From NCBI GenBank assembly GCA_021775005.1, contig JAJFIK010000009.1:6616-70615 (forward strand): a stretch of DNA of 64,000 bases. Reading direction: 5' to 3'. Source of the DNA: Rhodospirillales bacterium (lineage in GTDB: Bacteria; Pseudomonadota; Alphaproteobacteria; JAJFIK01). The notes beneath the pieces are model-generated. The model made no database searches, was not told where the DNA came from, and saw only the letters and a program-made list of their open reading frames with translations. The position numbers and the translations under genes are program-made. Of this stretch, positions 1-64,000 are shown one piece after another; the stretch's first letter is position 1; every line of letters begins with the position of its first letter.

Positions 1-1
1 T

Positions 2-484
2 TATGCCATTCTCATTGGCCAGCCCCGAAAGGCGGCTCTGGTGCGGGTCCACTCTGAGTGTTTTACCGGAGATTTGCTGGGCTCTCTCAAGTGCGATTGC
101 GGTGAGCAACTGCGCGGGGCCCTTGCGGCTATTGCCAAGGAAGGCGCGGGGGCCCTGCTATATTTGGCCCAGGAAGGCCGCGGTATTGGCCTGCCCAACA
201 AGCTGCGGGCCTATCGTTTGCAGGACCAAGGCTTTGACACGGTAGAGGCCAACACCAGGCTCGGCTTTGAAGTAGATGAGCGGTTTTTCGACCCCGCCGC
301 CAAGATGTTGGCGCTCTTGGGGCTGGGCGAGGTGCGCCTCATGAGCAACAATCCAGACAAGGTTAACGCGCTGGAAGCGTGCGGCGTTAAAGTTGTAGAG
401 CGAGTGGCGCACAGTTTCCCATCAAATGCCCACAATGAGCATTACCTGCTCACCAAGCGTGATCGCACCGGTCACCTGCTTTAA
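2..484 (+). CDS. ribA: GTP cyclohydrolase II (RibA domain), 5' end truncated by window edge
   Basis: Frame-2 translation from position 2 gives ...[13 protein letters not shown]..., the RibA catalytic-core signature. ORF continues to stop at 484. Confidence 0.85.
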
Positions 485-548
485 TCATGTTTTTGGCCGC
501 CCTATGGTTAATTTTGCATGAACGACCATCTATAACGTTATGAAATTA

Positions 549-1223
549 TTAATGTTTGACTTCGCGCGCGCCAAAAATGGCGCTGCCGACGCGGACAAAA
601 TTCGCGCCCATGCGCACCGCTTCCGGGAAGTCCGCGCTCATGCCCATGGAAAGGCCTGTCAGACCGTTGCGGGCCGCTAGTTTTACGAGCAATGCGAAGT
701 GGGGCGCCGGGGCCTCTGCCGCCGGCGGAAGGCACATAAGACCCTTAATGGAAAGGCCGAATTCGTCCCGGCACTGGGCCACAAAGGCGTCGGTGGCCCC
801 TGGCAGCACCCCTGCTTTTTGCGCTTCCTCGCCGGTATTGACCTGAATGAAAAGCGCGGGCGCATGGCCCCGGGCTTGGATCTCGTCGGCCAAAATGCGC
901 GCCAATTTGGGCCGGTCGAGGGTATGGATGGCATCAAATAACCCCACGGCATCGCGGGTTTTGTTGCTCTGCAGCGGGCCAATAAGATGAAGCTTGATAT
1001 CAGGGGTATCGGCCTTCAAAGCGGGCCATTTTGCCAGCGCTTCCTGCACCCGGTTCTCGCCAAAAACGCGCTGACCGGCGGCAATGACCGGGCTAATCTG
1101 CGCCGCTGCAAAGGTCTTGGAGACCGCCACCAGGGTCACCTCGGCCCCGTCGCGGTTCACAGCCTTTGCGGCCTCAGCAATAGTCTGCTTTACCTCCGAA
1201 AGGGCCGCTGCGGGATCAAACAT
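549..1223 (-). CDS. yggS: YggS-family PLP homeostasis protein (alanine racemase N-terminal fold)
   Basis: 224-aa ORF with VSKTF...IGPLQSNK...LMCLPP motifs typical of the YggS/PROSC family. Confidence 0.85.
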   Translation of the reverse strand: MFDPAAALSEVKQTIAEAAKAVNRDGAEVTLVAVSKTFAAAQISPVIAAGQRVFGENRVQEALAKWPALKADTPDIKLHLIGPLQSNKTRDAVGLFDAIHTLDRPKLARILADEIQARGHAPALFIQVNTGEEAQKAGVLPGATDAFVAQCRDEFGLSIKGLMCLPPAAEAPAPHFALLVKLAARNGLTGLSMGMSADFPEAVRMGANFVRVGSAIFGAREVKH

Positions 1224-1848
1224 GGTTAAGAGCTTTCAAGGTGGACGCGACGCGGCAACGCTAGCAGAGGTGGCGGACGCGCTCAACGCAAGCCACCCCT
1301 TGGGGGCCAATTTGCCCGCGCTGGTGTTCATGACGGACGAGACCCGCACCCCGGACCCGGTGGGAGCGATAGCGGGGCTGCCGCCCGACTGCGCGGTTTT
1401 GTTTCGTCACTATGACCACAAGGATCGCAGAGCGCTGGCAACTCGGATTGCCGCTGCCGCCCATGATGCGGGCCGCCAATTCATTGTGGCAGGTGATCTT
1501 GAGCTGGCGCGCGCTGTCAGCGCCGACGGCTTGCATCTGCCTGCGCCCGTGCTTGGGACATCCAATAGCTGGCGCGCGGCATGGCGCGGGCTCTTGACGG
1601 CGTCTGCGCACAGCAAGGCGGAGCTGGAGGCCGCAGCAGTGGCACAATGCGACGCGGCATTTCTCTCGCCTGTGTTTACTACTGAAAGCCACCCCCGCGC
1701 GGCCGCAATCGGCATCGAGCGGTTTGCAGAAATAGTGGGCGATGCGGCACTGCCGATCTATGGCCTTGGGGGGGTCACAAGTAAAAACGCCCCCGAGCTT
1801 TTAGGCTCAGGGGCGGTGGGGATTGCCGCTATTGGCGGTTTGCTTTGA
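1222..1848 (+). CDS. Thiamine-phosphate synthase-like (ThiE/TenI family) protein
   Basis: C-terminal ...YGLGGV...GAVGIAAIGG resembles the ThiE phosphate-binding tail. Start chosen at internal MVKSF, which abuts the divergent yggS start. Confidence 0.55.
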   Translation: MVKSFQGGRDAATLAEVADALNASHPLGANLPALVFMTDETRTPDPVGAIAGLPPDCAVLFRHYDHKDRRALATRIAAAAHDAGRQFIVAGDLELARAVSADGLHLPAPVLGTSNSWRAAWRGLLTASAHSKAELEAAAVAQCDAAFLSPVFTTESHPRAAAIGIERFAEIVGDAALPIYGLGGVTSKNAPELLGSGAVGIAAIGGLL

Positions 1849-3006
1849 TTAAAACCGAAGGCCCACGCCGACCGAGAGCGCACTGCCGTCTGTTTCAAAT
1901 TCGTTGGTAATGCCGCCACGGGTGTCGCGTTCAAAATTGAAATGTTGATAGACCACACCGACGTCAAATCCGGCACCGATATTGTATTGCGCGCCGAGCA
2001 AGAAACCGTCGTATTCACCATCGGTGCTAATGCCACCAAGATAAAAGTCATCCTTGCGATTGCCGGACGTGCTTTCACCAATTTGTGCTAAAATCCTTAC
2101 CGGCCCTTGCTCATAGGTGAGCGACCCGATGAATTGGTCCTTGTCGTCAAAGCGTTTGGTTGACCATGGATCCTCATAACGCAGGTCATGCAAGGTGTAT
2201 TGCACGCCGCCGGTAAAGGGCCCGACAGCAAGGGCGCCACCCAACGATGTTTCGGTTGGGGTGTTGCGCGAGTCGCCACTTTCACCCCTGAGATATGCAC
2301 CATAAAGGCGCAAGCCATATTTATCTTCCCATGAGTAGCGCCAGTCCACTGCAACTTCCCAGGTATTGCGGCCAAACTCTTCGTCAACGCAATCGGAGAA
2401 GCCGGTGTCATTCTTACATGGGTTAGGCGCGAAGGACGCGCCGAGGCGGAAGCCGTCAAAGCTTGGTGTAATGTAGGAAATTTTCACGGCATCTTCTTGC
2501 GCCATGCTGTCCAAGTTGATCCGATTGCGGAGCGACGTCCATGTAAGCCCGGTATCCACATCGTAGGGTGCAAACGGATCCAAATTGTATTCGTCATTGT
2601 TATTGAGGCTTTGGCCGAGCATGCCGGGAATGATGCCGTCGCTGAAGGTCGAGAACACCCCGTCGGTTTGCCCAAATTGTATTTCGCCCATGTAGCCCGC
2701 TACGAACACAAAAGCTTCGTCAATTACATCGCCGTCACCGTCACCGTCCTGATCACTCTCCAAATCAAGTTGGATGTTGGCGCCGATTCTAATGCCATTA
2801 TCGAGGGTGATGGAGGGAAGGAAAAACACCTCGCCATCGCTACCAAGATTGACCTCATTTGGATCCGCAACAGCATCAGTTTGCGCATAGGCGACCATGG
2901 CGTTGTAATAGCCGCCGACCCGAACATCCCACTCCGCCGCCTGCGCTGCCGTTGCCGCCATGCTCGCGGCCACCAGTGCCGTTGTACCCATAAAAAATGA
3001 TTTCAT
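1849..3006 (-). CDS. Outer-membrane porin (alphaproteobacterial porin family) with acidic DGDGDGD insert
   Basis: Signal peptide MKSFFMGTTALVAASMAATAAQA, beta-rich body, C-terminal ...GLRF. Shares FTPNPCKNDTG and EFGRN(T/F)WE motifs with the next ORF. Confidence 0.7.
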   Translation of the reverse strand: MKSFFMGTTALVAASMAATAAQAAEWDVRVGGYYNAMVAYAQTDAVADPNEVNLGSDGEVFFLPSITLDNGIRIGANIQLDLESDQDGDGDGDVIDEAFVFVAGYMGEIQFGQTDGVFSTFSDGIIPGMLGQSLNNNDEYNLDPFAPYDVDTGLTWTSLRNRINLDSMAQEDAVKISYITPSFDGFRLGASFAPNPCKNDTGFSDCVDEEFGRNTWEVAVDWRYSWEDKYGLRLYGAYLRGESGDSRNTPTETSLGGALAVGPFTGGVQYTLHDLRYEDPWSTKRFDDKDQFIGSLTYEQGPVRILAQIGESTSGNRKDDFYLGGISTDGEYDGFLLGAQYNIGAGFDVGVVYQHFNFERDTRGGITNEFETDGSALSVGVGLRF

Positions 3007-3162
3007 GTCCCGCTCCCCAAGGCTCCTGCGTGCTTGCAGTATTTATCACCTACGCCGCGCCACGATGTCTGACCTTCGGGGCATCTGAAACATAGTTAAC
3101 AATATCTTAACGGGGCTGGGAGAGCAAGAATGGGGCGCGGCCTAGACGTAAGTCATTCAGGC

Positions 3163-3196
3163 ACAAAAAAGAGGCGGCCCGCAGGCCGCCCCTTCG
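3163..3196 (-). terminator. Rho-independent terminator for second porin gene
   Basis: Minus-strand reading gives GGCGGCCTGCGGGCCGCC hairpin followed by TTTTTT, 25 nt downstream of the porin stop. Confidence 0.55.
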
Positions 3197-3220
3197 CATC
3201 CCCTCAGATGCTTTAAGTCT

Positions 3221-4345
3221 TTAGAACGTGATCGCGTTCTCGAAGAAGACCGCCAAGCCGTCTTCATCGTCGCTAACGCCTGAATCATCCACGTCCAGCG
3301 TTTGCAAGCCGAAGCCAAACTGCATGCCGGGGCCGTACATATAGGTCACGCCGCCAAGCCAGCTTTGGAATTCTTCGTCTTCCACTGAGCCATAATCCAT
3401 GTCGCCTTCAGCAGTGCCGTAGGACAGCATAAAGGACCACGGGCCGGTTTCATATGATACGCCGGCATCCCAGTGATCTTGCTCAGTGGTAACACCGAAG
3501 CCGCCGCCGGTTTGCTTGTTGGCGTAGGAGCCGCCAACGGTGAAGCCACCAAAGTCCAACGAGCCACCGAGGCTCCATTCACGAGGCTCTTCAGCGCCAG
3601 AGCCCTGTTCGCCTTGGCCGTAGCCGCCGGAGAGGCTGAGCGTGACATTGTTGAAGTCCTGGCGATATGTGCCGGACGCTTCCCAGAAGTTGCGACCAAA
3701 TTCGGTCGTCACGCAGCCAGAATAGCCAGTGTCGTTCTTACACGGGTTCGGTGTAAAGCTGAGCCCAAACTGAAAGCCATTCAAGTCCGGCGTAAAGTAC
3801 GTGAGCTTGATATTGTCGTTGGAGAAATCCGCATAGGTATCAATGGGATTGCCTACGCCAGGTGTTGCATTGGTGAGCCCAACTTGCGAGCTGGATCCAA
3901 ACCCGTAGGGGCCAAACGGATCCATGTCCGGATCGTTGTGCCCGTGCTCTGCAAAAATCAGCGGAGCAGTAACGGCCATTTGGTCCATCACGCCGTCGTT
4001 TTGGCCAAACTGGATGCGGCCAAAGCCACCGTCGAACTGAATGTAAACTTCGTCGATGGTGTCAGCATCGCTATCCACGGCGCCGTCATCTTCCAATTCA
4101 AGATCGGCACGGAAGGAGACCTTCAGGCCATTGTCCAAAACCGTCGAGCCGCGGAAGTGAATTTCAGAATCAGAACCGAAGTTAATTTCGTTCGGATCAC
4201 CAGAGCTGGTGTCGACGTCAGTATAAGCAACACCGCCAACATGGTAACCGCGCAGGCCGAGATTAATTGACTCAGCTGCGACTAACGGGGTGCTCATCGC
4301 TGCGACGGCAACAAGTGCCGTTGTCCCCAAGAGTATCTTTTTCAT
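3221..4345 (-). CDS. Outer-membrane porin, paralog of 1849..3006
   Basis: Start at MKKILLGTTALVAVAAMSTPLVAA signal peptide, C-terminal aromatic F, motifs shared with the neighbour. Confidence 0.7.
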   Translation of the reverse strand: MKKILLGTTALVAVAAMSTPLVAAESINLGLRGYHVGGVAYTDVDTSSGDPNEINFGSDSEIHFRGSTVLDNGLKVSFRADLELEDDGAVDSDADTIDEVYIQFDGGFGRIQFGQNDGVMDQMAVTAPLIFAEHGHNDPDMDPFGPYGFGSSSQVGLTNATPGVGNPIDTYADFSNDNIKLTYFTPDLNGFQFGLSFTPNPCKNDTGYSGCVTTEFGRNFWEASGTYRQDFNNVTLSLSGGYGQGEQGSGAEEPREWSLGGSLDFGGFTVGGSYANKQTGGGFGVTTEQDHWDAGVSYETGPWSFMLSYGTAEGDMDYGSVEDEEFQSWLGGVTYMYGPGMQFGFGLQTLDVDDSGVSDDEDGLAVFFENAITF

Positions 4346-4880
4346 GCGTCCCCTCCACCGAGAGCAAATAAGACGACCGGCCACCGGACCGGTCTGTCAA
4401 TTTCAAGTTCGTGGTTAAGAATGCGCACTTAAAGGGGGTTCTTCAAGCGAAGAACGCCGCGATTCGAGGCACGCGTCCGTTTCATGACATATGTGTGTCT
4501 GGCGCGCTACAGTTCTGCGACGCAGCATTTCTACTATTGAGGGTGTATTGCAATCAGGGGTGGAGGTCGCTTCCTTTCAGTGGCGCTGATAGTCCAGCGA
4601 TTTCAACAGCTTAGAACCCAGTTGAGCGTTCAACAAAGACTAGCAAACCGTCCGCGTCCTCGGTGTCACCCGTAGTGTCCAGCAAGCGCAGACGCAAGCA
4701 AGTCCTGCGGGTCGGCTCAAGGCCAGTTTGCCTATCGGGGCCCCAGGCATTGATCACCCCCGCCCAGCCCCGCGCTAAAACCTTGGCCAATAGGGCTGTT
4801 TTTCGCTGGAAAGCCACGCGCGCCCACGGTATAAGCGCCCGAAAGACGTACCGAATTGTCGGTTCTTAAGGAGTTCAGAA

Positions 4881-5474
4881 ATGGCGTTTGCCCCCCAGCT
4901 GCGCCGGTCTGCCCGCCTTCTGGCCATGGCTACCCTTATTGGGTTTGGTCTGGCTGGATGCATGGGTACCGGTGAAAATACCGATAGCCGATATCCCGAA
5001 CAATATGGCGGTAGCGAGCGCCATGACCCCTTTGGTCGTGATGCAGAAGAGCAAAACCGCGGCGGCCTGTTTGGCCCCGACGGGATTACGCTTTTTGGCG
5101 GCGATAACAATGGCGGCAACAGCTCTGGCAGTGGCAATGGCGGCGGCATCGGCGTCAATTCATTCCTTTGGCGCGCGTCACTGGATACGGTTTCCTTCAT
5201 GCCACTTACGACCACCGACCCGTTTGGCGGCGTCATCATCACCGATTGGTACACCACGCCGGAAAGCCCATCGGAGCGCTTTAAGCTGACGGTCTTTATT
5301 CTTGATCGCCGCCTGCGCGCAGACGGGGTGCGGGTGAATGTCTTCCGCCAGGAGCAACCCGTCGCAGCGGCCATGTGGGCCGATGCGGAAGTTGATCCTG
5401 AAATGGCCATCCGTATTGAGAACGCCATCCTTACACGCGCCCGCCAGTTGCGGGTGTCGCAGTTCGACAACTAA
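4881..5474 (+). CDS. Lipoprotein, DUF3576-like (Gly-rich N-terminal region)
   Basis: Lipobox LAGC. Gly/Asn-rich low-complexity segment followed by a conserved C-terminal domain. Position upstream of leuS is conserved in alphaproteobacteria. Confidence 0.6.
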   Translation: MAFAPQLRRSARLLAMATLIGFGLAGCMGTGENTDSRYPEQYGGSERHDPFGRDAEEQNRGGLFGPDGITLFGGDNNGGNSSGSGNGGGIGVNSFLWRASLDTVSFMPLTTTDPFGGVIITDWYTTPESPSERFKLTVFILDRRLRADGVRVNVFRQEQPVAAAMWADAEVDPEMAIRIENAILTRARQLRVSQFDN

Positions 5475-5626
5475 AGCGCCGACGCACCCTTCCAACTGAC
5501 GGGCAAAAATTTCCCCCTCGCCAAGCTTAAGCGCTTGGCGGGCCGCAGGGGCTTTTGCCTCGAGATATTGACCAAAGCCAAGCCGCCCATTAGGGCCAAG
5601 AGACCGGACTTTCAAAGAGCAACAAG

Positions 5627-8233
5627 ATGAGCACACCCGAGCGCTACAACGCCAAACCCATCGAGCAAAAATGGCAACGGATCTGGAATGAACGCGATGT
5701 GTTTTTGGCGCGCGCGGATTCCGGCAAGGACAAGGCTTATGTCCTGTCCATGTTCCCTTATCCCTCGGGGCGCATTCATGTGGGCCATACGCGCAATTAT
5801 GCCATGAGCGATGTGGTGGCGCGCTTTAAGCGCGCGCAAGGCTTTGAAGTGCTGCAGCCCTTTGGCTGGGATGCATTCGGTTTGCCGGCCGAGAACGCCG
5901 CTCGCGAACGCGGCGAACATCCTGGTCCCTGGACCCGGCAAAATATCGAAGCCATGAAAGAGCAGCTCAGCATTATGGGTTTTGCGCTCGACTGGTCCCG
6001 CGAGTTCGCTACTTGCGACGCGAGCTATTACCAACACCAGCAGCGCCTGTTTGTGGATTTCTACAACGCTGGCCTTGCCTATCGCAAAAGCGCGACGGTG
6101 AATTGGGACCCGGCGGAAAACTCCGTGCTCGCCAATGAGCAGGTGGTGGACGGCAAGGGCTGGCGTTCCGGTGCCACGGTGGAAAAGCGTCAACTCACCC
6201 AGTGGTTTTTCAAGATCACTGACTATGCCGACGACTTACTGGATGCCGTTGAAAACAAGCTGACACGCTGGCCCGACAATGTGCGGTTGATGCAGGCCAA
6301 CTGGATCGGCAAATCCCATGGCGCGAACATTACGTTCAAGCTTAAAGGCAGCGGTGCTTCTGCAGCGCAAGGCGGCTTGGACGTTTACACCACGCGCCCG
6401 GACACGATTTTCGGCATGAGCTTTTGCGCCATTGCCGCCGATCACCCTTTGGCCAGGGCGCTGGCAAAAGATAACGCGGATCTGGCGGCTTACTGCGCGG
6501 AGGTGGCGAAAAGCTCCACCATGCAGGCCGATCTCGACACTGCGGAAAAAACCGGTTTTGACACCGGGCTGAAAGCGGTAAACCCGTTTGACGCTGCATC
6601 TGAAGTGCCTGTCTTCGTGGCCAATTACGTGCTGATGGATTACGGCACTGGCGCCATCTTCGGCTGCCCCGCCCATGACGTCCGCGACTTTGAGTTTGCG
6701 CAGAAATACAATCTTGCAATCCCCACGGTGGTGAGCCCCGACGGGGATGCCTCGTTCAACGTGCTCAAAGACGGCGCGGCCTATGTGGGCCCTGGCGCAT
6801 TGATCAATTCAGAGTTTCTCGATGGGCTCGGCGTGGATGACGGCATTGCGGCGGTATGCAAAGCGCTGGAAGCCAAAGCCATCGGCAAGGGCACAACGGT
6901 TTTCCGTTTGCGCGATTGGCTGATCTCGCGCCAACGCTATTGGGGCTGCCCGATCCCCATGATTCATTGCGAGGCCTGCGGCGTGGTCCCCGTGCCCGTT
7001 GATCAATTACCGGTAAAGCTGCCGGACGATGTGAGCTTTGAGAAACCTGGCAACCCGCTGGACCATCACGCCACATGGAAACATGTTGATTGCCCCCAGT
7101 GCGGCAAGGCCGCGACCCGCGAAACTGACACCATGGATACCTTTGTGGATAGCTCGTGGTACTACGCGCGGTTTTGCGACAACTCGGTCGCCACCCCCAC
7201 CAATGTCGCCGCGACAGATTATTGGTTGCCGGTGGACCAATATATCGGCGGCGTGGAACACGCGGTGCTGCATTTGCTTTATGCGCGCTTTTTCGCCCGC
7301 GCCATGGCCAAGACCGGACACTTGCCGCCAAATATGAGCGAGCCCTTCGCCGGGCTTTTCACCCAAGGCATGGTGATCCACGAAACCTATAAGTCTGCTG
7401 CTGGCGCTTGGCTTTATCCCGATGACATTGAGCGCAAAGACGGCGCGGTGATTGAGCGTAGCTCAGGCAAGCCGGTAACCGTGGGCGCGGTGGAAAAAAT
7501 GTCCAAGTCCAAGCGCAACACCATCGACCCTGAAGAGATTGTCGAGCAATACGGTGCCGACACCGCCCGTTGGTTCATGATGTCCGACACCCCGCCGGAG
7601 CGCGACATCGAATGGACCCAAAGCGGTATTGATGGCGCGTGGCGCTATGTCCAGCGGCTTTGGCGTCTGACCAACGATGCGCTGCCGCATTTGCCTGAGG
7701 TGGGCGGGGCCGCGCCAGCTGCGTTCTCAGCCGAAGCAGCGGCCTTGCGCAAGACCGCCCATAAAACCGTGCGCGATGTCACCACTGACATTGCAGGCTT
7801 CCGCTTCAATCGTGCCATTGCGCGATGCTATGAGCTTGCCTCTGAAATTGGCAGCGTGGCCGGGGCGAACCGTATTGGCGGGGCGGGGGCCGCGTGGGCC
7901 GTGCGCGAGGCTTTGGAGAAACTCACTGGGCTGATCAATCCCTTCATGCCTCATTTGGCCGAGGAACTTTGGCAAGTGCTGGGTCACGAGACCTTGATGG
8001 TGGAAAGCCCCTGGCCAGAATTTGACCCCGAATTGGTGCTGGATAACACCCTCACCATGCCCATTCAGGTCAATGGCAAGCGCCGCGGCGAGATTGAGAT
8101 TGCACCGGACGCGGACAACGCTACCATTGAGGCCCTGGCCCTCGGAAACGATGCCGTGCAGCGCGCCATTGAGGGCAAGACCGTGCGCAAGGTGATTGTG
8201 GTGCCTAAGCGTATCGTGAATATTGTGGTTTAA
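5627..8233 (+). CDS. leuS: Leucine--tRNA ligase
   Basis: 868 aa with HVGHTRNY (HIGH) and KMSKS motifs and a CP1 editing domain. Confidence 0.97.
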
Positions 8234-8251
8234 AGTTCGTGTCAGAAAACA

Positions 8252-8797
8252 GTGGGTCTAGCGATGGTCAAGCAAGCGGTGAAAGTCATAATCGGTGCCC
8301 TGCTTGCGGCGTCACTGAGCGCTTGCGGATTTGCACCGCTCTATGGCGTGCACGAAGGCACCGCGTCGCGCACAGAAAATGAGCTGGCGCAGATACAAGT
8401 GCTGCCGGTGCGCGATGATCGCTTGGGCTATGACGTTTACAACGCCCTGTTTGAACGGCTCTCCCCCAATGGGGAGCCCGTCACCCCGGACTACACATTG
8501 CGGGTGCGCCTGCGCGAAGACCGGGAAGGCGTCGCCATTGAGCGCGATGCCTCCATCACGCGGTATAACTATCGCCTCAACGCCCATTACACATTGATGG
8601 ATGTGCGCTCCGGTAACGCGATCCACGAAGGCGATAGCCGCTCCATTGCGGCCTATAATGTTGTGGACAACCAGTTTGCTACCCTGTCGGCGCAACGGGA
8701 CGCGGAAGAACGCGCGGCGGTGGAATTATCGGAAGACATTCGCTTGCGCCTGGGCATATTTTTTGATCGCCAAATCAGCACCACCACCGCTCCGTAA
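8252..8797 (+). CDS. lptE: LPS-assembly lipoprotein LptE
   Basis: Lipobox LSAC, ~180 aa, located in the conserved leuS-lptE-holA arrangement. Confidence 0.7.
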   Translation: MGLAMVKQAVKVIIGALLAASLSACGFAPLYGVHEGTASRTENELAQIQVLPVRDDRLGYDVYNALFERLSPNGEPVTPDYTLRVRLREDREGVAIERDASITRYNYRLNAHYTLMDVRSGNAIHEGDSRSIAAYNVVDNQFATLSAQRDAEERAAVELSEDIRLRLGIFFDRQISTTTAP

Positions 8798-8821
8798 CCT
8801 CACATCCATAGAGGCCCGTTC

Positions 8822-9862
8822 TTGCGCCTTAAGACCAACGAGATTCAAAGCTTCATGCGCGCGGGCAAACCCCCGGCAGCGGCGGTGCTTGTCTATGGCC
8901 CCGACGAGGGCCTGGTGCGTGAACGCGGGCAGGCTTTGGCCAAGAAAGTGGTGGCGGACCTCAACGATGCGTTTCTGGTCACCGATGTATCCGACAGCGA
9001 TGTAAAGTCTGATCCTTCCGTGCTCGCGAACGCCCTTGGCTCGCTCTCGCTTATGGGGGGCGACCGCGTGGTGCGCTTGCGCCCGGGCACAGATGCGGTT
9101 TCCAAACATGTGGAAGCCGCTTTGGCGGAACTGCAACCGGCTGAGCAAACCGATGCCTGGCTTATCATCGAAGCAGGCGACCTCACACCGCGCTCAGGTT
9201 TGCGTAAATTGTTTGAAGCCTCAAAAGTGCATGTGGCATTGCCGTGCTACGCCGAGGAAGGCGCGGCGCTGGAAGATCTCATTCGCGGTGTGGTGAAGGC
9301 CGAGGGGCTTAGCATTGCAAGCGATGCCATGCCGCTTTTGACCGAACGCCTGGGCGGTGACCGGGGCCTGGTGCGGCGGGAGCTTGAAAAGCTCTGCCTT
9401 TACGTGGGTGACGCCGAGGAAGTCACAGCAGACGATGTGCGCACCATTATTGCTGGTAACGACGAAGCGCGCTTTGACGGCTTGATCGATGCCGTGGCCA
9501 GCGGCGACATGGCCCGCGCCGACCGGGAATTGCAAAAGGCGCTGATCTCTGGCACCCAGGCGCCACAGATAATCCGTATGCTGACGAACCAGATGAAGCT
9601 GCTGCATTTGCTTGCCGGACTCACGGAGAAAAATGGCAACACCCAGGATGCCATCCGCACCTTGCGCCCGCCGGTGCGTTGGCCGCGCGATAAAGCATTG
9701 GCGCGACAGGCGGCCCTATGGCCGCGCCCCTCTGCAGAGCGCGCTTTGGTGCTGCTCGAGGCCGCCGATGCGGACTGCAAAACCACCGGCCAGCCCCACG
9801 GGGCCATTTGCGGCCGCGTGGTATTGTCGCTCACGCGCCAGGCCGCGGTTGCCCGGCGCTAG
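8822..9862 (+). CDS. holA: DNA polymerase III delta subunit
   Basis: 346 aa with VLVYGPDEGL N-terminal clamp-loader signature. Synteny after leuS-lptE. Confidence 0.85.
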   Translation: MRLKTNEIQSFMRAGKPPAAAVLVYGPDEGLVRERGQALAKKVVADLNDAFLVTDVSDSDVKSDPSVLANALGSLSLMGGDRVVRLRPGTDAVSKHVEAALAELQPAEQTDAWLIIEAGDLTPRSGLRKLFEASKVHVALPCYAEEGAALEDLIRGVVKAEGLSIASDAMPLLTERLGGDRGLVRRELEKLCLYVGDAEEVTADDVRTIIAGNDEARFDGLIDAVASGDMARADRELQKALISGTQAPQIIRMLTNQMKLLHLLAGLTEKNGNTQDAIRTLRPPVRWPRDKALARQAALWPRPSAERALVLLEAADADCKTTGQPHGAICGRVVLSLTRQAAVARR

Positions 9863-9883
9863 TTATGCCTTAAGTGAAGGGCT

Positions 9884-10291
9884 ATGGACGAGAAGATTGC
9901 CGCGCAAGACCTGATTGTTTTTGACGGGCTTTGCGCCGCGTGCTCCCGCTTTGTGCGCTTTGTGGTGCACCACGACAAGGCAGCGCGGTTTTCATTTGTC
10001 ACCGCGCAGTCACCAACGGGCCGCGCGCTTTATGCGGCACACAATCTCGACCCCGATGAGATGGAAACCAACATCATCATTGTAGGCGGCACCGCCCACA
10101 CCAAGATGCAAGGCCTCGCCATTGCCATGGGGACGCTGGGCAAACCGTGGTCGCTTTTGGCGGGCTTGCGCGCGCTGCCAAAACCTTTGGGGGACGGGCT
10201 TTATGATCTTATCGCCGCGAGCCGCTATTTCTTTGGCCGCCGCGTCTGCCCTCTGCCGTCAGAGGATTTGCGCAATCGCTTAATTGAGTAA
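9884..10291 (+). CDS. DCC1-like thiol-disulfide oxidoreductase family protein (DUF393)
   Basis: FDGLCAACSRFV... with a DxxCxxC motif near the N-terminus, ~135 aa. Confidence 0.65.
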   Translation: MDEKIAAQDLIVFDGLCAACSRFVRFVVHHDKAARFSFVTAQSPTGRALYAAHNLDPDEMETNIIIVGGTAHTKMQGLAIAMGTLGKPWSLLAGLRALPKPLGDGLYDLIAASRYFFGRRVCPLPSEDLRNRLIE

Positions 10292-10299
10292 GAGGGCGG

Positions 10300-10640
10300 T
10301 GTGCCCGCGACGCCTGCGCCTCCTTCCCCCTTGCGGGGGAAGGCCGGGATGGGGGGAAGTTGTGGCACGTGGAACTTCCCACGCCGTCATGTTCGGGCTA
10401 GACCCGGACATCTGGCTGCGCCCGCGTCTTGAGTAACCACTTTTGCGCAAACTTTAAGTCAGCCAGATCCCCGGGTCTCGCTAGCGCTCGCCCGAGGATG
10501 ACAATTCAAATTAGTTCGACGTCCCCCGGTTTATCCGGGGGACCCATTTTAAAGCAGCCCTGGGCACCCCGGATAAACCGGGGCGCGTCAAGAAAGGGAG
10601 GCGAAGCGCGCCTTTGCACCGCCCCCGACTCGCCGCAAAC
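10300..10640. repeat. Cluster of REP/MITE-like palindromes
   Basis: Hairpins at 10323..10344 (ccttccccc/gggggaagg) and 10354..10380. Half MITE copy at 10466..10502. 17-bp inverted repeat ccccggtttatccgggg / ccccggataaaccgggg at 10524..10583. Confidence 0.55.
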
Positions 10641-10650
10641 TAGCGGGATG

Positions 10651-11334
10651 ATTTCAACTCATATGAAACAGATTTGGCGATTTATGGAGAAGCGGTGGCT
10701 GGTGTTTTTGATCAGCGTCGTTGCCGGCGTTCTGATCGGCGCGGGTGCTGCGGACTTACCCACACTAGGCCGGGGGCAGTTTTTTGCTACATATGGCGAC
10801 TTTCTTGGCTCCGTTGTCGGCGGCCTGATCGCAGTTCTTGTTGCTTGGTGGATTGTTTCGCATGAGCGCCAGGAGATGCGGAAAGACAGAGCAAATTCAG
10901 CCGGTGATGCCGCTGCCATTCTTGCTGCGGAGATCGAGGAAGAGAAGCGGTTTATCAACAGGCGATGGGATAGCATCAAAGGCCTAATTTCTGAGTATTC
11001 GAACTACAAGACCCTTGAGGACGTGCTGCTCTCAGATCGGGAGTTCATTGCCGAACTCTTGCTTCACAGCCCCCTTAAAAATGTCGAGGTTCGCGAAGTT
11101 GCAATTGCAAATCGATGGGAAAGGAACGTTCTAAGCCGACACTTTTTTGCATTGCAGGTGTTCACTCTAATTGAACTCTATGCAGAGGTTCTTGTTGATC
11201 GACAAAGAATTCTGCTGCGGCGTATGCCGCGTGAGGATGAGCTCAAACGTATCAACGGGCACATCAAGACCTATTATGGTTTGCTAGAACTAATCGAGTT
11301 GGACCTGCAGAACCTGGCCAAGGTTGGGACCTAA
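10651..11334 (+). CDS. Hypothetical membrane-anchored protein (two N-terminal TM helices), low GC
   Basis: ORF 10429..11334. Start likely MISTHMKQIW..., because upstream codons overlap the palindrome cluster. AT-rich composition relative to neighbours. Confidence 0.45.
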   Translation: MSTHMKQIWRFMEKRWLVFLISVVAGVLIGAGAADLPTLGRGQFFATYGDFLGSVVGGLIAVLVAWWIVSHERQEMRKDRANSAGDAAAILAAEIEEEKRFINRRWDSIKGLISEYSNYKTLEDVLLSDREFIAELLLHSPLKNVEVREVAIANRWERNVLSRHFFALQVFTLIELYAEVLVDRQRILLRRMPREDELKRINGHIKTYYGLLELIELDLQNLAKVGT

Positions 11335-11344
11335 ATCTCCCAGC

Positions 11345-11427
11345 TTACCACGCTAACCGCTTTGCAATGTCATCAAGCTGTTCCAGCGTTGAGTAGCTGA
11401 GCGTAACCTTGCCCGCCACGCACCCCC
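11345..11427 (-). pseudogene. Fossil 3' end of a second, divergent parB allele (encodes ...VAGKVTLSYSTLEQLDDIAKRLAW*)
   Basis: Reverse-complement translation matches the last 22 codons of resident ParB (GKVTLSYSTLEQLDDIAKRLA). It carries 8 synonymous codon substitutions and one terminal change, and is cut upstream by a TGA at the MITE boundary. Confidence 0.65.
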
Positions 11428-11429
11428 CT

Positions 11430-11532
11430 CGTCATCCCGGAAATCGCGCCAGCGATTGTCCGGGATCTTGCACCACGTGAGGGGCTCTGAGATTCCGGGC
11501 TCCTCGCGTCCCGCGACGCCCCGGAATGACGG
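11430..11532. mobile_element. MITE-like element copy A (TIR cgtcatcccgg ... ccggaatgacgg, two internal hairpins)
   Basis: Near-identical architecture to copies at 35717..35813 and 42375..42468. Confidence 0.6.
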
Positions 11533-11558
11533 CGTGGGGCAGAGTGAGCAAGGATCAC

Positions 11559-12428
11559 CTATCGCGCCAACCGCTTTGCGATGTCATCAAGTTGTTCCAG
11601 CGTGCTGTAGGACAACGTGACTTTGCCCGCCTCGCCCTTGTGGCTGATCTCAACTTTGAGGCCCAAAGCATCCATCAGGCGTTTTTCCAGCGCCCGCGTG
11701 TCGGCGTCTTTCGGTGCTGGCGTTTTACCCTTGCTCTTTGACTTAGCGCCAACATCGCCCCCGTCTTTCGCCAGCGCTTCGGCCTGACGCACAGAGAGCC
11801 CCTCGGCGATAACCTGTTTGGCAAGTTGCGCCACCTCCGGCGACATCATGATGGCGCGGGCGTGGCCGGCGGAAAGCCGTCCGTCCGCCAGCATCACCTG
11901 CACCGCTTCGGGCAACCCCAAGAGCCGAAGCGTATTGGCAATATGCGGCCGCGACTTGCCGATGTATTTCGCCAGCGCGTCTTGAGTGTAGGAAAACTCA
12001 TCCATCAGCTGGCGATAGCCCAAGGCTTCCTCGATGGCATTAAGATCAGTACGCTGAACATTTTCCACAATGGCGATTTCAAGCGCCTGGGAATCATCAA
12101 GCTCTTTCACCCGTACCGGCACGTTGTGCAGTTGCGCGCGCTGGGCGGCGCGCCAACGGCGCTCCCCGGCAATAATCTGATAACGCCCGGCAACACCGGG
12201 CTTTGGCCGCACGATGATGGGTTGGATCACGCCGCGTTCCTTCACGCTGGCGGTGAGGTCTTTCAAATCATCTTCAGAAAAAATGCGCCGGGGTTGATAG
12301 GGGTTGGGTTCCAAAAACTCCACCGGCATTTCGGTGACCTCAATCGGGCCCGCTGCAGCATCTTTCCGCGCGGGGGCGTCTTCTTCACCCATCAGGGCTG
12401 AGAGCCCGCGACCTAATCCTCTTGCCAT
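11559..12428 (-). CDS. parB: Chromosome partitioning protein ParB
   Basis: 289 aa with the GERRWRAA ParB box and HTH, adjacent to parA. Confidence 0.95.
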   Translation of the reverse strand: MARGLGRGLSALMGEEDAPARKDAAAGPIEVTEMPVEFLEPNPYQPRRIFSEDDLKDLTASVKERGVIQPIIVRPKPGVAGRYQIIAGERRWRAAQRAQLHNVPVRVKELDDSQALEIAIVENVQRTDLNAIEEALGYRQLMDEFSYTQDALAKYIGKSRPHIANTLRLLGLPEAVQVMLADGRLSAGHARAIMMSPEVAQLAKQVIAEGLSVRQAEALAKDGGDVGAKSKSKGKTPAPKDADTRALEKRLMDALGLKVEISHKGEAGKVTLSYSTLEQLDDIAKRLAR

Positions 12429-12475
12429 ATCACCGAAGCCATTGCTGGCTTTCCTTCTTGTTCGCTCGCGCGCAA

Positions 12476-13312
12476 TTACGCCGCGCGTAAATCTTTTTCC
12501 CGCTGGATGACTTCACCAGCGAGGCGGATATAGGCCTGACTGCCCGCGCATCTGAGATCATAAACCAGCGCCGGCATGCCGTGGCTGGGCGCCTCAGACA
12601 CCCGCACATTGCGCGGGATGACGGTCTTGTAGACCTTGTCGCCCATAAATTCGCGCACGTCCTTGGCCACTTGGTCAGAGAGATTGTTGCGCCGATCAAA
12701 CATGGTCAGCACGATGCCTTGTATCTCAAGCTCTGGATTGAGGGAGCCCTGCACCAGTTCTACGGTGCGAAGAAGTTGGCTCAAACCTTCCAACGCGAAA
12801 AACTCACATTGCAGCGGCACCATCACCGCGTTCGCTGCCGTCATGGCATTGATGGTGAGCAAGTTGAGCGATGGCGGGCAGTCGATCAGCACATAGGTAA
12901 ACGCCGCCGCGCTGCCCTGCGCGAATTGCTCAAACATGTCTCGGAGCCGAAATGACCGGCGTGGCGCACTGATGAGTTCCAACTCGGCTCCGGAAAGATC
13001 CACTGTGGAAGGCACAATGGAAAGGTTCGGGATCCTGGTCGGTTTCACCGCATCGGCAATGGGGGTCTCGTCCACCAGCACTTCATAGGTGGAAATCTCC
13101 CGCTCATTGCGCGGAATGCCCAGACCCGTGGAGGCGTTGCCTTGAGGGTCCATATCGATGATCAGCACCTTCTCGCCCACCGCCGCCAGCGCCGTGCCAA
13201 GGTTGATCGCCGTCGTGGTTTTACCCACCCCGCCCTTTTGATTGGCAATGGCCAGAATACGGGGCGATTTGCCCCGGCCCGGCTTTGCTTGCTCGCTTAT
13301 GTCGTCGGTCAT
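12476..13312 (-). CDS. parA: Chromosome partitioning ATPase ParA
   Basis: KGGVGKTT deviant Walker A motif, 278 aa. Confidence 0.95.
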   Translation of the reverse strand: MTDDISEQAKPGRGKSPRILAIANQKGGVGKTTTAINLGTALAAVGEKVLIIDMDPQGNASTGLGIPRNEREISTYEVLVDETPIADAVKPTRIPNLSIVPSTVDLSGAELELISAPRRSFRLRDMFEQFAQGSAAAFTYVLIDCPPSLNLLTINAMTAANAVMVPLQCEFFALEGLSQLLRTVELVQGSLNPELEIQGIVLTMFDRRNNLSDQVAKDVREFMGDKVYKTVIPRNVRVSEAPSHGMPALVYDLRCAGSQAYIRLAGEVIQREKDLRAA

Positions 13313-13337
13313 ACTTTGTCAATCAAAAGGCCCGCGA

Positions 13338-13973
13338 CTAAGCCGGGCGAAAGCCGGAAAGCTTGAGAATCTGCGCCTCTCCGGCGGTATGGCTGGGGAG
13401 GGCTTGGGCCTCAAATCTCCCCCAGGCGCGGGCGTTAGTCAATTCATCATCCGCGCTTCTGCCCTTTAGGAATAGGGCGATTCCCCCCTTACCTACAAAT
13501 GGCACCGCCAGGGGCAAAAGCTCAATGAGCGGGGCGAGGGCACGGGCTGTCACTACATCAGAGGCCCAGGGCTCAAGCACTTCCGCGCGGGCATTGTGCA
13601 CTTCAGCAGGGGCCCCGGTGGCGCGGATGGCCTCGCGCAGAAACACCGCTTTGCGGCTGTCACTCTCAATCAGATGGACTTTTAGCCCTGGACGATCGCG
13701 CCCCGAAATGGCCAGAGTGAGCCCTGGAAATCCGGCCCCACTGCCAAGGTCTGTGATCGTAGTGGCGTTCTCCGGGATCAGCGGCCAGAGCTGTGCTGAG
13801 TCCACCACATGGCGGGTCCAAACGTCTTTCAGGCTCGCTTTCGAGACCAAGTTGATTTTGGGCTGCCATTTTTCCAAAAGCGCCACATGGGCGCTGAGGG
13901 CGTCCAATGTTTCACGTGAAACAATTCCAAAAGATTTGAGCGCCTCGAGCGCTTCAGGCGGAACGGCGGACAT
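13338..13973 (-). CDS. rsmG: 16S rRNA (guanine527-N7)-methyltransferase
   Basis: GidB family, [13 protein letters not shown]-binding motif. Classic gidA-gidB-parAB order. Confidence 0.9.
13908..13923. promoter_or_regulatory. parS: parS centromere site (TGTTTCACGTGAAACA)
   Basis: Perfect 16-bp palindrome matching the canonical ParB-binding parS, inside the 5' part of rsmG. Confidence 0.85.
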
Positions 13974-15825
13974 TGCCTTTTTTCACCAAATTGAGCAGCA
14001 AAGTAAGCGCAGCCGGGGTCACCCCCTCCACGCGCGCTGCCTGGCCAAGGGTCGCCGGGCGTGCCGCGGTAAGCTTGGCACGCATTTCATTGGAGAGCCC
14101 TTTGATGGCGCCATAGTCCAGATCATCAGGCAAGCCAAGGGATTCGTCTTTGCGGAATGCTAGGATGTCTGCCTCTTGCCTATCGAGATAGCCAGCATAG
14201 GCGGCGTCGATTTCCACTTGCTCCTGCACGTCCGGGGCAAAATCCAGCAGCTCCGGCCAAACCTTTGCCAGATCAGCAAAGCCGATGGATGGATAGGCCA
14301 AGAGATCCGCCACAGTGCGACGCTGGCCATCGAGATTGACCGCCAAGCCGTGGCTACGGGCCTCGTTTGGCGTAAGATTGGCCGCTGTCACAAAGGCTCG
14401 CGCATGCGCCAATCGCTGGGCCTTTGCTTCAAAGGCCTTGCCGCGCACGGGGCCGACGCAGCCCAGATTGAGGCCCAAAGGGGTCAGGCGCTGGTCCGCA
14501 TTATCGGCCCGCAGGATGAGGCGATACTCCGCCCGGCTGGTGAACATGCGATAGGGCTCTGAAACCCCGCGGGTCACCAGATCATCGATCAGAACGCCGA
14601 TATAGGCATCGGCGCGGTCGAGCACAAATGGCTCCTCCCCGCCAAGGGCCAATGCAGCGTTGAGCCCGGCCATGAGCCCCTGGGCGGCGGCTTCCTCATA
14701 CCCGGTTGTGCCATTGATCTGCCCGGCGAGATAAAGCCCAGGCAAACGGCGGGTTTCCAGCGTGGCGCGCAGCTCGCGCGGGTCCACATAGTCATATTCA
14801 ATGGCATAGCCCGGGCGGCGGATCACAGCTTCTTCCAACCCCGGAATGGTCGCCACAAAGGCGCGCTGCACGTCTTCTGGCAATGACGTGGAAATGCCAT
14901 TGGGATAGATCGTGTCATCGTCCAGGCCTTCGGGCTCCAGGAAAATCTGATGGCTGTCGCGCCCTGAAAAGCGCACGACTTTGTCCTCAATGGAGGGGCA
15001 ATAGCGCGGGCCCACGCCGTCGATCTGGCCTGAATAGACCGGGGCTTTATCCAGATTATCGGCAATGATCTTATGGGTCGCAGCCGTGGTGTGGGTAATG
15101 TGGCAAGGCACCTGGGGCACGGTGATTTCAGGGGTCAGGAATGAGAACGGCACCGGGGGCGTATCACCAGGCTGAACCTCAAGCTGGGCCCAGTTGATGG
15201 TGCTGCCATCAAGGCGCGCCGGGGTGCCGGTTTTGAGCCGCCCCATATCAAACCCAAGGCCGTAAAGCCGCTTTGAAAGGCCTATAGCCGGGGCCTCTCC
15301 TATCCTGCCGGCAGGAATGCGCTCGGTGCCAATATGAATAAGCCCATTGAGGAAAGTGCCGGTGGTGAGCACCACAGCGCCAGCGCGGATTTCCTGCCCC
15401 GCAGCTGTTACCACCCCCACAACGCGGGAGTCCTCGATCAGAAGGTCCTCCGCCGCCGCCGCCACAATAGTCAGATTTGGCGTCCCCGCCATTTCCCCCT
15501 GCATGGCTTCGCGATAGAGCTTGCGGTCCGATTGGCAGCGGGGGCCGCGCACGGCAGGGCCTTTGCGCCGGTTGAGCATGCGGAATTGAATGCCGCTGGC
15601 GTCCGCCACCCGGCCCATGACGCCATCGAGAGCATCAATTTCCCGCACCAGGTGGCCCTTGCCCAGGCCCCCGCTGGCAGGATTGCAGGACATTTCGCCG
15701 ATGGTTTCTGGTTTGTGGGTGAGCAGCGCCGTTTTTGCCCCCAGGCGCGCCGCTGCTGCCGCAGCCTCGCAGCCGGCGTGGCCGCCGCCAATTACAATAA
15801 CATCAAAGGGGATGGGCTCGGTCAT
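13954..15825 (-). CDS. mnmG: tRNA uridine-5-carboxymethylaminomethyl modification enzyme
   Basis: 623 aa with FAD-binding [11 protein letters not shown]-terminus. Confidence 0.97.
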
Positions 15826-15863
15826 GCCGGGCTATGTAGCGCGGGGGGCCGCCAACGCCAAGA

Positions 15864-15879
15864 TGTTTCACGTGAAACA
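15864..15879. promoter_or_regulatory. parS: parS centromere site (TGTTTCACGTGAAACA)
   Basis: Second perfect 16-bp parS palindrome, 39 bp upstream of the mnmG start. Confidence 0.85.
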
Positions 15880-15886
15880 CTGGCTA

Positions 15887-16555
15887 CTATGGCTGCGGTT
15901 TGGTACCTATCACTTGAGGCACATCTGAAAGCTCCCGACAGTACCATTCGGTATCCGCGCATATCCACCCTATTAATCCCAACAGCCTGTCATGTTCTCG
16001 GGTCGGTGATTTATCAATAATACAATAGTGGTGCGCGATCTTGTTGCGGAACAGTCGAAATCCTTCTGCTCGTTTCATTATCGTATCCAGAGTGGTACGC
16101 GCCGGAACATATGGGAAAGATCGACTGGTCCCGACCGCCCACAGGTGTGAGCTATATCTTGCGGTCAACATACTACACCAAAAATTGAGTGGAAGTGCGG
16201 CTAAGACCTGATCTGTCGTTGGTGTGCTTCTTCGCGCCTTTTGCTCCCTCTCTATTATTTGCTCTAGCTTTATCCGATGGTGCTCCACCAGAATTCCGTG
16301 AAAGCCCGTCTCCCAAGGCCATCTATCGCCAAATCTACGATAGATTGGCTTTGCAATGGTGTTTCGCAGGGATACTTCTCCAATATGTATTGGAAGGTTA
16401 AATGCTTGAGATAACTGAATGTTCCAAGCGTACAAGCGGATGGCGTATTGATCATCACCTTTTGCTAGGCCCAGATATCTTGAGAATCGCCCACTCGACA
16501 TTGTTGACCTAATTGTCGCCAATGTGCTGGGCGTTAGAGAGAATTCGTATTGCAT
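15887..16555 (-). CDS. Abi_2-family (AbiD/AbiF-like) abortive-infection protein, low GC
   Basis: N-terminal ...YAIRLYAW... and C-terminal ...RLFRNKIAHHYCII... match Abi_2 hallmark blocks. AT-rich codon usage. Inserted between mnmG and mnmE. Confidence 0.6.
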   Translation of the reverse strand: MQYEFSLTPSTLATIRSTMSSGRFSRYLGLAKGDDQYAIRLYAWNIQLSQAFNLPIHIGEVSLRNTIAKPIYRRFGDRWPWETGFHGILVEHHRIKLEQIIEREQKARRSTPTTDQVLAALPLNFWCSMLTARYSSHLWAVGTSRSFPYVPARTTLDTIMKRAEGFRLFRNKIAHHYCIIDKSPTREHDRLLGLIGWICADTEWYCRELSDVPQVIGTKPQP

Positions 16556-16696
16556 ATTTTACTTTTTCAGACTATATCTAGCTCACGAGCTGCAGAAGGA
16601 TCACTGGAAACATATCCCTGCAGACAAAGATCGAGGCCGGGCCGAAAGGTGCCGGTCTCAACCTTATGTAGTCCTTGATAGCGCCTACATCTACCA

Positions 16697-18007
16697 CTAT
16701 TTCCCAATGCAGAACTCAGCGAAAACCACATCCAGCAGGTCTTCCACGTCCACCTTGCCCATAAGGCGCTCCAAAGCGCGGGCGGCCAGGCGCAGATCTT
16801 CCCCGCATAACTCAGCTTCCTGGGCCATTTCAGCCCGTGTCAGCGCCCCGATGGCGTCTTCCAGGGCGCGGATATGGCGCGCGCGGGTGAGGGTCGGGGC
16901 CTCGGTAATGCCAGCGCGGGCCACCACTTCGTCCCGCAGACGGGCCTCCAGAGTGTCCAGCCCTTCACCGGTTTTGACGCTGACGCGGAGGAAATCAGGG
17001 GTATCGGTGCTCAGATCCGCCTTGCTGATGAGCACTATATCGCCCTCGCGCACCTGGGCTTTGGCTTGGGGGTCTGGCGGCAAGGTGGCATCAAACAGCA
17101 CCAATCTTAGGTCCGCCCGCTGGGCCCGCGCCAGGGCGCGTTTGATCCCCTCACTCTCAATCTCATCGGAAGCATCCCGTAGCCCGGCGGTGTCGGCGAG
17201 GGTCACCGGGTAGCCGCCAAGGTCCATTTGCACCTCAACCACGTCCCTGGTGGTGCCTGCCGTGGCCGAGACAATGGCCGCCTCTCTGCCCGCTAAGGCA
17301 TTGAGTATGCTTGACTTTCCCGCGTTCGGCGCACCCAGGATGGCAACCTCCAGCCCCTCGCGCAGGCGCACGCCCTTTTGCCCGCACACAAGTTCCGCTT
17401 CCAGCTCGTTTGCCAAATCTTTGATCCCCGGCCGGGCCTTGCCCAAAAGACCGCCGGGGACGCCATCTTCATCGGGAAAGTCGATATCCGCGGCCACCAA
17501 GGCGGCCAGCTTGATGATCTGCCTGCGCCACAAGGCGACCCGCCCGGCGAGCGCGCCTTCCATCTGGCGCAGGGCCTGGCGGCGCTGGGCTTCGGTTTCA
17601 GCGTCGATAAGGTCGGCAAGGCCCTCAACGGCGGTAAGATCCATCTTGCCCGCCTCAAAGGCGCGGCGGGTAAACTCGCCAGGCTCCGCAGGGCGCAAGT
17701 CATCAAAAGTCCCAAGCGCATCCAGAACCGCCGCAATGACCGCGCGGCCGCCATGAATGTGAAGCTCCGCCACATCCTCGCCGGTAAAGCTTGCCGGGGC
17801 GGGAAACCACAAAGAAAGCGCCCGGTCCAGCGGTGCATTGGTCTTGGGATGCGCCAGCTCACAAAGGCTTGCCGCGCGCGGCTTTGGCAATGATTTGCCC
17901 GAAAGCGCAGCTAATGCCGGCCCCGCGCCTGGCCCTGAGAGGCGGATCACCGCCACCCCTGCCCGGCCCGCAGCAGAGGAAAGCGCATAGATGGTGCCCG
18001 TACTCAC
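16697..18007 (-). CDS. mnmE: tRNA modification GTPase
   Basis: 436 aa with G-domain GAPNAGKSS and C-terminal CIGK. Confidence 0.95.
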   Translation of the reverse strand: MSTGTIYALSSAAGRAGVAVIRLSGPGAGPALAALSGKSLPKPRAASLCELAHPKTNAPLDRALSLWFPAPASFTGEDVAELHIHGGRAVIAAVLDALGTFDDLRPAEPGEFTRRAFEAGKMDLTAVEGLADLIDAETEAQRRQALRQMEGALAGRVALWRRQIIKLAALVAADIDFPDEDGVPGGLLGKARPGIKDLANELEAELVCGQKGVRLREGLEVAILGAPNAGKSSILNALAGREAAIVSATAGTTRDVVEVQMDLGGYPVTLADTAGLRDASDEIESEGIKRALARAQRADLRLVLFDATLPPDPQAKAQVREGDIVLISKADLSTDTPDFLRVSVKTGEGLDTLEARLRDEVVARAGITEAPTLTRARHIRALEDAIGALTRAEMAQEAELCGEDLRLAARALERLMGKVDVEDLLDVVFAEFCIGK

Positions 18008-18270
18008 TCGTCGTCAGGCTCGCTCTTGCTTGATCCCCGGCCGGTGGCCTTGCTCATGGCACTCATGAAGACATTGCGCATTTGGTCATAGCCCGCGCCG
18101 CCGGGCATCCACGCCCGCATCAGCGTTTCGGGGTCCACCATCCCGGCAGCCGCTTCCATGCGCTCCTGCAGCTTTGCCGTCATGGCCTCATTCAAGGGCT
18201 CAAGGTCCGGCAGCCCAAAAAAGCTCCGCGCTTCCTGCGGGGTACAATCAATCTCAACTTTGATCTTCAT
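18004..18270 (-). CDS. Small conserved hypothetical protein, translationally coupled to mnmE (ATGA overlap)
   Basis: 88-aa ORF whose stop overlaps the mnmE start codon. No recognisable family. Confidence 0.45.
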   Translation of the reverse strand: MKIKVEIDCTPQEARSFFGLPDLEPLNEAMTAKLQERMEAAAGMVDPETLMRAWMPGGAGYDQMRNVFMSAMSKATGRGSSKSEPDDE

Positions 18271-18430
18271 TAGGGCATCTCCTTTGCGCCCCAGACTAAG
18301 CCAGTGCAGCGCCTGACGCCAATCAGCCTTAACTTAAGGCCCTGCTTTAACCGCCAGGGCACCCCGCCGTTGACAGGACCCCGTCCTTTGTGAGAACTCG
18401 CGCCTTCAACAATCAGGATCAAGTCATATC

Positions 18431-20470
18431 ATGCCCAATCGCCTTGCCAATGAGACCAGCCCCTACCTTTGTCAGCATGCTGATAATCCCGTCGACTGGT
18501 GGGCATGGGGGACGGATGCCTTTGCTGAGGCGAAGCGCACCGGCAAGCCTATTATCCTTTCCATTGGATATGCCGCCTGCCACTGGTGCCACATCATGGC
18601 CCATGAAAGCTTTGAAGATGAAGAAACCGCCAACCTGATGAATGCCGAATTTATCTGCATCAAAGTGGACCGGGAAGAGCGCCCTGATGTGGATCAGATT
18701 TACATGACCGCGCTGCATGTAATGCAGCAGCAGGGTGGCTGGCCCCTGACCATGTTCCTGACGCCAGACGGCGAGCCGTTCTTCGGCGGCACCTATTTTC
18801 CAATGGAAGCAGCCAATGGTTTGCCGCCGTTCCAACATATTCTGTTGAACATCGCCCAAGCTTGGAAAGAAAAGGGTGAAGACATCAAGGGTCAGGCCGG
18901 GCGCATCACTGAAGCGCTAAGGCAAATCGCGGCACATGACACCGCCGGCCAAGTTGATCAAGCCAGCCTTGATGCGGCGTTTGCCGAGATCGCAGGCAAT
19001 TTTGATACCCAGGCGGGGGGCATGAAAGGCGCGCCGAAATTTCCCCAGCTTCAGCTCTTGGATTTTGTTTGGCGTCAAGCGCTGCGTCATGGAGATCCAG
19101 CGCGGGAACTTCTTGTAACCTCCGCCCTTAAAGGCATGTCCATGGGCGGCATCTACGATCACTTGGGCGGTGGCTACAGCCGCTACTCGGTCGACCCGAT
19201 CTGGCTGCTGCCGCACTTTGAGAAGATGCTCTATGATAACGCCGGGCTTATTACCGCGCTCACGCGCGCTTGGCAGCGCACCCGCGATACTCTGTTTCGC
19301 GATACCGCAGAACAAACTGTCGCCTGGGTCTTGCGCGAAATGACCACGGAAATGGGCGGCTTTGCGTCTTCGCTTGATGCCGACAGCGAGGGCGTTGAAG
19401 GCAAGTTCTATGTTTGGACTGAAGCGGAAGTAACAGACGTCATTGGCGACAGTGACGAGGCGGTAATGTTCAAAGCAGCCTATGGCGTGGGGCCGGGCGG
19501 CAATTGGGAGGGCAAAACCATTCTCAACCGCCTCCACCCGCAACCCAATAACACCGAAGACAATCGTCAAACCCTCGCGCAAATGCGCCAGGCGCTGTTT
19601 GAAGTGCGCGAGGCGCGTGTGCATCCGGCACGGGATGACAAAGTGCTTGCTGATTGGAACGGCCTGATGATTGTCGCGCTTGCTGAGGCCAGCATGGCGT
19701 TCGACAAGCCCGCATGGCTTGAAGCCGCCGTGAGCGCCTTCACCTTTGTCACAAATACCATGAGTGATGGCGACCAACTCCGGCACGCGGCACTGGGGGG
19801 CGATGCCCGCCACCCCGCCGTTGCGGAAGATTACGCCAATATGATTGCCGCCGCGTTGACGCTTTATGAAGTCACCGGCGATGACACCTATCTCAGCCGC
19901 GCAAAAGCGTGGACGGGTGTCATGGACACATACTACATCGATGCCGATAAGGGCGGGTATTTCGCCACCCACAAAGATGCCGGTGATTTGATCGTCCGCA
20001 CACGGATGGTTTCTGATGAAGCCATGCCCAACGCCAATGGGGTGATGATCGGCAACCTCACCAAACTATGGCTGATGACCGGCAGCAATGACTACCGCAA
20101 AACCGCGCGCGCGGTGATGGACGGCTTTGCTGGCGAAGTGGAACGCAGTCCCACCAGTGTCGGCGGCTTTCTGGCGGGATGTGAATTTCATTTGCAGCCG
20201 GTGCAGGTTGCCATTATTGGCCGCCGCGAACAGGCTGGCACGGAAGCCCTCTTAAGCGCGGTCTTTGATGCCTCAATCCCCAGCCGCGTTCTTATGGTGG
20301 TGGACCCGCAAGAAAAATTGCCCAAGGGCCACCCCGCCCATGGCAAACAGCAAAAGAGCCACCAACCAACGGCCTATGTTTGCGTGGGCACCCAATGCTC
20401 CTTGCCGGTGACAGACCCCGCGGGCCTTGCCCAGGTGCTCGCCGTGGGCCCCCGTGTGGTTGCCGCATAG
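18431..20470 (+). CDS. Thioredoxin-domain protein, DUF255/YyaL family (N-acylglucosamine 2-epimerase-like C-terminal fold)
   Basis: N-terminal [17 protein letters not shown]...CHWCHxM thioredoxin-like module and a large alpha/alpha-barrel-like C-terminus, 679 aa. Confidence 0.85.
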
Positions 20471-20556
20471 CAGCCGCGCCCACTGGCCCCTTCACGTTTA
20501 CCTCATCCTCTGGCTAGACTGCGCGCAAATTTCAACACGCGCGGAGGCGACCCCCT

Positions 20557-21246
20557 ATGTTTGAGTTCAACACCACCATCAAAACCAAAGACGGCCAGGA
20601 CATGGGCGGCTATCTCGCGACCCCTGCGTCCGGCAGCGGCCCCGGCATTGTCGTGGCGCAGGAAATCTTCGGTGTGAATACTGTGATGCGCAATGTGGCC
20701 GACTGGCTTGCGGGCCAAGGCTTTGTGGCGCTGGTGCCCGATTTGTTTTGGCGCATTGAGCCCGGTATCGAGCTCACGGACCAAACCGAGGCCGAGTGGG
20801 CGCGGGCATTTGAGCTTTTTGGCGCCTTTGATATCGATAGCGGCATGGATGACATGCAGGCGGCCATCACCCACCTGCGCGGGCAAACCGGCAAGGTGGG
20901 CACCGTGGGATATTGCTTGGGGGGAAGTCTGGCGTATCTCTCCGCCACCCGCACAGATGCCGATGCCTCTGTGGGATACTATGGCGTGCGCATCAACGAA
21001 GCGCTGGCTGAGGCCGCGCAAATCTCAAAACCGCTTATGCTGCACATCGCCACCAAAGACGAATTCGTTCCGCCTGAAGCGCAAGCGGCAATCCACGAAA
21101 TTTTAGATGGCAATGACCACGCCACGCTGCATGACTATGTCGGCAATGATCATGCCTTCGCGCGGGTCGGCGGCGCGCACTTTGACCAAACCGCAGCCGA
21201 TCTTGCCAACTCCCGCACTATCGCATTCTTCAAGGCGAATCTTTAA
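20557..21246 (+). CDS. Dienelactone hydrolase family protein
   Basis: 229 aa with GYCLGG nucleophile elbow and His in the C-terminal half. Confidence 0.8.
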   Translation: MFEFNTTIKTKDGQDMGGYLATPASGSGPGIVVAQEIFGVNTVMRNVADWLAGQGFVALVPDLFWRIEPGIELTDQTEAEWARAFELFGAFDIDSGMDDMQAAITHLRGQTGKVGTVGYCLGGSLAYLSATRTDADASVGYYGVRINEALAEAAQISKPLMLHIATKDEFVPPEAQAAIHEILDGNDHATLHDYVGNDHAFARVGGAHFDQTAADLANSRTIAFFKANL

Positions 21247-21251
21247 AGGCC

Positions 21252-22217
21252 ATGCCCATGCACCGTGCCGCGCCGTGGGCCCTGGTGGCAGCACTGCTCG
21301 TCCTCTCCACAATAGCCAGCATTTGGTGGGGAAGAGCGACCCAAGCCGGCACACCTGTCGTTGTCTTCGACTTGTCGCAGACCTCTCTCCCTGCGTTCTT
21401 CGCGTGTATGGATGGTCGCAGCTTGCTCATCGCCGCGCATCGCGGTGGCCCCATCGGGGCGCGGCCTGAGAACGGACTGTCAACCCTCAGCGCGACCCTT
21501 CACGCCGTCCCCGCGCTTTTGGAAATCGACATCTCCAAAACCTCAGATGACGTTCTGATCCTGTTTCATGATGAGCAGTTGGAGCGGACCACAAACGGCA
21601 CCGGCCCGGTTTATCGGCCCTGGCGGGAGCTCCGCGACCTGCAACTTCGCGGGCTAAACCGCCAGTTCACCGCCGACCATATCCCCTTGCTGAGTGAGGT
21701 GCTCGCTTGGGCCCATGGCCGCGCCATCCTACAGCTTGATCGCAGGGGTGAAGCGCACTGGTCAGACATCGCGGCAGCGGTTCAAGACGCGGGGATGGCC
21801 CCCCACGTCATCGCAATCGCCTATTCCATCGAAGAGGCAGCAACTATTCACAGCCTTCTGCCCAACACCATGATTTCTGTGCCCATCAACAGCTACAGCG
21901 ATCTCACCAGCTTAAGACGGGCGAGCATCCCCCTGAACCAAGTGCTCGCCTGGACGGGCACAAGTGAGATTGATGAGCGCCTCAACGCTTCGCTTGATGG
22001 CGCGGGCGTGCCCGTAATTCACGGGGTGTTTGAGCGCCAAAGCGACCCGTGGGACCTGCCGCTGGCGGTGGACCGGGTGGCGCGCGCCGGCCATGATCGG
22101 GGCATAGATATATTATCTGTCAATCAACCCGCTGGCGTCTGGGCGCTTCTTGATTCTCTTGACCCCGCGGCCACATCCACTGACCTCTATCAATCCTGCC
22201 TCAATGGAGCCCCATGA
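21252..22217 (+). CDS. Glycerophosphodiester phosphodiesterase (GDPD) family protein, secreted
   Basis: Signal peptide. HRG...EIDISKTSDDVLILFHDEQLERTTNG matches the GDPD catalytic block. Confidence 0.65.
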   Translation: MPMHRAAPWALVAALLVLSTIASIWWGRATQAGTPVVVFDLSQTSLPAFFACMDGRSLLIAAHRGGPIGARPENGLSTLSATLHAVPALLEIDISKTSDDVLILFHDEQLERTTNGTGPVYRPWRELRDLQLRGLNRQFTADHIPLLSEVLAWAHGRAILQLDRRGEAHWSDIAAAVQDAGMAPHVIAIAYSIEEAATIHSLLPNTMISVPINSYSDLTSLRRASIPLNQVLAWTGTSEIDERLNASLDGAGVPVIHGVFERQSDPWDLPLAVDRVARAGHDRGIDILSVNQPAGVWALLDSLDPAATSTDLYQSCLNGAP

Positions 22218-22218
22218 C

Positions 22219-23199
22219 ATGACCCAAATCAAAGCTGTTCGTATTCACGAGACCGGCGGACCGGAGGTAATGAAGCTGGAAACCGTGGCCCTCCCCGATC
22301 CCGGGCCCGGCGAAGTGCGCGTGAAACTGGGCGCGGTCGGGCTCAACTTCATCGACACTTATCAACGCTCTGGGCTCTACCCGGTGCCATTGCCTTCCGG
22401 CCTCGGCCTTGAGGGGGCGGGCACTGTTACGGCCATTGGCGAAGGCGTCAGCACTTTAACGCTCGGTGATCGTGTGGCCTTTGGCACCGGGCCCATCGGC
22501 GCTTACGCCGAAGCCATCAACGTGCATGAAACCCGCGTGGTGAAGCTGCCGGACACAATCTCAGATGAAACCGGCGCCGCCATGATGCTGCAAGGCATGA
22601 CGGCGCAATACCTGCTGCGGCAAACCTTCTTTGTGCGCGAAGGCGACACGATTTTGGTCCACGCCGCTGCGGGCGGGGTCGGGCTCATCGCCTGCCAATG
22701 GGCAAAACATTTGGGGGCGACGGTCATCGGCACCGTGGGCTCAGAAGAAAAGGCCGCGCTTGCCCGCGCCAATGGCTGCGACTTCCCCATATTGTATCGC
22801 GACGAAGATGTCGCGGCCCGCGTGCGCGAAATCACCGACGGCAAAGGCGTGCCGGTGGTCTATGATTCCGTGGGCAAGGACACCTTGATGGCCTCCCTCG
22901 ACTCGCTCTCTCCCCTTGGGCTGTTTGTCACGTTTGGCAATGCCAGCGGCCCAACGGGCCCCATTGATCCGCTTCTCTTGTCCGCCAAGGGCTCACTTTT
23001 CATGACCCGGCCGACGTTGTTCAATTACACCGCCACCCCCGAAGCGCTTCAGCGCACGGCGGCGGACTTGATCGGTGTTGTCTCCTCCGGTGCGGTGAAA
23101 ATCGCCATCAATCAAAGCTACAAGCTGGATGACATCGTAGCGGCGCATGTGGATCTGGAAGGGCGCAAGACCACCGGCGCGACGGTAATCCTTCCGTGA
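22219..23199 (+). CDS. qor: NADPH:quinone oxidoreductase (MDR/Zn-ADH superfamily)
   Basis: Start at MTQIKAVRIHETGGPEVM. GxGxxG Rossmann AAGGVGL motif. Confidence 0.85.
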   Translation: MTQIKAVRIHETGGPEVMKLETVALPDPGPGEVRVKLGAVGLNFIDTYQRSGLYPVPLPSGLGLEGAGTVTAIGEGVSTLTLGDRVAFGTGPIGAYAEAINVHETRVVKLPDTISDETGAAMMLQGMTAQYLLRQTFFVREGDTILVHAAAGGVGLIACQWAKHLGATVIGTVGSEEKAALARANGCDFPILYRDEDVAARVREITDGKGVPVVYDSVGKDTLMASLDSLSPLGLFVTFGNASGPTGPIDPLLLSAKGSLFMTRPTLFNYTATPEALQRTAADLIGVVSSGAVKIAINQSYKLDDIVAAHVDLEGRKTTGATVILP

Positions 23200-24044
23200 G
23201 CAAACCCTTTGCCCTTGCCACCACCACGGAAGATTTTCTTCACGGTGTCACTGAAGACGATTTGATTGTTGAGGCTCTTGAGGCAAAGGGCGCAGCGGCG
23301 CGCAAGATTATCTGGCATCAATCGCCGCCGGAAAGCCTTAGCAAACAGACCGTGGTTATCCGCACCCCGTGGGATTACTTTCAGCGCCTGGAGGAATTTC
23401 TGGCATGGCTTCGCGCTATCGATGCCGGTGAAGCGCGCCTGCTTAATCCGCTCAGCGTGATCGAGGCGACCATCGACAAGCGCTACCTGGTGGACATGAT
23501 CGGCAAGGGATATGCGCTGCCCAAAACCATGCTTTGCCCCACCACGCCTGTTGAGCTTGCCGCGGCGCTTAAAGATCCCGCCTTCGCTGAGGCCGTCATT
23601 AAACCTTGCGTCAGCGGCGGCGCCATCGGCTTGCGCAAAATCATCGCCCATGATCCCGCGAGTTGGGAACACCTCGATACTAAGAGCCCACACATTTTGC
23701 AGGCGTTTCTGCCGGAGATTGAAACCAAAGGCGAGATCTCCTTTGTCTTTTTCGGCGGCAGCTTTAGCCATGCCATTTGTAAACGCCCCAAGCCCGGCGA
23801 CATCCGTGTACAGATCGAATGGGGCGGCACGGTAGAGCAAATCCATCCCGATGCGGATTTGGTTGAACAAGCGGCAGCGTTTCTGCGCTTCTTGCCCGCG
23901 CCTACGACCTATGCCCGCGTCGATGTGGTGGAAGTGGCGGGGCGCTTGCTGCTCATGGAATTGGAAGTGATCGAGCCTGAGCTGTTCCTCACCCAAGTGC
24001 CTGCTGCTGCAGTGCGGTTTGCGGCGGCGATGCTCAGGGCTTAG
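23196..24044 (+). CDS. ATP-grasp domain protein (RimK/GshB-like)
   Basis: IKPCVSGGAIGL glycine-rich ATP-grasp loop, ~280 aa. Start codon overlaps the qor stop. Confidence 0.55.
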   Translation: MSKPFALATTTEDFLHGVTEDDLIVEALEAKGAAARKIIWHQSPPESLSKQTVVIRTPWDYFQRLEEFLAWLRAIDAGEARLLNPLSVIEATIDKRYLVDMIGKGYALPKTMLCPTTPVELAAALKDPAFAEAVIKPCVSGGAIGLRKIIAHDPASWEHLDTKSPHILQAFLPEIETKGEISFVFFGGSFSHAICKRPKPGDIRVQIEWGGTVEQIHPDADLVEQAAAFLRFLPAPTTYARVDVVEVAGRLLLMELEVIEPELFLTQVPAAAVRFAAAMLRA

Positions 24045-24087
24045 ACTTTACCCAACGCAGCAGGTCTTGTTGAAAGGCGGGCTCAAG

Positions 24088-24990
24088 ATGCGGTGGTCTC
24101 AACTTTCATTGCTGATCGGCATTGTCGCGCTTTGTTGGGGTGGCAACGCGAGCCCCCAAACCCTTGAGGACTATTGTGCGGCGGACCCTGGCCTTGCCAG
24201 TTGCGATCCCAATGCGCCAGGAACTCTGGAAGAGTACTGCCAAGCCTACCCTGATTGGGCCGGCTGTCAGGATAACGCCGGCCTGACAACGTGCGAGCGC
24301 AATCCTGATTTCGCGGGCTGCACGGATGAGGAAGAAGAGCCCCCGATCTATATTACCGTAGACCCCGACGGCGACAGTGAAGAGTTTGAACCGGCTGATC
24401 CTGAGGAGGTCGCTCAGGATGAAGAGGACAATGCGGAGATCGATGGCTTTGTCGAAGGGCTAACAGACGGCGATGAAGACACTGAGTTACTTGACGAGGA
24501 TGAAACGCCTGAGTTTGACGCCGATGCATACAACGAATTAATCGAAGCCGTTGATCGCGAACTGGAAGCCGAAAGAGCATGCGCCAATCTTGCCCGGCTT
24601 ACCGCGTTGAGTGAGCAACTCGAATTTGAAGCCGACGAGGCAAACGAACGCTATATCAGTTGGAATCGGTCAGAAATACCGCCCAGCGAAGAAGATGCAT
24701 CCACTCTTGAAAACGAGTTGGCTAGTTTCAGTACCGAATTCAGCCGTGTGAACAGGCAAATTGAAGATCTGGAAGCCTCAGGCGAAACAGTGCCCCCCTT
24801 GCTGCGGCAACAAAGGTCTTTCATTGGCGACGAAATCATAAGAGTCATGGATGAGTTGGATAGGCAAGATGGGCAAAGCCGTACCTGGCGAATTGAACGG
24901 AGCCTACATGTGCAGCGCATGAATGCAATCGCCGAACGTCGCGTTGCCGTGCAGCGCCAGATTGATGAGATCAATGCGGACTGCCCCTAA
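24088..24990 (+). CDS. Secreted, highly acidic protein with four CxnC mini-repeats and C-terminal coiled coil
   Basis: Signal peptide MRWSQLSLLIGIVALCWGGNA. Repeats YCAADPGLASC / YCQAYPDWAGC / TCERNPDFAGC. Long D/E-rich linker. Confidence 0.5.
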   Translation: MRWSQLSLLIGIVALCWGGNASPQTLEDYCAADPGLASCDPNAPGTLEEYCQAYPDWAGCQDNAGLTTCERNPDFAGCTDEEEEPPIYITVDPDGDSEEFEPADPEEVAQDEEDNAEIDGFVEGLTDGDEDTELLDEDETPEFDADAYNELIEAVDRELEAERACANLARLTALSEQLEFEADEANERYISWNRSEIPPSEEDASTLENELASFSTEFSRVNRQIEDLEASGETVPPLLRQQRSFIGDEIIRVMDELDRQDGQSRTWRIERSLHVQRMNAIAERRVAVQRQIDEINADCP

Positions 24991-25133
24991 CGAACAGGGA
25001 TTTTGGGCACGACGTTGGTCACCGGGCAGCGTCGCTAACCCCTTACGTTGCAAGTGCTTTATCCCGCCCGGTTGACGGGCAATCGACAATCCGCCACGCT
25101 TATAGCTAACGGGCTTAATGGGGGGCGGGGATT

Positions 25134-27395
25134 GTGCGACTGGAACCGGTAACACTGGCGGAAGAAAGCCTTCTTGCGGCAGTGCGCCAAGGGGAACCGT
25201 GGACGGGGGAATTTCATCGGAAGTTTCTGCGCCGGCGACCCAAAGGCCCTGCGCCCGACGTGCACCAAGGTCAAGATGCGGACGCCAAAAGTAAGACCGC
25301 TGCATCCGGCGCGTCTGGTAAGCACGACGCAGAACGCACAGTGAGCGCCGATCTCATCCGCAAACTGATACTGCAAGACAATGATCGAATGGCCAGAGGC
25401 AACCCCTCGAGGGAATACGACGTCACTCGCAAGACGCGGGCAGAGAAGGACTGGCTGCAAATATCAGCACGCGGGCTCATCCTTGAGGGTGAAAGCAAGA
25501 CAGACAAAACCGCAATTCCGTTTCGCCCTCTCATCATCGGGTCATTGGACTTGTCCGCCGTCGAGTTTCCTAGGCCTCTAAAAATTGTAAACTGCGATTT
25601 TGAAGACAGCCTGATCCTTGACGAAGCACACCTCAAGAGTCTCAACCTGTCAGGCTCAGAGTTTACGCAGGAGGAGCCCGAGGGCGCCCTCATATCCGGT
25701 GGTCAGGTGCGCATTGATGCCAATCTGTGCTTCAATAAATTGAAAGTTGCCGGTATCAATCTTTATGGCATTCAAATTGGAGGCACCCTCGAACTAAGTG
25801 GTGCGCGGATTTCATCCTGGTCCCCTAATGAACACGCAATTGAAATGGATGGCGCTACAATTAGCGGCACGGTAGCCTTTGCGGACAAGTGCGTTGTAGA
25901 TGGCGGCATAAGCCTGGTTCGCGCAAGAATTGGAGGAACGCTAAATTTCATAAGCGCAAGAATATGCCACAAGCATAGCGCCATAGATGCAGCCCACCTC
26001 AGGGTCGGCGGGTCGGTCTACTTTCAGGCAGAGTTTTCGTCTAAAGGAGAACTCTCATTCTCCAAAGCAGTAATTCAAGGCGACCTAATCGCAAATGGCG
26101 CAACATTCAGGGCTGATCACGGTCTCTGCTTCAATGGTGATTCAATAACAATTGATGGGCGCTTGCACCTTCAAGAAAAATTCCGCTCGTTCGGGACCAT
26201 ACGAATGATTGCTGCCAGGGTGCAGAATGAGTTTTCGATTTCGGATTCAATTCTTGAATCCCGAGGGCCGTTTGAGCGGGCAATATCAGCTGAAAGGCTC
26301 GACCTAAAAAATTCATTGTACATTCGTGGCGCCACAACAATCACAGGCCAAACGGACTTCGGCGATGCTCACATTAATGGCAATGTGCACATATATGATT
26401 CGGAGCTGAAACCACAAAACGCAAGAAACGAAGGTGTAGTTTTATCATTTAGTGGCGCGCAAATCGTAGGGGATCTTAATCTCGCAGACCCCTACTTTTC
26501 TCGGTGGCAATCGAATCAAGGTATTCTTGGTGGAACCGATCTTCGCGACTGTTCAGCTCGCACACTTTGCGACGGTCATAGCAAACCTCCAGCACTCCAC
26601 CGCGCGGTCAATCGCATTAGCCAATCTGCGTTGAAGCGCTCGATCATCAGTTCCGCCATTGAACGACCGGTCCTTCTCGATGGCTTTGTCTATGATCGAA
26701 TAAGCCGCCAAGCGGCCACAGCACCAGCTTCCAGAATCGCATGGTTGAAACGACAGCCTAAGCAATTCTTGAGAGGGGACGGATTTGCGCCGCAACCGTG
26801 GGATCAACTCATTCACGTCTACCACAAAATGGGTATGCCGCGCCAAGCTCGCCAAATTGCTATTGCCAAAGAAGATCACGTGGTTGCCCATGGCGGTCTT
26901 AGGGGGCTGGCACGAATTTGGCGGGCATTTCTCGGCTGGTCGGTCCGCTATGGTTACTCGGCTACTCGCCCCTTAGCGCTGAGCATGTTTCTGATTCTTT
27001 TCGGCTGGATGTCATTTGCCGCGGCTGATCAGGCCGGATGGATGACAGAGAGCCCACCAATAGTTTCCATTCAGCGCGATGCGCCCGGCGCGATGGGTGC
27101 CGTACCCCCTTTTAATGCGTTTATGTATTCAGTCGACGTATTCCTGCCCCTCGCTGAGTTTGGGCAGCAAAACGCATGGCGTCCCGGGGAAACGGGTGGG
27201 CCCATCCACCTGCAAGACTCAATACCACTTGGGCAGAACTGGATTCCAGACGGTGCTTGGGGCCTTGACACTATTTTGACCCATTGGGTGCGAGGCGGAG
27301 GCCTCAAAACCCTGCAGTGGTTGATGATCGCAGTTGGGTGGATCGCTTCTGCTTTGATCGCGGCAAACTTATCCGGCGTTATGAAACAGGACTAA
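25134..27395 (+). CDS. Large beta-helix-like repeat protein (~11 repeats of ~23 aa) with C-terminal two-TM membrane domain, low GC
   Basis: Recurring ...G(A/T)xIxGxLxF/L... units. C-terminal FVYDRI...FAPQPWDQLIHVY... followed by two hydrophobic helices. Start codon uncertain. Confidence 0.55.
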   Translation: MRLEPVTLAEESLLAAVRQGEPWTGEFHRKFLRRRPKGPAPDVHQGQDADAKSKTAASGASGKHDAERTVSADLIRKLILQDNDRMARGNPSREYDVTRKTRAEKDWLQISARGLILEGESKTDKTAIPFRPLIIGSLDLSAVEFPRPLKIVNCDFEDSLILDEAHLKSLNLSGSEFTQEEPEGALISGGQVRIDANLCFNKLKVAGINLYGIQIGGTLELSGARISSWSPNEHAIEMDGATISGTVAFADKCVVDGGISLVRARIGGTLNFISARICHKHSAIDAAHLRVGGSVYFQAEFSSKGELSFSKAVIQGDLIANGATFRADHGLCFNGDSITIDGRLHLQEKFRSFGTIRMIAARVQNEFSISDSILESRGPFERAISAERLDLKNSLYIRGATTITGQTDFGDAHINGNVHIYDSELKPQNARNEGVVLSFSGAQIVGDLNLADPYFSRWQSNQGILGGTDLRDCSARTLCDGHSKPPALHRAVNRISQSALKRSIISSAIERPVLLDGFVYDRISRQAATAPASRIAWLKRQPKQFLRGDGFAPQPWDQLIHVYHKMGMPRQARQIAIAKEDHVVAHGGLRGLARIWRAFLGWSVRYGYSATRPLALSMFLILFGWMSFAAADQAGWMTESPPIVSIQRDAPGAMGAVPPFNAFMYSVDVFLPLAEFGQQNAWRPGETGGPIHLQDSIPLGQNWIPDGAWGLDTILTHWVRGGGLKTLQWLMIAVGWIASALIAANLSGVMKQD

Positions 27396-27405
27396 CCCCT
27401 ATGCA

Positions 27406-27436
27406 AAACGCCCTCGCTTTTGGCGAGGGGCGCTGA
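27406..27436. terminator. Bidirectional hairpin terminator between repeat-protein gene and rho
   Basis: cgccctcgc-ttttg-gcgaggggcg stem-loop. On the minus strand it is followed by TTTTG. Confidence 0.5.
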
Positions 27437-27474
27437 TGCATGGCGAAGCTACGTGAGTAGAGCAAAAGCCCGCT

Positions 27475-28770
27475 TTACGTATTCATATTGTCGAAGAATT
27501 CTGCGTTGGACTTGGTTTGCTTGAGCTTGTCGATCAAGAACTCGATGGCGTCCACCGTGCCCATGGGGTTCAGGATGCGTCGCAGCACAAAGACCTTCTG
27601 CAGCTCTTTCTTGTCGACGATGAGCTCTTCTTTCCGGGTACCGGACTTCATAATGTCCATGGCCGGATAGACGCGCTTGTCGGACGCTTTGCGATCAAGC
27701 ACAATCTCTGAGTTACCGGTGCCCTTGAACTCTTCAAAGATGACTTCGTCCATGCGGGAGCCGGTATCGATCAGCGCGGTGGCGATAATGGTCAGCGAGC
27801 CGCCTTCTTCGATGTTCCGTGCTGCGCCAAAGAAGCGTTTCGGGCGCTGCAGCGCGTTGGCGTCCACGCCGCCGGTGAGCACTTTGCCGGAGCTTGGCAC
27901 CACGGTGTTGTAGGCGCGTCCCAGCCGGGTGATGGAATCAAGCAAGATGATCACATCGCGGCCGTGTTCCACCAGGCGCTTGGCTTTCTCAATCACCATT
28001 TCAGCCACCGCCACGTGGCGCGTAGCAGGCTCATCAAAGGTCGAGGACACAACCTCGCCGATCACCGTGCGCTGCATGTCGGTGACTTCTTCAGGGCGCT
28101 CATCAATCAGCAAAACGATCAGGTAGCACTCAGGGTGATTGGCCGCGATGGATTTGGCGATGTTTTGCAGGAAGACGGTTTTACCAGTGCGCGGCGGCGC
28201 AACAATGAGCCCGCGTTGGCCCTTACCCAGCGGCGCCACGAGATCAATCACGCGGGCGCTCAGGTCTTTGATGCTGGGGTCTTCGATTTCCAGGCGCAGC
28301 CGCTCATCGGGATAGAGCGGTGTCAGATTATCAAAGTGCACCTTGTGGCGCATTTTTTCGGGGTCTTCAAAATTGATTGTGCCGACTTTAAGCAGGGCGA
28401 AATAACGCTCGCCTTCCTTGGGCGCGCGGATCTCCCCTTCGACGGTGTCGCCGGTACGCAGCGAGAAGCGCCGAATCTGGCTCGGTGAGATATAGATGTC
28501 ATCGGGGCCCGGCAGGTAGTTGGCCTCTGGCGAGCGCAAAAAGCCGAAGCCATCCTGCAGCACTTCCAGAACGCCAATGCCGACGATATCAGTTTTTCGA
28601 TCAGCGAGCTGCTTCAGGATGGCAAACAGCATGTCCTGCTTACGCAAGGTCGACGCATTTTCCACCTCGAGCTCTTCGGCGAACGCCAGAAGGTCGGTAG
28701 GGGATTTGTCTTTGAGATCCTGAAGTTTCAGCGCTTGCACGTCCTGGGGCTCTATTTCTTGAATGGTCAT
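27475..28770 (-). CDS. rho: Transcription termination factor Rho
   Basis: 431 aa with N-terminal RNA-binding domain and Walker A GKT. ~300-nt 5' leader (28771..29072), typical of rho. Confidence 0.97.
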
Positions 28771-29072
28771 TTGATTTTCTTTGTTGAAGGTCGGCCCGGA
28801 CTTTTTGAATTGGGAAAGGTCGGGGCTTTTGAAAAGGAGAGTGGGCCATGATCTGATTCAAATCGCCCAAACCGAACCTGCGGCCAAAGGGCTTACCAAA
28901 TCGTTTCCCAGGAGAAGCCGCCTCGCGCGCCTTTAACAGGTCCCGTCCCAAACAGGACCCAAGGTGAGCACAGGCAGCTGGACGGCCGATATGTGACCAT
29001 CGCTGCCCCGCAACATACGCAAAAAACCCTCTGAGGCAAGGGGGTAAAATCTGTGTTCGCGCGGGCGCCGTT

Positions 29073-29825
29073 CTACGCCAACGCTTTTTGGGCGACCAGT
29101 CGCCTTCCTAACCATTTGATTTTGTTAGATGAAACAGCATCCTGCTCACCTCGGAGTATTTCCAGGCCGATTTCAATGCGCTTGCCATCACGAAGGCCGG
29201 CCAGCCCACTTTCAATATAGCGATAGAAATAGGCCACTTCCGCGACATGGAGCACCTCAAATTGAGCAGCGATCTCCTGTTCCATTAACTCATATTCATG
29301 GATGTGATCGTGACTCCTGGTCCAGCATCCAAACTCGTTATCGGTTGCGAGCAACTGTCCTGGAAAACTCTCTGATGAGAATTTGAAACCCCGCTTTTCG
29401 AGGCGCTTTAGGCAACGAAAGAACCACACTCTCGTGTTCGCCGGCACATTCTTAAAATCGAAGTCGTCCAAAATAAGAATTCCGCCCGCCCGCAATACTT
29501 CATGCGCTGCAGAAATAGCAGCGCTGAGATCACCGATGTGGTGTAGTGATCTGACGAAAAGCACCGCATCAAAATCCCTCGAAGGTAGTTTTGTTGGCCA
29601 GGGCTCTACCAAGGTGTCCAGCCCTCGGCATTGGCATACCTCCGCGAACCCAGCCGAGGGCTCCACAACCAAAATTCCATGACGCATTTGCTGAAGCGCG
29701 GAAGCAAGCTCTCCACTTCCAGGGCCCACCTCAAGGATCTTCAAGCCTTTTTGAGCGCCTAAGGCAGCCTCTACAAACTTAAGGCTCTCGCGCGAACCGA
29801 CGGCCATCTCATTTGAGTTTGTCAT
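29073..29825 (-). CDS. Class I SAM-dependent methyltransferase, lower GC
   Basis: LEVGPGSGELA motif I. 250 aa. Compositionally distinct, inserted between hemJ and the rho leader. Confidence 0.75.
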   Translation of the reverse strand: MTNSNEMAVGSRESLKFVEAALGAQKGLKILEVGPGSGELASALQQMRHGILVVEPSAGFAEVCQCRGLDTLVEPWPTKLPSRDFDAVLFVRSLHHIGDLSAAISAAHEVLRAGGILILDDFDFKNVPANTRVWFFRCLKRLEKRGFKFSSESFPGQLLATDNEFGCWTRSHDHIHEYELMEQEIAAQFEVLHVAEVAYFYRYIESGLAGLRDGKRIEIGLEILRGEQDAVSSNKIKWLGRRLVAQKALA

Positions 29826-29835
29826 ATTCCATACC

Positions 29836-30279
29836 TCAAAACGGCTTCACAATGGCCAAAATCACCACAGCGATCATGATGAGCGCGGGAACCTCGTTCA
29901 AGATTCGATAAGTCCTTGAAGAGTAACGGATTTCATCCTTCGCAAGCCGCTTGCGCTCAGCTGAAAGCCAACCGTGAAAGCCCGACAACAGCGTCACCAG
30001 CGCCAGCTTAAACCAAAGCCAGACCCCCGCACCGATACCAAGGCCGCCGGGGGAAAAAATCATCAATAGGCCAAAAGCCCACGCCCCTGCCATGGCCGGA
30101 TTGATAATCACCCGGAGGAGCTTTTCCTCCATCACCTTGAATGTTTCCGCCTGGGGCGAGCCCACGCCCGCCTCCACATGATAGACGAACAGTCGCGGCA
30201 GATAGAGCATCCCCGCCATCCACGATATGACGCTGATAATATGGAAGGCTTTAAACCAGATCTGCGCCTCAGCCCACAT
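29836..30279 (-). CDS. hemJ: Protoporphyrinogen IX oxidase HemJ (CopD-like UPF0093)
   Basis: Start at MWAEAQIWFKAFHIISVISWMAG, ~148 aa, four TM helices. Follows hemH. Confidence 0.8.
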   Translation of the reverse strand: MWAEAQIWFKAFHIISVISWMAGMLYLPRLFVYHVEAGVGSPQAETFKVMEEKLLRVIINPAMAGAWAFGLLMIFSPGGLGIGAGVWLWFKLALVTLLSGFHGWLSAERKRLAKDEIRYSSRTYRILNEVPALIMIAVVILAIVKPF

Positions 30280-31339
30280 GGTGCTCTCCTGTTGTGCTTT
30301 TCGGTGCCGCATTTGGGCAGCCGGTCCAATTTGCCGAGCAAAGCCGGGCTGACGTGCCTTTTCCGGGGGCTGTGCCGTGGCCCCGCGCGGCTGCGGCCAA
30401 CGCCACCTCTGCCAGGGCGTCCATATAGCCCGGCGCGGTGCCAAGGGCCGCAACGCGGATATAGCTGGGAACGCCGCAGCTTTCAGCCAATTCCTTGTAT
30501 TCGATGTCGAGCTCCACAAGGGTCTCAGAATGCTCAGAGACAAAGGCTATGGGCGTCAGCACCAACGCCTTGCCGTCACCGCCCGCCCGTTTAATCTCGT
30601 CTTCCGTCGATGGTCCAATCCATTTCAGCGGCCCCACCCGGCTTTGATAGCAGATGCTCCAATCAAGATCGCTGATCCCAAGCTCGTCCACCACTTTTTG
30701 CGCTGTTTGCTCCACCTGCCATTGATATGGATCGCCGCCGTCGACAACCCGCTGCGGCAACCCATGAGCGGAAAACAGCAGCCTCGGGTTTGGGACAGAT
30801 GCCAGCCTTTCCCTGATGAGTTCCGCATGCGCAACGATAAACGAGCGCTCCAGGGGGTGACAGCACACTGTCGCGGTGGGGGCCGTCAGTCCGATTTTTT
30901 CCGCTGCGGCGCGCCACTCTTTCAAGGACGACCCGCTGGTGGTGGCAGAAAACTGCGGATAAAGCGGTAATAATACGATCTGATCCGGGCCATAGGCCAT
31001 AACCTCCTGCACCATTTCAGCCGCTCGCGGGGTCCAATAGCGCATGGTGACAAAGCACCGCGCCTCGTCCCAGCCGCGCTCATTCAAACGGGCTTCAACC
31101 GCCGCTGCCTGTCGTTTGGTCTCCGGAACAATCGGGGAGCGGCCACCGATTTTAGCGTATATGGTGGCAGCGATTGGCGCCCGGCGCGCGGAAATGAATT
31201 TGGCCAAGGGCCAGCGCAAAATTCGCGGCAGATTCAGGATCGCCGGATCACTGAAGAGATTAAAAAGGAACGGCTGCACTGCCCCCGGCGCGTCCGGCCC
31301 GCCAAGATTGAATAATATGACCGCTAACCTATTTCCCAT
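30269..31339 (-). CDS. hemH: Ferrochelatase
   Basis: 356 aa, N-terminal LFNLGGPD..., HemH fold. The 3' end overlaps the hemJ start by 11 nt. Confidence 0.9.
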   Translation of the reverse strand: MGNRLAVILFNLGGPDAPGAVQPFLFNLFSDPAILNLPRILRWPLAKFISARRAPIAATIYAKIGGRSPIVPETKRQAAAVEARLNERGWDEARCFVTMRYWTPRAAEMVQEVMAYGPDQIVLLPLYPQFSATTSGSSLKEWRAAAEKIGLTAPTATVCCHPLERSFIVAHAELIRERLASVPNPRLLFSAHGLPQRVVDGGDPYQWQVEQTAQKVVDELGISDLDWSICYQSRVGPLKWIGPSTEDEIKRAGGDGKALVLTPIAFVSEHSETLVELDIEYKELAESCGVPSYIRVAALGTAPGYMDALAEVALAAAARGHGTAPGKGTSARLCSANWTGCPNAAPKSTTGEHHVG

Positions 31340-31344
31340 ACCGA

Positions 31345-32406
31345 TCAGCCTTGCCAGCTGGTAACAAGATCCACCAGATCAGCCACATGCTCTGGCGGCG
31401 TTTCCGGCACAATGCCGTGGCCCAGGTTAAAGATGTGCCCGCCCCCCTTGAAGCTCTCAAGAATGGCTCTGGCTTCGCGCTCAAGTGCCTCCCCGCCCGC
31501 CACAAGGGCGAAAGGATCAAGATTGCCCTGCACCGGGCACAAGGGCTGCACATGTTCTACGGCCCAGTCCCTTGGAACGCCGGTATCAAGGCCCACAGCA
31601 GCGACCCCCGTGCCCTGGATATAGCCAGGGATTGCGGGACCCGCTCCTCTGGGGAAACCAATGATGGGGACGCCGGGATGACTTTTACCCAGTGCCGCCA
31701 CAATTTGTTTTGTCGGCGCGATGACCCAGCGCTCAAACTCAGCTGTGGGCATGTTCGCGGCCCAGCTATCAAACAGCTGCAAAACCTCCGCCCCGGCGTC
31801 TACTTGCTCACGCAGATAAATCACCGTGGCATCGACTACCAGATTGATGAGACTCTGAAACCCGGCAGGATCTCTTGCCGCCCAAATGCGTGCTGCACGC
31901 TGGTCTGGAGAGCCTCGCCCCCCCACCATGTAGGTCGCTACCGTCCATGGGCTTCCTGCAAACCCAATGAGCGCCACATGGTCTGGCAGCTCGCTTTTAA
32001 GCCTGTCCAGGGTTTCAAACACCGGCGCAAGGTGGCCGGAAATATTATCCAGTGATAGTGCTGCCAATTCAGCCTCGCTTGAAATGCATTCCAGCACCGG
32101 CCCTTCACCCTCTTGAAATGAGACCTTCTGCCCCAGCGCATCAGGGATCAAAAGAATATCTGCAAAAAGGATCGCCGCATCGAGATTAAATCGCCGCAAG
32201 GGCTGCAAGGTTACCTCTGCTGCCAGCTTAGGATTATAGCAAAGCTCTAGGAAGCTCCCGGCCCCTTTGCGCACTTCACGATACTCAGGCAGATAGCGCC
32301 CCGCTTGGCGCATGAGCCAAATGGGTGGCCGCTCAACCACACTCTTCTCAAGGACTTTGAGAAGCCGCTTGTTTGAACGTTCCAGGGTTTGTTGGGAGGC
32401 GGACAA
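31345..32406 (-). CDS. hemE: Uroporphyrinogen decarboxylase
   Basis: PIWLMRQAGRYLPEY URO-D signature 1. Confidence 0.95.
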   Translation of the reverse strand: MSASQQTLERSNKRLLKVLEKSVVERPPIWLMRQAGRYLPEYREVRKGAGSFLELCYNPKLAAEVTLQPLRRFNLDAAILFADILLIPDALGQKVSFQEGEGPVLECISSEAELAALSLDNISGHLAPVFETLDRLKSELPDHVALIGFAGSPWTVATYMVGGRGSPDQRAARIWAARDPAGFQSLINLVVDATVIYLREQVDAGAEVLQLFDSWAANMPTAEFERWVIAPTKQIVAALGKSHPGVPIIGFPRGAGPAIPGYIQGTGVAAVGLDTGVPRDWAVEHVQPLCPVQGNLDPFALVAGGEALEREARAILESFKGGGHIFNLGHGIVPETPPEHVADLVDLVTSWQG

Positions 32407-32788
32407 TCTATTCCCTCTCTATCTTAAAGAATCTTAGTAGTTGTAGTAGGGAGGGCTGAGATTGGGGATCAAATGTTTTCCCGCTGTTTTCCCGTGACAT
32501 CTTAGCTTTCATACGACAGGTGCGGGAGTTCCCCAAGCCTGGGGAGAAAAAAAGCAGCCCCCGAGCAATCAAGGGGTTAGCAGATGGGATGCCGCGAAAA
32601 CCTCCCAAATAGTTTTCAAACCACAACGCTTCCCTCGTTATGATTGCTGACGAGCAACTTGCGCTCCCTCTTAGGGTATAACGTGTCTATGGGAGTGCTT
32701 TGTTATGATTGCAGGCCGCGGTGCAAACCGATCATCCAATGTGTGAGCGCTATGGACTTTTGGTCCGTGCTTATCCACAAATTTGCCC
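32407..32788. other. oriC: Candidate chromosomal replication origin (oriC) in hemE / DUF299 intergenic region
   Basis: Synteny identical to Caulobacter Cori (hemE | CC0001-DUF299-maf-aroE-coaE-dnaQ, with parAB-gidAB-trmE-rho on the other side). Perfect DnaA box TTATCCACA at 32771..32779. AT-rich stretch 32415..32450 with TTAA-N7-TTAG. Tandem tgttttcccg x2. Duplicated gttatgattgc motif. Confidence 0.6.
32771..32779 (+). promoter_or_regulatory. DnaA box (TTATCCACA), perfect consensus
   Basis: Exact 9-mer immediately upstream of the DUF299 gene start. Confidence 0.6.
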
Positions 32789-33628
32789 ATGACCACTGAT
32801 CAGCCCGGAACGGGAAAACCATTTCACCTTCACCTCGTTTCTGACGCGACGGGGGAAACCCTTGCCGCGGTGGCGCGCGCTGCCGCGGTTCAGTTTGAAG
32901 ACCACCAGGCGGTTGAACATCTCTATGCTCTAGTGCGCACCGTGCGGCAGCTTGATCGGGCGCTGACCGAGATTGAAGCCCACCCCGGGATCGTCATGTT
33001 TACCATGGTGAGCGAAGACTTGCGCGATAAGCTCGAAGCGCGCTGCGCGGAAATTGCCATGCCCTGCGTCGCGGTTCTTGACCCTGTGTTGCGCGCCTTC
33101 GAGCAATTCCTTGGCGCTGTGCAAACCCACCGGCCCGCCGGCCAGCACCAAATGGATGATGCCTATTTCGAGCGCATCGAAGCCCTCAACTACACCATGG
33201 CCCACGATGATGGGCAGAACATAGAAACCCTGGGGACTGCGGATGTGGTCCTTGTGGGCGTCAGCCGGACCTCAAAAACACCGACGTGTATCTATCTCGC
33301 CAACCGCGGGGTGAAGGCTGGCAATGTGCCGTTGGTGCCGGGAATGCCGCTGCCGGAGCTTTTAAAGAACAGCAGCGCCCCCTTTGTGGTAGGGCTGACC
33401 GTGGCACCAGAGCGTCTGGTGCGGGTGCGCCGGAACCGTTTGTTGTCTCTCAATGAAAACGTTGAGACCGATTACACCGACCCCGACATGGTCAAGCGTG
33501 AAGTCGTGGACGCGCGGCGCATGTTCACCCAATCCGGCTGGCCGGTGATTGATGTCTCGCGCCGCTCAATCGAGGAAACCGCCGCCGCTGTGCTCAATCT
33601 GCTCACTGACCGGCGGCCCGCCTCATGA
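32789..33628 (+). CDS. PEP synthetase/pyruvate phosphate dikinase regulatory protein family (DUF299, bifunctional kinase/pyrophosphorylase)
   Basis: FHLHLVSDATGETL... N-terminus and P-loop GVSRTSKTPT. Ortholog position of Caulobacter CC0001. Confidence 0.85.
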   Translation: MTTDQPGTGKPFHLHLVSDATGETLAAVARAAAVQFEDHQAVEHLYALVRTVRQLDRALTEIEAHPGIVMFTMVSEDLRDKLEARCAEIAMPCVAVLDPVLRAFEQFLGAVQTHRPAGQHQMDDAYFERIEALNYTMAHDDGQNIETLGTADVVLVGVSRTSKTPTCIYLANRGVKAGNVPLVPGMPLPELLKNSSAPFVVGLTVAPERLVRVRRNRLLSLNENVETDYTDPDMVKREVVDARRMFTQSGWPVIDVSRRSIEETAAAVLNLLTDRRPAS

Positions 33629-34227
33629 CCGTGCCGCCGCTCATTCTCGCTTCCGCAAGTCCAGCGCGCGCTGCCATGTTGCGCGGTGCCGGATTGACCT
33701 TTGAAATTGACCCCGCTGACGTGGATGAGCGCGCCTTGCGGGACCATCTGGTGGCGGATGGGGCCAGCATTTCTGATATTGCCGGGGCGCTGGCAGAATT
33801 TAAGGCCGCCACAGTGGCGCGCCGCCATCCTGATGCGTTGGTGATCGGCGCAGACCAACTTTTGGTTCTGGGCCACGAGATCTTTGAAAAATCAAGCTCC
33901 ACACGCAGCGCGCGCGAAACCTTGCAGCGCCTGCGCGGCAAAACCCATGAGCTCGTCTCTGCCGTTGCCCTGGTGCAGGGCGACAATTTGCTCTGGGCCC
34001 ATACAGATGAAGCCCGCCTTACAATGCGGGCGTTTTCTGACGCCTATCTTGAGGATTATCTCGAACGCGATGATTCAGGACTGACGGAAAGCGTCGGCGC
34101 CTATCGCCTGGAAGGGCCCGGCGCGCAACTTTTTGAGCGCATTGAGGGCGACTATTTCACCGTGCTTGGGTTGCCGCTGTTGCCGCTTTTGGATGTCTTG
34201 CGCCAGGCCGGAGTGCTGCAACCATGA
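33625..34227 (+). CDS. maf: Maf-like nucleoside triphosphate pyrophosphatase
   Basis: LILASASPARAAML N-terminal Maf motif, 200 aa. Confidence 0.9.
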   Translation: MTVPPLILASASPARAAMLRGAGLTFEIDPADVDERALRDHLVADGASISDIAGALAEFKAATVARRHPDALVIGADQLLVLGHEIFEKSSSTRSARETLQRLRGKTHELVSAVALVQGDNLLWAHTDEARLTMRAFSDAYLEDYLERDDSGLTESVGAYRLEGPGAQLFERIEGDYFTVLGLPLLPLLDVLRQAGVLQP

Positions 34228-35069
34228 CCGCGCGCGGCACAAAAGCAGGGGTTATTGGCTGGCCGGTGGCGCATTCGCTCTCCCCGGCGCTGCATCAATA
34301 TTGGCTCCAGCGATACGGGGTTGAGGGCAGCTATGGCCATTATCCCGTTGCGCCCAATGACCTTAAACATTTCATCATGGCGCTTGCTGACAATGGTTTT
34401 GTCGGCATCAACGCCACCTTGCCTCATAAGGAACATGTGGCCCAGCTTATGGATCGTCTGGGTCCCGCCGCTCAAGCGGTGGGGGCAGCAAACACCGTGG
34501 TTGTCGAAGCCGATGGCACTTTAACGGGCCACAGCACCGATGGCTTTGGCTTTGTTGCCAATTTGCGCAGCGCGGTACCAAAGCTGAAGCTGGACAGTGC
34601 CCAAGCGGTGATATTGGGGGCCGGCGGGGCGGCGATGTCGATCCTGGCCGCGCTCAAATGGGCGGGCGTCACAGTTACGCTTTGCAATAGAACGCGCGCC
34701 CGCGCGGAGGCTTTGGCCGCCCTGGTGGGCGGCATCCATGTCCTGCCCTGGGGCGAGCGTTCCGTAGCGCTTGACGCGTGCGATCTATTGATCAACACCA
34801 CCAGTCTTGGGATGCGCGGCCAACCGGCACTTGAAATTGATCTGAACGCCATGCCGCGCGGCAGCGCGGTGGCCGATTGCGTTTATGCGCCACTCCAAAC
34901 GGCTTTGCTCAAAGCGGCGGCGGCGCAGGGGCTGGTGCCCGTTGATGGCCTTGGCATGTTGATCCATCAAGCGCGCCCGGCCTTTAAGGCCTGGTTCGGC
35001 ATCGACCCTGAGGTAACCGATGAATTGCGCGGCCATCTGGTCAAAGCACAAAGGACTCTCGTCACATGA
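34224..35069 (+). CDS. aroE: Shikimate dehydrogenase
   Basis: [16 protein letters not shown] substrate-binding motif. GAGGAA NADP site. Confidence 0.9.
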
Positions 35070-35665
35070 TTCTTGTTGGTCTCACCGGCTCCATCGGCAT
35101 GGGCAAATCGGCCACGGCAAAATTGTTCGCCGCAGAAGGTGTGCCGGTTTATGACGCCGATCTGGCGGTTCATGATCTCTACGCCAAAGGCGGCGCGGCA
35201 GTGGCCCCGATTGCGGTCTCGTTTCCCGGCGCTGTGAAAGACGGCGCGGTGGACCGTGATCGGCTCTCCGCCATGGTGCTGGGCCAGCAAGACGCGCTCA
35301 AAACCCTTGAGGCCATTGTTCACCCGCTGGTACGCCAGGTGCAGGTGGACTGGCTAACCAAACACGCCAAGGCCGGCGAAGGGATTGTGGTGCTCGACGT
35401 GCCGCTGTTGTTTGAAACCTCGTCTGAGAAAAACTTTCAGGAAATTGTTGTTGTCAGTGCGCCGGAAGAGGTGCAGCGCGCGCGGGTGCTGGGGCGGCCC
35501 GGCATGACGGCAGAAAAGCTCGACGACATTTTGATGCGTCAGATTCCCGATGCGCAAAAACGCGAGCGGGCGGATTTCATTATCGAAACTTCAAAAGGCA
35601 TTGATGACGCCCGTGGGCAGGTGCAGGCGGTGCTGCAGGCGATAAAGAAAAAACATATGCTTTAA
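35066..35665 (+). CDS. coaE: Dephospho-CoA kinase
   Basis: [12 protein letters not shown]-loop, 199 aa. Confidence 0.9.
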
Positions 35666-35716
35666 AATCAGTCGGCTTGGCTGCGGTGTTGTGAAAGCCC
35701 TCCGCCCTCTCAATAA

Positions 35717-35813
35717 CGTCATCCCGGGGCGGCAACGCCAAATCCGGGATCTTGCGATACATATCGCCGTTCGAGATTCCGGGCTCCTCGGATTACGCGG
35801 CCCCGGCATGACG
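35717..35813. mobile_element. MITE-like element copy B (TIR cgtcatcccgg ... ccggcatgacg)
   Basis: Same bipartite hairpin architecture (atcccgg..ccgggat ; gagattccgggc..gccccgg) as copies A and C. Sits in the coaE-dnaQ intergenic region. Confidence 0.6.
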
Positions 35814-35896
35814 ATGTGTGTGGTTTGTTGAGAATGGTACTGGACGGCCCCCCAAAGCGTTCGCCATGATGGCAGCGGGTCATTGAGGGGCAGGTT

Positions 35897-36586
35897 ATGC
35901 GTGAGATCGTGTTCGACACGGAAACCACCGGGTTTGATCCCGACAGCGGCGACCGCATCGTGGAAATTGGTGCGTTGGAGCTGGTCAATCATGTGGTCAC
36001 CGGCAAATCCTTCCATGAGTATCTCAATCCAGAGCGGGACATGCCCCAAAGTGCCTTTGAAGTGCACGGGCTCTCAGCGGAGTTCCTTGCGGACAAGTCG
36101 CTTTTCGCCGATGTGGCGGATGAGTTTTTGAAATTTATCGGCGATGCCCCGCTTATCGCCCATAACGCCAGCTTTGATATGAAGTTCATCAATGCGGAGC
36201 TGCGCAAAGCCAATCGTGAAGTTCTGCCGCTGGCGCGCGCCATCGACAGCTTGCTTATCGCGCGCAAGAAATACCCCGGCGCGCCAGCAAGTCTCGATGC
36301 CCTTTGTCGCCGCTTCAATGTGGATTCGAGCGGGCGCACGCTTCACGGAGCGTTGCTAGATAGCCAATTGTTGGCGGAAGTTTATCTGGAGCTTATTGGC
36401 GGGCGGGAACCAGGGCTGACATTGATTGAGGATGATGACGCCGCGTCTGCACACGCAGGCCCGGCACGGCGGGGCCCGCGGCCGCAACCCCTGGCCGCTC
36501 GTCTTAGCGATGATGAGCGCACGGCCCACGAGGCCTTTGTGGACCTCATGGGCGCAAACGCCTTGTGGGCAAAATCGCCAGCTTAG
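35897..36586 (+). CDS. dnaQ: DNA polymerase III epsilon subunit (3'-5' exonuclease)
   Basis: Exo I motif VFDTETTG, Exo II and Exo III present. Confidence 0.9.
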   Translation: MREIVFDTETTGFDPDSGDRIVEIGALELVNHVVTGKSFHEYLNPERDMPQSAFEVHGLSAEFLADKSLFADVADEFLKFIGDAPLIAHNASFDMKFINAELRKANREVLPLARAIDSLLIARKKYPGAPASLDALCRRFNVDSSGRTLHGALLDSQLLAEVYLELIGGREPGLTLIEDDDAASAHAGPARRGPRPQPLAARLSDDERTAHEAFVDLMGANALWAKSPA

Positions 36587-37119
36587 GCGTCGTCGCCTGA
36601 TGCCTCAGTGTCCGCGGCGGCGGCTTGGTCTTCTTTCGCTTTGGCCAATTGCTGACGATAGATTTGCGCAAAATCCATGTAGTCGAGGGCCAACGGCGGG
36701 AAACCGCCATCGCGGGTGAGGTCAGACACGATGCGCCGCGCGAAGGGGAACAAAAAGCGCGGCGCTTCGATCAGAACCAGCGGCTGAAGGCTTTCTTCCG
36801 GCACGCCCGCAATATGAAACGCCCCCGCATAAAGCAGGTCGACCAGAAAGACGACTTTGTCGCCTCGGGTGGCGCGGGCGGTAAGCTTCAGGCAAACCTC
36901 GTATTGGTCTTTGCCAAGTTGCTTGGGCAACACATCCACAAGAATGTCGATGGCGGGTTGCGGCAATCCGTTGCCAAGCGCCTGGGGCGCGTTGGGGTTC
37001 TCAAAGCTGAGATCCTTGACGTATTGGGTGAGCACGCGAAAGGCGCTGCCTTTTTCGCTCGATGGTGCCGGGCCGGCTGTTGGAGCGGCTGCACCGCCGC
37101 CTTGGGTATTGTCACTCAT
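36583..37119 (-). CDS. secB: Protein-export chaperone SecB
   Basis: Start at MSDNTQ. FRVLTQYVKDLSFENP SecB core. Confidence 0.85.
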   Translation of the reverse strand: MSDNTQGGGAAAPTAGPAPSSEKGSAFRVLTQYVKDLSFENPNAPQALGNGLPQPAIDILVDVLPKQLGKDQYEVCLKLTARATRGDKVVFLVDLLYAGAFHIAGVPEESLQPLVLIEAPRFLFPFARRIVSDLTRDGGFPPLALDYMDFAQIYRQQLAKAKEDQAAAADTEASGDDA

Positions 37120-37213
37120 AAACTTGCTTCCCCTGATGGGAGGGCCCTTGCGCCCCCCGTGATCTCGGCGGCGCATCTAGCATGTCCAATCCAAGGGCAC
37201 AAGAATGAGGCCG

Positions 37214-37720
37214 CTAGTGGGGCGGGGTGTCGTCGATTTCTGTGGCCTCGCCTTCAATAACCGGGCCACTGCCGCCGCTGGTCCCAGAAGTGGTGGCATG
37301 GACATGGATATTTTTGCGCAGGGCCTCAAAGACCAATTTGGCGATGGCTTGGCGCACCGGCGGCACAAAGAGCAAAAATCCGATGGCATCGGTGACAAAC
37401 CCTGGCGTCAGCAGCAATGCCCCGGCGACGATAAGGAAAGCCCCATTGGCGACCTCATTAATGGGCAGCTCGCCGCGATTGAGCGCGTCTTGCGCGCGGG
37501 CCCAGGTGGCTAGGCCTTGAGCGCGCCAAAGGGCAGCCCCCAAAAGCGCTGTGAGGATCACAATCAAGAGAGTGGGCATCACGCCGATAATGCCGCCCAC
37601 TTGCAGGAACACCGCAATTTCAATGAGGGGCGTGATGAGAAAAGCGATGAAAAGTGTCAAACCCACGATTGTTTCCTTTGGTTTTGAGCATATCTCTTGC
37701 TCATAGCTCACTTGGGCCAT
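37214..37720 (-). CDS. fxsA: FxsA family membrane protein
   Basis: PLIEIAVFLQVGG...LLLTPGFVTDAIGFLLFVPPVR FxsA signature. Confidence 0.7.
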   Translation of the reverse strand: MAQVSYEQEICSKPKETIVGLTLFIAFLITPLIEIAVFLQVGGIIGVMPTLLIVILTALLGAALWRAQGLATWARAQDALNRGELPINEVANGAFLIVAGALLLTPGFVTDAIGFLLFVPPVRQAIAKLVFEALRKNIHVHATTSGTSGGSGPVIEGEATEIDDTPPH

Positions 37721-37892
37721 ATGTCCCTAACACGAGGGCGGTGGACCGCACCGCAGCACACCGTTAAGCTGGATCCCGTGGGGCCCTTGCTGCGAGGTGG
37801 CGCTTGGGTTGTATATGGGGCTTGGTCAGGAAATGTCAGCTATTTGAGTGTAAGGACGCTTAAAGGCTGGGTAAAAAAGGCAAATCGATACA

Positions 37893-38549
37893 GTGCTAGA
37901 TTTCGATATCATCATTCTGCTGGCGATCGTCGGCTTTATCGGCTGGAAGCTGTTTGGCGCGCTGGGCACGCGCACGGGCCATGAAAACCCCAATCCGGAC
38001 CCCATGGCCCGCCGTCGTCATGGTGCCCCTGCATCAGATCAAAGCGCTGACAATGTGGTCAATATGCCCAATGCCAATCGCGACGCAGCGCCCGGCTCGG
38101 CCTCAGGCCAGGGCATCCTTGATATTCAATTGGCCGATCGCAGCTTTGATCCGGGCGGCTTCCTGGAAGGCGCGCGCCATGCTTATGAGATGATTGTCAC
38201 GGCGTTCGCGGAGGGCAACCGCCGCTCCTTACGCCCGCTTTTGTCTGATGAAGCCTATGAGGATTTCGATGCCGCCTTGCGCGCCCGCGAAGCCGAAGGC
38301 AAGCGTATTGAAACCACGTTTATCGGTATTGATGACGCAAAGATTTCCAGCGCCGCGCTTAATGGCACTTGGGCCGAGGTGGTGGTGAAGTTTATCTCTG
38401 AAATTATCTCCGTGACTAAAAACGAAGACGGCGCAGTGATCGAAGGTGACCCCACTACGGTGCGCAAAATCACCGACGTGTGGACGTTTTCTCGCGACAC
38501 CCGCTCACCGGACCCCAACTGGGTGCTGATCGCCACTGACGAGGCGTAA
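37893..38549 (+). CDS. Tim44-like domain membrane protein
   Basis: N-terminal TM helix. C-terminal domain similar to Tim44/MBA1. Conserved neighbour of mltA in alphaproteobacteria. Confidence 0.7.
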   Translation: MLDFDIIILLAIVGFIGWKLFGALGTRTGHENPNPDPMARRRHGAPASDQSADNVVNMPNANRDAAPGSASGQGILDIQLADRSFDPGGFLEGARHAYEMIVTAFAEGNRRSLRPLLSDEAYEDFDAALRAREAEGKRIETTFIGIDDAKISSAALNGTWAEVVVKFISEIISVTKNEDGAVIEGDPTTVRKITDVWTFSRDTRSPDPNWVLIATDEA

Positions 38550-38555
38550 GACCCC

Positions 38556-39881
38556 ATGCGCGGTGTTGCCTATGCCTTGCTGATCCTTGGGGCGAGCGGG
38601 CTGTTACTTTTCTCCTATATTGCGCGACCGCCAGCTCCTGAATTGCCAGACCATATGATTGTGGAAGTGGCCAGCTTCGATGATCTGCCAGGATGGGGGG
38701 CCCAGCGCCCGCAATCCATTCTCAGCGCGTTAGACCGTGGCTGCTTGAGGTTTTTTGGGCTACGCGGCAACGACTGGGAAGATCCAGATGATTCACAAGC
38801 GTTTAGGCAATTCTTTGAGTTACCCTTTCAAGAAGTAAGCATCGGTGGGGACTCAGGCCTCTATGGGTTTCTAAACGAGTGGGGGCAAGCCTGTTTGGAG
38901 CTAGAGGGTGCAGAATTTGGACTGTCCCACACGCGGTTGACCCCAGACACTATGATAACAGGTGATCAGGCGGCAGCGCTGTTGCTGGAGGGCGCTGAGC
39001 AAAAATTTACACCCATCCGCATACGGAACAATTCAGAAACAACTGGCATGTTCACTGGTTATTATGAGCCGGAGCTGCAAGGCAGCCGCACAGAGACGGC
39101 AGAGTTCTCAACGCCGCTGCTCACCCGCCCCGATGATCTTGTGATCGTGCAGCTGGGGGATTTTCCTGGCGATCATGATGGCCGCATTGCTGGCCGTGTT
39201 GTTGATGGCAACCTGCATCCGTTTGAAAGCCGCACGGAGATCGAAGCAGGCGCGCTTGCCAATGCGCAGCCCCTTGCCTGGGTTAGGCCGGTGGATGCGT
39301 TCTTTTTGCAAATACAAGGCTCTGGCCGTGTGGTGTTTGAAGATGGCGCGGTTTTGCGCGCAGGCTATGACGGCGTCAACGGGCATCCCTACACCGCCAT
39401 TGGGCGCACGCTTATTCGGCAAGGCGCGCTGACGCTGGAAAATGTTTCCATGCAGTCCATCCGCGATTGGCTTGAGCAAAATCCCGATGGTGCGGGGGAG
39501 GTGATGCGCACTAACGCCTCTTATGTTTTCTTTCGCGAGGTCGAAGTGGATGACCCAGAGCTTGGCCCCATTGGCGCGGCGGGGGTGCCGCTTACGCCGG
39601 GCTATAGTCTTGCCGTGGACGCGCGCTATCACGCCTATGGCGCGCCCATTTACATCGCCACCACATTGCCTGACGGCACACCGTTCAATCGTTTGATGGT
39701 GGCGCAAGATACCGGCGGCGCGATCCGCGGGCCCATCCGCGGTGACATCTTTTTTGGCTACGGCGATGAAGCCGGCGCAGTTGCCGGGCGCATGCGCAAC
39801 CAAGGGGAAATGTGGGTGCTGGTGCCCAACGCCATTGCTGATCGCCTGCTCGCAGAGCAAGCTGCGCAAGAGAGCGAGTAA
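38556..39881 (+). CDS. mltA: Membrane-bound lytic murein transglycosylase A
   Basis: 441 aa, MltA domain plus 3D domain (...AQDTGGAIRGP...DIFFG). Confidence 0.85.
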   Translation: MRGVAYALLILGASGLLLFSYIARPPAPELPDHMIVEVASFDDLPGWGAQRPQSILSALDRGCLRFFGLRGNDWEDPDDSQAFRQFFELPFQEVSIGGDSGLYGFLNEWGQACLELEGAEFGLSHTRLTPDTMITGDQAAALLLEGAEQKFTPIRIRNNSETTGMFTGYYEPELQGSRTETAEFSTPLLTRPDDLVIVQLGDFPGDHDGRIAGRVVDGNLHPFESRTEIEAGALANAQPLAWVRPVDAFFLQIQGSGRVVFEDGAVLRAGYDGVNGHPYTAIGRTLIRQGALTLENVSMQSIRDWLEQNPDGAGEVMRTNASYVFFREVEVDDPELGPIGAAGVPLTPGYSLAVDARYHAYGAPIYIATTLPDGTPFNRLMVAQDTGGAIRGPIRGDIFFGYGDEAGAVAGRMRNQGEMWVLVPNAIADRLLAEQAAQESE

Positions 39882-40444
39882 TGCGCCGCAAGGGTCGCCC
39901 ATTGCACGGCGAAGAACGCAGCCTCTGGAACCACGTGGCGCGGACCGTCAATCCGCGACATCCTAATGTGCGCCCTGCCCAAGATGATGCCTTGCCGCTA
40001 GCTCACAACAAAGCACAGCCGCACAAGCCAGTGCTCACTTCAAAACCGGCACTGCTGAAATCAACCCCCGCCCGCCCTGCCCCGCAATTACATATTGATG
40101 GTGCCACCGCGCGCCGCCTCAAACGCGGGCAAGCGCAGATCGATGCAAAGCTTGATCTGCATGGCATGCGCCAAACAGAAGCTCATGATGCGCTGGTGAG
40201 TTTTATCCTGGGGGCGCAAGCCCGCGGCGCACGCTGCGTGCTTGTCATCACTGGCAAAGGCACAAAGGGCGCCGGGCATTCCAACCCTTACGAGACGCCG
40301 GGCCCGGGTATTTTGAAATCCCGGCTCGGGCAATGGCTCGCGCAAGCTCCCCTGAGCGCCATCACATATGGATTGCGCAAAGCCCACCCGCGCCACGGCG
40401 GCTCCGGCGCGCATTACGTCTTTATACGGAAGATCAAAGGTTAG
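39881..40444 (+). CDS. Smr domain protein
   Basis: LDLHGMRQTEAHDAL...VLVITGKG Smr/MutS2 C-terminal nuclease-like domain. Confidence 0.7.
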   Translation: MRRKGRPLHGEERSLWNHVARTVNPRHPNVRPAQDDALPLAHNKAQPHKPVLTSKPALLKSTPARPAPQLHIDGATARRLKRGQAQIDAKLDLHGMRQTEAHDALVSFILGAQARGARCVLVITGKGTKGAGHSNPYETPGPGILKSRLGQWLAQAPLSAITYGLRKAHPRHGGSGAHYVFIRKIKG

Positions 40445-42317
40445 GTGCCACATGCAAACGGGCCCCGCTGCTTGGGGCGGCCCGTTTTTTGTTTTCAGGA
40501 ACCGCTGCGCCCGCCCCCGGCTGTGCGTTGGGAATGCGCGCCATGATGCAGCCCTTGAACTGGAAGGTGCCCTTTTTGCCAGCGCGCTTTGGCGATCCTC
40601 CGCCCCTCCAGGCGTCGGCGCTCCACATTGAATTGGTGCCGGTATGGGATTTGCGTTGGGCGTCAACGGCGACGTCCTTCAGCGCTTTCTGAACGGTCGC
40701 ATCACCAATAAGCTCTGCATGTTCATTGCGGGCGAGATAGGCCCTGAGCTCGATGAACGCCCGCTCGCCTTCATCGCGGCTGCGCGGCGGCAGCACCTGC
40801 ACCATTGTTGCGTCCACGTCGGTTGCGCCGAGCAACTTGCTTAGAAGCGGATAAATGGACGTCTCCCCCTTGGGAGGCGTCAGCACGATAAACGACCGGT
40901 AGGGGCTGAGCAGCCGACGCAGGCCAGTTTCTGCGTCAACGGCAAACAGATGATCCATCGCCGCCCGGACGCAGGTTGTCGCCTCAACCATCATGGCGCG
41001 GCGCTCAGGGGGCAGATCGGTGTAAGGCGCAGGGTCGCGGAAGACGGGGAACCATTCAAACGGGGCGGCGCCCCAGAACCCGTCCCGATAGCTTCGCTGG
41101 TTCAGCAACCGGACAATGGCCTCCAAATCCGGCAGTTTCAGCTTTTCAGTTTTCTTGAGCTTCTCGCGGTCCTTCTTAGGAGCCTTGTTCAAGGCAGCCT
41201 TTTGTTCGTCTTTCAAGGCAGCCATGAATTCCCGAATAAGGGCGCCGGCGAAAAAGTATCTGTCGCTTTTAAGCAGACCATCACGCTTTGCAGCAGCTTC
41301 CCGTCCGCGCAGCTTGGCGCATTCGCTCAGAGCTTTAAAAGTGGCCCTGTCTTTGATGTCATTGAACTGGCCGGTCTGTTTGGCAATCTGCAGAAAAATG
41401 TATCGCGCAGCGGCTTTGTCGACGTCTTTTGGCTTTTGTGCCTTGCGCGACAAAAGCAGATAGCGCGTCAGGTTCCCTTCGCCATAATCCTGAATGCCGC
41501 GCACGAGGCGTGCGTCGGTTGCCGGGGTGTTGGAGCCGTGATCGGCCCCTGCCCGTTCCGCCTCTGCCTCCGCGTCTTCGTTGTCGGCTTCAGCGTTGGG
41601 AAGTTGCGCTGCGGATGTCTTACGCACCGCGCCGCCGACGCGGACGAGATCGAACATGCGTGCCGAATAGGCCGAGCCGATGGCCGCCACCTTTAGCGAA
41701 TAGGGTGGGTTCATCACCTCGACATTCAGCTCGTCGGTTTCCGTCTTGATGCTCTTTGCCGCCGCCGCCGTGCAGGTCATGGTCACGCGCCGGGCATTGG
41801 GCATGGTGCGGGAAATGAAATCGGCGCACTGGCGCAGGCCCTGATCGTCTGAGCGGATTTCCGAAATCGCGCTCAGGATCGCTTCCTGCTTCTCGGGCGC
41901 GCCATCAAGGCGATCCTGAATCGCCAGGAGCTCGAGTTCTTCGTCTGGCCGGAACACCCCAAAGCGTTGTGCCAGCGATTTGGTGACCAGCACATGGTGC
42001 TCGACCTGCTGATAGACATCGTCAATCACATGCACGCCGTTTTGGGCGATCAGCGACAGTGGCTCCACTACCATGCCGGTCCGGTTGTTATGGACGGCAA
42101 CCACTGCGGCGTCAGCGCGGCCTTCGGTCAGAAGCTCAAACACTTCCTCATAGGTGGGCTGCGGTGCAGGCTTGTACTTGGAGGCAAATTCCGTCCGCTG
42201 GGTCACGGCAAAGCCGCACGCGCCCTGTTCTCCCTGGCAGGCAAGGTACTCCGTTGCTCTGTCTGCAGGTTCAGCCATGGCCGGTTCGGGTGCCTCGCAT
42301 CGACGTGGTAAATTCAT
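40434..42317 (-). CDS. Prephenate-dehydratase (PDT)-domain protein fused to ~380-aa uncharacterised Lys/Arg-rich C-terminal region
   Basis: N-terminal ~250 aa align to the PheA PDT fold (YLACQGEQGACGF ~ VAYQGxPGAYSE; AAVVAVHNNRTGMVVEPL ~ GVVPIENSxxGxV). No ACT domain. An acidic linker is followed by an unknown domain. Flanked by a MITE copy upstream. Confidence 0.55.
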   Translation of the reverse strand: MNLPRRCEAPEPAMAEPADRATEYLACQGEQGACGFAVTQRTEFASKYKPAPQPTYEEVFELLTEGRADAAVVAVHNNRTGMVVEPLSLIAQNGVHVIDDVYQQVEHHVLVTKSLAQRFGVFRPDEELELLAIQDRLDGAPEKQEAILSAISEIRSDDQGLRQCADFISRTMPNARRVTMTCTAAAAKSIKTETDELNVEVMNPPYSLKVAAIGSAYSARMFDLVRVGGAVRKTSAAQLPNAEADNEDAEAEAERAGADHGSNTPATDARLVRGIQDYGEGNLTRYLLLSRKAQKPKDVDKAAARYIFLQIAKQTGQFNDIKDRATFKALSECAKLRGREAAAKRDGLLKSDRYFFAGALIREFMAALKDEQKAALNKAPKKDREKLKKTEKLKLPDLEAIVRLLNQRSYRDGFWGAAPFEWFPVFRDPAPYTDLPPERRAMMVEATTCVRAAMDHLFAVDAETGLRRLLSPYRSFIVLTPPKGETSIYPLLSKLLGATDVDATMVQVLPPRSRDEGERAFIELRAYLARNEHAELIGDATVQKALKDVAVDAQRKSHTGTNSMWSADAWRGGGSPKRAGKKGTFQFKGCIMARIPNAQPGAGAAVPENKKRAAPSSGARLHVAPNL

Positions 42318-42374
42318 CTATATGATACACCCAATTTCGCAGGGGAGTCCAGAAACCACGAGTGCTTGCCAACT

Positions 42375-42468
42375 GTCATCCCGGAAATCGCGGCAGCGAT
42401 TTCCGGGATCTCACGGCGTAGGTTCTTGTTGGAGATCCCGGGCGCCCGGCGGTGCCCCGGGATGACGG
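42375..42468. mobile_element. MITE-like element copy C (TIR tgtcatcccgg ... ccgggatgacgg)
   Basis: Best-conserved copy. Both internal hairpins are nearly perfect. Confidence 0.6.
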
Positions 42469-42477
42469 GCATTGGGG

Positions 42478-43782
42478 TCAGAGCACGTAGCGAGACAAAT
42501 CCGCGTTTTTGGCTAGATCGCCAATATGACTGTCAACATATGCTGCATCCACGGTGATCGCCTCCCCGCCCTGATCGGTGGCGGAAAAGCTGATCTCATC
42601 CAGCACCCGCTCCAGCACCGTGTGAAGCCGCCGGGCGCCGATGTTTTCCACGCTGGCGTTCACGTCCGCGGCAATGTCAGCAATGGCGTCCACGCCATCA
42701 GGGGTGAACGTGAGCGTCAGCCCTTCGGTGCCCATCAAGGCCTCATATTGGCGGATCAGGCTCGCCTCGGGTTCGGTGAGGATGCGGACAAAGTCATCGC
42801 GGGTCAGCGCCTGCAGCTCCACCCGAATGGGCAGACGGCCCTGCAATTCCGGCAGCAGGTCTGAAGGTTTGGCGATATGGAAGGCACCGGACGCAATAAA
42901 GAGGATATGGTCGGTCTTCACCGGGCCATGTTTGGTGGGCACCGTGGAGCCCTCAATAAGCGGCAGCAGGTCCCGCTGGACCCCTTCGCGGGAGACGTCA
43001 GCGCCCCGCGCGTCAGATCTGGCAGTTATCTTGTCAATTTCATCCAAGAAAACGATACCGTCATTCTCCGCTATTTCGATGGCCTCGCGGACGAGTGCGT
43101 CTTCGTCAAGTAACTTGTCAGATTCCTCTGCCACTAAAGGCTCATAGGCGTCTTTGACAAACAACTTGCGCTTTTTCGTCCTGCGGCCCCCTTGCCCCAG
43201 TAGGTCCCCCAGATTCAGCATGCCCACTTGGGATCCGGGCATGCCAGGGATCTCAAGCCCCCCCAATGGGCTGGAGGTATCGGCCACATCGATCTCAATT
43301 TCCTTGATATCGAGCTCTCCGGCCCGAAGCTTGGTGCGGAAGCTATCCCGCGTGCCGGCGCTGGCGGTGGGCCCTACCAGGGCATCAAGCACGCGTTCTT
43401 CGGCGGCGGATTCAGCGGCCGCTTGCACCGCTTTGCGCTTCTTGGTGCGGGTCAGGCCAATGGAGATCTCGATGAGATCACGGATGATCTGCTCTACGTC
43501 GCGGCCCACATAGCCCACTTCGGTGAATTTGGTCGCTTCCACCTTGAGAAACGGGGCCCCGGCGAGCCGCGCCAGGCGGCGCGATATCTCGGTTTTTCCC
43601 ACCCCGGTCGGGCCGATCATAAGGATATTTTTCGGCAATACTTCCTCGCGCAGATCTTCAGGCAGCTGTTGCCGCCGCCAGCGGTTGCGCAAAGCGATAG
43701 CAACAGCGCGTTTGGCATCGCCTTGGCCAATAATGAAGCGATCGAGCTCGGAAACGATCTCGCGAGGGGAAAAATCTGACAT
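42478..43782 (-). CDS. hslU: ATP-dependent protease ATPase subunit HslU
   Basis: 434 aa, Walker A GPTGVGKT. Confidence 0.97.
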
Positions 43783-43786
43783 CTGG

Positions 43787-44335
43787 TTAGGAACTCAACT
43801 TCTCTAAAGTGACGGAATCATTGGTGTAAACGCATATTTCAGCGGCAATGGCCATGGCTTTGCGGGCAATGGCTTCGGCGTCCATATCGGTTTCCATGAG
43901 CGCGCGGGCCGCCGCCAAGGCATAGGTGCCGCCGGAGCCGATCCCCGCCACACCGCTTTCGGGTTCCAAAACATCGCCGGTTCCGGTGAGAACTAGGGAT
44001 GTTTTCGCATCCGCAACGATCATCATGGCCTCCAGGCGGCGGAGGTATCTATCTGTGCGCCAATCCTTGGCCAGCTCCACACAAGCGCGCAACAGCTGGC
44101 CCGGGTGCTGCTCCAGCCGGCCCTCAAGGCGCTCAAAAAGCGTAAAGGCATCCGCCGTGGCGCCGGCAAATCCGGTAATCACTTTGCCGCCGGAGCCGAT
44201 GGGCCGCACTTTCTGGGCCGTGGCTTTGATCACCGTCTGCCCCAGGGTGACCTGGCCGTCGCCAGCGACCACCACCATACCGCCCTTGCGCACAGTGAGG
44301 ATGGTTGTGCCGTGCATTACGGGAGCATCTGTCAT
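43787..44335 (-). CDS. hslV: ATP-dependent protease subunit HslV
   Basis: N-terminal TTIL(T)VR Thr-protease start. Confidence 0.95.
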
Positions 44336-45139
44336 GGGGGGTCGCTTTCGCTTTGGCAGGGAAACCTCTGGGCCCCTTCCATGTGGCGGTTAGGGGTCAA
44401 GCGTCAAGGGGCAAGCGGAAAAGGGCACCTTGGGAGGCTGAATTCTTCAGATGACCGTCATCATATTAAAATGCTCTCGTCTCAAGGTCGAGACCCGGCG
44501 AATTCAGCCGACAAACTTTAAAAACACGAGATATGCAGTCCACGCCCCGCCTCCTGCGAGCGCTATGAGGGCCAACAATGGCGACGGCTGAGATGACATG
44601 CGGGGGCGTGGGGTGTGGGCTAATCGCACCGCGCGCACATAAGTGTCTTCACCGTCTCCGGGCCCTGGGCGCGGCGGCAGAATGGCAGCAAAAGCAACAA
44701 TTGCGCCGAACATCAAAGGCGAAAAAATCAGAATCCAATCCATCGATCCAACGTAACAGCCCTGCCGATTTTGCCAATGCCGCCTTGCCCGCTTCTGGAC
44801 GTGCGCCGAACCCAGGCCCCCTAGAAATACAGCTTCACTGCAGCAAGGGCGGCGCTTAGCGCCAGGCCTACCAGCAAAATCACCAGCGCGCCGCCGCAGC
44901 CCGCGCCAGATATGGGGCTCGAATTCCAATTGAAGCCCACCTGGCCCGGGGGCGGGATGTGCAAATCATTGAAGGTCCGCTCGGGGGTTCCCGGCAGCCT
45001 CCAAAATGCCGCCAAAATGCCCGCGGCGATGGTGGGGAGTAGAACAACATTTCAGCTCATGGGGCGAGCATAACAACCCCGCTGCCTTCGTGCTTTGCCG
45101 AAAACCAAGTTCCTTGCCAAGGGCACAGAATCAGGATAG

Positions 45140-45154
45140 GTTCTTGTTTTGTTC
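45140..45154 (+). promoter_or_regulatory. Alphaproteobacterial LexA (SOS) box GTTC-N7-GTTC
   Basis: gttcttgttttgttc, 18 bp upstream of the dinD ATG. Confidence 0.6.
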
Positions 45155-45171
45155 CGGTCGTGGAGTGCCAT

Positions 45172-46038
45172 ATGCGCAAGGATCTGATTTCCGAGTTACA
45201 TCGAAGATTTGAAGATGTTTCCAGCCACCTTAGTGGCACTTCTGGGGAGACGGTTGAATGCTGGACCGCCCGAGATATTCAACCCCTTCTTGGGTATGAT
45301 ACGTGGCGGCGCTTTCACGACGTTATCGTGAAAGCAATGCGCGCCTGCGAACAGTCTGGCCATGAGATTGGAGACCATTTTGTCGACGTCGGCAAAATGG
45401 TCAGTTTGGGGTCCGGAGCGGAACGAGAAGTTCCCGATATCCTTTTAAGCCGTTATGCCTGCTATCTCATTGCTCAAAACGGCGATTCCAAAAAGGAACC
45501 CGTAGCATTTGCGCAAACCTATTTTGCACTGCAAACGAGAAAACAGGAGCTAATTGAAGAGCGGCTGGCGGACGCAGAGCGCCTCGAAGCTCGAGACAAG
45601 TTAAAGAGAACTGAAAAGGAGCTGAGTGGGGCACTCTACCAGAGAGGTATCGACCAAAGGGGGTTTGCCATCATTCGCAGTAAGGGTGACATGGCACTAT
45701 TTGGCGGTCGCACCACAGCGGACATGAAGTATCGCCTCGGAATTGCCAAAACCCGCGCCTTAGCCGACTTTTTGCCGACCGTTACTATCAAGGCCAAGGA
45801 TTTGGCTGCCGAAATGACCAACCACACTGTTCGCACACAAAATTTGCATGGCCAATCACCAATCGCGGCTGAACATGTAAGAAGCAATACTAATGTTAGG
45901 GCTGCGCTCAACAAAAGTGCCATATATCCAGAAAATCTCCCGGCGGCTGAAGATGCCAAGAAACTGGAGCGCCGCGTTCAAAAAGAAGAAATTGAGCTCG
46001 CCAAGCGCGCCGAAGACGCCAAACTAAGAGGTCGCTGA
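45172..46038 (+). CDS. dinD: DNA-damage-inducible protein D (DinD family), low GC
   Basis: ...WTARDIQPLLGYDTWRRFHDVI...VDVGKMVSLGSGAEREVPDILLSRYACYLIAQNGD... aligns closely to E. coli DinD. Preceded by a LexA box. Confidence 0.7.
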   Translation: MRKDLISELHRRFEDVSSHLSGTSGETVECWTARDIQPLLGYDTWRRFHDVIVKAMRACEQSGHEIGDHFVDVGKMVSLGSGAEREVPDILLSRYACYLIAQNGDSKKEPVAFAQTYFALQTRKQELIEERLADAERLEARDKLKRTEKELSGALYQRGIDQRGFAIIRSKGDMALFGGRTTADMKYRLGIAKTRALADFLPTVTIKAKDLAAEMTNHTVRTQNLHGQSPIAAEHVRSNTNVRAALNKSAIYPENLPAAEDAKKLERRVQKEEIELAKRAEDAKLRGR

Positions 46039-46089
46039 GCTGATTTGGTCTAACAACCCCGCCGCCTTCGCCAAGGCTGCAGCTCAGCT

Positions 46090-46533
46090 TCAGGCGGGCA
46101 GCGTCTTGCACATCATGATCTTGTTGCCGTCCTGGCCCACACGCTCCCAGCCCAAGCGCTCATAAAACGCAATGGTTTTGGGCATCAAAGCATGAGTTGT
46201 GAGGCGCAATTCCTGTTGGCCCCAGTTGTGGGCGCAGGCTTCCGCGTGCGCCAGAAGCTGCCGCCCCAGCCCCTGGCCTTGGGCGGCCGGGTCCACCGCC
46301 AAATTTGCCAAATGCACAAAGTCATCCGCCGCCGACAGAACCATCACGCCAGCAATGTGGCCTTTGAGCTCCACCACCCAGGCGCGGGTCTGCGCGATGT
46401 CATCGGCGAGGCCCTGGGATACCGGCGGCAGGTCGTGGATGGTGCTCTGAAAGGGGGCGTAAGCAGCAACGACGCAGCGCTTCAGGGCGGCCAAATCTCC
46501 CGCAACGGCTTGGCGGATCAAAGCCGACCTCAC
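46090..46533 (-). CDS. GNAT family N-acetyltransferase
   Basis: 147 aa, ...QGQGLGRQLL... acetyl-CoA-binding motif A. Confidence 0.7.
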   Translation of the reverse strand: MRSALIRQAVAGDLAALKRCVVAAYAPFQSTIHDLPPVSQGLADDIAQTRAWVVELKGHIAGVMVLSAADDFVHLANLAVDPAAQGQGLGRQLLAHAEACAHNWGQQELRLTTHALMPKTIAFYERLGWERVGQDGNKIMMCKTLPA

Positions 46534-47552
46534 GCCATAAGCCCGGCTGATTTGGCCAGTGCTGCTAGGTCCGCCTCAGGCCGCGCGCCAAAATGGCTAA
46601 TGACCTCAGCGGCTGCCAGGGATCCCAGATGCCCGCAAGTTGCGGCGTCTCTGCCCGTCGCCACGCCATAAAGAAACCCGGCGGCATATTGGTCGCCAGC
46701 GCCGGTGGTATCCACCACTTTGGCCACGGGGCTAGCGGAAATCACATGAACCTCGCTGTCCCACAGCACCACCGAGCCATGCTCTGAGCGGGTGAGGGCG
46801 GCGACGGGGCAGTGATGGCCTAACGCTTGGAGCGCGTCATCAAAACTCTCGGTCTCATAAAGCGACTTTAGCTCCGCCTCATTTGCAAAAAGAATGTCCA
46901 CTTCGCTCTCGATAAGTTTGAGGAAGTCAGCGCGATAGCGATCCACGCAAAATGAGTCCGACAAGGTCAGTGCCACTTTGCGCCCTGCCCCATGAGCGAT
47001 TTTGGCGGCCTTATAAAACGCCGCACGGGCAGGGGCGGGGTCAAACAAATAACCCTCAAGATAAGTCACGCCGGCGTCAGCCACGTCGGCCTCGATGACA
47101 TCATCGGGGGTCAGCGCCCCGGCAGCGCCGAGATAAGTGCTCATGGAGCGCTGGGCATCGGGAGTGACAAGGATAAAGCATCGCGCCGTCGCGGCACCCG
47201 CTTCCGCGATCGGGGTTGCGAACTGAACCCCGGCGGCGCGGATGTCATGGGCGAATACTTGCCCCAATTGGTCATTGCGCACCTTGCCCACAAAGGCACC
47301 CTTGCCGCCAAAAGCCGCCACGCCGTGAATCGTGTTTGCCGCAGAGCCGCCAGAAATTTCCACCGCCGGGCCCATGGCTGCATAAAGTTCCTCCGCGCGG
47401 GCATCATCAATCAGCGTCATGGCGCCTTTGGTGATGGCATTAGCGGCAAGAAACGCATCGTCCGCGTGGGCGAGCACATCCACAATGGCATTGCCAATGC
47501 CCAAGACATCAAAGCGAGAAGCGGTCATGAAAACTCCTGAATTAACCTGCAA
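46530..47552 (-). CDS. PfkB-family carbohydrate/adenosine kinase
   Basis: DTTGAGDQYAAGFLYG C-terminal PfkB signature. GG dipeptide near the N-terminus. Confidence 0.8.
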   Translation of the reverse strand: MQVNSGVFMTASRFDVLGIGNAIVDVLAHADDAFLAANAITKGAMTLIDDARAEELYAAMGPAVEISGGSAANTIHGVAAFGGKGAFVGKVRNDQLGQVFAHDIRAAGVQFATPIAEAGAATARCFILVTPDAQRSMSTYLGAAGALTPDDVIEADVADAGVTYLEGYLFDPAPARAAFYKAAKIAHGAGRKVALTLSDSFCVDRYRADFLKLIESEVDILFANEAELKSLYETESFDDALQALGHHCPVAALTRSEHGSVVLWDSEVHVISASPVAKVVDTTGAGDQYAAGFLYGVATGRDAATCGHLGSLAAAEVISHFGARPEADLAALAKSAGLMA

Positions 47553-47650
47553 TGAAATGAAGCGCCCGCATCCATAGAATATGCCGCGCGGCGTTGCTAG
47601 GGTAGAGCGGTTAAATCGGGCCGGCCAAAAGGTCGGGCAGGGGAGCTGTT

Positions 47651-48142
47651 ATGGCAAAGATTTGGGCAAGCGTAGTGGTGATGGCCGTCCTGGCGCTCGG
47701 GGCTTGCCAGAGCACCAGCGGCCCGCCTGCGGCAGATGAAAGCGCCATGCCGCAAAACCGCGCCAGCGAAGCGACCTCTCCAATCAACGTGCCCACCAAC
47801 GATCCCATCAGTACGCCGCAAATGGCAGCAGTGCCGCATCGTGCGCCCATAGAGCCCAGCTTCATCCCTACATCAGAAGACCTCATTGGGGTCGATGCCA
47901 TCGAGGCAGAAAGCATGCTTGGGGCGGCAACCCTCAAGCGCACCGATCACGGCAGCGAGATGTGGCAATACCGCTCCGATGTATGTGTCTTGTTTGTGTT
48001 TTTGTATCCCGATGATGATGGCGCAATGGCGGTTTCATATCTTACCGCTGGCGCAGCGGCGGCAGGGGGCAGCGTGCCAGACGACGACGCCTGCATTGCG
48101 GCGGCGGTGCGCGCGGCGGCCAATGCCCCTGCGACAAGCTAG
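47651..48142 (+). CDS. Hypothetical lipoprotein
   Basis: Lipobox LGAC. No recognisable domain. Confidence 0.5.
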   Translation: MAKIWASVVVMAVLALGACQSTSGPPAADESAMPQNRASEATSPINVPTNDPISTPQMAAVPHRAPIEPSFIPTSEDLIGVDAIEAESMLGAATLKRTDHGSEMWQYRSDVCVLFVFLYPDDDGAMAVSYLTAGAAAAGGSVPDDDACIAAAVRAAANAPATS

Positions 48143-48825
48143 GCCTCTTCCACCAGCGGGGCTTTTTCCGGGAACAGGCAAAACTTGTACACCGCGCATT
48201 TGCCGCACTCGGGCTTGCGCGCCTTGCATACATAGCGCCCATGCAAAATCAGCCAATGGTGCGCGTGAAGCTTATAGGCATCGGGCACGGCTTTTTCTAA
48301 AGCCAGCTCGACTTGAAGCGGGTCTTTGCCGGGCGCAAGCCGCGTGCGATTGGAGACACGAAAGATGTGCGTGTCGACGGCAATGGTGGGCTCGCCATAG
48401 GCGACGTTGAGCACAACGTTCGCTGTTTTGCGCCCCACGCCGGGAAGTTTTTCCAGATCCTCTCGTGCGCGCGGCACCTCGCCGCCAAAATCGTCCAGGA
48501 TCATTTGGCTCAGTTTGATGACGTTCTTGGCCTTGTTGCGAAACAGCCCGATGGTTTTGATTGCCTCGCGCAATTTGTCCTCACCGAGCGCCACCATTTT
48601 CTGCGGCGTGTCCACCTTTGCGAAGAGCGGTCTTGTGGCGAGGTTGACGCCTTTGTCTGTAGCCTGGGCGGAAAGGGCCACCGCCACCACAAGTGTAAAG
48701 GTGTTGACGAAATGCAGCTCGGTTTGCGGCTCCGGCACGCCCTCGCTGAGCGCAGCAAAAAACGGCTCAACCCAATCTTTGGGCATTTTGGCAGGGCGGC
48801 GCTTGGGCTGGGATAGTTTGCTCAT
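48139..48825 (-). CDS. nth: Endonuclease III
   Basis: HhH-GPD with LPGVGRKTAN and a C-terminal CxxxxxxCxxCxxxxxC 4Fe-4S cluster. Confidence 0.9.
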   Translation of the reverse strand: MSKLSQPKRRPAKMPKDWVEPFFAALSEGVPEPQTELHFVNTFTLVVAVALSAQATDKGVNLATRPLFAKVDTPQKMVALGEDKLREAIKTIGLFRNKAKNVIKLSQMILDDFGGEVPRAREDLEKLPGVGRKTANVVLNVAYGEPTIAVDTHIFRVSNRTRLAPGKDPLQVELALEKAVPDAYKLHAHHWLILHGRYVCKARKPECGKCAVYKFCLFPEKAPLVEEA

Positions 48826-48919
48826 GGTGCCACGCTACCCAAGCGGCTGCCTGCAGGAAACCCGAAACCTGCGCAAGAACCGGGTGGCGCAGCCCTAATC
48901 TGCCGCCTATCTTTGGCTC

Positions 48920-49795
48920 ATGAGCACGAGAACCAAAAAATTGCGGCGCAAACCTCTACCCAGCCTCGGTCCCGCCGCTCGCGACTATGAGCGTATGGCC
49001 GATGCGATCCGGTTTTTGGAGCGCGCCCGCGAAACCCAGCCCAGCCTTGATGATGTGGCAGACGCTATGGGGCTCTCCCCCACCCATGCGCAGAAGGTCT
49101 TCACCAGATGGGCCGGGGTCAGCCCCAAGCGCTGCCTTGCCGCGCTTACCCACGCCGCAGCGCGAGATGTGCTCACTGGCGGCGGTACCGTGCTGGATGC
49201 AAGCTTTGAGTCAGGTCTCTCAGGCCCTGGCCGCTTGCATGATCTTTTTGTCTCTGTGGAAGCCATGTCCCCCGGCGAGGTGAAACTCAAGGGCAAGGGG
49301 CTCTTGATCGCATTTGGCACGCATGCGACGCCCTTCGGCCCGGGGCTCTTTATGGCCACGGCGCGCGGACTTTGCGGCTTGGGCTTTGTGGATGACGGCG
49401 CGGACGAGGCGGCGTTTAATGACATGGTGGCGCGCTGGCCGCGAGCGGAGTTCATTCATGACCCGTCGAAAACTAGACCTTATGCCGCGCGCGCATTTGG
49501 TGGCGGCGATGGCGAAGCACTGAACCTTCATCTCAGCGGCACACCGTTTCAGCTTCAAGTGTGGCGCGCTTTGCTCGAAGTGCCTAGCGGCACCACCACC
49601 ACCTACACCGACATCGCCAAACAAGTTTGCACTGCAAAGGCCGTGCGCGCGGTGGGAAACGCTGTGGGGCGGAATCACATTTCGTACTTGATCCCCTGTC
49701 ACAGAGTATTGCGGCAGACCGGCGCGTTGGGCGGATATCACTGGGGGGTCACGCGCAAAAAAGCATTGCTCGCCTGGGAAGAGGCGCGGGCCTAA
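48920..49795 (+). CDS. AraC-HTH / methylated-DNA-[protein]-cysteine S-methyltransferase fusion (Ada-like regulator)
   Basis: N-terminal HTH_AraC. C-terminal MGMT with IPCHRV active site. Confidence 0.8.
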   Translation: MSTRTKKLRRKPLPSLGPAARDYERMADAIRFLERARETQPSLDDVADAMGLSPTHAQKVFTRWAGVSPKRCLAALTHAAARDVLTGGGTVLDASFESGLSGPGRLHDLFVSVEAMSPGEVKLKGKGLLIAFGTHATPFGPGLFMATARGLCGLGFVDDGADEAAFNDMVARWPRAEFIHDPSKTRPYAARAFGGGDGEALNLHLSGTPFQLQVWRALLEVPSGTTTTYTDIAKQVCTAKAVRAVGNAVGRNHISYLIPCHRVLRQTGALGGYHWGVTRKKALLAWEEARA

Positions 49796-49804
49796 AGCGT
49801 TCGC

Positions 49805-50590
49805 TTAAAGCCCCAGCACATCTGTCATGGCATAGAATCCTGGCGCTTGATCGCGGGCCCAAAGGGCGGCCTGCACCGCGCCCGCCGCAAACAACGTGCG
49901 GTCCTGGGCCTTGTGGGTGAGCTCCAAACGCTCCGAGCCGCCGGCAAAAATTACCGTGTGTTCGCCGATCACTTCACCGCCGCGCACACTGGAAAAGCCA
50001 ATGTCGCCGGTTTTGCGCGCGCCGGTGATACCGTCTCGCCCGCGCACCGATGAGGTCTCCAGATCAACGCTGCGCCCGGCGGCGGCGGCTTCTCCCAACA
50101 TCAATGCGGTGCCTGATGGCGCATCGACTTTGTGCTTGTGATGCATTTCTGAGATTTCAATATCGTATTGCGGCCCCAACATTGCCGCGGCTTTTTTAGT
50201 CAGCCCCAAAAGCACATTGACGCCGACGGAAAAATTCCCCGCCTTCACCACGCGCGCGCCTTCGGCGGCGGTGCGCAATTGTGTTTCCTGCGCGGGCGTA
50301 AACCCTGTCGTGCCGACGATGTGCACTTGCCCGAAAGAGGCGCAGCCTTGTGCATGGGCAAGGGTTGCTTCAGGTGCGGTGAAATCAAGTAGGCCGTCTG
50401 CGCCTTTCATGGCGGCACAAATGTCATCTGCAATGGTGATGCCGTGAGCTGTTCCCCCGATGCAGGCGGCCCCTTTGCGGTCTACTGCCCCAAAAAGCGC
50501 ACACCCGGGATGGGCCGCAACAACGTTCATGAGCATGCGCCCCATGCGCCCGCCTGCTCCGGCAACAACCAATTTCATGGGCCCGCTCAT
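49805..50590 (-). CDS. dapB: 4-hydroxy-tetrahydrodipicolinate reductase
   Basis: Start at MSGPMKLVVAGAGGRMGR. EISEMHHKHKVDAPSGTAL DapB signature. Confidence 0.9.
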   Translation of the reverse strand: MSGPMKLVVAGAGGRMGRMLMNVVAAHPGCALFGAVDRKGAACIGGTAHGITIADDICAAMKGADGLLDFTAPEATLAHAQGCASFGQVHIVGTTGFTPAQETQLRTAAEGARVVKAGNFSVGVNVLLGLTKKAAAMLGPQYDIEISEMHHKHKVDAPSGTALMLGEAAAAGRSVDLETSSVRGRDGITGARKTGDIGFSSVRGGEVIGEHTVIFAGGSERLELTHKAQDRTLFAAGAVQAALWARDQAPGFYAMTDVLGL

Positions 50591-51603
50591 CAGCCGCCTC
50601 CAAATATATTGCCGAGCATAGTCTCTGCAAACCCGGCCCCGACCCAGGGAACAATGGGAATAAGAAGATACAGCGGCAGCCGCGCCGCGGTGGGCAGATC
50701 CATAGGCCATTCGCGCACTTGTTCAATGCGGGTCTCTAGCGCGATAAGCGCAGGGATGCCGCTCACATCGCCGTTGCTATCGAGGCGCTTACGAGCTTCC
50801 GCCAGTCGCATGCGAATTCTACCAAGCTCTACTTCTTTGGCGGCGCGGATTTTTCGTCTCACCGGCTGCATAGTGGAGACAAAGTTGAACACAGCAATGG
50901 AAATCGCAATGCCCAGCGTGGGCTGGGCAAACACCGTGCCTTCGTTGTTGATAAAGAACAGCAAAATAATACCCACAAAAATCAGCCACACAAATGCGCC
51001 GCGCATGGCGATGCGTCCGAATATGGCAAGCTCGTGATGGCGATAGAGATCGATTTCCAACTTCTCTTTGATAAGTGCTGCCATGGCGTTGCCGGTAAAA
51101 ACCGAAGCCACAACGCCCCGCGCCAGCTGCACCCACAGAATTGGCGTCATTATGGCGAACCAGAATCCGATAGATCCCAGAAAGGCAAGAACATTACCGC
51201 CAGCGTTGGTCCAAATCATAAAGCCCAAGAAGATCGCGGAACAGATCAGACCGCCAATGGTCGCATTGCGCAAAGCGTTTGCGTTCTGTTGGCGCAGAAC
51301 ACCCTCCAATGCGAAGATGCGGCGCAAGTTGTCGTTGTCTCGCTGGCTGGCTTGAGCTTCAAAGTAACTCACGCCCAAGACGGCGCAATAAATGAGCGTC
51401 AAAATAAAGGCAAGACGCATGGTCTGCGCGCCGTTTGGGTCTGCGACAAAGGCGGTGAAATCTGCCGTAATCCAAATATTGGCCAAGAACGCGCCATAGA
51501 CCAGCAAACCCATTCCGATGACCGTTGCAACGGGCCCCAATGGCGAGGCGCGAAAGACCCAAAGTTCAATCGCATTACTATCTCTGAGGGGGATGCCCGT
51601 CAC
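50590..51603 (-). CDS. Hypothetical polytopic membrane protein
   Basis: 337 aa, >=6 predicted TM segments, no recognisable family. Confidence 0.45.
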   Translation of the reverse strand: MTGIPLRDSNAIELWVFRASPLGPVATVIGMGLLVYGAFLANIWITADFTAFVADPNGAQTMRLAFILTLIYCAVLGVSYFEAQASQRDNDNLRRIFALEGVLRQQNANALRNATIGGLICSAIFLGFMIWTNAGGNVLAFLGSIGFWFAIMTPILWVQLARGVVASVFTGNAMAALIKEKLEIDLYRHHELAIFGRIAMRGAFVWLIFVGIILLFFINNEGTVFAQPTLGIAISIAVFNFVSTMQPVRRKIRAAKEVELGRIRMRLAEARKRLDSNGDVSGIPALIALETRIEQVREWPMDLPTAARLPLYLLIPIVPWVGAGFAETMLGNIFGGG

Positions 51604-51885
51604 ACGGTAACCTTTCGTTTAGAATCGCTCGGTCTTCTCGTGCACTCTAGGGGGCGGCACGGGGCAATCGCAACGGGCCGCTGCCAGCGAATCACTTCGC
51701 CCGCGATTTGGCAGAGTCGCGGGCGGGGCGGTTTTTGCGGATCTGCGAAAACTTCGCGGATTCAACGAGTTATTGACGGGGCGGGGGCCGAGATTCGACT
51801 CTATGTGCCCGGTGTGATGGGAATCAGAACGGCGTTGGCCAAGCGCTGGGGGGCGATGGGCTGACGGGGATTTTTGGGGAACTAG

Positions 51886-52230
51886 ATGGAACATGACGTC
51901 GTTCACTTTAAAGGCCGTTCGGGGAAGATGTATCCCTTCACGCGCTTTCCGATCACCACCACGCTGCTCAGCGGCGGCGCGGGTTACATCTTGTTGTCGG
52001 AAATTGCGCGCAAAGCCTTTGAGGTGATTTCCATCCACGCCACCGCGAACATCGGCGGCGAGGATGTGAAAGACAACTCCACCAAGGCGATCTTCTCCGA
52101 CCGCGCCTCGCACATTTGTGTGCACTTTGAGGACGACACCGATGTGCGGCGCGCCCTCAAAGAAGATATCGAACTACATTACTTCGGCGAAGTGACGCCG
52201 GAGCTGGAGCATCAAGACGCACGCTGGTAA
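51886..52230 (+). CDS. Hypothetical protein
   Basis: 114-aa ORF with plausible spacing. No recognisable domain. Confidence 0.35.
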   Translation: MEHDVVHFKGRSGKMYPFTRFPITTTLLSGGAGYILLSEIARKAFEVISIHATANIGGEDVKDNSTKAIFSDRASHICVHFEDDTDVRRALKEDIELHYFGEVTPELEHQDARW

Positions 52231-52235
52231 CGCGG

Positions 52236-52643
52236 TCAGTTACTTGCCTTGTCGCCGCCTGCGCGGTCTTTTGAGCGATGGATGATCAGGGAAAGTACGA
52301 CCCACCAAATGGCAATAATGGCCCCTGTGAGAATGTCGGCGTTTACGCCCTCAGAAACATAGCCAGCGTTTTGCGCAATGGTCATGCCCAGCGATCCTGC
52401 CAGCACTGCACCTGCCCCGATTAGCGACACGCGCAGAAGGCGATAGGCCTTTTCGCTCTTCTCGACCACTCGAGTGAATTTCCCGGAGATGCTCAAGGCC
52501 ATCATCGATGCGGGCAAGAACCCCATGGCGATCAGATAGGCCCACATGCGGGTGGTGTCTTGCGCAATGGCGACCCAGGCAAGCGCGCCCACAAGCCCGA
52601 TCATCAACCAAACTCCAAGCGTATTTACCTTGTTGGCGGACAT
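52236..52643 (-). CDS. Small 4-TM membrane protein (paralog of 55269..55694), last gene of SdpR/SdpI-like operon
   Basis: Shares AMGFLPASMMALS and LIGAGAVLAGS blocks with the 4-TM protein ending the second operon. Confidence 0.5.
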   Translation of the reverse strand: MSANKVNTLGVWLMIGLVGALAWVAIAQDTTRMWAYLIAMGFLPASMMALSISGKFTRVVEKSEKAYRLLRVSLIGAGAVLAGSLGMTIAQNAGYVSEGVNADILTGAIIAIWWVVLSLIIHRSKDRAGGDKASN

Positions 52644-52692
52644 AGCTGTCCCTCCTTTTGTTAGTATACAGATTAAAAAACGTAAGCGGTGG

Positions 52693-53274
52693 TTAGCTCA
52701 TTCGCTGATTTGTTGACATCAGCACCCAGCGCCCAATAACGAGCACAACGGCGCCAGCACATATGATCGTTGAAACAATATTGGCGGGCCCGATGGGCAA
52801 GGTGAGCCACGCACCCGCATAGCCGATCCCGGCAACAACAAAGGTCCATCCTGAAAAGCGCTGCAGAGATTGAATGGCGGCCGGGGAGTGGCGTTTCTCA
52901 AGCATGGGCTCCAGCCGTTTGGGCATGAAGTTGCCGATGATCACTAGCACCAGCCCAACCCCAACACCGTAAGCGCGGCGCACCACATCACCGCCTGCGC
53001 TGCCAAGAAGGCCGGCTGCCTCTGCGGCGCTGAACCCCAGCGTTAGGGTAAGAAGGCTTGCAGCCAAAACGGCCGAGCCGCGAATTTCATTGAGGCCCTT
53101 GCGGCCGCGCAACAAGACCTCAAAGGCCCCCCAGGCGACAGGCAGGAACAATCCAGATATTGCCCATGTCATGGCGTCTTCTGGGTCGAGTGCCCAATTT
53201 GTCGTCGCCAATCCAGCCACAAGCGCAGCCCCCGCCAGCGGAAAGGCGAGAGGTATGGTGCGGGTTTCGGTCAT
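52693..53274 (-). CDS. SdpI/YhfL-family immunity-like membrane protein (copy 2)
   Basis: Start at MTETRT. GNFMPKRL...QRFSGWTFVVAG matches SdpI N-x-x-(G/P)-x-R ... (H/Q)R-x-x-G-W motifs. Paralog of the upstream gene. Confidence 0.55.
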   Translation of the reverse strand: MTETRTIPLAFPLAGAALVAGLATTNWALDPEDAMTWAISGLFLPVAWGAFEVLLRGRKGLNEIRGSAVLAASLLTLTLGFSAAEAAGLLGSAGGDVVRRAYGVGVGLVLVIIGNFMPKRLEPMLEKRHSPAAIQSLQRFSGWTFVVAGIGYAGAWLTLPIGPANIVSTIICAGAVVLVIGRWVLMSTNQRMS

Positions 53275-53302
53275 ATGGTTTTCCTTTCCTGGCGCGGGCT
53301 GA

Positions 53303-53866
53303 TTAGCGCGGCCTGCGCGCAAGGGCGCGGCGGGCCAAAACCAATCCAGAAGCAATGAGGGCCAAGGCGGTTGCAACAATATTGGCAGGCACAGTTGGCA
53401 AGATGAGCCATGCGGCGATGTAGCCGAGCCCGGCCAGCACAAATGCCCATCCAGTGAAGCGGTGCACGGCTTGAACGCGCACGGGGTCGAACTCCGCGTC
53501 ATCAAGGGGCGGAAGCCGTTTGGGGATGTAATTGCCCATGAAGATCAAAACGCCGCCCATAAGCAGCCCCAGCGCATTGCTTGCCAAGGTTCGGGCCTGT
53601 CCGTCGTATAGGTCGATTGATATGCCAATCGTGAAGAGCAACGGGAAGGCGAGCATGAAACTGGCAAAGAAGATCGAGCGGCGCACTTCATCCGAAGGCG
53701 CGTTACGCAATCCCTCAAGCACACCCCAGGCGATAGGAAGCATCACGGCAACGCCCGTCCACACAAACCAAAGCTCACGTTCCAAAAGCCAAACCGTTAG
53801 CGCCAACCCCGCCACCAGCGCATTGGCGCTCATGGGGTAGACCGCGCGCATCACTTTATCGCTCAT
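53303..53866 (-). CDS. SdpI/YhfL-family immunity-like membrane protein (copy 1)
   Basis: GNYIPKRL...VHRFTGWAFVLAG. Immediately downstream of an ArsR/SdpR-like regulator. Confidence 0.6.
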   Translation of the reverse strand: MSDKVMRAVYPMSANALVAGLALTVWLLERELWFVWTGVAVMLPIAWGVLEGLRNAPSDEVRRSIFFASFMLAFPLLFTIGISIDLYDGQARTLASNALGLLMGGVLIFMGNYIPKRLPPLDDAEFDPVRVQAVHRFTGWAFVLAGLGYIAAWLILPTVPANIVATALALIASGLVLARRALARRPR

Positions 53867-53869
53867 GGT

Positions 53870-54169
53870 TCAGTCCTCCTCATCGGGGTGCTCAACAGGC
53901 GCCCCTTCCATCTTCATGCCGAAGACTTCAGCAAAGCCGAGCAGCGCGTCTTCCAAAACCGAAAGCTTGATGCGGTAGATGATGGCCTTGCCGTCCCGTG
54001 TGGCATCCACAAGATTCGCTTCTCGCAAAACCGCAAAGTGGGCGGACATGGTGGGCTTTGAGACAGCAAATTCAGCCGCCAGCTCTCCGGCTGTCTTAGG
54101 GCCCTGACGCAGCAGCTCCAGCACCTTGCGGCGGGTGGGGTCGGCCAGGGCTTTGAAGACGTTGCTCAT
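53870..54169 (-). CDS. ArsR-family (SdpR-like autorepressor) transcriptional regulator
   Basis: 99 aa. ALADPTRRKVLELL...ELAAEFAVSKPTMSAHFAVLREANLV wHTH. Confidence 0.8.
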   Translation of the reverse strand: MSNVFKALADPTRRKVLELLRQGPKTAGELAAEFAVSKPTMSAHFAVLREANLVDATRDGKAIIYRIKLSVLEDALLGFAEVFGMKMEGAPVEHPDEED

Positions 54170-54350
54170 GCATAGATATTTAGCTAATTATCTAAATGAT
54201 TGCAAGAGGAAATCTGAAATTTATCCAAAAATGGCTGAAGTCTGGGTTGGATTGTCAGGTTGGTTAACCAACGGCGGCTGAGTGAGTTAAGCCAGTCAAC
54301 TCATCAACAAGGCTTGACAGATGGCAATCTTTAGTCGAGAGTGCCACGGT

Positions 54351-54437
54351 GCCTCGGTGGCGAAATTGGCAGACGCACCGAACTCCTAATTCGGCGATCA
54401 GTTGATCATGCGGGTTCGATCCCCGCTCGGGGCACCA
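54351..54437 (+). tRNA. Class-II (long variable arm) tRNA with tRNA-Leu-like D-arm and anticodon loop CUCCUAA (anticodon CCU, Arg AGG)
   Basis: Hand-folded. 7-bp acceptor (2 GU pairs), U8, 3-bp D stem with 11-nt D loop AAAUUGGCAGA, 5-bp anticodon stem ccgaa/ttcgg, 15-nt variable arm with gatc/gatc hairpin, T arm GCGGG-TTCGATC-CCCGC, A73, encoded CCA. Confidence 0.6.
54388..54409 (+). repeat. Direct repeat 1 (aattcggcgatcagttgatcat) inside tRNA (anticodon-stem 3' half plus variable arm)
   Basis: Identical 22-mer recurs at 55021..55042. Confidence 0.6.
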
Positions 54438-54462
54438 CACTAACCTCCCTGGAGACCGAAAA

Positions 54463-54975
54463 ATGGCAACAGCAAGCAGCGCCGCCAAGAAAAGACTTGA
54501 AGAACAACGGGGGCGGCTTATGGATGAGATCGTTGCCATTCGACATAGAATCGAAGGCTTAGAGATCGCAATTTCAACATTGGAAGATGAAGAAGAGGCC
54601 AAGAAGCAAAGTCGAAGCAGCGGGCGTCAAAAAAATCTTAAAAAGATTGTTCTTGATCTACTCGAAGAAGCAGGAACTCGAGGCCTGAATGCCACTCTTG
54701 CGGTTCAAACCGCGGAAAGACGTAACATTGAAATTGATCGAAATTCGGTATCTTCATTGCTTAGCCGCCTAAAACGGGACGATGTCGTCGACTATGATGG
54801 CCACCGATATCGGCTAAAGGTATTTTCAGCGTCAGCCGCGGGTGTAGCTCGAAGACGCGTTAGAAGTGAACCAGATAACGCAAGGAAACGCTTGGACGAC
54901 ACCCAACAGTTTAGAGACATTAACGAGGCTACTAAAGCCGCGATTTTGGCGCTCAATCGAAATTTGAAAAGTTAA
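54463..54975 (+). CDS. Hypothetical coiled-coil / winged-helix-like protein, low GC, inside tRNA-flanked mini-island
   Basis: 170 aa. N-terminal heptad-like region. IVLDLLEEAGTRGLNATLAVQTAERRNIEIDRNSVSSLLSRLKRDDVV resembles a wHTH. Confidence 0.45.
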   Translation: MATASSAAKKRLEEQRGRLMDEIVAIRHRIEGLEIAISTLEDEEEAKKQSRSSGRQKNLKKIVLDLLEEAGTRGLNATLAVQTAERRNIEIDRNSVSSLLSRLKRDDVVDYDGHRYRLKVFSASAAGVARRRVRSEPDNARKRLDDTQQFRDINEATKAAILALNRNLKS

Positions 54976-54979
54976 AAAA

Positions 54980-55006
54980 CGGGGCTAGCGCTCCTAACAC
55001 TAGCCC
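54980..55006. terminator. Hairpin ggggctag-N11-ctagcccc (T-run on minus strand)
   Basis: 8-bp stem. The reverse strand is followed by TTTTT. Confidence 0.4.
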
Positions 55007-55020
55007 CAGCGCCAAACTAC

Positions 55021-55042
55021 AAATTCGGCGATCAGTTGATCA
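55021..55042 (+). repeat. Direct repeat 2 (aattcggcgatcagttgatcat), candidate att remnant
   Basis: Exact copy of the tRNA segment 54388..54409. Followed by an AT-rich tract 55043..55270. Confidence 0.6.
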
Positions 55043-55268
55043 TACTATCGGATCAGCATTGACAATCTAGGTCAACCACATTTTGACGCAGTGATTAACC
55101 AATTGAAATATCACAGTTTTCGCATTGATAGAAAGAATGCGTGCCTACAAAATTGCCAACTATCTAGGTGTCACTAGCGCTATTCAGCGCGGTGCCGCCC
55201 CAACAATTCAGGCGCAATCCTTTGTTCATTCAAAACGGCTGAAGTCTAGGGATTTTGGACAGAAAAGA

Positions 55269-55694
55269 TTAGGAATCAGACCCAGCATCAGGGTCTTTTT
55301 CGGCAACCTGACTGAGCCGGTTGCTGAGAATATCAGCGAAAATCACAATCATTGGCAGCACCAGAAGGGTAATTATTTTGCCGCTGCCGTCGCCGGTCCA
55401 GCCCAGTGTGTCCGTTGCTGCAAAGCCAAAGGCGAGCGCCAACACCATGCCCGCGCCCACAAGGCCTGAGCGAAACCCGCCTGCCGCCCGCGGCCCGATG
55501 CTGATGGCTCCCGTGCGCCGCGCCAGCAGATGAAGCCCGGTCATCAGGGCGGGCATAAATGCCATCCCCAGCAGCCAGGTGAGAATCCGCTCTGGCGCGA
55601 GGGCAATGTTCACCGCGCCGGCCAGCACAACCAGGGCCGCGATGCCGATGACAAGCGGCGTCAATATCCGGGCAGGGGCAGCTTCATGCGTCAT
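55269..55694 (-). CDS. Small 4-TM membrane protein (paralog of 52236..52643), last gene of 4-paralog operon
   Basis: 141 aa, 4 TM. GMAFMPALMTGL and LVGAGMVLALAFG blocks shared with its paralog. Confidence 0.5.
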   Translation of the reverse strand: MTHEAAPARILTPLVIGIAALVVLAGAVNIALAPERILTWLLGMAFMPALMTGLHLLARRTGAISIGPRAAGGFRSGLVGAGMVLALAFGFAATDTLGWTGDGSGKIITLLVLPMIVIFADILSNRLSQVAEKDPDAGSDS

Positions 55695-55727
55695 TGCTGT
55701 CTTCTCCTTACCGCCGCGCCCCAGGCA

Positions 55728-56216
55728 TCAATCGACATCGCGCAGAGTCTCCTTTTGGCCTTCCTCAAACAGGTGATCGATGAAGGCGCGCACATCTGTC
55801 CGGAACGTGTGGCGAACCCGCTGCCACCACTCCAATGCGCCCTTGCGCACCGTCACGGGGCGGGCGTTGAGGGGAAGCTGCTTCCAATCTTCCTCGGGCA
55901 TTTGCTTTGCCCTGTGCTGCTCATAAATGTCCATCATGGACGCGGCCCATTGAGACAAATACGCGCCATAGGCAACACGCTCTTCTGCATCCAGATTCGC
56001 AAGGCCATCGACGCCCTTCACCCAGACGCGCCGGAGGTCGGGGTTTTCAAGAAGGTAGGCCTGGCTGCGCACACCAAGCGCATTGCGTTCGCCGATGCGG
56101 CGCAGCGCTTGCTCTTTGGTATTTGCGCGCACCTGAAACGCGAGATAGATCAGAGAAATGATAACGGCGATGCCGCCAAACACTTCGGCGTAGTTGGCAA
56201 GTTGATCAATAGGCAT
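55728..56216 (-). CDS. Single-pass membrane protein, tandem paralog P1
   Basis: Starts MPIDQLANYAEVFGGIAVIISLIYLAFQVRANTKEQ (TM anchor), then a divergent Trp-containing soluble domain. Confidence 0.55.
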   Translation of the reverse strand: MPIDQLANYAEVFGGIAVIISLIYLAFQVRANTKEQALRRIGERNALGVRSQAYLLENPDLRRVWVKGVDGLANLDAEERVAYGAYLSQWAASMMDIYEQHRAKQMPEEDWKQLPLNARPVTVRKGALEWWQRVRHTFRTDVRAFIDHLFEEGQKETLRDVD

Positions 56217-56736
56217 GATTCTCAATTCCTTTTCGGCCCTCGCCGCCGGCAACAAGATATCCCTTGCCCTTGCTCGAACTAAGCAAGTCGCTGACAAGTG
56301 CTTGGGTTGACGGTACGAAAAACACCTTCATCCCCGTCAACTCCCACCAATGGCGCCCGCCAACAGAACCAAGCACTGAATAGATCATCCGCTCAAGTGC
56401 CGCACGATCTTCCGCTGTTGCGTTTCCCGCGCGCCGCATTTTGTCCATCAATTCAAGAACCCGCACAGCCTTTGTCATCACGTTGTTGAACCGAAATTTG
56501 TCAGGGTCTGAAAGGGCCGTGTAGTCCGCAGTTCCGGTGACAAGCACCTCCGGCATTGTGCTGGCGTCGGTAAAGGGGTCAGAGAGCGACATAAGCAATT
56601 CATAGGCTTCTTGATCCCGGCGGCGTTTTTGCTCGCGCGTATTGTCCCGCACTTGAAACCCCAGGAAAATCAACGTGACAATGACAGCTCCGCCGCCAAA
56701 TATCTCCGCGTAATTTGCAAGCACATCAATCGACAT
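56206..56736 (-). CDS. Single-pass membrane protein, tandem paralog P2
   Basis: Starts MSIDVLANYAEIFGGGAVIVTLIFLGFQVRDNTREQ. Overlaps P1 start and P3 stop by ~11 nt. Confidence 0.55.
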   Translation of the reverse strand: MSIDVLANYAEIFGGGAVIVTLIFLGFQVRDNTREQKRRRDQEAYELLMSLSDPFTDASTMPEVLVTGTADYTALSDPDKFRFNNVMTKAVRVLELMDKMRRAGNATAEDRAALERMIYSVLGSVGGRHWWELTGMKVFFVPSTQALVSDLLSSSKGKGYLVAGGEGRKGIENHAY

Positions 56737-57241
56737 GGACACTCCTGGACGTTGGGGGGTTGACGCCCTGCGCTTCAAGCTCTGCCACCACCTGATCAAC
56801 GCGTTCGCGCACACGATCCGACGCAAGGGCCTTGTCGGCAAAATTACTCCACCAATACCGAATGTCGGGATAGTTGAACCCGCCAATCATATACCGGTCG
56901 AACCGCGCCAGCTCATCGGCGGTGATTGAGCCGTCTTCATGCATCCCAATAATCATATCAAAGGCATGAAAAACTTTGAGATACATGTTCGTAAATCTGA
57001 TCCGCTCGGCTTCGGTCAGATTGTTATAATCGCGCGCTGCTTTGACGAATGTCTCAGACAGGTTGGCAGGGCCAGACATAAAGTCATAAATCGTGTTTTG
57101 AATTTCAAAGCTTTCAAAGCGACGTTGATGGCGTTGCTCGCGTGTATTGGCGCGGACCTGAAAGGCCAAGTAAATCAGCGAAACGATAACTGCCGCACCG
57201 CCAAACACCTCTGCATAATTTGCAAGTTGATCAATCGGCAC
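56726..57241 (-). CDS. Single-pass membrane protein, tandem paralog P3
   Basis: Starts MPIDQLANYAEVFGGAAVIVSLIYLAFQVRANTREQ. Shares NLTEAERIRF and RYWWSNF blocks with P4. Confidence 0.55.
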   Translation of the reverse strand: MPIDQLANYAEVFGGAAVIVSLIYLAFQVRANTREQRHQRRFESFEIQNTIYDFMSGPANLSETFVKAARDYNNLTEAERIRFTNMYLKVFHAFDMIIGMHEDGSITADELARFDRYMIGGFNYPDIRYWWSNFADKALASDRVRERVDQVVAELEAQGVNPPTSRSVHVD

Positions 57242-57725
57242 TCGCGGCTTCCTCCCGGTCCCGCTCCACTATCAGGCGATCAATATGGGTTCGCACACGT
57301 GGCACAACCCGCTTGGCAAAGTCCATGTTGTTCCACCAATAACGTGAGCCTGTGGTCATCATAGTTCCAAGAATGAACTGCTCAAAGCTTTCATAGGTGT
57401 CCTGGTCGATGCTGCCTTCTTTACGCATTTGCATCACCAGATCAAAGGCGTGGCACATCTTCACCATCATAATGCCGAATCTGATCCGCTCCTCATCATT
57501 GAGCACGGCGTAATCCTCAGCGGCCTTCATAAAAATTCGCGTCGTCTCGGACCCGTCGACAATGTTGTTGAAGATTGAATTCTGAATCTCAAACAAGTCA
57601 TAGCGCAAGCGGTGGAGCTGCTCGCGCGTGTTGGCGCGCACTTGGAACGCCAAATAAATCAGCGAGACGATAACCGCCGCGCCGCCAAAAACCTCAGCGT
57701 AATTTGAAAGCGTATCAATCGGCAT
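57231..57725 (-). CDS. Single-pass membrane protein, tandem paralog P4 (first gene of operon)
   Basis: Starts MPIDTLSNYAEVFGGAAVIVSLIYLAFQVRANTREQ. Overlaps P3 start by 11 nt. Confidence 0.55.
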   Translation of the reverse strand: MPIDTLSNYAEVFGGAAVIVSLIYLAFQVRANTREQLHRLRYDLFEIQNSIFNNIVDGSETTRIFMKAAEDYAVLNDEERIRFGIMMVKMCHAFDLVMQMRKEGSIDQDTYESFEQFILGTMMTTGSRYWWNNMDFAKRVVPRVRTHIDRLIVERDREEAASAD

Positions 57726-57791
57726 GAAAGCCCCGCGCAATTTTCCAAGCGCTGAGATTAGGCGGGGGTTCGCAACGTGTCTAGGCGGGCG

Positions 57792-58592
57792 TTATTTGGG
57801 CAACGCCCAATTTTCACGCAAATAGTCTTCATGAAAGCCGCGCTTGAGAATGTTGCTGTAAGAGTGCTGCGCATCCCCTTCCACCGCCTCGCCCGTTTCG
57901 GTGGTGATGAGCGTGACGCCAAGGGCGCGAGCCGCTTCGATGCGGGCGGCAAGGACGATACTTTGGCTGCCGCGGCGGCGGAACTTCGGGTCAGTGGCGC
58001 CATAATCGACGACCGCTGCGCCGTCTTCTACATAAAGCCCGCCGGTACCCGCCGGGGTCTCCCCGTCAAAACTCATGAAAATGTGCCAGTTGGGGTGGTC
58101 AACCAGTGCGGCAAGGGCGGGTTGGGCGGCTTTGCTAATATCAAAAGCGTTACCGCAGACACGCGCAAAGTCATCAGCGTTGCTGCTGTCAATTTCGCGC
58201 ACCGTTAAATCAGATTTCGCCAGCTCAGCTGGCGCATTGTCGCGGAAAAATTTCATCCAGCCGCGGGTTGTCTCAAACCCGGCGTTGCCGAGCCAGTGGC
58301 GAATTTTATTTTTAGGCTCTGCTTGCGGCGCGACATGGATAAAGTAACGCCCGACTTCGGCGGCGTCATAGATTGCCTTGATGCGCGCAATGCCTGCTTC
58401 TGTGGCGGGCGCGTTCAGGCCCAAGCCAATTGTGCGATTGAGCAATATGCTGCCATCACCGGCGCATACGGAAACTGCCGCGCCATCAATCTCATAGAGC
58501 GCAAGCCCGAGCTGGTCGCGGATTTGGGGGCTGGCTGCTTCGTGCAAGGTTTCAACGGAGCGGCGCTCAACCCATTCGGTTTTGGATGTCAT
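57792..58592 (-). CDS. GNAT-family acetyltransferase (tandem GNAT-like halves)
   Basis: 266 aa with ...RRRGSQSIVLAARIEAARALG... acetyl-CoA motif in the C-terminal half. Confidence 0.65.
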   Translation of the reverse strand: MTSKTEWVERRSVETLHEAASPQIRDQLGLALYEIDGAAVSVCAGDGSILLNRTIGLGLNAPATEAGIARIKAIYDAAEVGRYFIHVAPQAEPKNKIRHWLGNAGFETTRGWMKFFRDNAPAELAKSDLTVREIDSSNADDFARVCGNAFDISKAAQPALAALVDHPNWHIFMSFDGETPAGTGGLYVEDGAAVVDYGATDPKFRRRGSQSIVLAARIEAARALGVTLITTETGEAVEGDAQHSYSNILKRGFHEDYLRENWALPK

Positions 58593-58618
58593 AGAATCCT
58601 CGCCAATTGTGCGGTGAA

Positions 58619-59776
58619 CTATTCCGCCGCGCGCTTGATAAAGCCTTCAAGGCGTTTTTTGAACTTGGCGAATTCAGGAAACACCGCGCCGCCATCTGCC
58701 TCGTCAAAGTCCTTGAGCAATTGCTTTTGCTTGGCGTTGAGTTTGGTGGGCACCTCAATCACCGCCTCCACCAGCATATCACCGCTGCGATTGCCGCGCA
58801 GCACAGGCATGCCCTTGCCGCGCAGGCGGAACTGGCGGCCGGTCTGGGTGCCTTCGGGAATGGAAATGCGCGCTTGCCCACCGTTGACGGTCGGCACTTC
58901 CACCTGGCCGCCCAAGGCCGCCGTAGTGAAGGGTACGGGCATCTGCAGATAAATATGCGGCCCCTCGCGGTGGAAAATCTCATGCGGGCGAATGGAGATG
59001 AAAATATAAAGATCGCCCGCAGGTCCGCCGCGCATGCCGGCTTGCCCTTTACCGGCAAGGCGAATGCGGGTGCCGTCTTCCACACCAGCGGGAATGTTCA
59101 CCGCTAAGGTTTGTTCTTTTTCTTTGCGGCCTGCCCCGCCGCAGTCGCGACACGGGTTCTTGATGGTCTTGCCGGTGCCGCCGCAATGGGGGCAGGCGCG
59201 CTCAATGGTAAAGAAGCCTTGGGTCGCGCGCACCTTGCCCATGCCGTGGCAGGTGTCGCAGTTTTCTGGTTGGGTGCCGGGCTCCGCGCCTGCACCGCCG
59301 CAGCGTTCACAGGCGATGGTAGTGGGCACGCGCACTTCGGTATCTTTGCCCAAATAGGCTTCTTCGAGATTGATTTCCATGTTGTAGCGCAGGTCCGCAC
59401 CGCGGCTGCGCCCGCGGGCTCCGCCACGGCCCCCGCCGCGACCGCCCATGACATCGCCAAACAAGTCATCAAAAATATCTGAAAAGGCGGAACCAAATTC
59501 AGGTCCAAACCCAGCGCCGCCCGGTCCCCGCCCGCCGGGCCCCCGACCTCCTTCAAAGGCGGCATGACCAAAGCGGTCATAAGCGGCGCGCTTTTCAGGG
59601 TCTTTCAGCGCTTCATAAGCCTCGCCAATTTCCTTGAATTTCACTTCCGCTTCGGGGTCGTCTTTGTTCTGGTCGGGGTGGTACTTCATGGCAAGTTTGC
59701 GAAACGCAGCCTTCAGCTCCGCATCGGTTGCGGTTTTGGTAACGCCAAGGGCTTCGTAGTAATCGCGCTTGCTCAT
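58619..59776 (-). CDS. dnaJ: Chaperone DnaJ
   Basis: J-domain HPD, G/F region, four CxxCxGxG zinc fingers. Confidence 0.97.
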
Positions 59777-59865
59777 GGGGCGGCGGTTCGCTTTGCGAAT
59801 TGGGTGGAGGAATTGAAAAGTGAGGGGAGCGCCATGGTTGTCATGAAGCGCTCCCGCTCAATCGC

Positions 59866-61806
59866 TTAATTGGCCGAAGACTTCTTGTCTTCGTCGTCAA
59901 CTTCTTCGAATTCTGCATCCACAACATCACCGTCGTCGGTGTTGTCGGCCGAGCCAGCAGCATCGGCCGCCGCTGCTGCTTCACCTTCAGCTTGTTGGGC
60001 GGCGTACATCGCCTCACCCAGCTTCATGGCGCTGGTGGAAAGGGCCTGCAGCTTTTCGTCAAGCTCTTGCTTGGTGACGTCTTCCTTCTTGAGCAGATCA
60101 GTGATCTCCTCAATGTCAGCTTCGATCGCCATCTTGTCTTCCGGTGCCAGCGCTTCGCCGTGTTCCTTGAGGGACGCTTCAGTGGAATGGGCCAGGGCTT
60201 CTGCCTTGTTGCGCACTTCCACAAGCTCACGACGTTCAGCATCTTCCGCCTTGTGCTCTTCGGCGTCCTTCATCATCTGATCGATCTCTGCGTCGGAAAG
60301 ACCGCCAGAGGCCTGAATGCGAATGGCTTGCTCTTTGCCGGTCGCTTTATCCTGTGCGCCAACATTGACGAGCCCGTTGGCATCGATGTCGAAGGTCACT
60401 TCGATTTGCGGTACGCCGCGCGGAGCGGGCGGAATGCCCACCAGGTCAAATTGGCCGAGGCTCTTGTTGTCCGCCGCCATTTCCCGCTCGCCTTGGAAGA
60501 CGCGGATGGTGACCGCGCTTTGATGATCTTCGGCAGTGGAGAAAATCTGACCCTTCTTAGTAGGGATCGTGGTGTTGCGATCAATAAGCCGCGTGAACAC
60601 ACCGCCCAGAGTTTCAATGCCCAAGGACAACGGCGTCACGTCAAGAAGCAACACGTCTTTCACATCACCTTGCAGCACGCCCGCTTGAATGGCAGCGCCC
60701 ATGGCCACCACTTCATCGGGGTTCACGCCGGTGTGCGGTTCTTTGCCAAAAAGGTTCTGCACTGTTTCTTGCACTTTTGGCATGCGGGTCATGCCGCCCA
60801 CCAAAATCACATTGTCGATGTCACTCGCTGACAGCCCGGCATCTTTCAGAGCGTCTTTACATGGACCTTCGGTGCGCTTGATGAGGCTGAGCACAAGGGT
60901 TTCCAGCTTAGCGCGAGTCAACTTCATGGTCAGGTGCTTGGGGCCAGAGGCGTCAGCGGTAATAAACGGCAGATTGATTTCCGTTTGCGTGGTGCTTGAC
61001 AACTCAATCTTGGCTTTTTCAGCAGCCTCTTTCAGGCGCTGGAGCGCCAGGCGATCTTTCTTCAGATCTATGCCTTGGTCTTTTTTAAACTCAGCGGCGA
61101 GGTACTGCACAATTGCCATGTCAAAGTCTTCCCCGCCAAGGAACGTATCCCCGTTGGTGGATTTCACTTCAAACACGCCATCGCCAATTTCAAGCACGCT
61201 CACATCAAAGGTGCCGCCGCCAAGGTCATAAACCACGATGGTGCCGGTTTGCTCTTTGTCGAGGCCATAGGCGAGGGCTGCCGCCGTGGGCTCGTTGATA
61301 ATGCGCAAAACCTCAAGGCCGGCGATCTTGCCGGCGTCTTTGGTGGCCTGGCGTTGGGCGTCATTAAAGTAAGCAGGAACCGTGATGACCGCCTGGGTCA
61401 CGCCGGTGCCGACAAAGCTTTCCGCGGTTTCTTTCATCTTTTGCAGGATGAAGGCGGAAATTTCACTTGGGCTCAGCTTTTCGCTGTTGCGGCCCTCAAC
61501 CCACGCATCGCCGTTTTCGGCCTTGATGATGGAATACGGCACCATGGCCATATCCTTCTTCGTGGTGGGGTCGTCAAACGGGCGGCCAATAAGCCGCTTG
61601 ATGGCGAAAAACGTATGCTCCGGGTTGGTGACGGCTTGCCGCTTGGCGGGCTGGCCGATCAGGCGCTCACCGTCTTCGGTGAAGGCCACCATGGACGGCG
61701 TTGTGCGCGCGCCCTCGGAATTCTCAATTACTTTTGGTGTGGATCCATCCATCACGGCAACGCATGAATTGGTCGTGCCGAGGTCGATCCCGATTACTTT
61801 TGCCAT
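59866..61806 (-). CDS. dnaK: Chaperone DnaK (Hsp70)
   Basis: Start at [23 protein letters not shown]-terminal EEVD-like acidic tail. Confidence 0.97.
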
Positions 61807-62041
61807 TTTATATTCTCCCATAAACGGCGGAATTCTGCGGGTCCTCCGCATTTGAAGCGGCCCGCTGATCCCCTAGAGATTTGAAGGTCCAAACCACCTC
61901 GCGGGGGTCTTGGGCTTTGGGGGCCCGTGATCTCCCGCGAATTCCAGCCGGATATAGGGATTTGAGCCCCCAAGTGCAACAGGGGGCGGGGCCATGGGTC
62001 GCAGTAATGAAAGGTACTTTAGTTAGGGCTATTGTAATTAA

Positions 62042-62079
62042 AGAAAAAGGCCATATTCTTTAATTACAAAACCCGCTAT
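62042..62079. promoter_or_regulatory. AT-rich perfect inverted repeat TTGTAATTAAAG-N14-CTTTAATTACAA upstream of fic
   Basis: 12-bp arms, 30 bp before the fic start. Starkly AT-rich in a GC-rich genome. Not CIRCE. Confidence 0.4.
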
Positions 62080-62108
62080 GAAAGTGAAAATACATAAGGA
62101 GCATCCAA

Positions 62109-63281
62109 TTGAAGCGCGGACACACTGGAAAGATAAAGAAAATCGGGCGCGGACCAAATGCCTTTGGTGCTTTTGTGCCAGCTCCATTGCCGCCCGTACC
62201 GCCGTTAGTGTTTGACCGATTGTTCAAGCAATCAGAAGCCGCCAGTCAGGCATTAGGACGACTTGACGGCATAAGTCAGGTGCTGCCGGACACTGGATTG
62301 TTTCTATATCTATACGTCCGAAAAGAAGCGCTACTGTCATCCCAAATAGAAGGCACGCAGTCTTCGTTTTCCGAATTACTCCTTTTTGAAGAAGAGAGTT
62401 TGCCGAAGGATCGTGAACTCGATGCAATGGATGTTTCCAACTACATTGATGCGCTACAGCATGGAGTTAAACGTGTAAGAGAAGAGTTTCCGATTTCAGT
62501 TCGGCTCCTTAGAGAAATCCACCAGCGACTATTGCGGTCCGGCCGTGGAACGGATCAGGAGCCCGGCGAAATAAGGCGCTCCCAAAATTGGATTGGCGGA
62601 AGTCGGCCTGGCAATGCCGCTTATGTTCCACCACCCATTGAGGATTTGGACAAATGCCTGAGCGACTTTGAAAAATTCATTCATACAGATCCGACGCCGT
62701 TACCCATACTCATTAAAGTGGGACTCTTGCATGTTCAATTCGAGTCGATACACCCGTTCTTGGATGGAAATGGTCGCCTTGGGCGCTTGCTTATTACGTT
62801 ATATCTCTGCGAACGGAAGGTCCTTGCCGAGCCAATATTGTTTTTAAGCCTATATCTCAAAAACAATCGCGATCGATATTATGACCTGCTTCAAAGAGTT
62901 AGATCTGAAGGGGTTTGGGAAGAATGGTTGGAATTCTTTCTTGAAGGTCTCAGGCTCACAGCAGATCAAGCAGTTGATACGGCGCGCCGGACACTCAAAT
63001 TATTCACCGAAGATCGGGGGAAAATCGGAGACCTGGCGCGGGCCGCTCCCACCACCATAATGGTACACGATCTGCTAAAAGAGCGCATTGTCACGAGTGT
63101 TCCAAGGGCTAGCGAAAGACTTGGTATCTCGCAACCCACAACCAGGGCGGCTATTGCCAATCTTGAGGCACTTGGCATCGCGAAGGAGATATCAGGCAAA
63201 AAGAGAGGAAAAATCTTTTCCTACTCTGCGTTTTTGAAAATTCTTTCTGAGGGAACAGAACCTCTTCCACCAATGCGATAG
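62109..63281 (+). CDS. fic: Fic-family AMPylase (class II, N-terminal inhibitory SxxxEG helix) with C-terminal winged-helix
   Basis: HPFLDGNGRLGRLL Fic motif. LSSQIEGTQ inhibitory motif near the N-terminus. Confidence 0.85.
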   Translation: MKRGHTGKIKKIGRGPNAFGAFVPAPLPPVPPLVFDRLFKQSEAASQALGRLDGISQVLPDTGLFLYLYVRKEALLSSQIEGTQSSFSELLLFEEESLPKDRELDAMDVSNYIDALQHGVKRVREEFPISVRLLREIHQRLLRSGRGTDQEPGEIRRSQNWIGGSRPGNAAYVPPPIEDLDKCLSDFEKFIHTDPTPLPILIKVGLLHVQFESIHPFLDGNGRLGRLLITLYLCERKVLAEPILFLSLYLKNNRDRYYDLLQRVRSEGVWEEWLEFFLEGLRLTADQAVDTARRTLKLFTEDRGKIGDLARAAPTTIMVHDLLKERIVTSVPRASERLGISQPTTRAAIANLEALGIAKEISGKKRGKIFSYSAFLKILSEGTEPLPPMR

Positions 63282-63311
63282 CCCCCTTAACCCCATCCGC
63301 TATTTGAGCCC

Positions 63312-63620
63312 CTAAGCCGCCTCAACGGGGCGCACCACCGCTTCAATACGGGCGCCATCGGCGGCGCGGGCGCGGCGGAGGTCAAAGTCCGTCTGCAGAT
63401 TCAGCCACATTTCAGCCGAGGTGCCGAAGAAGGCTGCCAGCCGCAGGGCCGTGTCTGCGGTAATGGAGCGCTTGCCGTGGACAATCTCGGAAATACGGCT
63501 GACAGGAATGTCGATGTCGCGCGAAAGCTTGTTCTGGCTCACGCCCATGGGGGTCATGAATTCCTCCAGCAAAATCTCGCCGGGGGGGATCGGGCTCAGG
63601 TTTTTTGCCCTTTTGGCCAT
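63312..63620 (-). CDS. higA: HigA-family antitoxin (XRE HTH)
   Basis: 102 aa. ...QNKLSRDIDIPVSRISEIVHGKRSITADTALRLA... HTH. Downstream of higB. Confidence 0.8.
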   Translation of the reverse strand: MAKRAKNLSPIPPGEILLEEFMTPMGVSQNKLSRDIDIPVSRISEIVHGKRSITADTALRLAAFFGTSAEMWLNLQTDFDLRRARAADGARIEAVVRPVEAA

Positions 63621-63631
63621 CTCATCTGCTC

Positions 63632-63910
63632 CTAGTGGTAGTCCACAATTTCAACATCGTCTGCGCCGCCCTCGCCCCATCGGAAGCAAAGCCGCCATTG
63701 GTCATTGATCCGAATGCTGTACTGGCCCTTGCGATTACCCTTTAGAGCTTCCAACCGATTGCCCGGAGGAATGCGCAGATCGTCCAGGCGGTGGGCGGCG
63801 TGAAGCAGCAGCAATTTCCGCCGGGCCGCGCGCTCAATGCCCGCATACCGTTTTACATAGCGGTCACCGAACAGTCGCGCGGTGTCGGCGCAGGCAAAGC
63901 TTCGGATCAT
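63632..63910 (-). CDS. higB: HigB-like toxin (RelE/ParE superfamily, plasmid-maintenance-system killer)
   Basis: 92 aa. ...LKGNRKGQYSIRINDQWRLCFRW... HigB core. 12-nt gap to higA. Confidence 0.8.
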   Translation of the reverse strand: MIRSFACADTARLFGDRYVKRYAGIERAARRKLLLLHAAHRLDDLRIPPGNRLEALKGNRKGQYSIRINDQWRLCFRWGEGGADDVEIVDYH

Positions 63911-64000
63911 GGGCGCAATCTATACCGCACGGAGCATACTGTCAAACAGAATAGCGCTATTCCTTAACCCTCTCTTTACCTTGCCTTTACCGGGCCCAAA

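Follow-up and report, generated by a model that had tools for sequence, protein, structure and literature searches.

A divergent PheA-type dehydratase candidate with a basic helical insert between its catalytic and ACT-like domains

Gene X and its genomic neighborhood

The window is the whole stretch of DNA that was analyzed, 64 kb long, and gene X lies in it at 40434..42278 (−), stop codon included, encoding 614 amino acids from its likely start. The maximal ORF is 40434..42317 (−) with 627 codons, and its residue numbering is used here. M14 (42278) is probably the true start, leaving the first 13 codons of the ORF untranslated, because it is the invariant first residue in all 5 homologues and L001, the closest orthologue, has ACG where the ORF has its upstream ATG (42317). 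The homologues come from different assemblies, and each is a single colinear ORF across a prephenate dehydratase (PDT) part, an insert, and an ACT-like part. Compared with the 85%-identical orthologue P0001, Ka/Ks is 0.15 overall and 0.03-0.16 over these parts. By these comparisons gene X is real and is one gene, as the original prediction took 40434-42317 to be.

At its downstream side X overlaps smr by 11 bp. An intrinsic-terminator-like hairpin and T-run of the convergent smr is found at 40459..40497 (+), inside the last codons of X, where the terminator scan has a match at 40465-40481 followed by TTTTTTG. The C-terminal tail of X (residues 602-627, 40437..40514 (−)) reads through this terminator; it is poorly conserved and probably disordered, with Ka/Ks 0.57, 46% identity to P0001, and pLDDT <50, and these final ~26 residues are the only part of X that looks unconstrained. 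One could take the overlap of the last 22 codons with the smr terminator, and the weak conservation of the tail, to mean that the long ORF is an artifact, either a sequencing frameshift that joins 2 genes or read-through of a pseudogene. That is hardly credible, since 5 independent homologues are colinear and Ka/Ks is low in all 3 structured parts, and the fusion of 2 genes by a frameshift is ruled out on the same grounds.

Upstream of X on the same strand are hslU at 42478-43782 (−) and hslV at 43787-44335 (−). X is found directly after hslV-hslU, same strand, in all 6 loci with a visible upstream side, and smr-mltA is found beyond it in 4 of the 6 with visible downstream sequence, being replaced in L002 and L007. 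Nothing in the family context is as well conserved as this place after hslU, and the earlier claim that X lies outside the conserved synteny is thus overturned. A defense-system or phage origin was also considered and dropped; there are no PADLOC matches, and the sole PHROG match is to a PheA-like profile at E = 2 × 10−4.

The hslU-X spacers are 97-242 bp long. In the window a conserved promoter-like block occupies 42305..42355 (−), reading TTCTGGAC…TATCAT…TAGATGAATTTACC in a TGGACT-18-TATCAT pattern, and its conserved stretch includes TCGTATAGACGA. The block is kept in L001, L006, and L007, and more loosely in L003 and L005, while L002 has only the TTCTGGAC box. Within the window there is a single TAGAYGAATTWACC motif. 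From its sequence, the block is possibly a σ70-like promoter, with a possible operator. A σ54 or EcfG promoter was rejected on spacing, which by eye does not fit, and a structured RNA, leader, or riboswitch upstream of X was rejected when Rfam at its gathering thresholds gave only a distant tRNA.

Between this block and the hslU stop codon there is a MITE-like palindromic repeat element at 42375..42466 (no strand assigned), having 10-bp terminal inverted repeats GTCATCCCGG/CCGGGATGAC, internal hairpins, and an RNA fold z-score of −5.0. The window contains 3 copies, all in intergenic spacers, the other 2 being at about 11431-11530 and about 35715-35812. Only the window genome has the element upstream of X. 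It is missing from the orthologous hslU-X spacer of L001, and the alignment with that empty site has no clear target-site duplication; the L001 coaE-dnaQ spacer, at only 60 bp, is too short for a copy. Gene X had been described as MITE-flanked, which is right for the copy directly upstream but not for the downstream side, where smr overlaps.

The constant position raises the question of a functional link between X and the HslVU protease, in which X might, for example, be co-transcribed as the last of 3 genes in an operon and act as substrate, adaptor, or stress-linked metabolic switch. X is the next gene downstream of hslV-hslU in 6 of 6 loci, including L002 and L007 where smr-mltA is gone. 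We nevertheless consider such a tie very improbable, in that the 97-242 bp spacers part hslU from X, the promoter-like block just upstream of X is conserved in the family, and a MITE-like element is tolerated between the 2 genes in the window genome. The region is strongly syntenic in general, so the adjacency may only reflect one ancestral insertion, and no sequence feature connects X to HslU.

The PDT domain and the extent of the family

The Pfam PDT family (PF00800) matches X residues 26-223 with E = 1.3 × 10−22 and 80.9 bits (gathering score 25.2), spanning profile positions 2-155 of 181. The remaining end of the profile corresponds to residues 275-292, found beyond an acidic insertion, and the catalytic domain is accordingly drawn at residues ~21-292 (41442..42257 (−)), containing extra segments relative to canonical PDTs. 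The original prediction recognized the PDT fold, but its end at ~250 aa falls short of the last strand at 275-286. That strand, with its catalytic motif (IQDYGEGNLTRY, residues 275-286), comes after the acidic stretch AEADNEDAEAEAERA, and because of this order the alignment indicates that the stretch is a clade-specific insertion inside the PDT domain and not an inter-domain linker; its presence had been correctly noticed, but it does not have the joining role given to it. The insertion comprises residues 236-272 (41502..41612 (−)), has a pI of 4.05, a Ka/Ks of 0.30, and pLDDT <50, and is mostly gap-aligned in P0002-P0005, the acidic AEADNED core being found only in the window and P0001.

The family alignment has 6 sequences, namely the window and P0001-P0005. 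Within it the A-x-QGE-x-GA motif is kept as Q28-G29-E30-x-G32-A33, N77 is the N of ENS, and S156...Q163-C164 match SHPQALxQC; all of these are invariant, and all are aligned to Protein Data Bank (PDB) entries 6vh5 and 2qmx. T284-R285-Y286 at 41460..41468 (−) corresponds to the catalytic TRF triad of PDTs; it is invariant in the family and aligns to NVTRF of 6vh5, so that N282-x-T284-R285-Y286 matches the NxTRF of PDTs with a conservative F to Y change. In 5 of the 6 members ENS reads HNN or HNS, with H in place of E; Zhang et al. 2000 reportedly found this E not to be essential in PDT. Read from the alignment, every motif known to matter for PDT catalysis is invariant across the family (n = 6).

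Purifying selection is strong in this part of the protein. Over residues 14-235 Ka/Ks is 0.03 and identity to P0001 is 97%; by Ka/Ks this is stronger constraint than on hslU (0.08), and no other stretch of the 13 kb compared with L001 is as conserved as the PDT part. Identity of the PDT domain across the family is 54-63%. The PDB PDTs matched in sequence are 6vh5, 2qmx, and 7alz, and the best NCBIfam and PDB matches are to alphaproteobacterial-type PDTs, PRK11899 and Brucella 6vh5. The NCBIfam prephenate dehydratase equivalogs NF008866 and NF008865 score 61.9 bits against a cut-off of 359 and 58.7 against 219, respectively.

Searches over 5.8 billion clusters, 1.84 billion representatives, and two contig collections place the family in six or seven lineages, the genome and metagenome contig scans contributing one further locus each. 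X is probably a rare, lineage-specific version of PDT, and it belongs to a handful of uncultured alphaproteobacterial lineages.

The basic helical insert and the ACT-like C-terminus

Residues 293-627 have a pI of 9.9 and 17.6% K+R, in agreement with the ~330-aa basic region that had been described, but only ~175 aa of it (293-468) are truly unassigned. These form a basic all-helical module at 40914..41441 (−) that parts the PDT domain from the ACT-like domain in 6 of 6 members. Its helices reach pLDDT values up to 94 in the C-terminal AlphaFold2 (AF2) model, and its pI is 8.9-9.7 in every member. The insert has Ka/Ks 0.09 and 86% identity to P0001, and only 13-26% identity to P0002-P0005. Within it, at 41136-41177 (−), is the clade-specific KKDREKLKKTEKLK stretch, present in the ORF as previously pointed out; the KKDREKLKK stretch, like the acidic stretch, is a clade-specific insertion. 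Because length, helicity, and basic charge are kept and sequence is not, we infer that the insert acts more like a structural or spacer-interaction module than like a second catalytic domain.

The original prediction also stands in that no sequence-recognizable domain follows the PDT fold. The insert and ACT-like part have no Pfam match at E ≤ 10, and a PDB profile search gave one non-significant chance match (E = 0.38). For the insert, relatives were found neither in Pfam, nor in the PDB by sequence, nor by Foldseek against the PDB, nor by hhalign comparison. A profile search of 1.84 billion representatives found no relatives of the C-terminal half outside the family, returning its members plus P0006, a translated tandem repeat with nine chance matches to "LLGCFLAR"; sharing of this half with other families was rejected on that result. 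An AroQ chorismate mutase was rejected as the identity of the insert, given an hhalign probability of 0.07% against the E. coli P-protein chorismate mutase domain (approximate sequence), no Pfam CM_2 match, and no chorismate mutase structures in the Foldseek top 50.

What the remaining C-terminal part is can be asked of predicted structure. AF2 models of residues ~469-601 (40515..40913 (−)) have a βαββαβ order at pLDDT about 70-82, with β1 at 473-480, α1 at 489-496, β2 at 503-509, β3 at 519-524, α2 at 540-549, a disordered loop at 555-582, and β4 at 583-592 (…TFQFKGCIMAR). The top Foldseek matches of the C-terminal model are ACT domains, phenylalanine hydroxylase (PAH) 5jk8 at probability 0.99 and the ACT part of 2qmx at 0.95, and the matches include ACT domains of PAH, PDT, aspartate kinase, IlvN, and PGDH. 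The PDT-ACT crystal structures 2qmx and 6vh5 align end to end with the X model at target-normalized TM 0.53-0.56. These models are of medium confidence, being built on a 6-sequence alignment, and the isolated domain has Foldseek E = 0.018 or worse. By sequence, no ACT family is found at E ≤ 10 in any of the 6 members and no PDB ACT protein by profile; hhalign against the E. coli PheA ACT domain (approximate sequence) aligns only the last strand, weakly, to KVLGCY (E = 0.016). With moderate confidence, then, the models suggest an ACT-like domain at the fold level, in the order PDT then ACT. This runs against the earlier statement that X has no ACT regulatory domain: the C-terminal part does match a known domain by fold but not by sequence.

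The GALV and ESRP motifs, whose meaning is treated along with the role of the TRF triad in PDT catalysis in PMC13217925, are absent from X. Reading the predicted β1-α1 loop and the end of β2 locates …(T/P/K)SI(Y/H)… and Q(V/I)LP in their places, the register being inferred from this reading and not from a confident alignment. Of these residues, every family member has I488, Q507, L509, and P510.

Interpretation and comparison with known systems

We think it fairly probable that X is a cyclohexadienyl (prephenate or arogenate) dehydratase of the PheA type, specific to its clade and highly divergent. A PheA with a new module, as first suggested, stays the best reading, with PDT motifs invariant and the PDT domain followed by an ACT fold. 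The predicted activity is that X would still convert prephenate or arogenate towards phenylalanine. Its feedback control would differ from that of textbook PheA, because the Phe-site motifs GALV and ESRP are replaced by family-specific conserved residues. The helical insert may alter subunit assembly or the communication between the ACT-like domain and the catalytic cleft, and the acidic loop, the KKDREKLKK stretch, the 546-585 loop, and the C-terminal tail would be fast-evolving decorations.

Several observations pull away from a PheA-type enzyme. X scores far under the NCBIfam equivalog cut-offs, 5 of 6 members have ENS altered to HNN/HNS, and TRF has Y in place of F. A different role would become more likely with a canonical pheA elsewhere in the genome, and there is a precedent in GqqA, an alphaproteobacterial PDT-ACT homologue that does not complement E. 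coli pheA (PMC4879726). X could then be a neofunctionalized PDT paralogue whose cleft and ACT-like domain serve another substrate or ligand, as in GqqA-type homologues or non-aromatizing prephenate decarboxylases, with the helical module newly binding nucleic acid, a membrane, or a partner protein. The great distance from the canonical equivalog models fits such a paralogue, as do the loss of GALV and ESRP with family-conserved residues in their place, the persistently basic insert, the tiny family of six or seven lineages, and the failure of GqqA to complement pheA mutants. We hold it to be a serious but unlikely alternative, given that all residues whose mutation is known to cripple PDT catalysis are invariant in the family, and that conservation of the PDT part beyond anything else in the 13 kb fits an essential biosynthetic enzyme. 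The 64-kb window holds no second PDT gene, a weak argument since it extends to the window only.

A bolder reading makes X a new kind of regulated or moonlighting PDT, beyond a decorated PheA. Here the insert would be a previously undescribed regulatory or interaction domain that rewires allosteric control of phenylalanine synthesis, or that gives a second role such as nucleic-acid or partner binding, possibly with links to HslVU, the stress protease encoded next to X, and to the operator-like promoter block with its unusual conservation. We regard this as rather improbable.

Allosteric feedback control is classically illustrated by PDT-ACT enzymes, whose ACT domain is normally packed right onto the catalytic domain. 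The X variant keeps both domains, has a basic helical module of conserved length between them, and no longer has the canonical Phe-site motifs. It could teach how regulation through ACT copes with large insertions or makes use of them, and could provide a feedback-insensitive dehydratase for metabolic engineering, although its very narrow occurrence, in a handful of uncultured alphaproteobacterial lineages, limits how much it matters in practice. For annotation, the lesson is that profile-based calls of a PDT domain without ACT can be false negatives.

The best match in both sequence and fold is the alphaproteobacterial monofunctional PheA (PDT + ACT, ~280 aa; Brucella 6vh5, PRK11899), which has the same PDT-then-ACT order and shares QGxxGA, the N of ENS, S…QC, and TR[F/Y]. 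X differs from it in being ~330 residues longer, with the ~175-aa basic helical module between PDT and ACT and extra segments inside PDT, in the absence of GALV and ESRP, in scoring below the equivalog cut-off, and in its location after hslU. In canonical PheA the ACT domain follows PDT directly, whereas in X ~175 residues come between.

For the full-length X model the top Foldseek match, over 589 columns, is the L-Phe-inhibited PDT of Chlorobium tepidum (2qmx), the ACT part of which also matches the X C-terminal model as given above. Identity is 11-17%, 2qmx is without the insert, and the effector motifs are not in common. GqqA of Komagataeibacter europaeus (7alz/7am0), a reported quorum-quenching PDT-ACT homologue, is like X alphaproteobacterial and of PDT fold with an ACT domain. 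The X family profile matches it in sequence (E = 7 × 10−5) and by fold, and it sets a precedent for a non-canonical PDT homologue; it has an ordinary 281-aa architecture without the insert, and the likeness to X is one of sequence and fold. Lastly, the isolated X C-terminus finds its best Foldseek match in the Phe-sensing ACT domain of phenylalanine hydroxylase (5jk8 and others), over 79 columns at 22-23% identity and the 0.99 probability, with E only 0.018 and without sequence-profile support, in an enzyme context that differs from that of X.

Reading frame and catalytic domain of gene X

The minus-strand ORF of 627 codons at 40434..42317, here called gene X, exists exactly as predicted. Its first ATG is probably not the true start, to judge from alignment: the residue matching M14 is the first residue in 5 of 5 homologues (P0001 to P0005), and the upstream ATG reads ACG in L001, the closest orthologous locus. 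X is therefore most likely 40434..42278 on the minus strand, with 614 aa; residue numbers here count from the longer ORF. At its 3' end, X overlaps the convergent smr by 11 bp, the corresponding overlaps being 23 bp in L001, 11 bp in L006, and 4 bp in L003 (further loci carrying X-family genes), and the final ~22 codons of X contain the smr intrinsic terminator, a hairpin and T-run at 40459-40497 on the plus strand. Composition is unremarkable, with a GC of 0.55-0.63 similar to the flanks.

The original prediction had left room for X to be 2 genes joined through a frameshift. This origin is excluded by the 5 homologues, which derive from separate assemblies and match X colinearly over its whole length at identities of 85% (P0001), 41-46% (P0002 and P0003), and 33-35% (P0004 and P0005), together with a codon-level comparison by segment of X and its L001 orthologue. 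That comparison gives Ka/Ks of 0.03 for the main part of the prephenate dehydratase (PDT) domain (residues 14-235), 0.30 for an acidic insertion (236-272), 0.09 for a helical insert (293-468), 0.16 for an ACT-like core (469-545), 0.76 for a loop (546-585), and 0.57 for the C-terminal tail (602-627).

Pfam matches PDT to residues 26-223 (E = 1.3e-22; score 80.9 bits, gathering threshold 25.2). The match covers the 181-position profile as far as position 155, since the 37-residue acidic segment 236-272 (pI 4.05) interrupts the domain. The last PDT strand comes after it with the catalytic motif IQDYGEGNLTRY (275-286), which aligns with VEDSENNVTRF of the Brucella enzyme 6vh5, and the segment is largely a gap in P0002-P0005. 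Hence what had been taken for a linker between domains sits inside the PDT domain and, on the alignment, is a clade-specific loop of it. The active-site motifs are invariant in all 6 family sequences: A-C-Q-G-E-x-G-A, the counterpart of canonical AxQGxxGA; N77, the N of "ENS"; S156…Q163-C164, the counterpart of SHPQALxQC; and T284-R285-Y286, the counterpart of the TRF triad, to which PMC13217925 ascribes a critical role in catalysis. In NCBIfam, X scores best with the prephenate dehydratase equivalogs PRK11899 (62 bits, cut-off 359) and PRK11898 (59 bits, cut-off 219). On these scores X is a PDT-family protein, yet one that NCBI's criterion does not class as an ordinary PheA. The 64-kb window has no second PDT gene.

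Helical insert and C-terminal domain

After residue 292, no sequence method used finds a recognizable domain. Pfam at E ≤ 10 gave nothing credible for the C-terminal half of any of the 6 members. PDB profile searches gave no significant match, the one obtained being to a ribosomal protein by chance, at E = 0.38. When 1.84 billion representatives were searched exhaustively with a HMMER profile, the matches were family members only, apart from one repeat artefact. The 6-sequence family alignment was the input to 2 AlphaFold2 models. Mean pLDDT is 56 for the full-length model, with its PDT part poorly modelled and residues 290-550 mostly at 60-85 per 10-residue block; the C-terminal model averages 68, with helices up to 94. 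Both place 7 helices across 296-457, followed by β(473-480)-α(489-496)-β(503-509)-β(519-524)-α(540-549)-disordered loop-β(583-592), and the order βαββαβ is the ACT topology.

Every family member has the helical module (residues 293-468 in X), 157-176 aa long and basic throughout the family (pI 8.9-9.7). Its Ka/Ks between close relatives denotes purifying selection, and its identity to P0002-P0005 is just 13-26%, where the PDT domain has 54-63% and the ACT core 26-51%. Inside it, the KKDREKLKKTEKLK stretch overlies a 14-residue clade-specific insertion, AALNKAPKKDREKL. Chorismate mutase is ruled out as its identity (hhalign probability 0.07%), and no solved structure resembling the insert is among the top Foldseek matches.

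With the full model, the top Foldseek matches in the PDB are PDT-ACT crystal structures, 2qmx, 6vh5, GqqA 7am0, and 3mwb, at target-normalised TM scores of 0.49-0.56. Their alignments cover ~580-600 columns and hence span the insert, with the PDT matched at the N-terminal end and the ACT at the C-terminal end. The C-terminal model by itself best matches ACT domains: phenylalanine hydroxylase 5jk8 (probability 0.99, 22% identity), the ACT part of 2qmx (0.95), and those of homoserine dehydrogenase, formyl-THF deformylase, aspartate kinase, and IlvN. For this domain taken alone the E-values are weak, at best 0.018, and an hhalign comparison with the ACT of E. coli PheA aligns the last strand only (FKGCIMAR/KVLGCYPS, E = 0.016). 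Because of the modelled topology and the Foldseek matches, tempered by those E-values, we consider it likely, not proven, that the C-terminal domain is an ACT. In the register of the model, the canonical ACT regulatory motifs GALV and ESRP (PMC13217925) appear replaced by family-specific conserved residues, …SI(Y/H)… and Q(V/I)LP; I488, Q507, L509, and P510 are invariant in the family alignment.

Neighbourhood, promoter block, and repeats

X had been thought to lie outside conserved synteny. The opposite holds, since hslV-hslU is directly upstream in every locus with a visible upstream side, on the same strand (the window, L001, L002, L003, L005, and L007), with hslU-X spacers of 97-242 bp. 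Downstream, smr-mltA-tim44 is convergent in 4 loci (the window, L001, L003, and L006); L002 and L007 have other neighbours there and keep the hslU-X adjacency. A functional link of X to HslVU, for which adjacency is the basis, seems very improbable to us. On the far side, hslV adjoins a Bro-N domain protein at 45160-46038 (plus strand) matching phage family phrog_8036 (E = 1.6e-80), where L002 and L003 have hisB and hisH (L002 the full hisB-H-A-F-E run); this site may have received a phage-derived insertion or been rearranged.

Upstream of X, alignment of the loci finds a non-coding block of ~55 nt, at 42305-42355 on the minus strand (L001 946-1000; L006 148-200; L007 1056-1110), which is >80% identical among loci whose X proteins share just 41-46%. 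The consensus is TTCTGGAC(T/C)C-N17-TAT(C/A)(A/G)T-ATAGA(C/T)GAATT(T/A)ACC, also read as TTCTGGACNC-N17-TATCRT-ATAGAYGAATTWACC. A σ70-like TGGACT-18-TATCAT is part of it, as is the imperfect dyad TCGT-ATAG-ACGA, of which both halves are altered together in the window copy, to TCAT…ATGA. The conserved σ70-like block and the paired changes suggest that X has an independent, regulated promoter, not simple read-through from hslVU, and the block may be an operator for some regulator.

Between this block and the hslU stop codon lies a MITE-like element of ~92 bp (42375-42466), with 10-bp terminal inverted repeats, 3 internal hairpins, and an RNA fold z-score of -5.0. X was predicted to be MITE-flanked; a copy does adjoin the gene upstream, but it is the only one beside X, which is thus not flanked by such elements. 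Further copies of this ~95-bp palindrome, with terminal repeats GTCATCCCGG…CCGGNATGAC, are in other intergenic spacers at ~11431-11530 and ~35715-35812. As the orthologous hslU-X spacer of L001 is without it, the element is a genome-specific insertion. The coaE-dnaQ spacer in L001, at 60 bp, is too short for a copy.

Elsewhere in the window, tRNA-Arg(CCT) at 54351-54437 is followed 634 bp on by 35 nt that directly repeat its 3' part at 89% identity (55009-55043). Between the repeats is a 170-aa ORF whose only match is a weak one to a winged helix; the arrangement resembles a scar left at the attachment site of a small integrated element. Adjoining the tRNA, paralogous ORFs of ~170-225 aa form a tandem array, corresponding to ~107-nt repeats, 4 of them every ~500 bp at 56109-57724 (within 55728-57740, minus strand) and 2 more at 52769 and 53370 (within 52693-53505). 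These ORFs have no Pfam match.

Distribution and the place of X among PDT proteins

The X family is very small: 5 proteins among 5.8e9 clusters, 3 representative clusters among 1.84e9, one locus in 185,579 species-representative genomes ("Alphaproteobacteria bacterium OFTM99"), and one additional metagenome contig. Between the window (40434-43782) and L001 (1-2854), X has diverged less than its neighbours: its PDT part has 97% aa and 0.90-0.93 nt identity at Ks 0.46, against 90% aa for HslU and 70-72% for MltA, Smr, and AroE; Ks is 0.46-0.90 across X segments and 0.83-1.4 in the neighbours (1.2-1.4 for mltA, smr, and aroE). With the more distant L006, L007, and L003 the pattern is reversed, X at 33-46% falling far below MltA at 57-63% and HslU at 81-89%. 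Conservation of X is not clock-like across loci, which suggests that X and its promoter were exchanged by recombination or transfer between the 2 closest lineages, or a sharp rate shift between subclades.

Overall, the original prediction was confirmed in part in what it observed and supported in part in its interpretation. From the motifs and models, we somewhat favor X as a clade-specific PheA-type prephenate or arogenate dehydratase, in which the catalytic machinery would be intact, the ACT displaced by the helical insert, and the canonical Phe-site motifs lost; from that displacement and loss, altered regulation or assembly would be expected. The main rival, that X is a neofunctionalised PDT paralogue, we hold to be rather unlikely; its precedent is GqqA, a PDT-ACT homologue from an alphaproteobacterium, which failed to complement pheA mutants of E. 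coli (PMC4879726). X is not categorically new; its architecture is a new variant within a known enzyme family.

Follow-up and report, generated by a model that had tools for sequence, protein, structure and literature searches.

Many homologs of the SdpI immunity protein have no toxin linked to them, and motif 2 of SdpI is the part proposed to sequester the regulator SdpR. Orphan or polymorphic immunity islands of the T6SS and CDI type consist of diverged paralogs lying in the same orientation, in arrays that vary in gene number from genome to genome, and the gene array described here resembles them in this respect. Motif 1 of SdpI, located in the external TM1-TM2 loop, is the proposed toxin-binding half of the protein, and motif 2, with the consensus GNY[LM]PK..PN..GIRTPWTLS..W.KT[HN]R[LF].G, occupies the cytoplasmic TM4-TM5 loop (Povolotsky et al. 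2010, PMC2910880). Variants that comprise only TMS1-4 and lack motif 2 have been described and proposed to be unifunctional or to form heterodimers (PMC2910880).

We analyzed a stretch of 64,000 nucleotides from a Rhodospirillales bacterium (hereafter the window) in which an sdpRI-type module is joined to a tandem array of four paralogs, P1-P4, that belong to a very large uncharacterised family; this cluster is real and conserved in the lineage. All genes of the two minus-strand operons described in the first-pass annotation exist, and the components are as follows.

57726..57775, minus strand: conserved leader 5' of the first P gene, CCCGCCTAA(G/T)CTC ... AAAWT ... CGGGG
57231..57725, minus strand: P4, 164 aa, N-terminal TM helix followed by a predicted cytoplasmic helical domain
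56726..57241, minus strand: P3, 171 aa, GTG start, 11-nt overlap with the P4 stop
56206..56736, minus strand: P2, 176 aa, 11-nt overlap with the P3 stop, the most diverged paralog
55728..56216, minus strand: P1, 162 aa, 11-nt overlap with the P2 stop
55269..55694, minus strand: 4TM-B, 141 aa, with four TM segments; orthologous to the 4-TM gene found after the P array in relatives
54170..54227, minus strand: sdpR leader with the near-palindrome TAGATAATTAGCTAAATATCTA
53870..54169, minus strand: sdpR, 99 aa, SdpR-family (ArsR-type) autorepressor by family match
53303..53866, minus strand: Mem1, 187 aa, about six TM segments, TM4-loop-TM5 with partial similarity to SdpI motif 2
52693..53277, minus strand: Mem2, 194 aa, paralog of Mem1
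52236..52643, minus strand: 4TM-A, 135 aa, paralog of 4TM-B
51886..52230, plus strand: o114, a conserved gene convergent with 4TM-A and 5 nt from its end

The regulator of operon A, called ArsR/SdpR-like at first pass, indeed scores above the cut-off of the NCBIfam SdpR model NF033789 (104.8 bits against 100, model positions 1-77 of 79) and also matches Pfam HTH_5 (E 2e-15). It is separated from Mem1 by 3 nt, and a regulator directly upstream of a Mem partner recurs in L009, L011, L014 and L100, as well as in the distant locus L099, where an ArsR-type regulator and a Mem homolog overlap by 4 nt; the canonical order sdpR-sdpI was seen in six of the eight reference loci. The leader of sdpR is near-identical in L011 and L016, and its near-palindrome, conserved across three genomes, is likely an SdpR operator overlapping the promoter. 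Mem1 and Mem2 are 37% identical (E 3e-30); a simple hydropathy scan counts five and four TM segments, respectively, and alignment indicates six. Their relationship to SdpI, asserted in the first-pass annotation, is remote and partial only, as judged from profile comparison. The Pfam SdpI model (PF13630) matches just two of 15 Mem-family members, with a best, sub-threshold E of 0.006, and where Mem was aligned with eight SdpI proteins annotated by PGAP, the match (hhalign probability 83%, E 9e-6, 60 columns) is confined to TM4-motif 2-TM5. The Mem flanks GNYxPK and HRFxGxxFVxAG agree with the published motif 2 (PMC2910880), and GNYIPK and HRFTGWAFVLAG are present in the loop; the GIRTPWTLS core is missing and the loop is 6 residues shorter. 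The similarity at motif 2 is therefore partial, and motif 1 of the external TM1-TM2 loop is missing from Mem; the profile alignment stops short of the N-terminal half. A search for the toxin genes of an sdp locus with phmmer (E<=1) found no SdpC- or SdpA-like gene in the window, which is a weak test because the queries were partial.

The two 4-TM proteins, rightly regarded as paralogs from the start, are 30% identical (BLASTP E 2e-9) and fit one family HMM. The 4TM family also aligns with Mem over nearly its entire length (hhalign 96.3%, E 1.7e-9, 4TM positions 7-141 on Mem 6-132), with HMM cross-hits in addition; by alignment, therefore, the 4-TM proteins are C-terminally truncated Mem paralogs without the TM4-TM5 loop. 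No direct similarity to SdpI was detected for the 4TM family (probability 1.8%), which corresponds to the N-terminal half of the longer proteins. Distant homologs of 4TM occur on their own, not accompanied by P genes.

In the P array, the translational coupling noticed at first pass proved to be strictly regular: at all three junctions the overlap is exactly 11 nt, of the form (A/G)TG-CCN-ATT-GA, such that the TGA of the upstream gene falls within the codons for Ile3-Asp4 of the gene that follows, and an SD-like purine run is present at every junction. P4 starts at an ATG that lies five codons into the TTG ORF listed for it, and 4TM-B begins 33 nt past P1, with a strong SD. In the window as well as in L003 and L011, the conserved leader precedes the first P gene, regardless of whether GNAT or dnaJ lies upstream, and is possibly a promoter or regulatory element of the array itself. 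The four proteins each fit the family HMM (E 1e-40 to 1e-53) and are 31-48% identical overall. The N-terminal 36 residues, initially described as almost invariant, are 86-94% identical among P4, P3 and P1, and only 71-77% identical between these and P2; of the conserved blocks, the WW pair is invariant in P1-P4, and P1 has a degenerate ERxRF block, ERVAYG. The common plan consists of a short N-terminal tail, predicted to lie outside, a single TM helix that is highly conserved and bears a juxtamembrane QxRxNT motif, and a predicted cytoplasmic helical bundle of about 130 aa with PGxRxWW; the AF2 model of P3 is all-helical (pLDDT 84.5).

The P family comprises 8,907 clusters at 50% identity (E<=1e-3), with conservation along the full length, and, as initially surmised, P1-P4 have no Pfam model and match no characterised family, housekeeping families included. 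The closest approach is to DUF6082 (PF19560): residues 8-155 of P3 align with model positions 3-145 of 163 (E 0.06, 13.4 bits), and four of 43 diverse P-family members match this model at E<=0.01 (best E 1.6e-4), all scores (13-20 bits) remaining under the gathering threshold of 26.7. DUF6082 has no function on record and is not mentioned in the literature searched. Comparison with PADLOC, PHROGs and the Pfam immunity-protein models yielded no match, and there was no fold match to viral or solved structures. The family is absent from the phage and IMG/VR collections searched and nearly absent from plasmids; given also the fixed chromosomal slot described below, mobility of the array is not supported.

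The first-pass annotation likened the locus, with its supposed diversifying ectodomains, to polymorphic immunity or exclusion loci. On such a view, outward-facing P domains would neutralise incoming toxins or block phage, with the SdpI-like proteins as further immunity genes, and the array would vary between strains under an arms race. The predicted topology is the opposite of that supposed: the K+R count, scored over 167 members of the family, is 0.04 in the flank N-terminal to the TM helix and 3.1 in the 15 residues that come next, which, under the positive-inside rule, predicts an N-out/C-in orientation, so that the variable domain, assigned to the cytoplasm in 99% of these members, would not be an ectodomain. 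Within the P proteins, conservation is highest in the TM and juxtamembrane segment, which is kept by selection rather than by gene conversion: where residues are identical, 40-50% of their codons show synonymous differences. For the same pairs of genomes, dN is 0.10-0.33 in P4-type and P3-type orthologs, 0.14-0.16 in DnaJ and 0.36 in DapB, and the P values are comparable to that of GNAT as well; these P orthologs change at the amino-acid level about as fast as the neighbouring housekeeping genes. The paralog subtypes, 20-60% identical, are ancient and not recently diversified. On these two grounds, an arms race is not supported.

The cluster resides in a fixed slot, between dnaK-dnaJ(-GNAT) and o114-M337-dapB, and relatives hold the same gene families as one contiguous, co-oriented cluster. 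Both operons end in members of one 4-TM family, which supports the initial view that they are related. The slot is occupied with or without the SdpR module: L100 and L101 contain SdpR-Mem-4TM without P, L003 has three P genes followed by 4TM without SdpR or Mem, L009 has five P genes followed by SdpR-Mem-4TM, and L011 combines two P genes with 4TM-SdpR-Mem. Since relatives carry either module alone, the SdpR and P modules are separable. The P4 subtype is the commonest in relatives, with orthologs 57-85% identical across the arrays of 10 relatives. The copy number varies, from 0 to 5 P genes in the slot, with at least six on one unanchored relative contig, and the array is thus not single-copy everywhere; subtype content and order also differ between genomes. 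Such tandem, diverged and numerically variable paralogs next to an SdpR/SdpI-like module speak for an immunity locus, but the genomes compared are distant (DnaJ 77-80% identical), so their differing gene contents do not amount to polymorphism among strains.

The tRNA that had been taken for an integration scar beside the operons is absent from the corresponding position in relatives and is part of a segment inside the cluster, with the following components.

54247..55231, no strand assigned: insertion of about 1 kb with a hairpin in addition to the tRNA, its partial copy and ORF170
54351..54437, plus strand: tRNA (ARAGORN; Rfam 49.6 bits)
54463..54975, plus strand: ORF170, a small protein of 170 aa, coiled-coil followed by a winged-helix-like part
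55009..55043, plus strand: partial tRNA copy, a degenerate 35 nt covering the anticodon arm and variable arm, 31/35 identical

The tRNA and one ORF constitute a ~1-kb insertion specific to this genome, with an imperfect direct repeat of 19 nt on either side (54228-54246 and 55232-55250). The insertion interrupts a cluster whose genes lie together in relatives: the intergenic distance from 4TM-B to sdpR is 1099 nt here as opposed to 86-95 nt in L011 and L016. The GC content of the insertion is 47-50%, and ORF170, which has no phage match, is of foreign composition (GC3 0.40 versus 0.64-0.73 in its neighbours). The tRNA belongs to class II: its variable arm is long, its body is of the tRNA-Leu type and it carries A73, yet its anticodon is CCU; its nearest plasmid-borne relatives are tRNA-Leu(TAA) genes. 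The segment is best explained as a later insertion unrelated to the cluster. A strong minus-strand terminator-like hairpin (55008-54980) now lies between the P unit and operon A.

The genomic context of P genes in distant lineages points to small polytopic membrane proteins as recurrent neighbours. At 66 distant loci, small proteins with at least three TM segments occur at 0.266 per kb up to 600 bp from P genes, compared with 0.026 per kb beyond 1.5 kb, a roughly 10-fold enrichment that is inflated by multi-pair loci; 55 of the 66 loci, on contigs that are short, have no polytopic neighbour. There are five to six pairs of a P gene and a polytopic gene in L079, where some P genes are truncated or frameshifted, and two in L096, and the pair in L094 adjoins a YoeB toxin. 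At least three partner families show no detectable mutual similarity; the partners have three TM segments at about 120 aa or four to five at 140-175 aa, and one such family, m120, also adjoins a distant 4TM homolog. In size and TM count, these partners seem to resemble known membrane immunity proteins. Some distant P members are found among toxin-antitoxin, IS66 or OLD-like ATPase genes.

The best explanation of these observations, which we favour tentatively, is that two separable modules share one fixed slot and yield membrane complexes of P with 4TM/Mem, along with Mem-SdpR signalling. Under this model, P proteins would assemble through the conserved TM helix with small polytopic partners, here 4TM/Mem, into inner-membrane complexes; Mem proteins would report membrane perturbation or a ligand by sequestering SdpR, leading to de-repression of operon A; and the 4-TM versions would act without signalling. 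By analogy with SdpRI only, the physiological role would most likely be to sense an agent that acts on membranes or to protect against it. The cluster may also serve in immunity or exclusion.

A rather less probable reading is that the two modules are unrelated neighbours, the P array being an ordinary lineage-specific expansion, expressed with or after dnaK-dnaJ-GNAT, that shares a permissive slot with an independent sdpRI-like envelope module. This would fit the separate occurrence of the modules (L003 versus L100), the purifying selection on P orthologs, the conserved leader that sdpR has of its own, the hairpin that now parts the two units, and the co-orientation of all genes from dnaK through 4TM-B, which are 26-89 nt apart, no terminator being predicted between them. 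The first P gene, however, has its own conserved upstream motif, independent of the upstream gene, and in most relatives the gene right after the P array is 4TM. Within the clade, this adjacency could be inherited synteny rather than function; P genes are associated with small polytopic proteins in unrelated lineages too, and m120 links the P and 4TM contexts.

It is unlikely, in our estimate, that P and its neighbour form a two-gene conflict cassette, with P as a membrane-inserted effector, toxin or abortive-infection trigger, the adjacent 4TM, m120 or m165 protein as the immunity protein or antitoxin, and the arrays as stacked cassettes, although the repeated pairs in L079 and L096, the YoeB-linked pair, the local enrichment, the dimensions of the partners and their mutual dissimilarity, as of exchangeable immunity genes, all agree with it. 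In a broader and similarly doubtful form, this reading would pair the P family with an exchangeable small polytopic partner (4TM/SdpI-like, m120 or m165) in a widespread and so far undescribed type of two-gene membrane module that acts in conflict between bacteria or with phage, either as effector and immunity or as sensor and pore; if so, the window would show a four-fold stack of the module, connected to an SdpR-type regulator. Least probable is the polymorphic immunity or exclusion locus originally proposed, to which the toxin-antitoxin, IS66 and OLD-like neighbours of some distant members lend some support, but which is at odds with the predicted cytoplasmic orientation, the housekeeping-like dN, the age of the subtypes, the lack of matches in defense, phage and immunity-protein collections and the fixed, toxin-free (by partial queries) and non-mobile slot.

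When compared with described systems, the P array differs from T6SS/CDI immunity islands in that partial queries found no linked toxin, in having no mobile context, in the predicted cytoplasmic location of a domain held on a membrane anchor, and in the conservation of orthologs at housekeeping-like rates; with DUF6082, the family shares a weak full-length similarity, all scores being below the gathering threshold. Operon A differs from the Bacillus subtilis sdp locus in that no sdpABC-like toxin genes were found in the window with partial queries, and from the sdpR-sdpI module in that the full-length membrane gene is duplicated and accompanied by two truncated paralogs. Unlike SdpI, Mem lacks motif 1, its four N-terminal TM segments have no detectable similarity, and a shorter acidic loop replaces the GIRTPWTLS core; furthermore, the SdpI family belongs mainly to Firmicutes, whereas the host here is proteobacterial-like. 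As in B. subtilis, an SdpR-family regulator lies directly upstream of, and close-coupled to, a protein of about 190 aa with about six TM segments. The TM4-TM5 cytoplasmic loop of Mem and its flanks appear homologous to motif 2 in part, and both Mem and 4TM fit the family plan of about 200 aa with six TM segments, or truncations to 3, 4 or 5 TMS. The sdpRI-like part is accordingly of an already known kind, varied here.

Re-derivation of the gene models confirmed the gene layout proposed in the first-pass annotation, with the following features in and around the cluster.

59866..61851, minus strand: dnaK
58619..59776, minus strand: dnaJ
57792..58592, minus strand: weak-GNAT protein, 266 aa, preceding the P array
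57231..57725, minus strand: P4
56726..57241, minus strand: P3, GTG start
56206..56736, minus strand: P2
55728..56216, minus strand: P1
55269..55694, minus strand: 4TM-B, 33 nt after P1, strong Shine-Dalgarno (SD) sequence in the gap
54228-54246 and 55232-55250: imperfect 19-nt direct repeat bounding a low-GC insertion of ~1 kb
54351..54437, plus strand: tRNA
53870..54169, minus strand: SdpR-family regulator (NCBIfam, 104.8 bits against a cut-off of 100)
53303..53866, minus strand: Mem1
52693..53277, minus strand: Mem2 (37% identity to Mem1, E 3e-30)
52236..52643, minus strand: 4TM-A (30% identity to 4TM-B, E 2e-9)
51886-52230, plus strand: o114, conserved 114-aa protein (74-81% identity in relatives)
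50590-51603, minus strand: 337-aa protein with ~6 TM segments

Here P1-P4 are tandem paralogs consisting of an N-terminal TM helix and a ~130-aa domain, whereas the paralogous 4TM and Mem proteins contain four and about six TM segments, respectively. At each junction within the P array, the genes overlap by exactly 11 nt, with the upstream TGA falling within codons Ile3 and Asp4 of the following gene and an SD-like run ahead of it. The motif CCCGCCTAA(G/T)CTC ... AAAWT ... CGGGG lies 5' of the first P gene in the window (57726-57775, minus strand) and in two homologous loci (L003, 9950-10000; L011, 7950-8000). This motif is present with either the GNAT gene or dnaJ as the preceding gene, suggesting that the P array has its own regulatory element.

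The chromosomal slot that harbors the cluster is retained in relatives represented by metagenomes and MAGs, which appear to be separated at about the genus level or further given that their DnaJ proteins are only 77-80% identical. Among one reference genome for each GTDB species, by contrast with these metagenomes and MAGs, a single hit was obtained, and it is distant. The slot is bordered by dnaK-dnaJ, with or without the GNAT gene, on one side, and by the convergent 114-aa gene, the gene for the 337-aa membrane protein and dapB on the other side. The 114-aa and 337-aa genes form the conserved right-hand border beside dapB, with the 337-aa gene absent from L011 and L012; a family match was sought for both proteins, and none was found. 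The content of the slot varies among the loci.

Genes between dnaJ and o114
Window: P x4, 4TM, insertion, SdpR, Mem, Mem, 4TM
L003 group: P x3, 4TM
L009: P x5, SdpR, Mem, 4TM
L011: P x2, 4TM, SdpR, Mem
L014: P, GNAT, SdpR, Mem, Mem
L017, L018: P x1, 4TM
L100, L101: SdpR, Mem, 4TM; no P, no GNAT

A further contig (L008) consists of a tandem of at least six P genes and nothing else, which leaves its placement in the slot unanchored. The P module and the SdpR module are separable, and a 4TM gene may end either. The P subtypes are old, being 20-60% identical to one another, and nearly all arrays include a copy of the P4 type. Comparison of orthologs was limited to dN because dS is saturated (above 1); the dN values are 0.10-0.33 for the P4 and P3 subtypes, 0.14-0.16 for DnaJ, 0.18-0.27 for the GNAT protein, 0.36 for DapB and 0.53-0.63 for 4TM. 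The P array evolves by birth-and-death under purifying selection, with no obvious arms race. The family was not detected in the INPHARED phages or IMG/VR, and is represented in just two plasmid records.

The tRNA and a 170-aa ORF (ORF170) occupy, on the plus strand, the low-GC stretch between the two minus-strand units, which had been interpreted as a tRNA integration scar. This interpretation does not hold: no tRNA was found in the corresponding region of the relatives, and no integrase gene in the ~1-kb insertion. The 4TM-sdpR intergenic region, about 86-90 nt in relatives, where it includes a conserved near-palindromic sdpR leader, spans 1,099 nt in the window, and excision of the segment between the 19-nt repeats would leave 95 nt. 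Comparison with the short, tRNA-free region of the relatives indicates that the insertion splits a once contiguous cluster and is not a trace of its acquisition. The insertion also contains a 35-nt degenerate copy of the anticodon and variable arms of the tRNA (anticodon loop CTACAAA); without the T-arm and the 3' end, this copy does not qualify as a displaced 3' half of the classical kind, so that, with no integrase, an attL/attR pair could be ruled out. ORF170 has a GC3 of 0.40, against 0.64-0.73 in its neighbors, combines a coiled coil with a winged-helix-like region (weak match to MCM4_WHD) and was not found among phages. A strong, bidirectional-looking hairpin (54980-55008) would stop minus-strand read-through.

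The tRNA itself (54351-54437, plus strand) is unusual: ARAGORN calls it Arg(CCT), and it is 87 nt long, with a long variable arm, a Leu D-arm of the 3-bp type, A73 and an encoded CCA. In the plasmid collection it is closest to tRNA-Leu(TAA) genes, with which it aligns over its whole length apart from a difference in all three anticodon bases (TAA to CCT). The base used by E. coli ArgRS is A20; position 20 here appears to be C, so that this tRNA may be leucylated and read AGG, a codon almost unused in the core genes here (1 of 1,902 codons). The exact sequence was not found in IMG/VR, and a literature search for a Leu-type tRNA reading AGG returned nothing relevant.

The P proteins belong to a large, unannotated family that is undescribed in the sources searched. 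Scans of P1-P4 and 43 diverse family members against Pfam, NCBIfam, PADLOC and PHROGs gave nothing above threshold; the sole signal is a resemblance to DUF6082, full-length but below threshold. This is a domain of unknown function, for which the literature search found nothing relevant. An exhaustive profile search yielded representatives of 8,907 clusters with E<=1e-3, of which 3,122 reach E<=1e-10; almost without exception they are 150-180 aa long and aligned end to end, whereas a word-indexed search recovered just 26 relatives; in cluster look-ups, the members are named "hypothetical protein" in their sources (e.g. Halioglobus, Congregibacter). Mutual identity among P1-P4 is 31-48%. The 36-aa N-terminus, previously described as almost invariant, is indeed 86-94% identical among P4, P3 and P1, but P2 shares only 71-77% with these. 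Synonymous differences occur in 40-50% of the identical-residue codons of this segment, which points to protein-level selection and not to recent gene conversion; the latter is ruled out, third-position identity being just 42-69%. The best conserved elements of the family are the TM helix, the ensuing Q-x-R-x-N-T (Q28 invariant, R30 above 90%) and a PGxRxWW block. In the AlphaFold model, which is confident (26 sequences; pLDDT 84.5), a long helix comprising the TM segment and a stalk (residues 3-56) is followed by a helical bundle. Among 167 members, the mean number of K+R is 0.04 before the hydrophobic segment and 3.1 in the 15 residues after it, with the excess on the C-terminal side in 99% of the proteins. 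By the positive-inside rule, a cytoplasmic location is thus predicted for the variable ~130-aa domain and an external one for the short N-tail, which contradicts the earlier notion of diversifying ectodomains. A double-glycine leader or signal peptide was considered and rejected: the N-flank is acidic, without positive charge, and the C-flank strongly basic, GG is not conserved family-wide, and there is no C39 transporter. One 349-aa protein (P0030) contains two P-like units, matched as two stretches of a single polypeptide, a fusion that fits with adjacent P units working together.

Tandem arrays are common among distant P members as well. Across 66 distant, non-redundant loci, the density of small ORFs (90-260 aa) with at least three TM segments is 0.266/kb up to 600 bp from P genes, against 0.026/kb at distances above 1.5 kb. 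The corresponding Poisson probability, 2e-13, is inflated by multi-pair loci; counted by locus, a polytopic neighbor is present in 11 of the 66 versus about 2 expected. Two recurrent families are m120, with 3 TM segments (L082, L083, L094, L096-98), and m165, with about 5 (L079, six copies; L030, L081, L086, L094); homology of either to 4TM, Mem or P was not detectable. In L092 and L093, m120 is directly 3' of a distant 4TM homolog; other distant 4TM homologs are solitary. Some distant P genes lie among genes for YoeB, GNAT, IS66 or OLD-like ATPases. A GC-rich metagenome contig (L079, 1-11660) contains five to six successive pairs in which a P gene is followed by a gene for a ~165-aa, ~5-TM membrane protein of the m165 family, with several P genes truncated or frameshifted. 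In a Congregibacter sp. contig (L094, 1-5500), three P genes are found among many small co-oriented genes at ~100-nt spacing, including m120, m165, DUF2442, a YoeB toxin and a small GNAT, a layout that recalls an integron cassette array.

The membrane proteins of the second module had been called SdpI-like. We compared them with eight PGAP-annotated SdpI proteins from plasmids. For six of these, the gene comes directly after that of an annotated SdpR, and two have SdpC- or SdpA-type genes as neighbors. The profile match to Mem (probability 83%, E 9e-6) is restricted to TM4, the loop and TM5, that is, the region of SdpI motif 2, a cytoplasmic loop for which sequestration of SdpR has been proposed (PMC2910880); in Mem, the flanks are preserved as GNYIPK and HRFTGWAFVLAG, and the core GIRTPWTLS is missing. 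The likeness ends there: neither the N-terminal half of Mem nor the 4TM family resembles motif 1, and the Pfam SdpI model is sub-threshold on the Mem family. The 4TM family is homologous to Mem residues 6-132 (profile-profile probability 96.3%, E 1.7e-9) and each HMM retrieves members of the other family, so the 4TM proteins are C-terminally truncated Mem paralogs. The regulator-Mem pair recurs in a distant genome (L099). Directly 5' of sdpR, the near-palindrome TAGATAATTAGCTAAAT(A/G)TCTA (window, 54170-54227, minus strand; L011, 9470-9522; L016, 1760-1799), almost identical across three genomes with DnaJ just ~78% identical, is probably the SdpR operator, with TAGATAATTAGCTAAATATCTA as the putative target sequence.

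From the observed homologies, topology prediction, cluster modularity and polytopic-neighbor enrichment, we tentatively propose, at somewhat less than even confidence, an sdpRI-like sensing/protection module with full-length and truncated membrane paralogs, accompanied by a P array that probably assembles with small polytopic partners. Under this proposal, Mem would sequester SdpR, the sdpRI-like module would be protective, and the P proteins would assemble with their partners in the membrane via the conserved TM helix. It is somewhat unlikely that the modules are unrelated neighbors and the P array is a dnaKJ-linked membrane expansion, a view compatible with their separability and less so with the polytopic neighbors in distant loci. 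A new effector/immunity cassette seems distinctly unlikely; YoeB genes near some distant P genes would suit it. The polymorphic exclusion locus of the first-pass annotation, suggested by the conserved anchor with diverged domains, is quite improbable given the predicted cytoplasmic location of these domains.

The present value of the proposed sdpRI-like module with a P array is that of a well-defined lead, with gene models, a topology prediction, presence/absence variants in one slot and candidate partner families. If P proteins work with small polytopic partners, ~9,000 "hypothetical protein" clusters from marine and soil bacteria would gain a testable functional context. Sequestration of a repressor by a membrane protein, as in the SdpRI paradigm, would then also reach into Proteobacteria-like lineages, where it would be split and involve multiple paralogs. 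Natural SdpI variants with four TM segments and without motif 2 have been suggested to be unifunctional or to form heterodimers (PMC2910880). The SdpR/Mem/4TM part is a variant of this already known SdpRI type, in which 4TM is related to Mem as these published four-TM variants are to SdpI.
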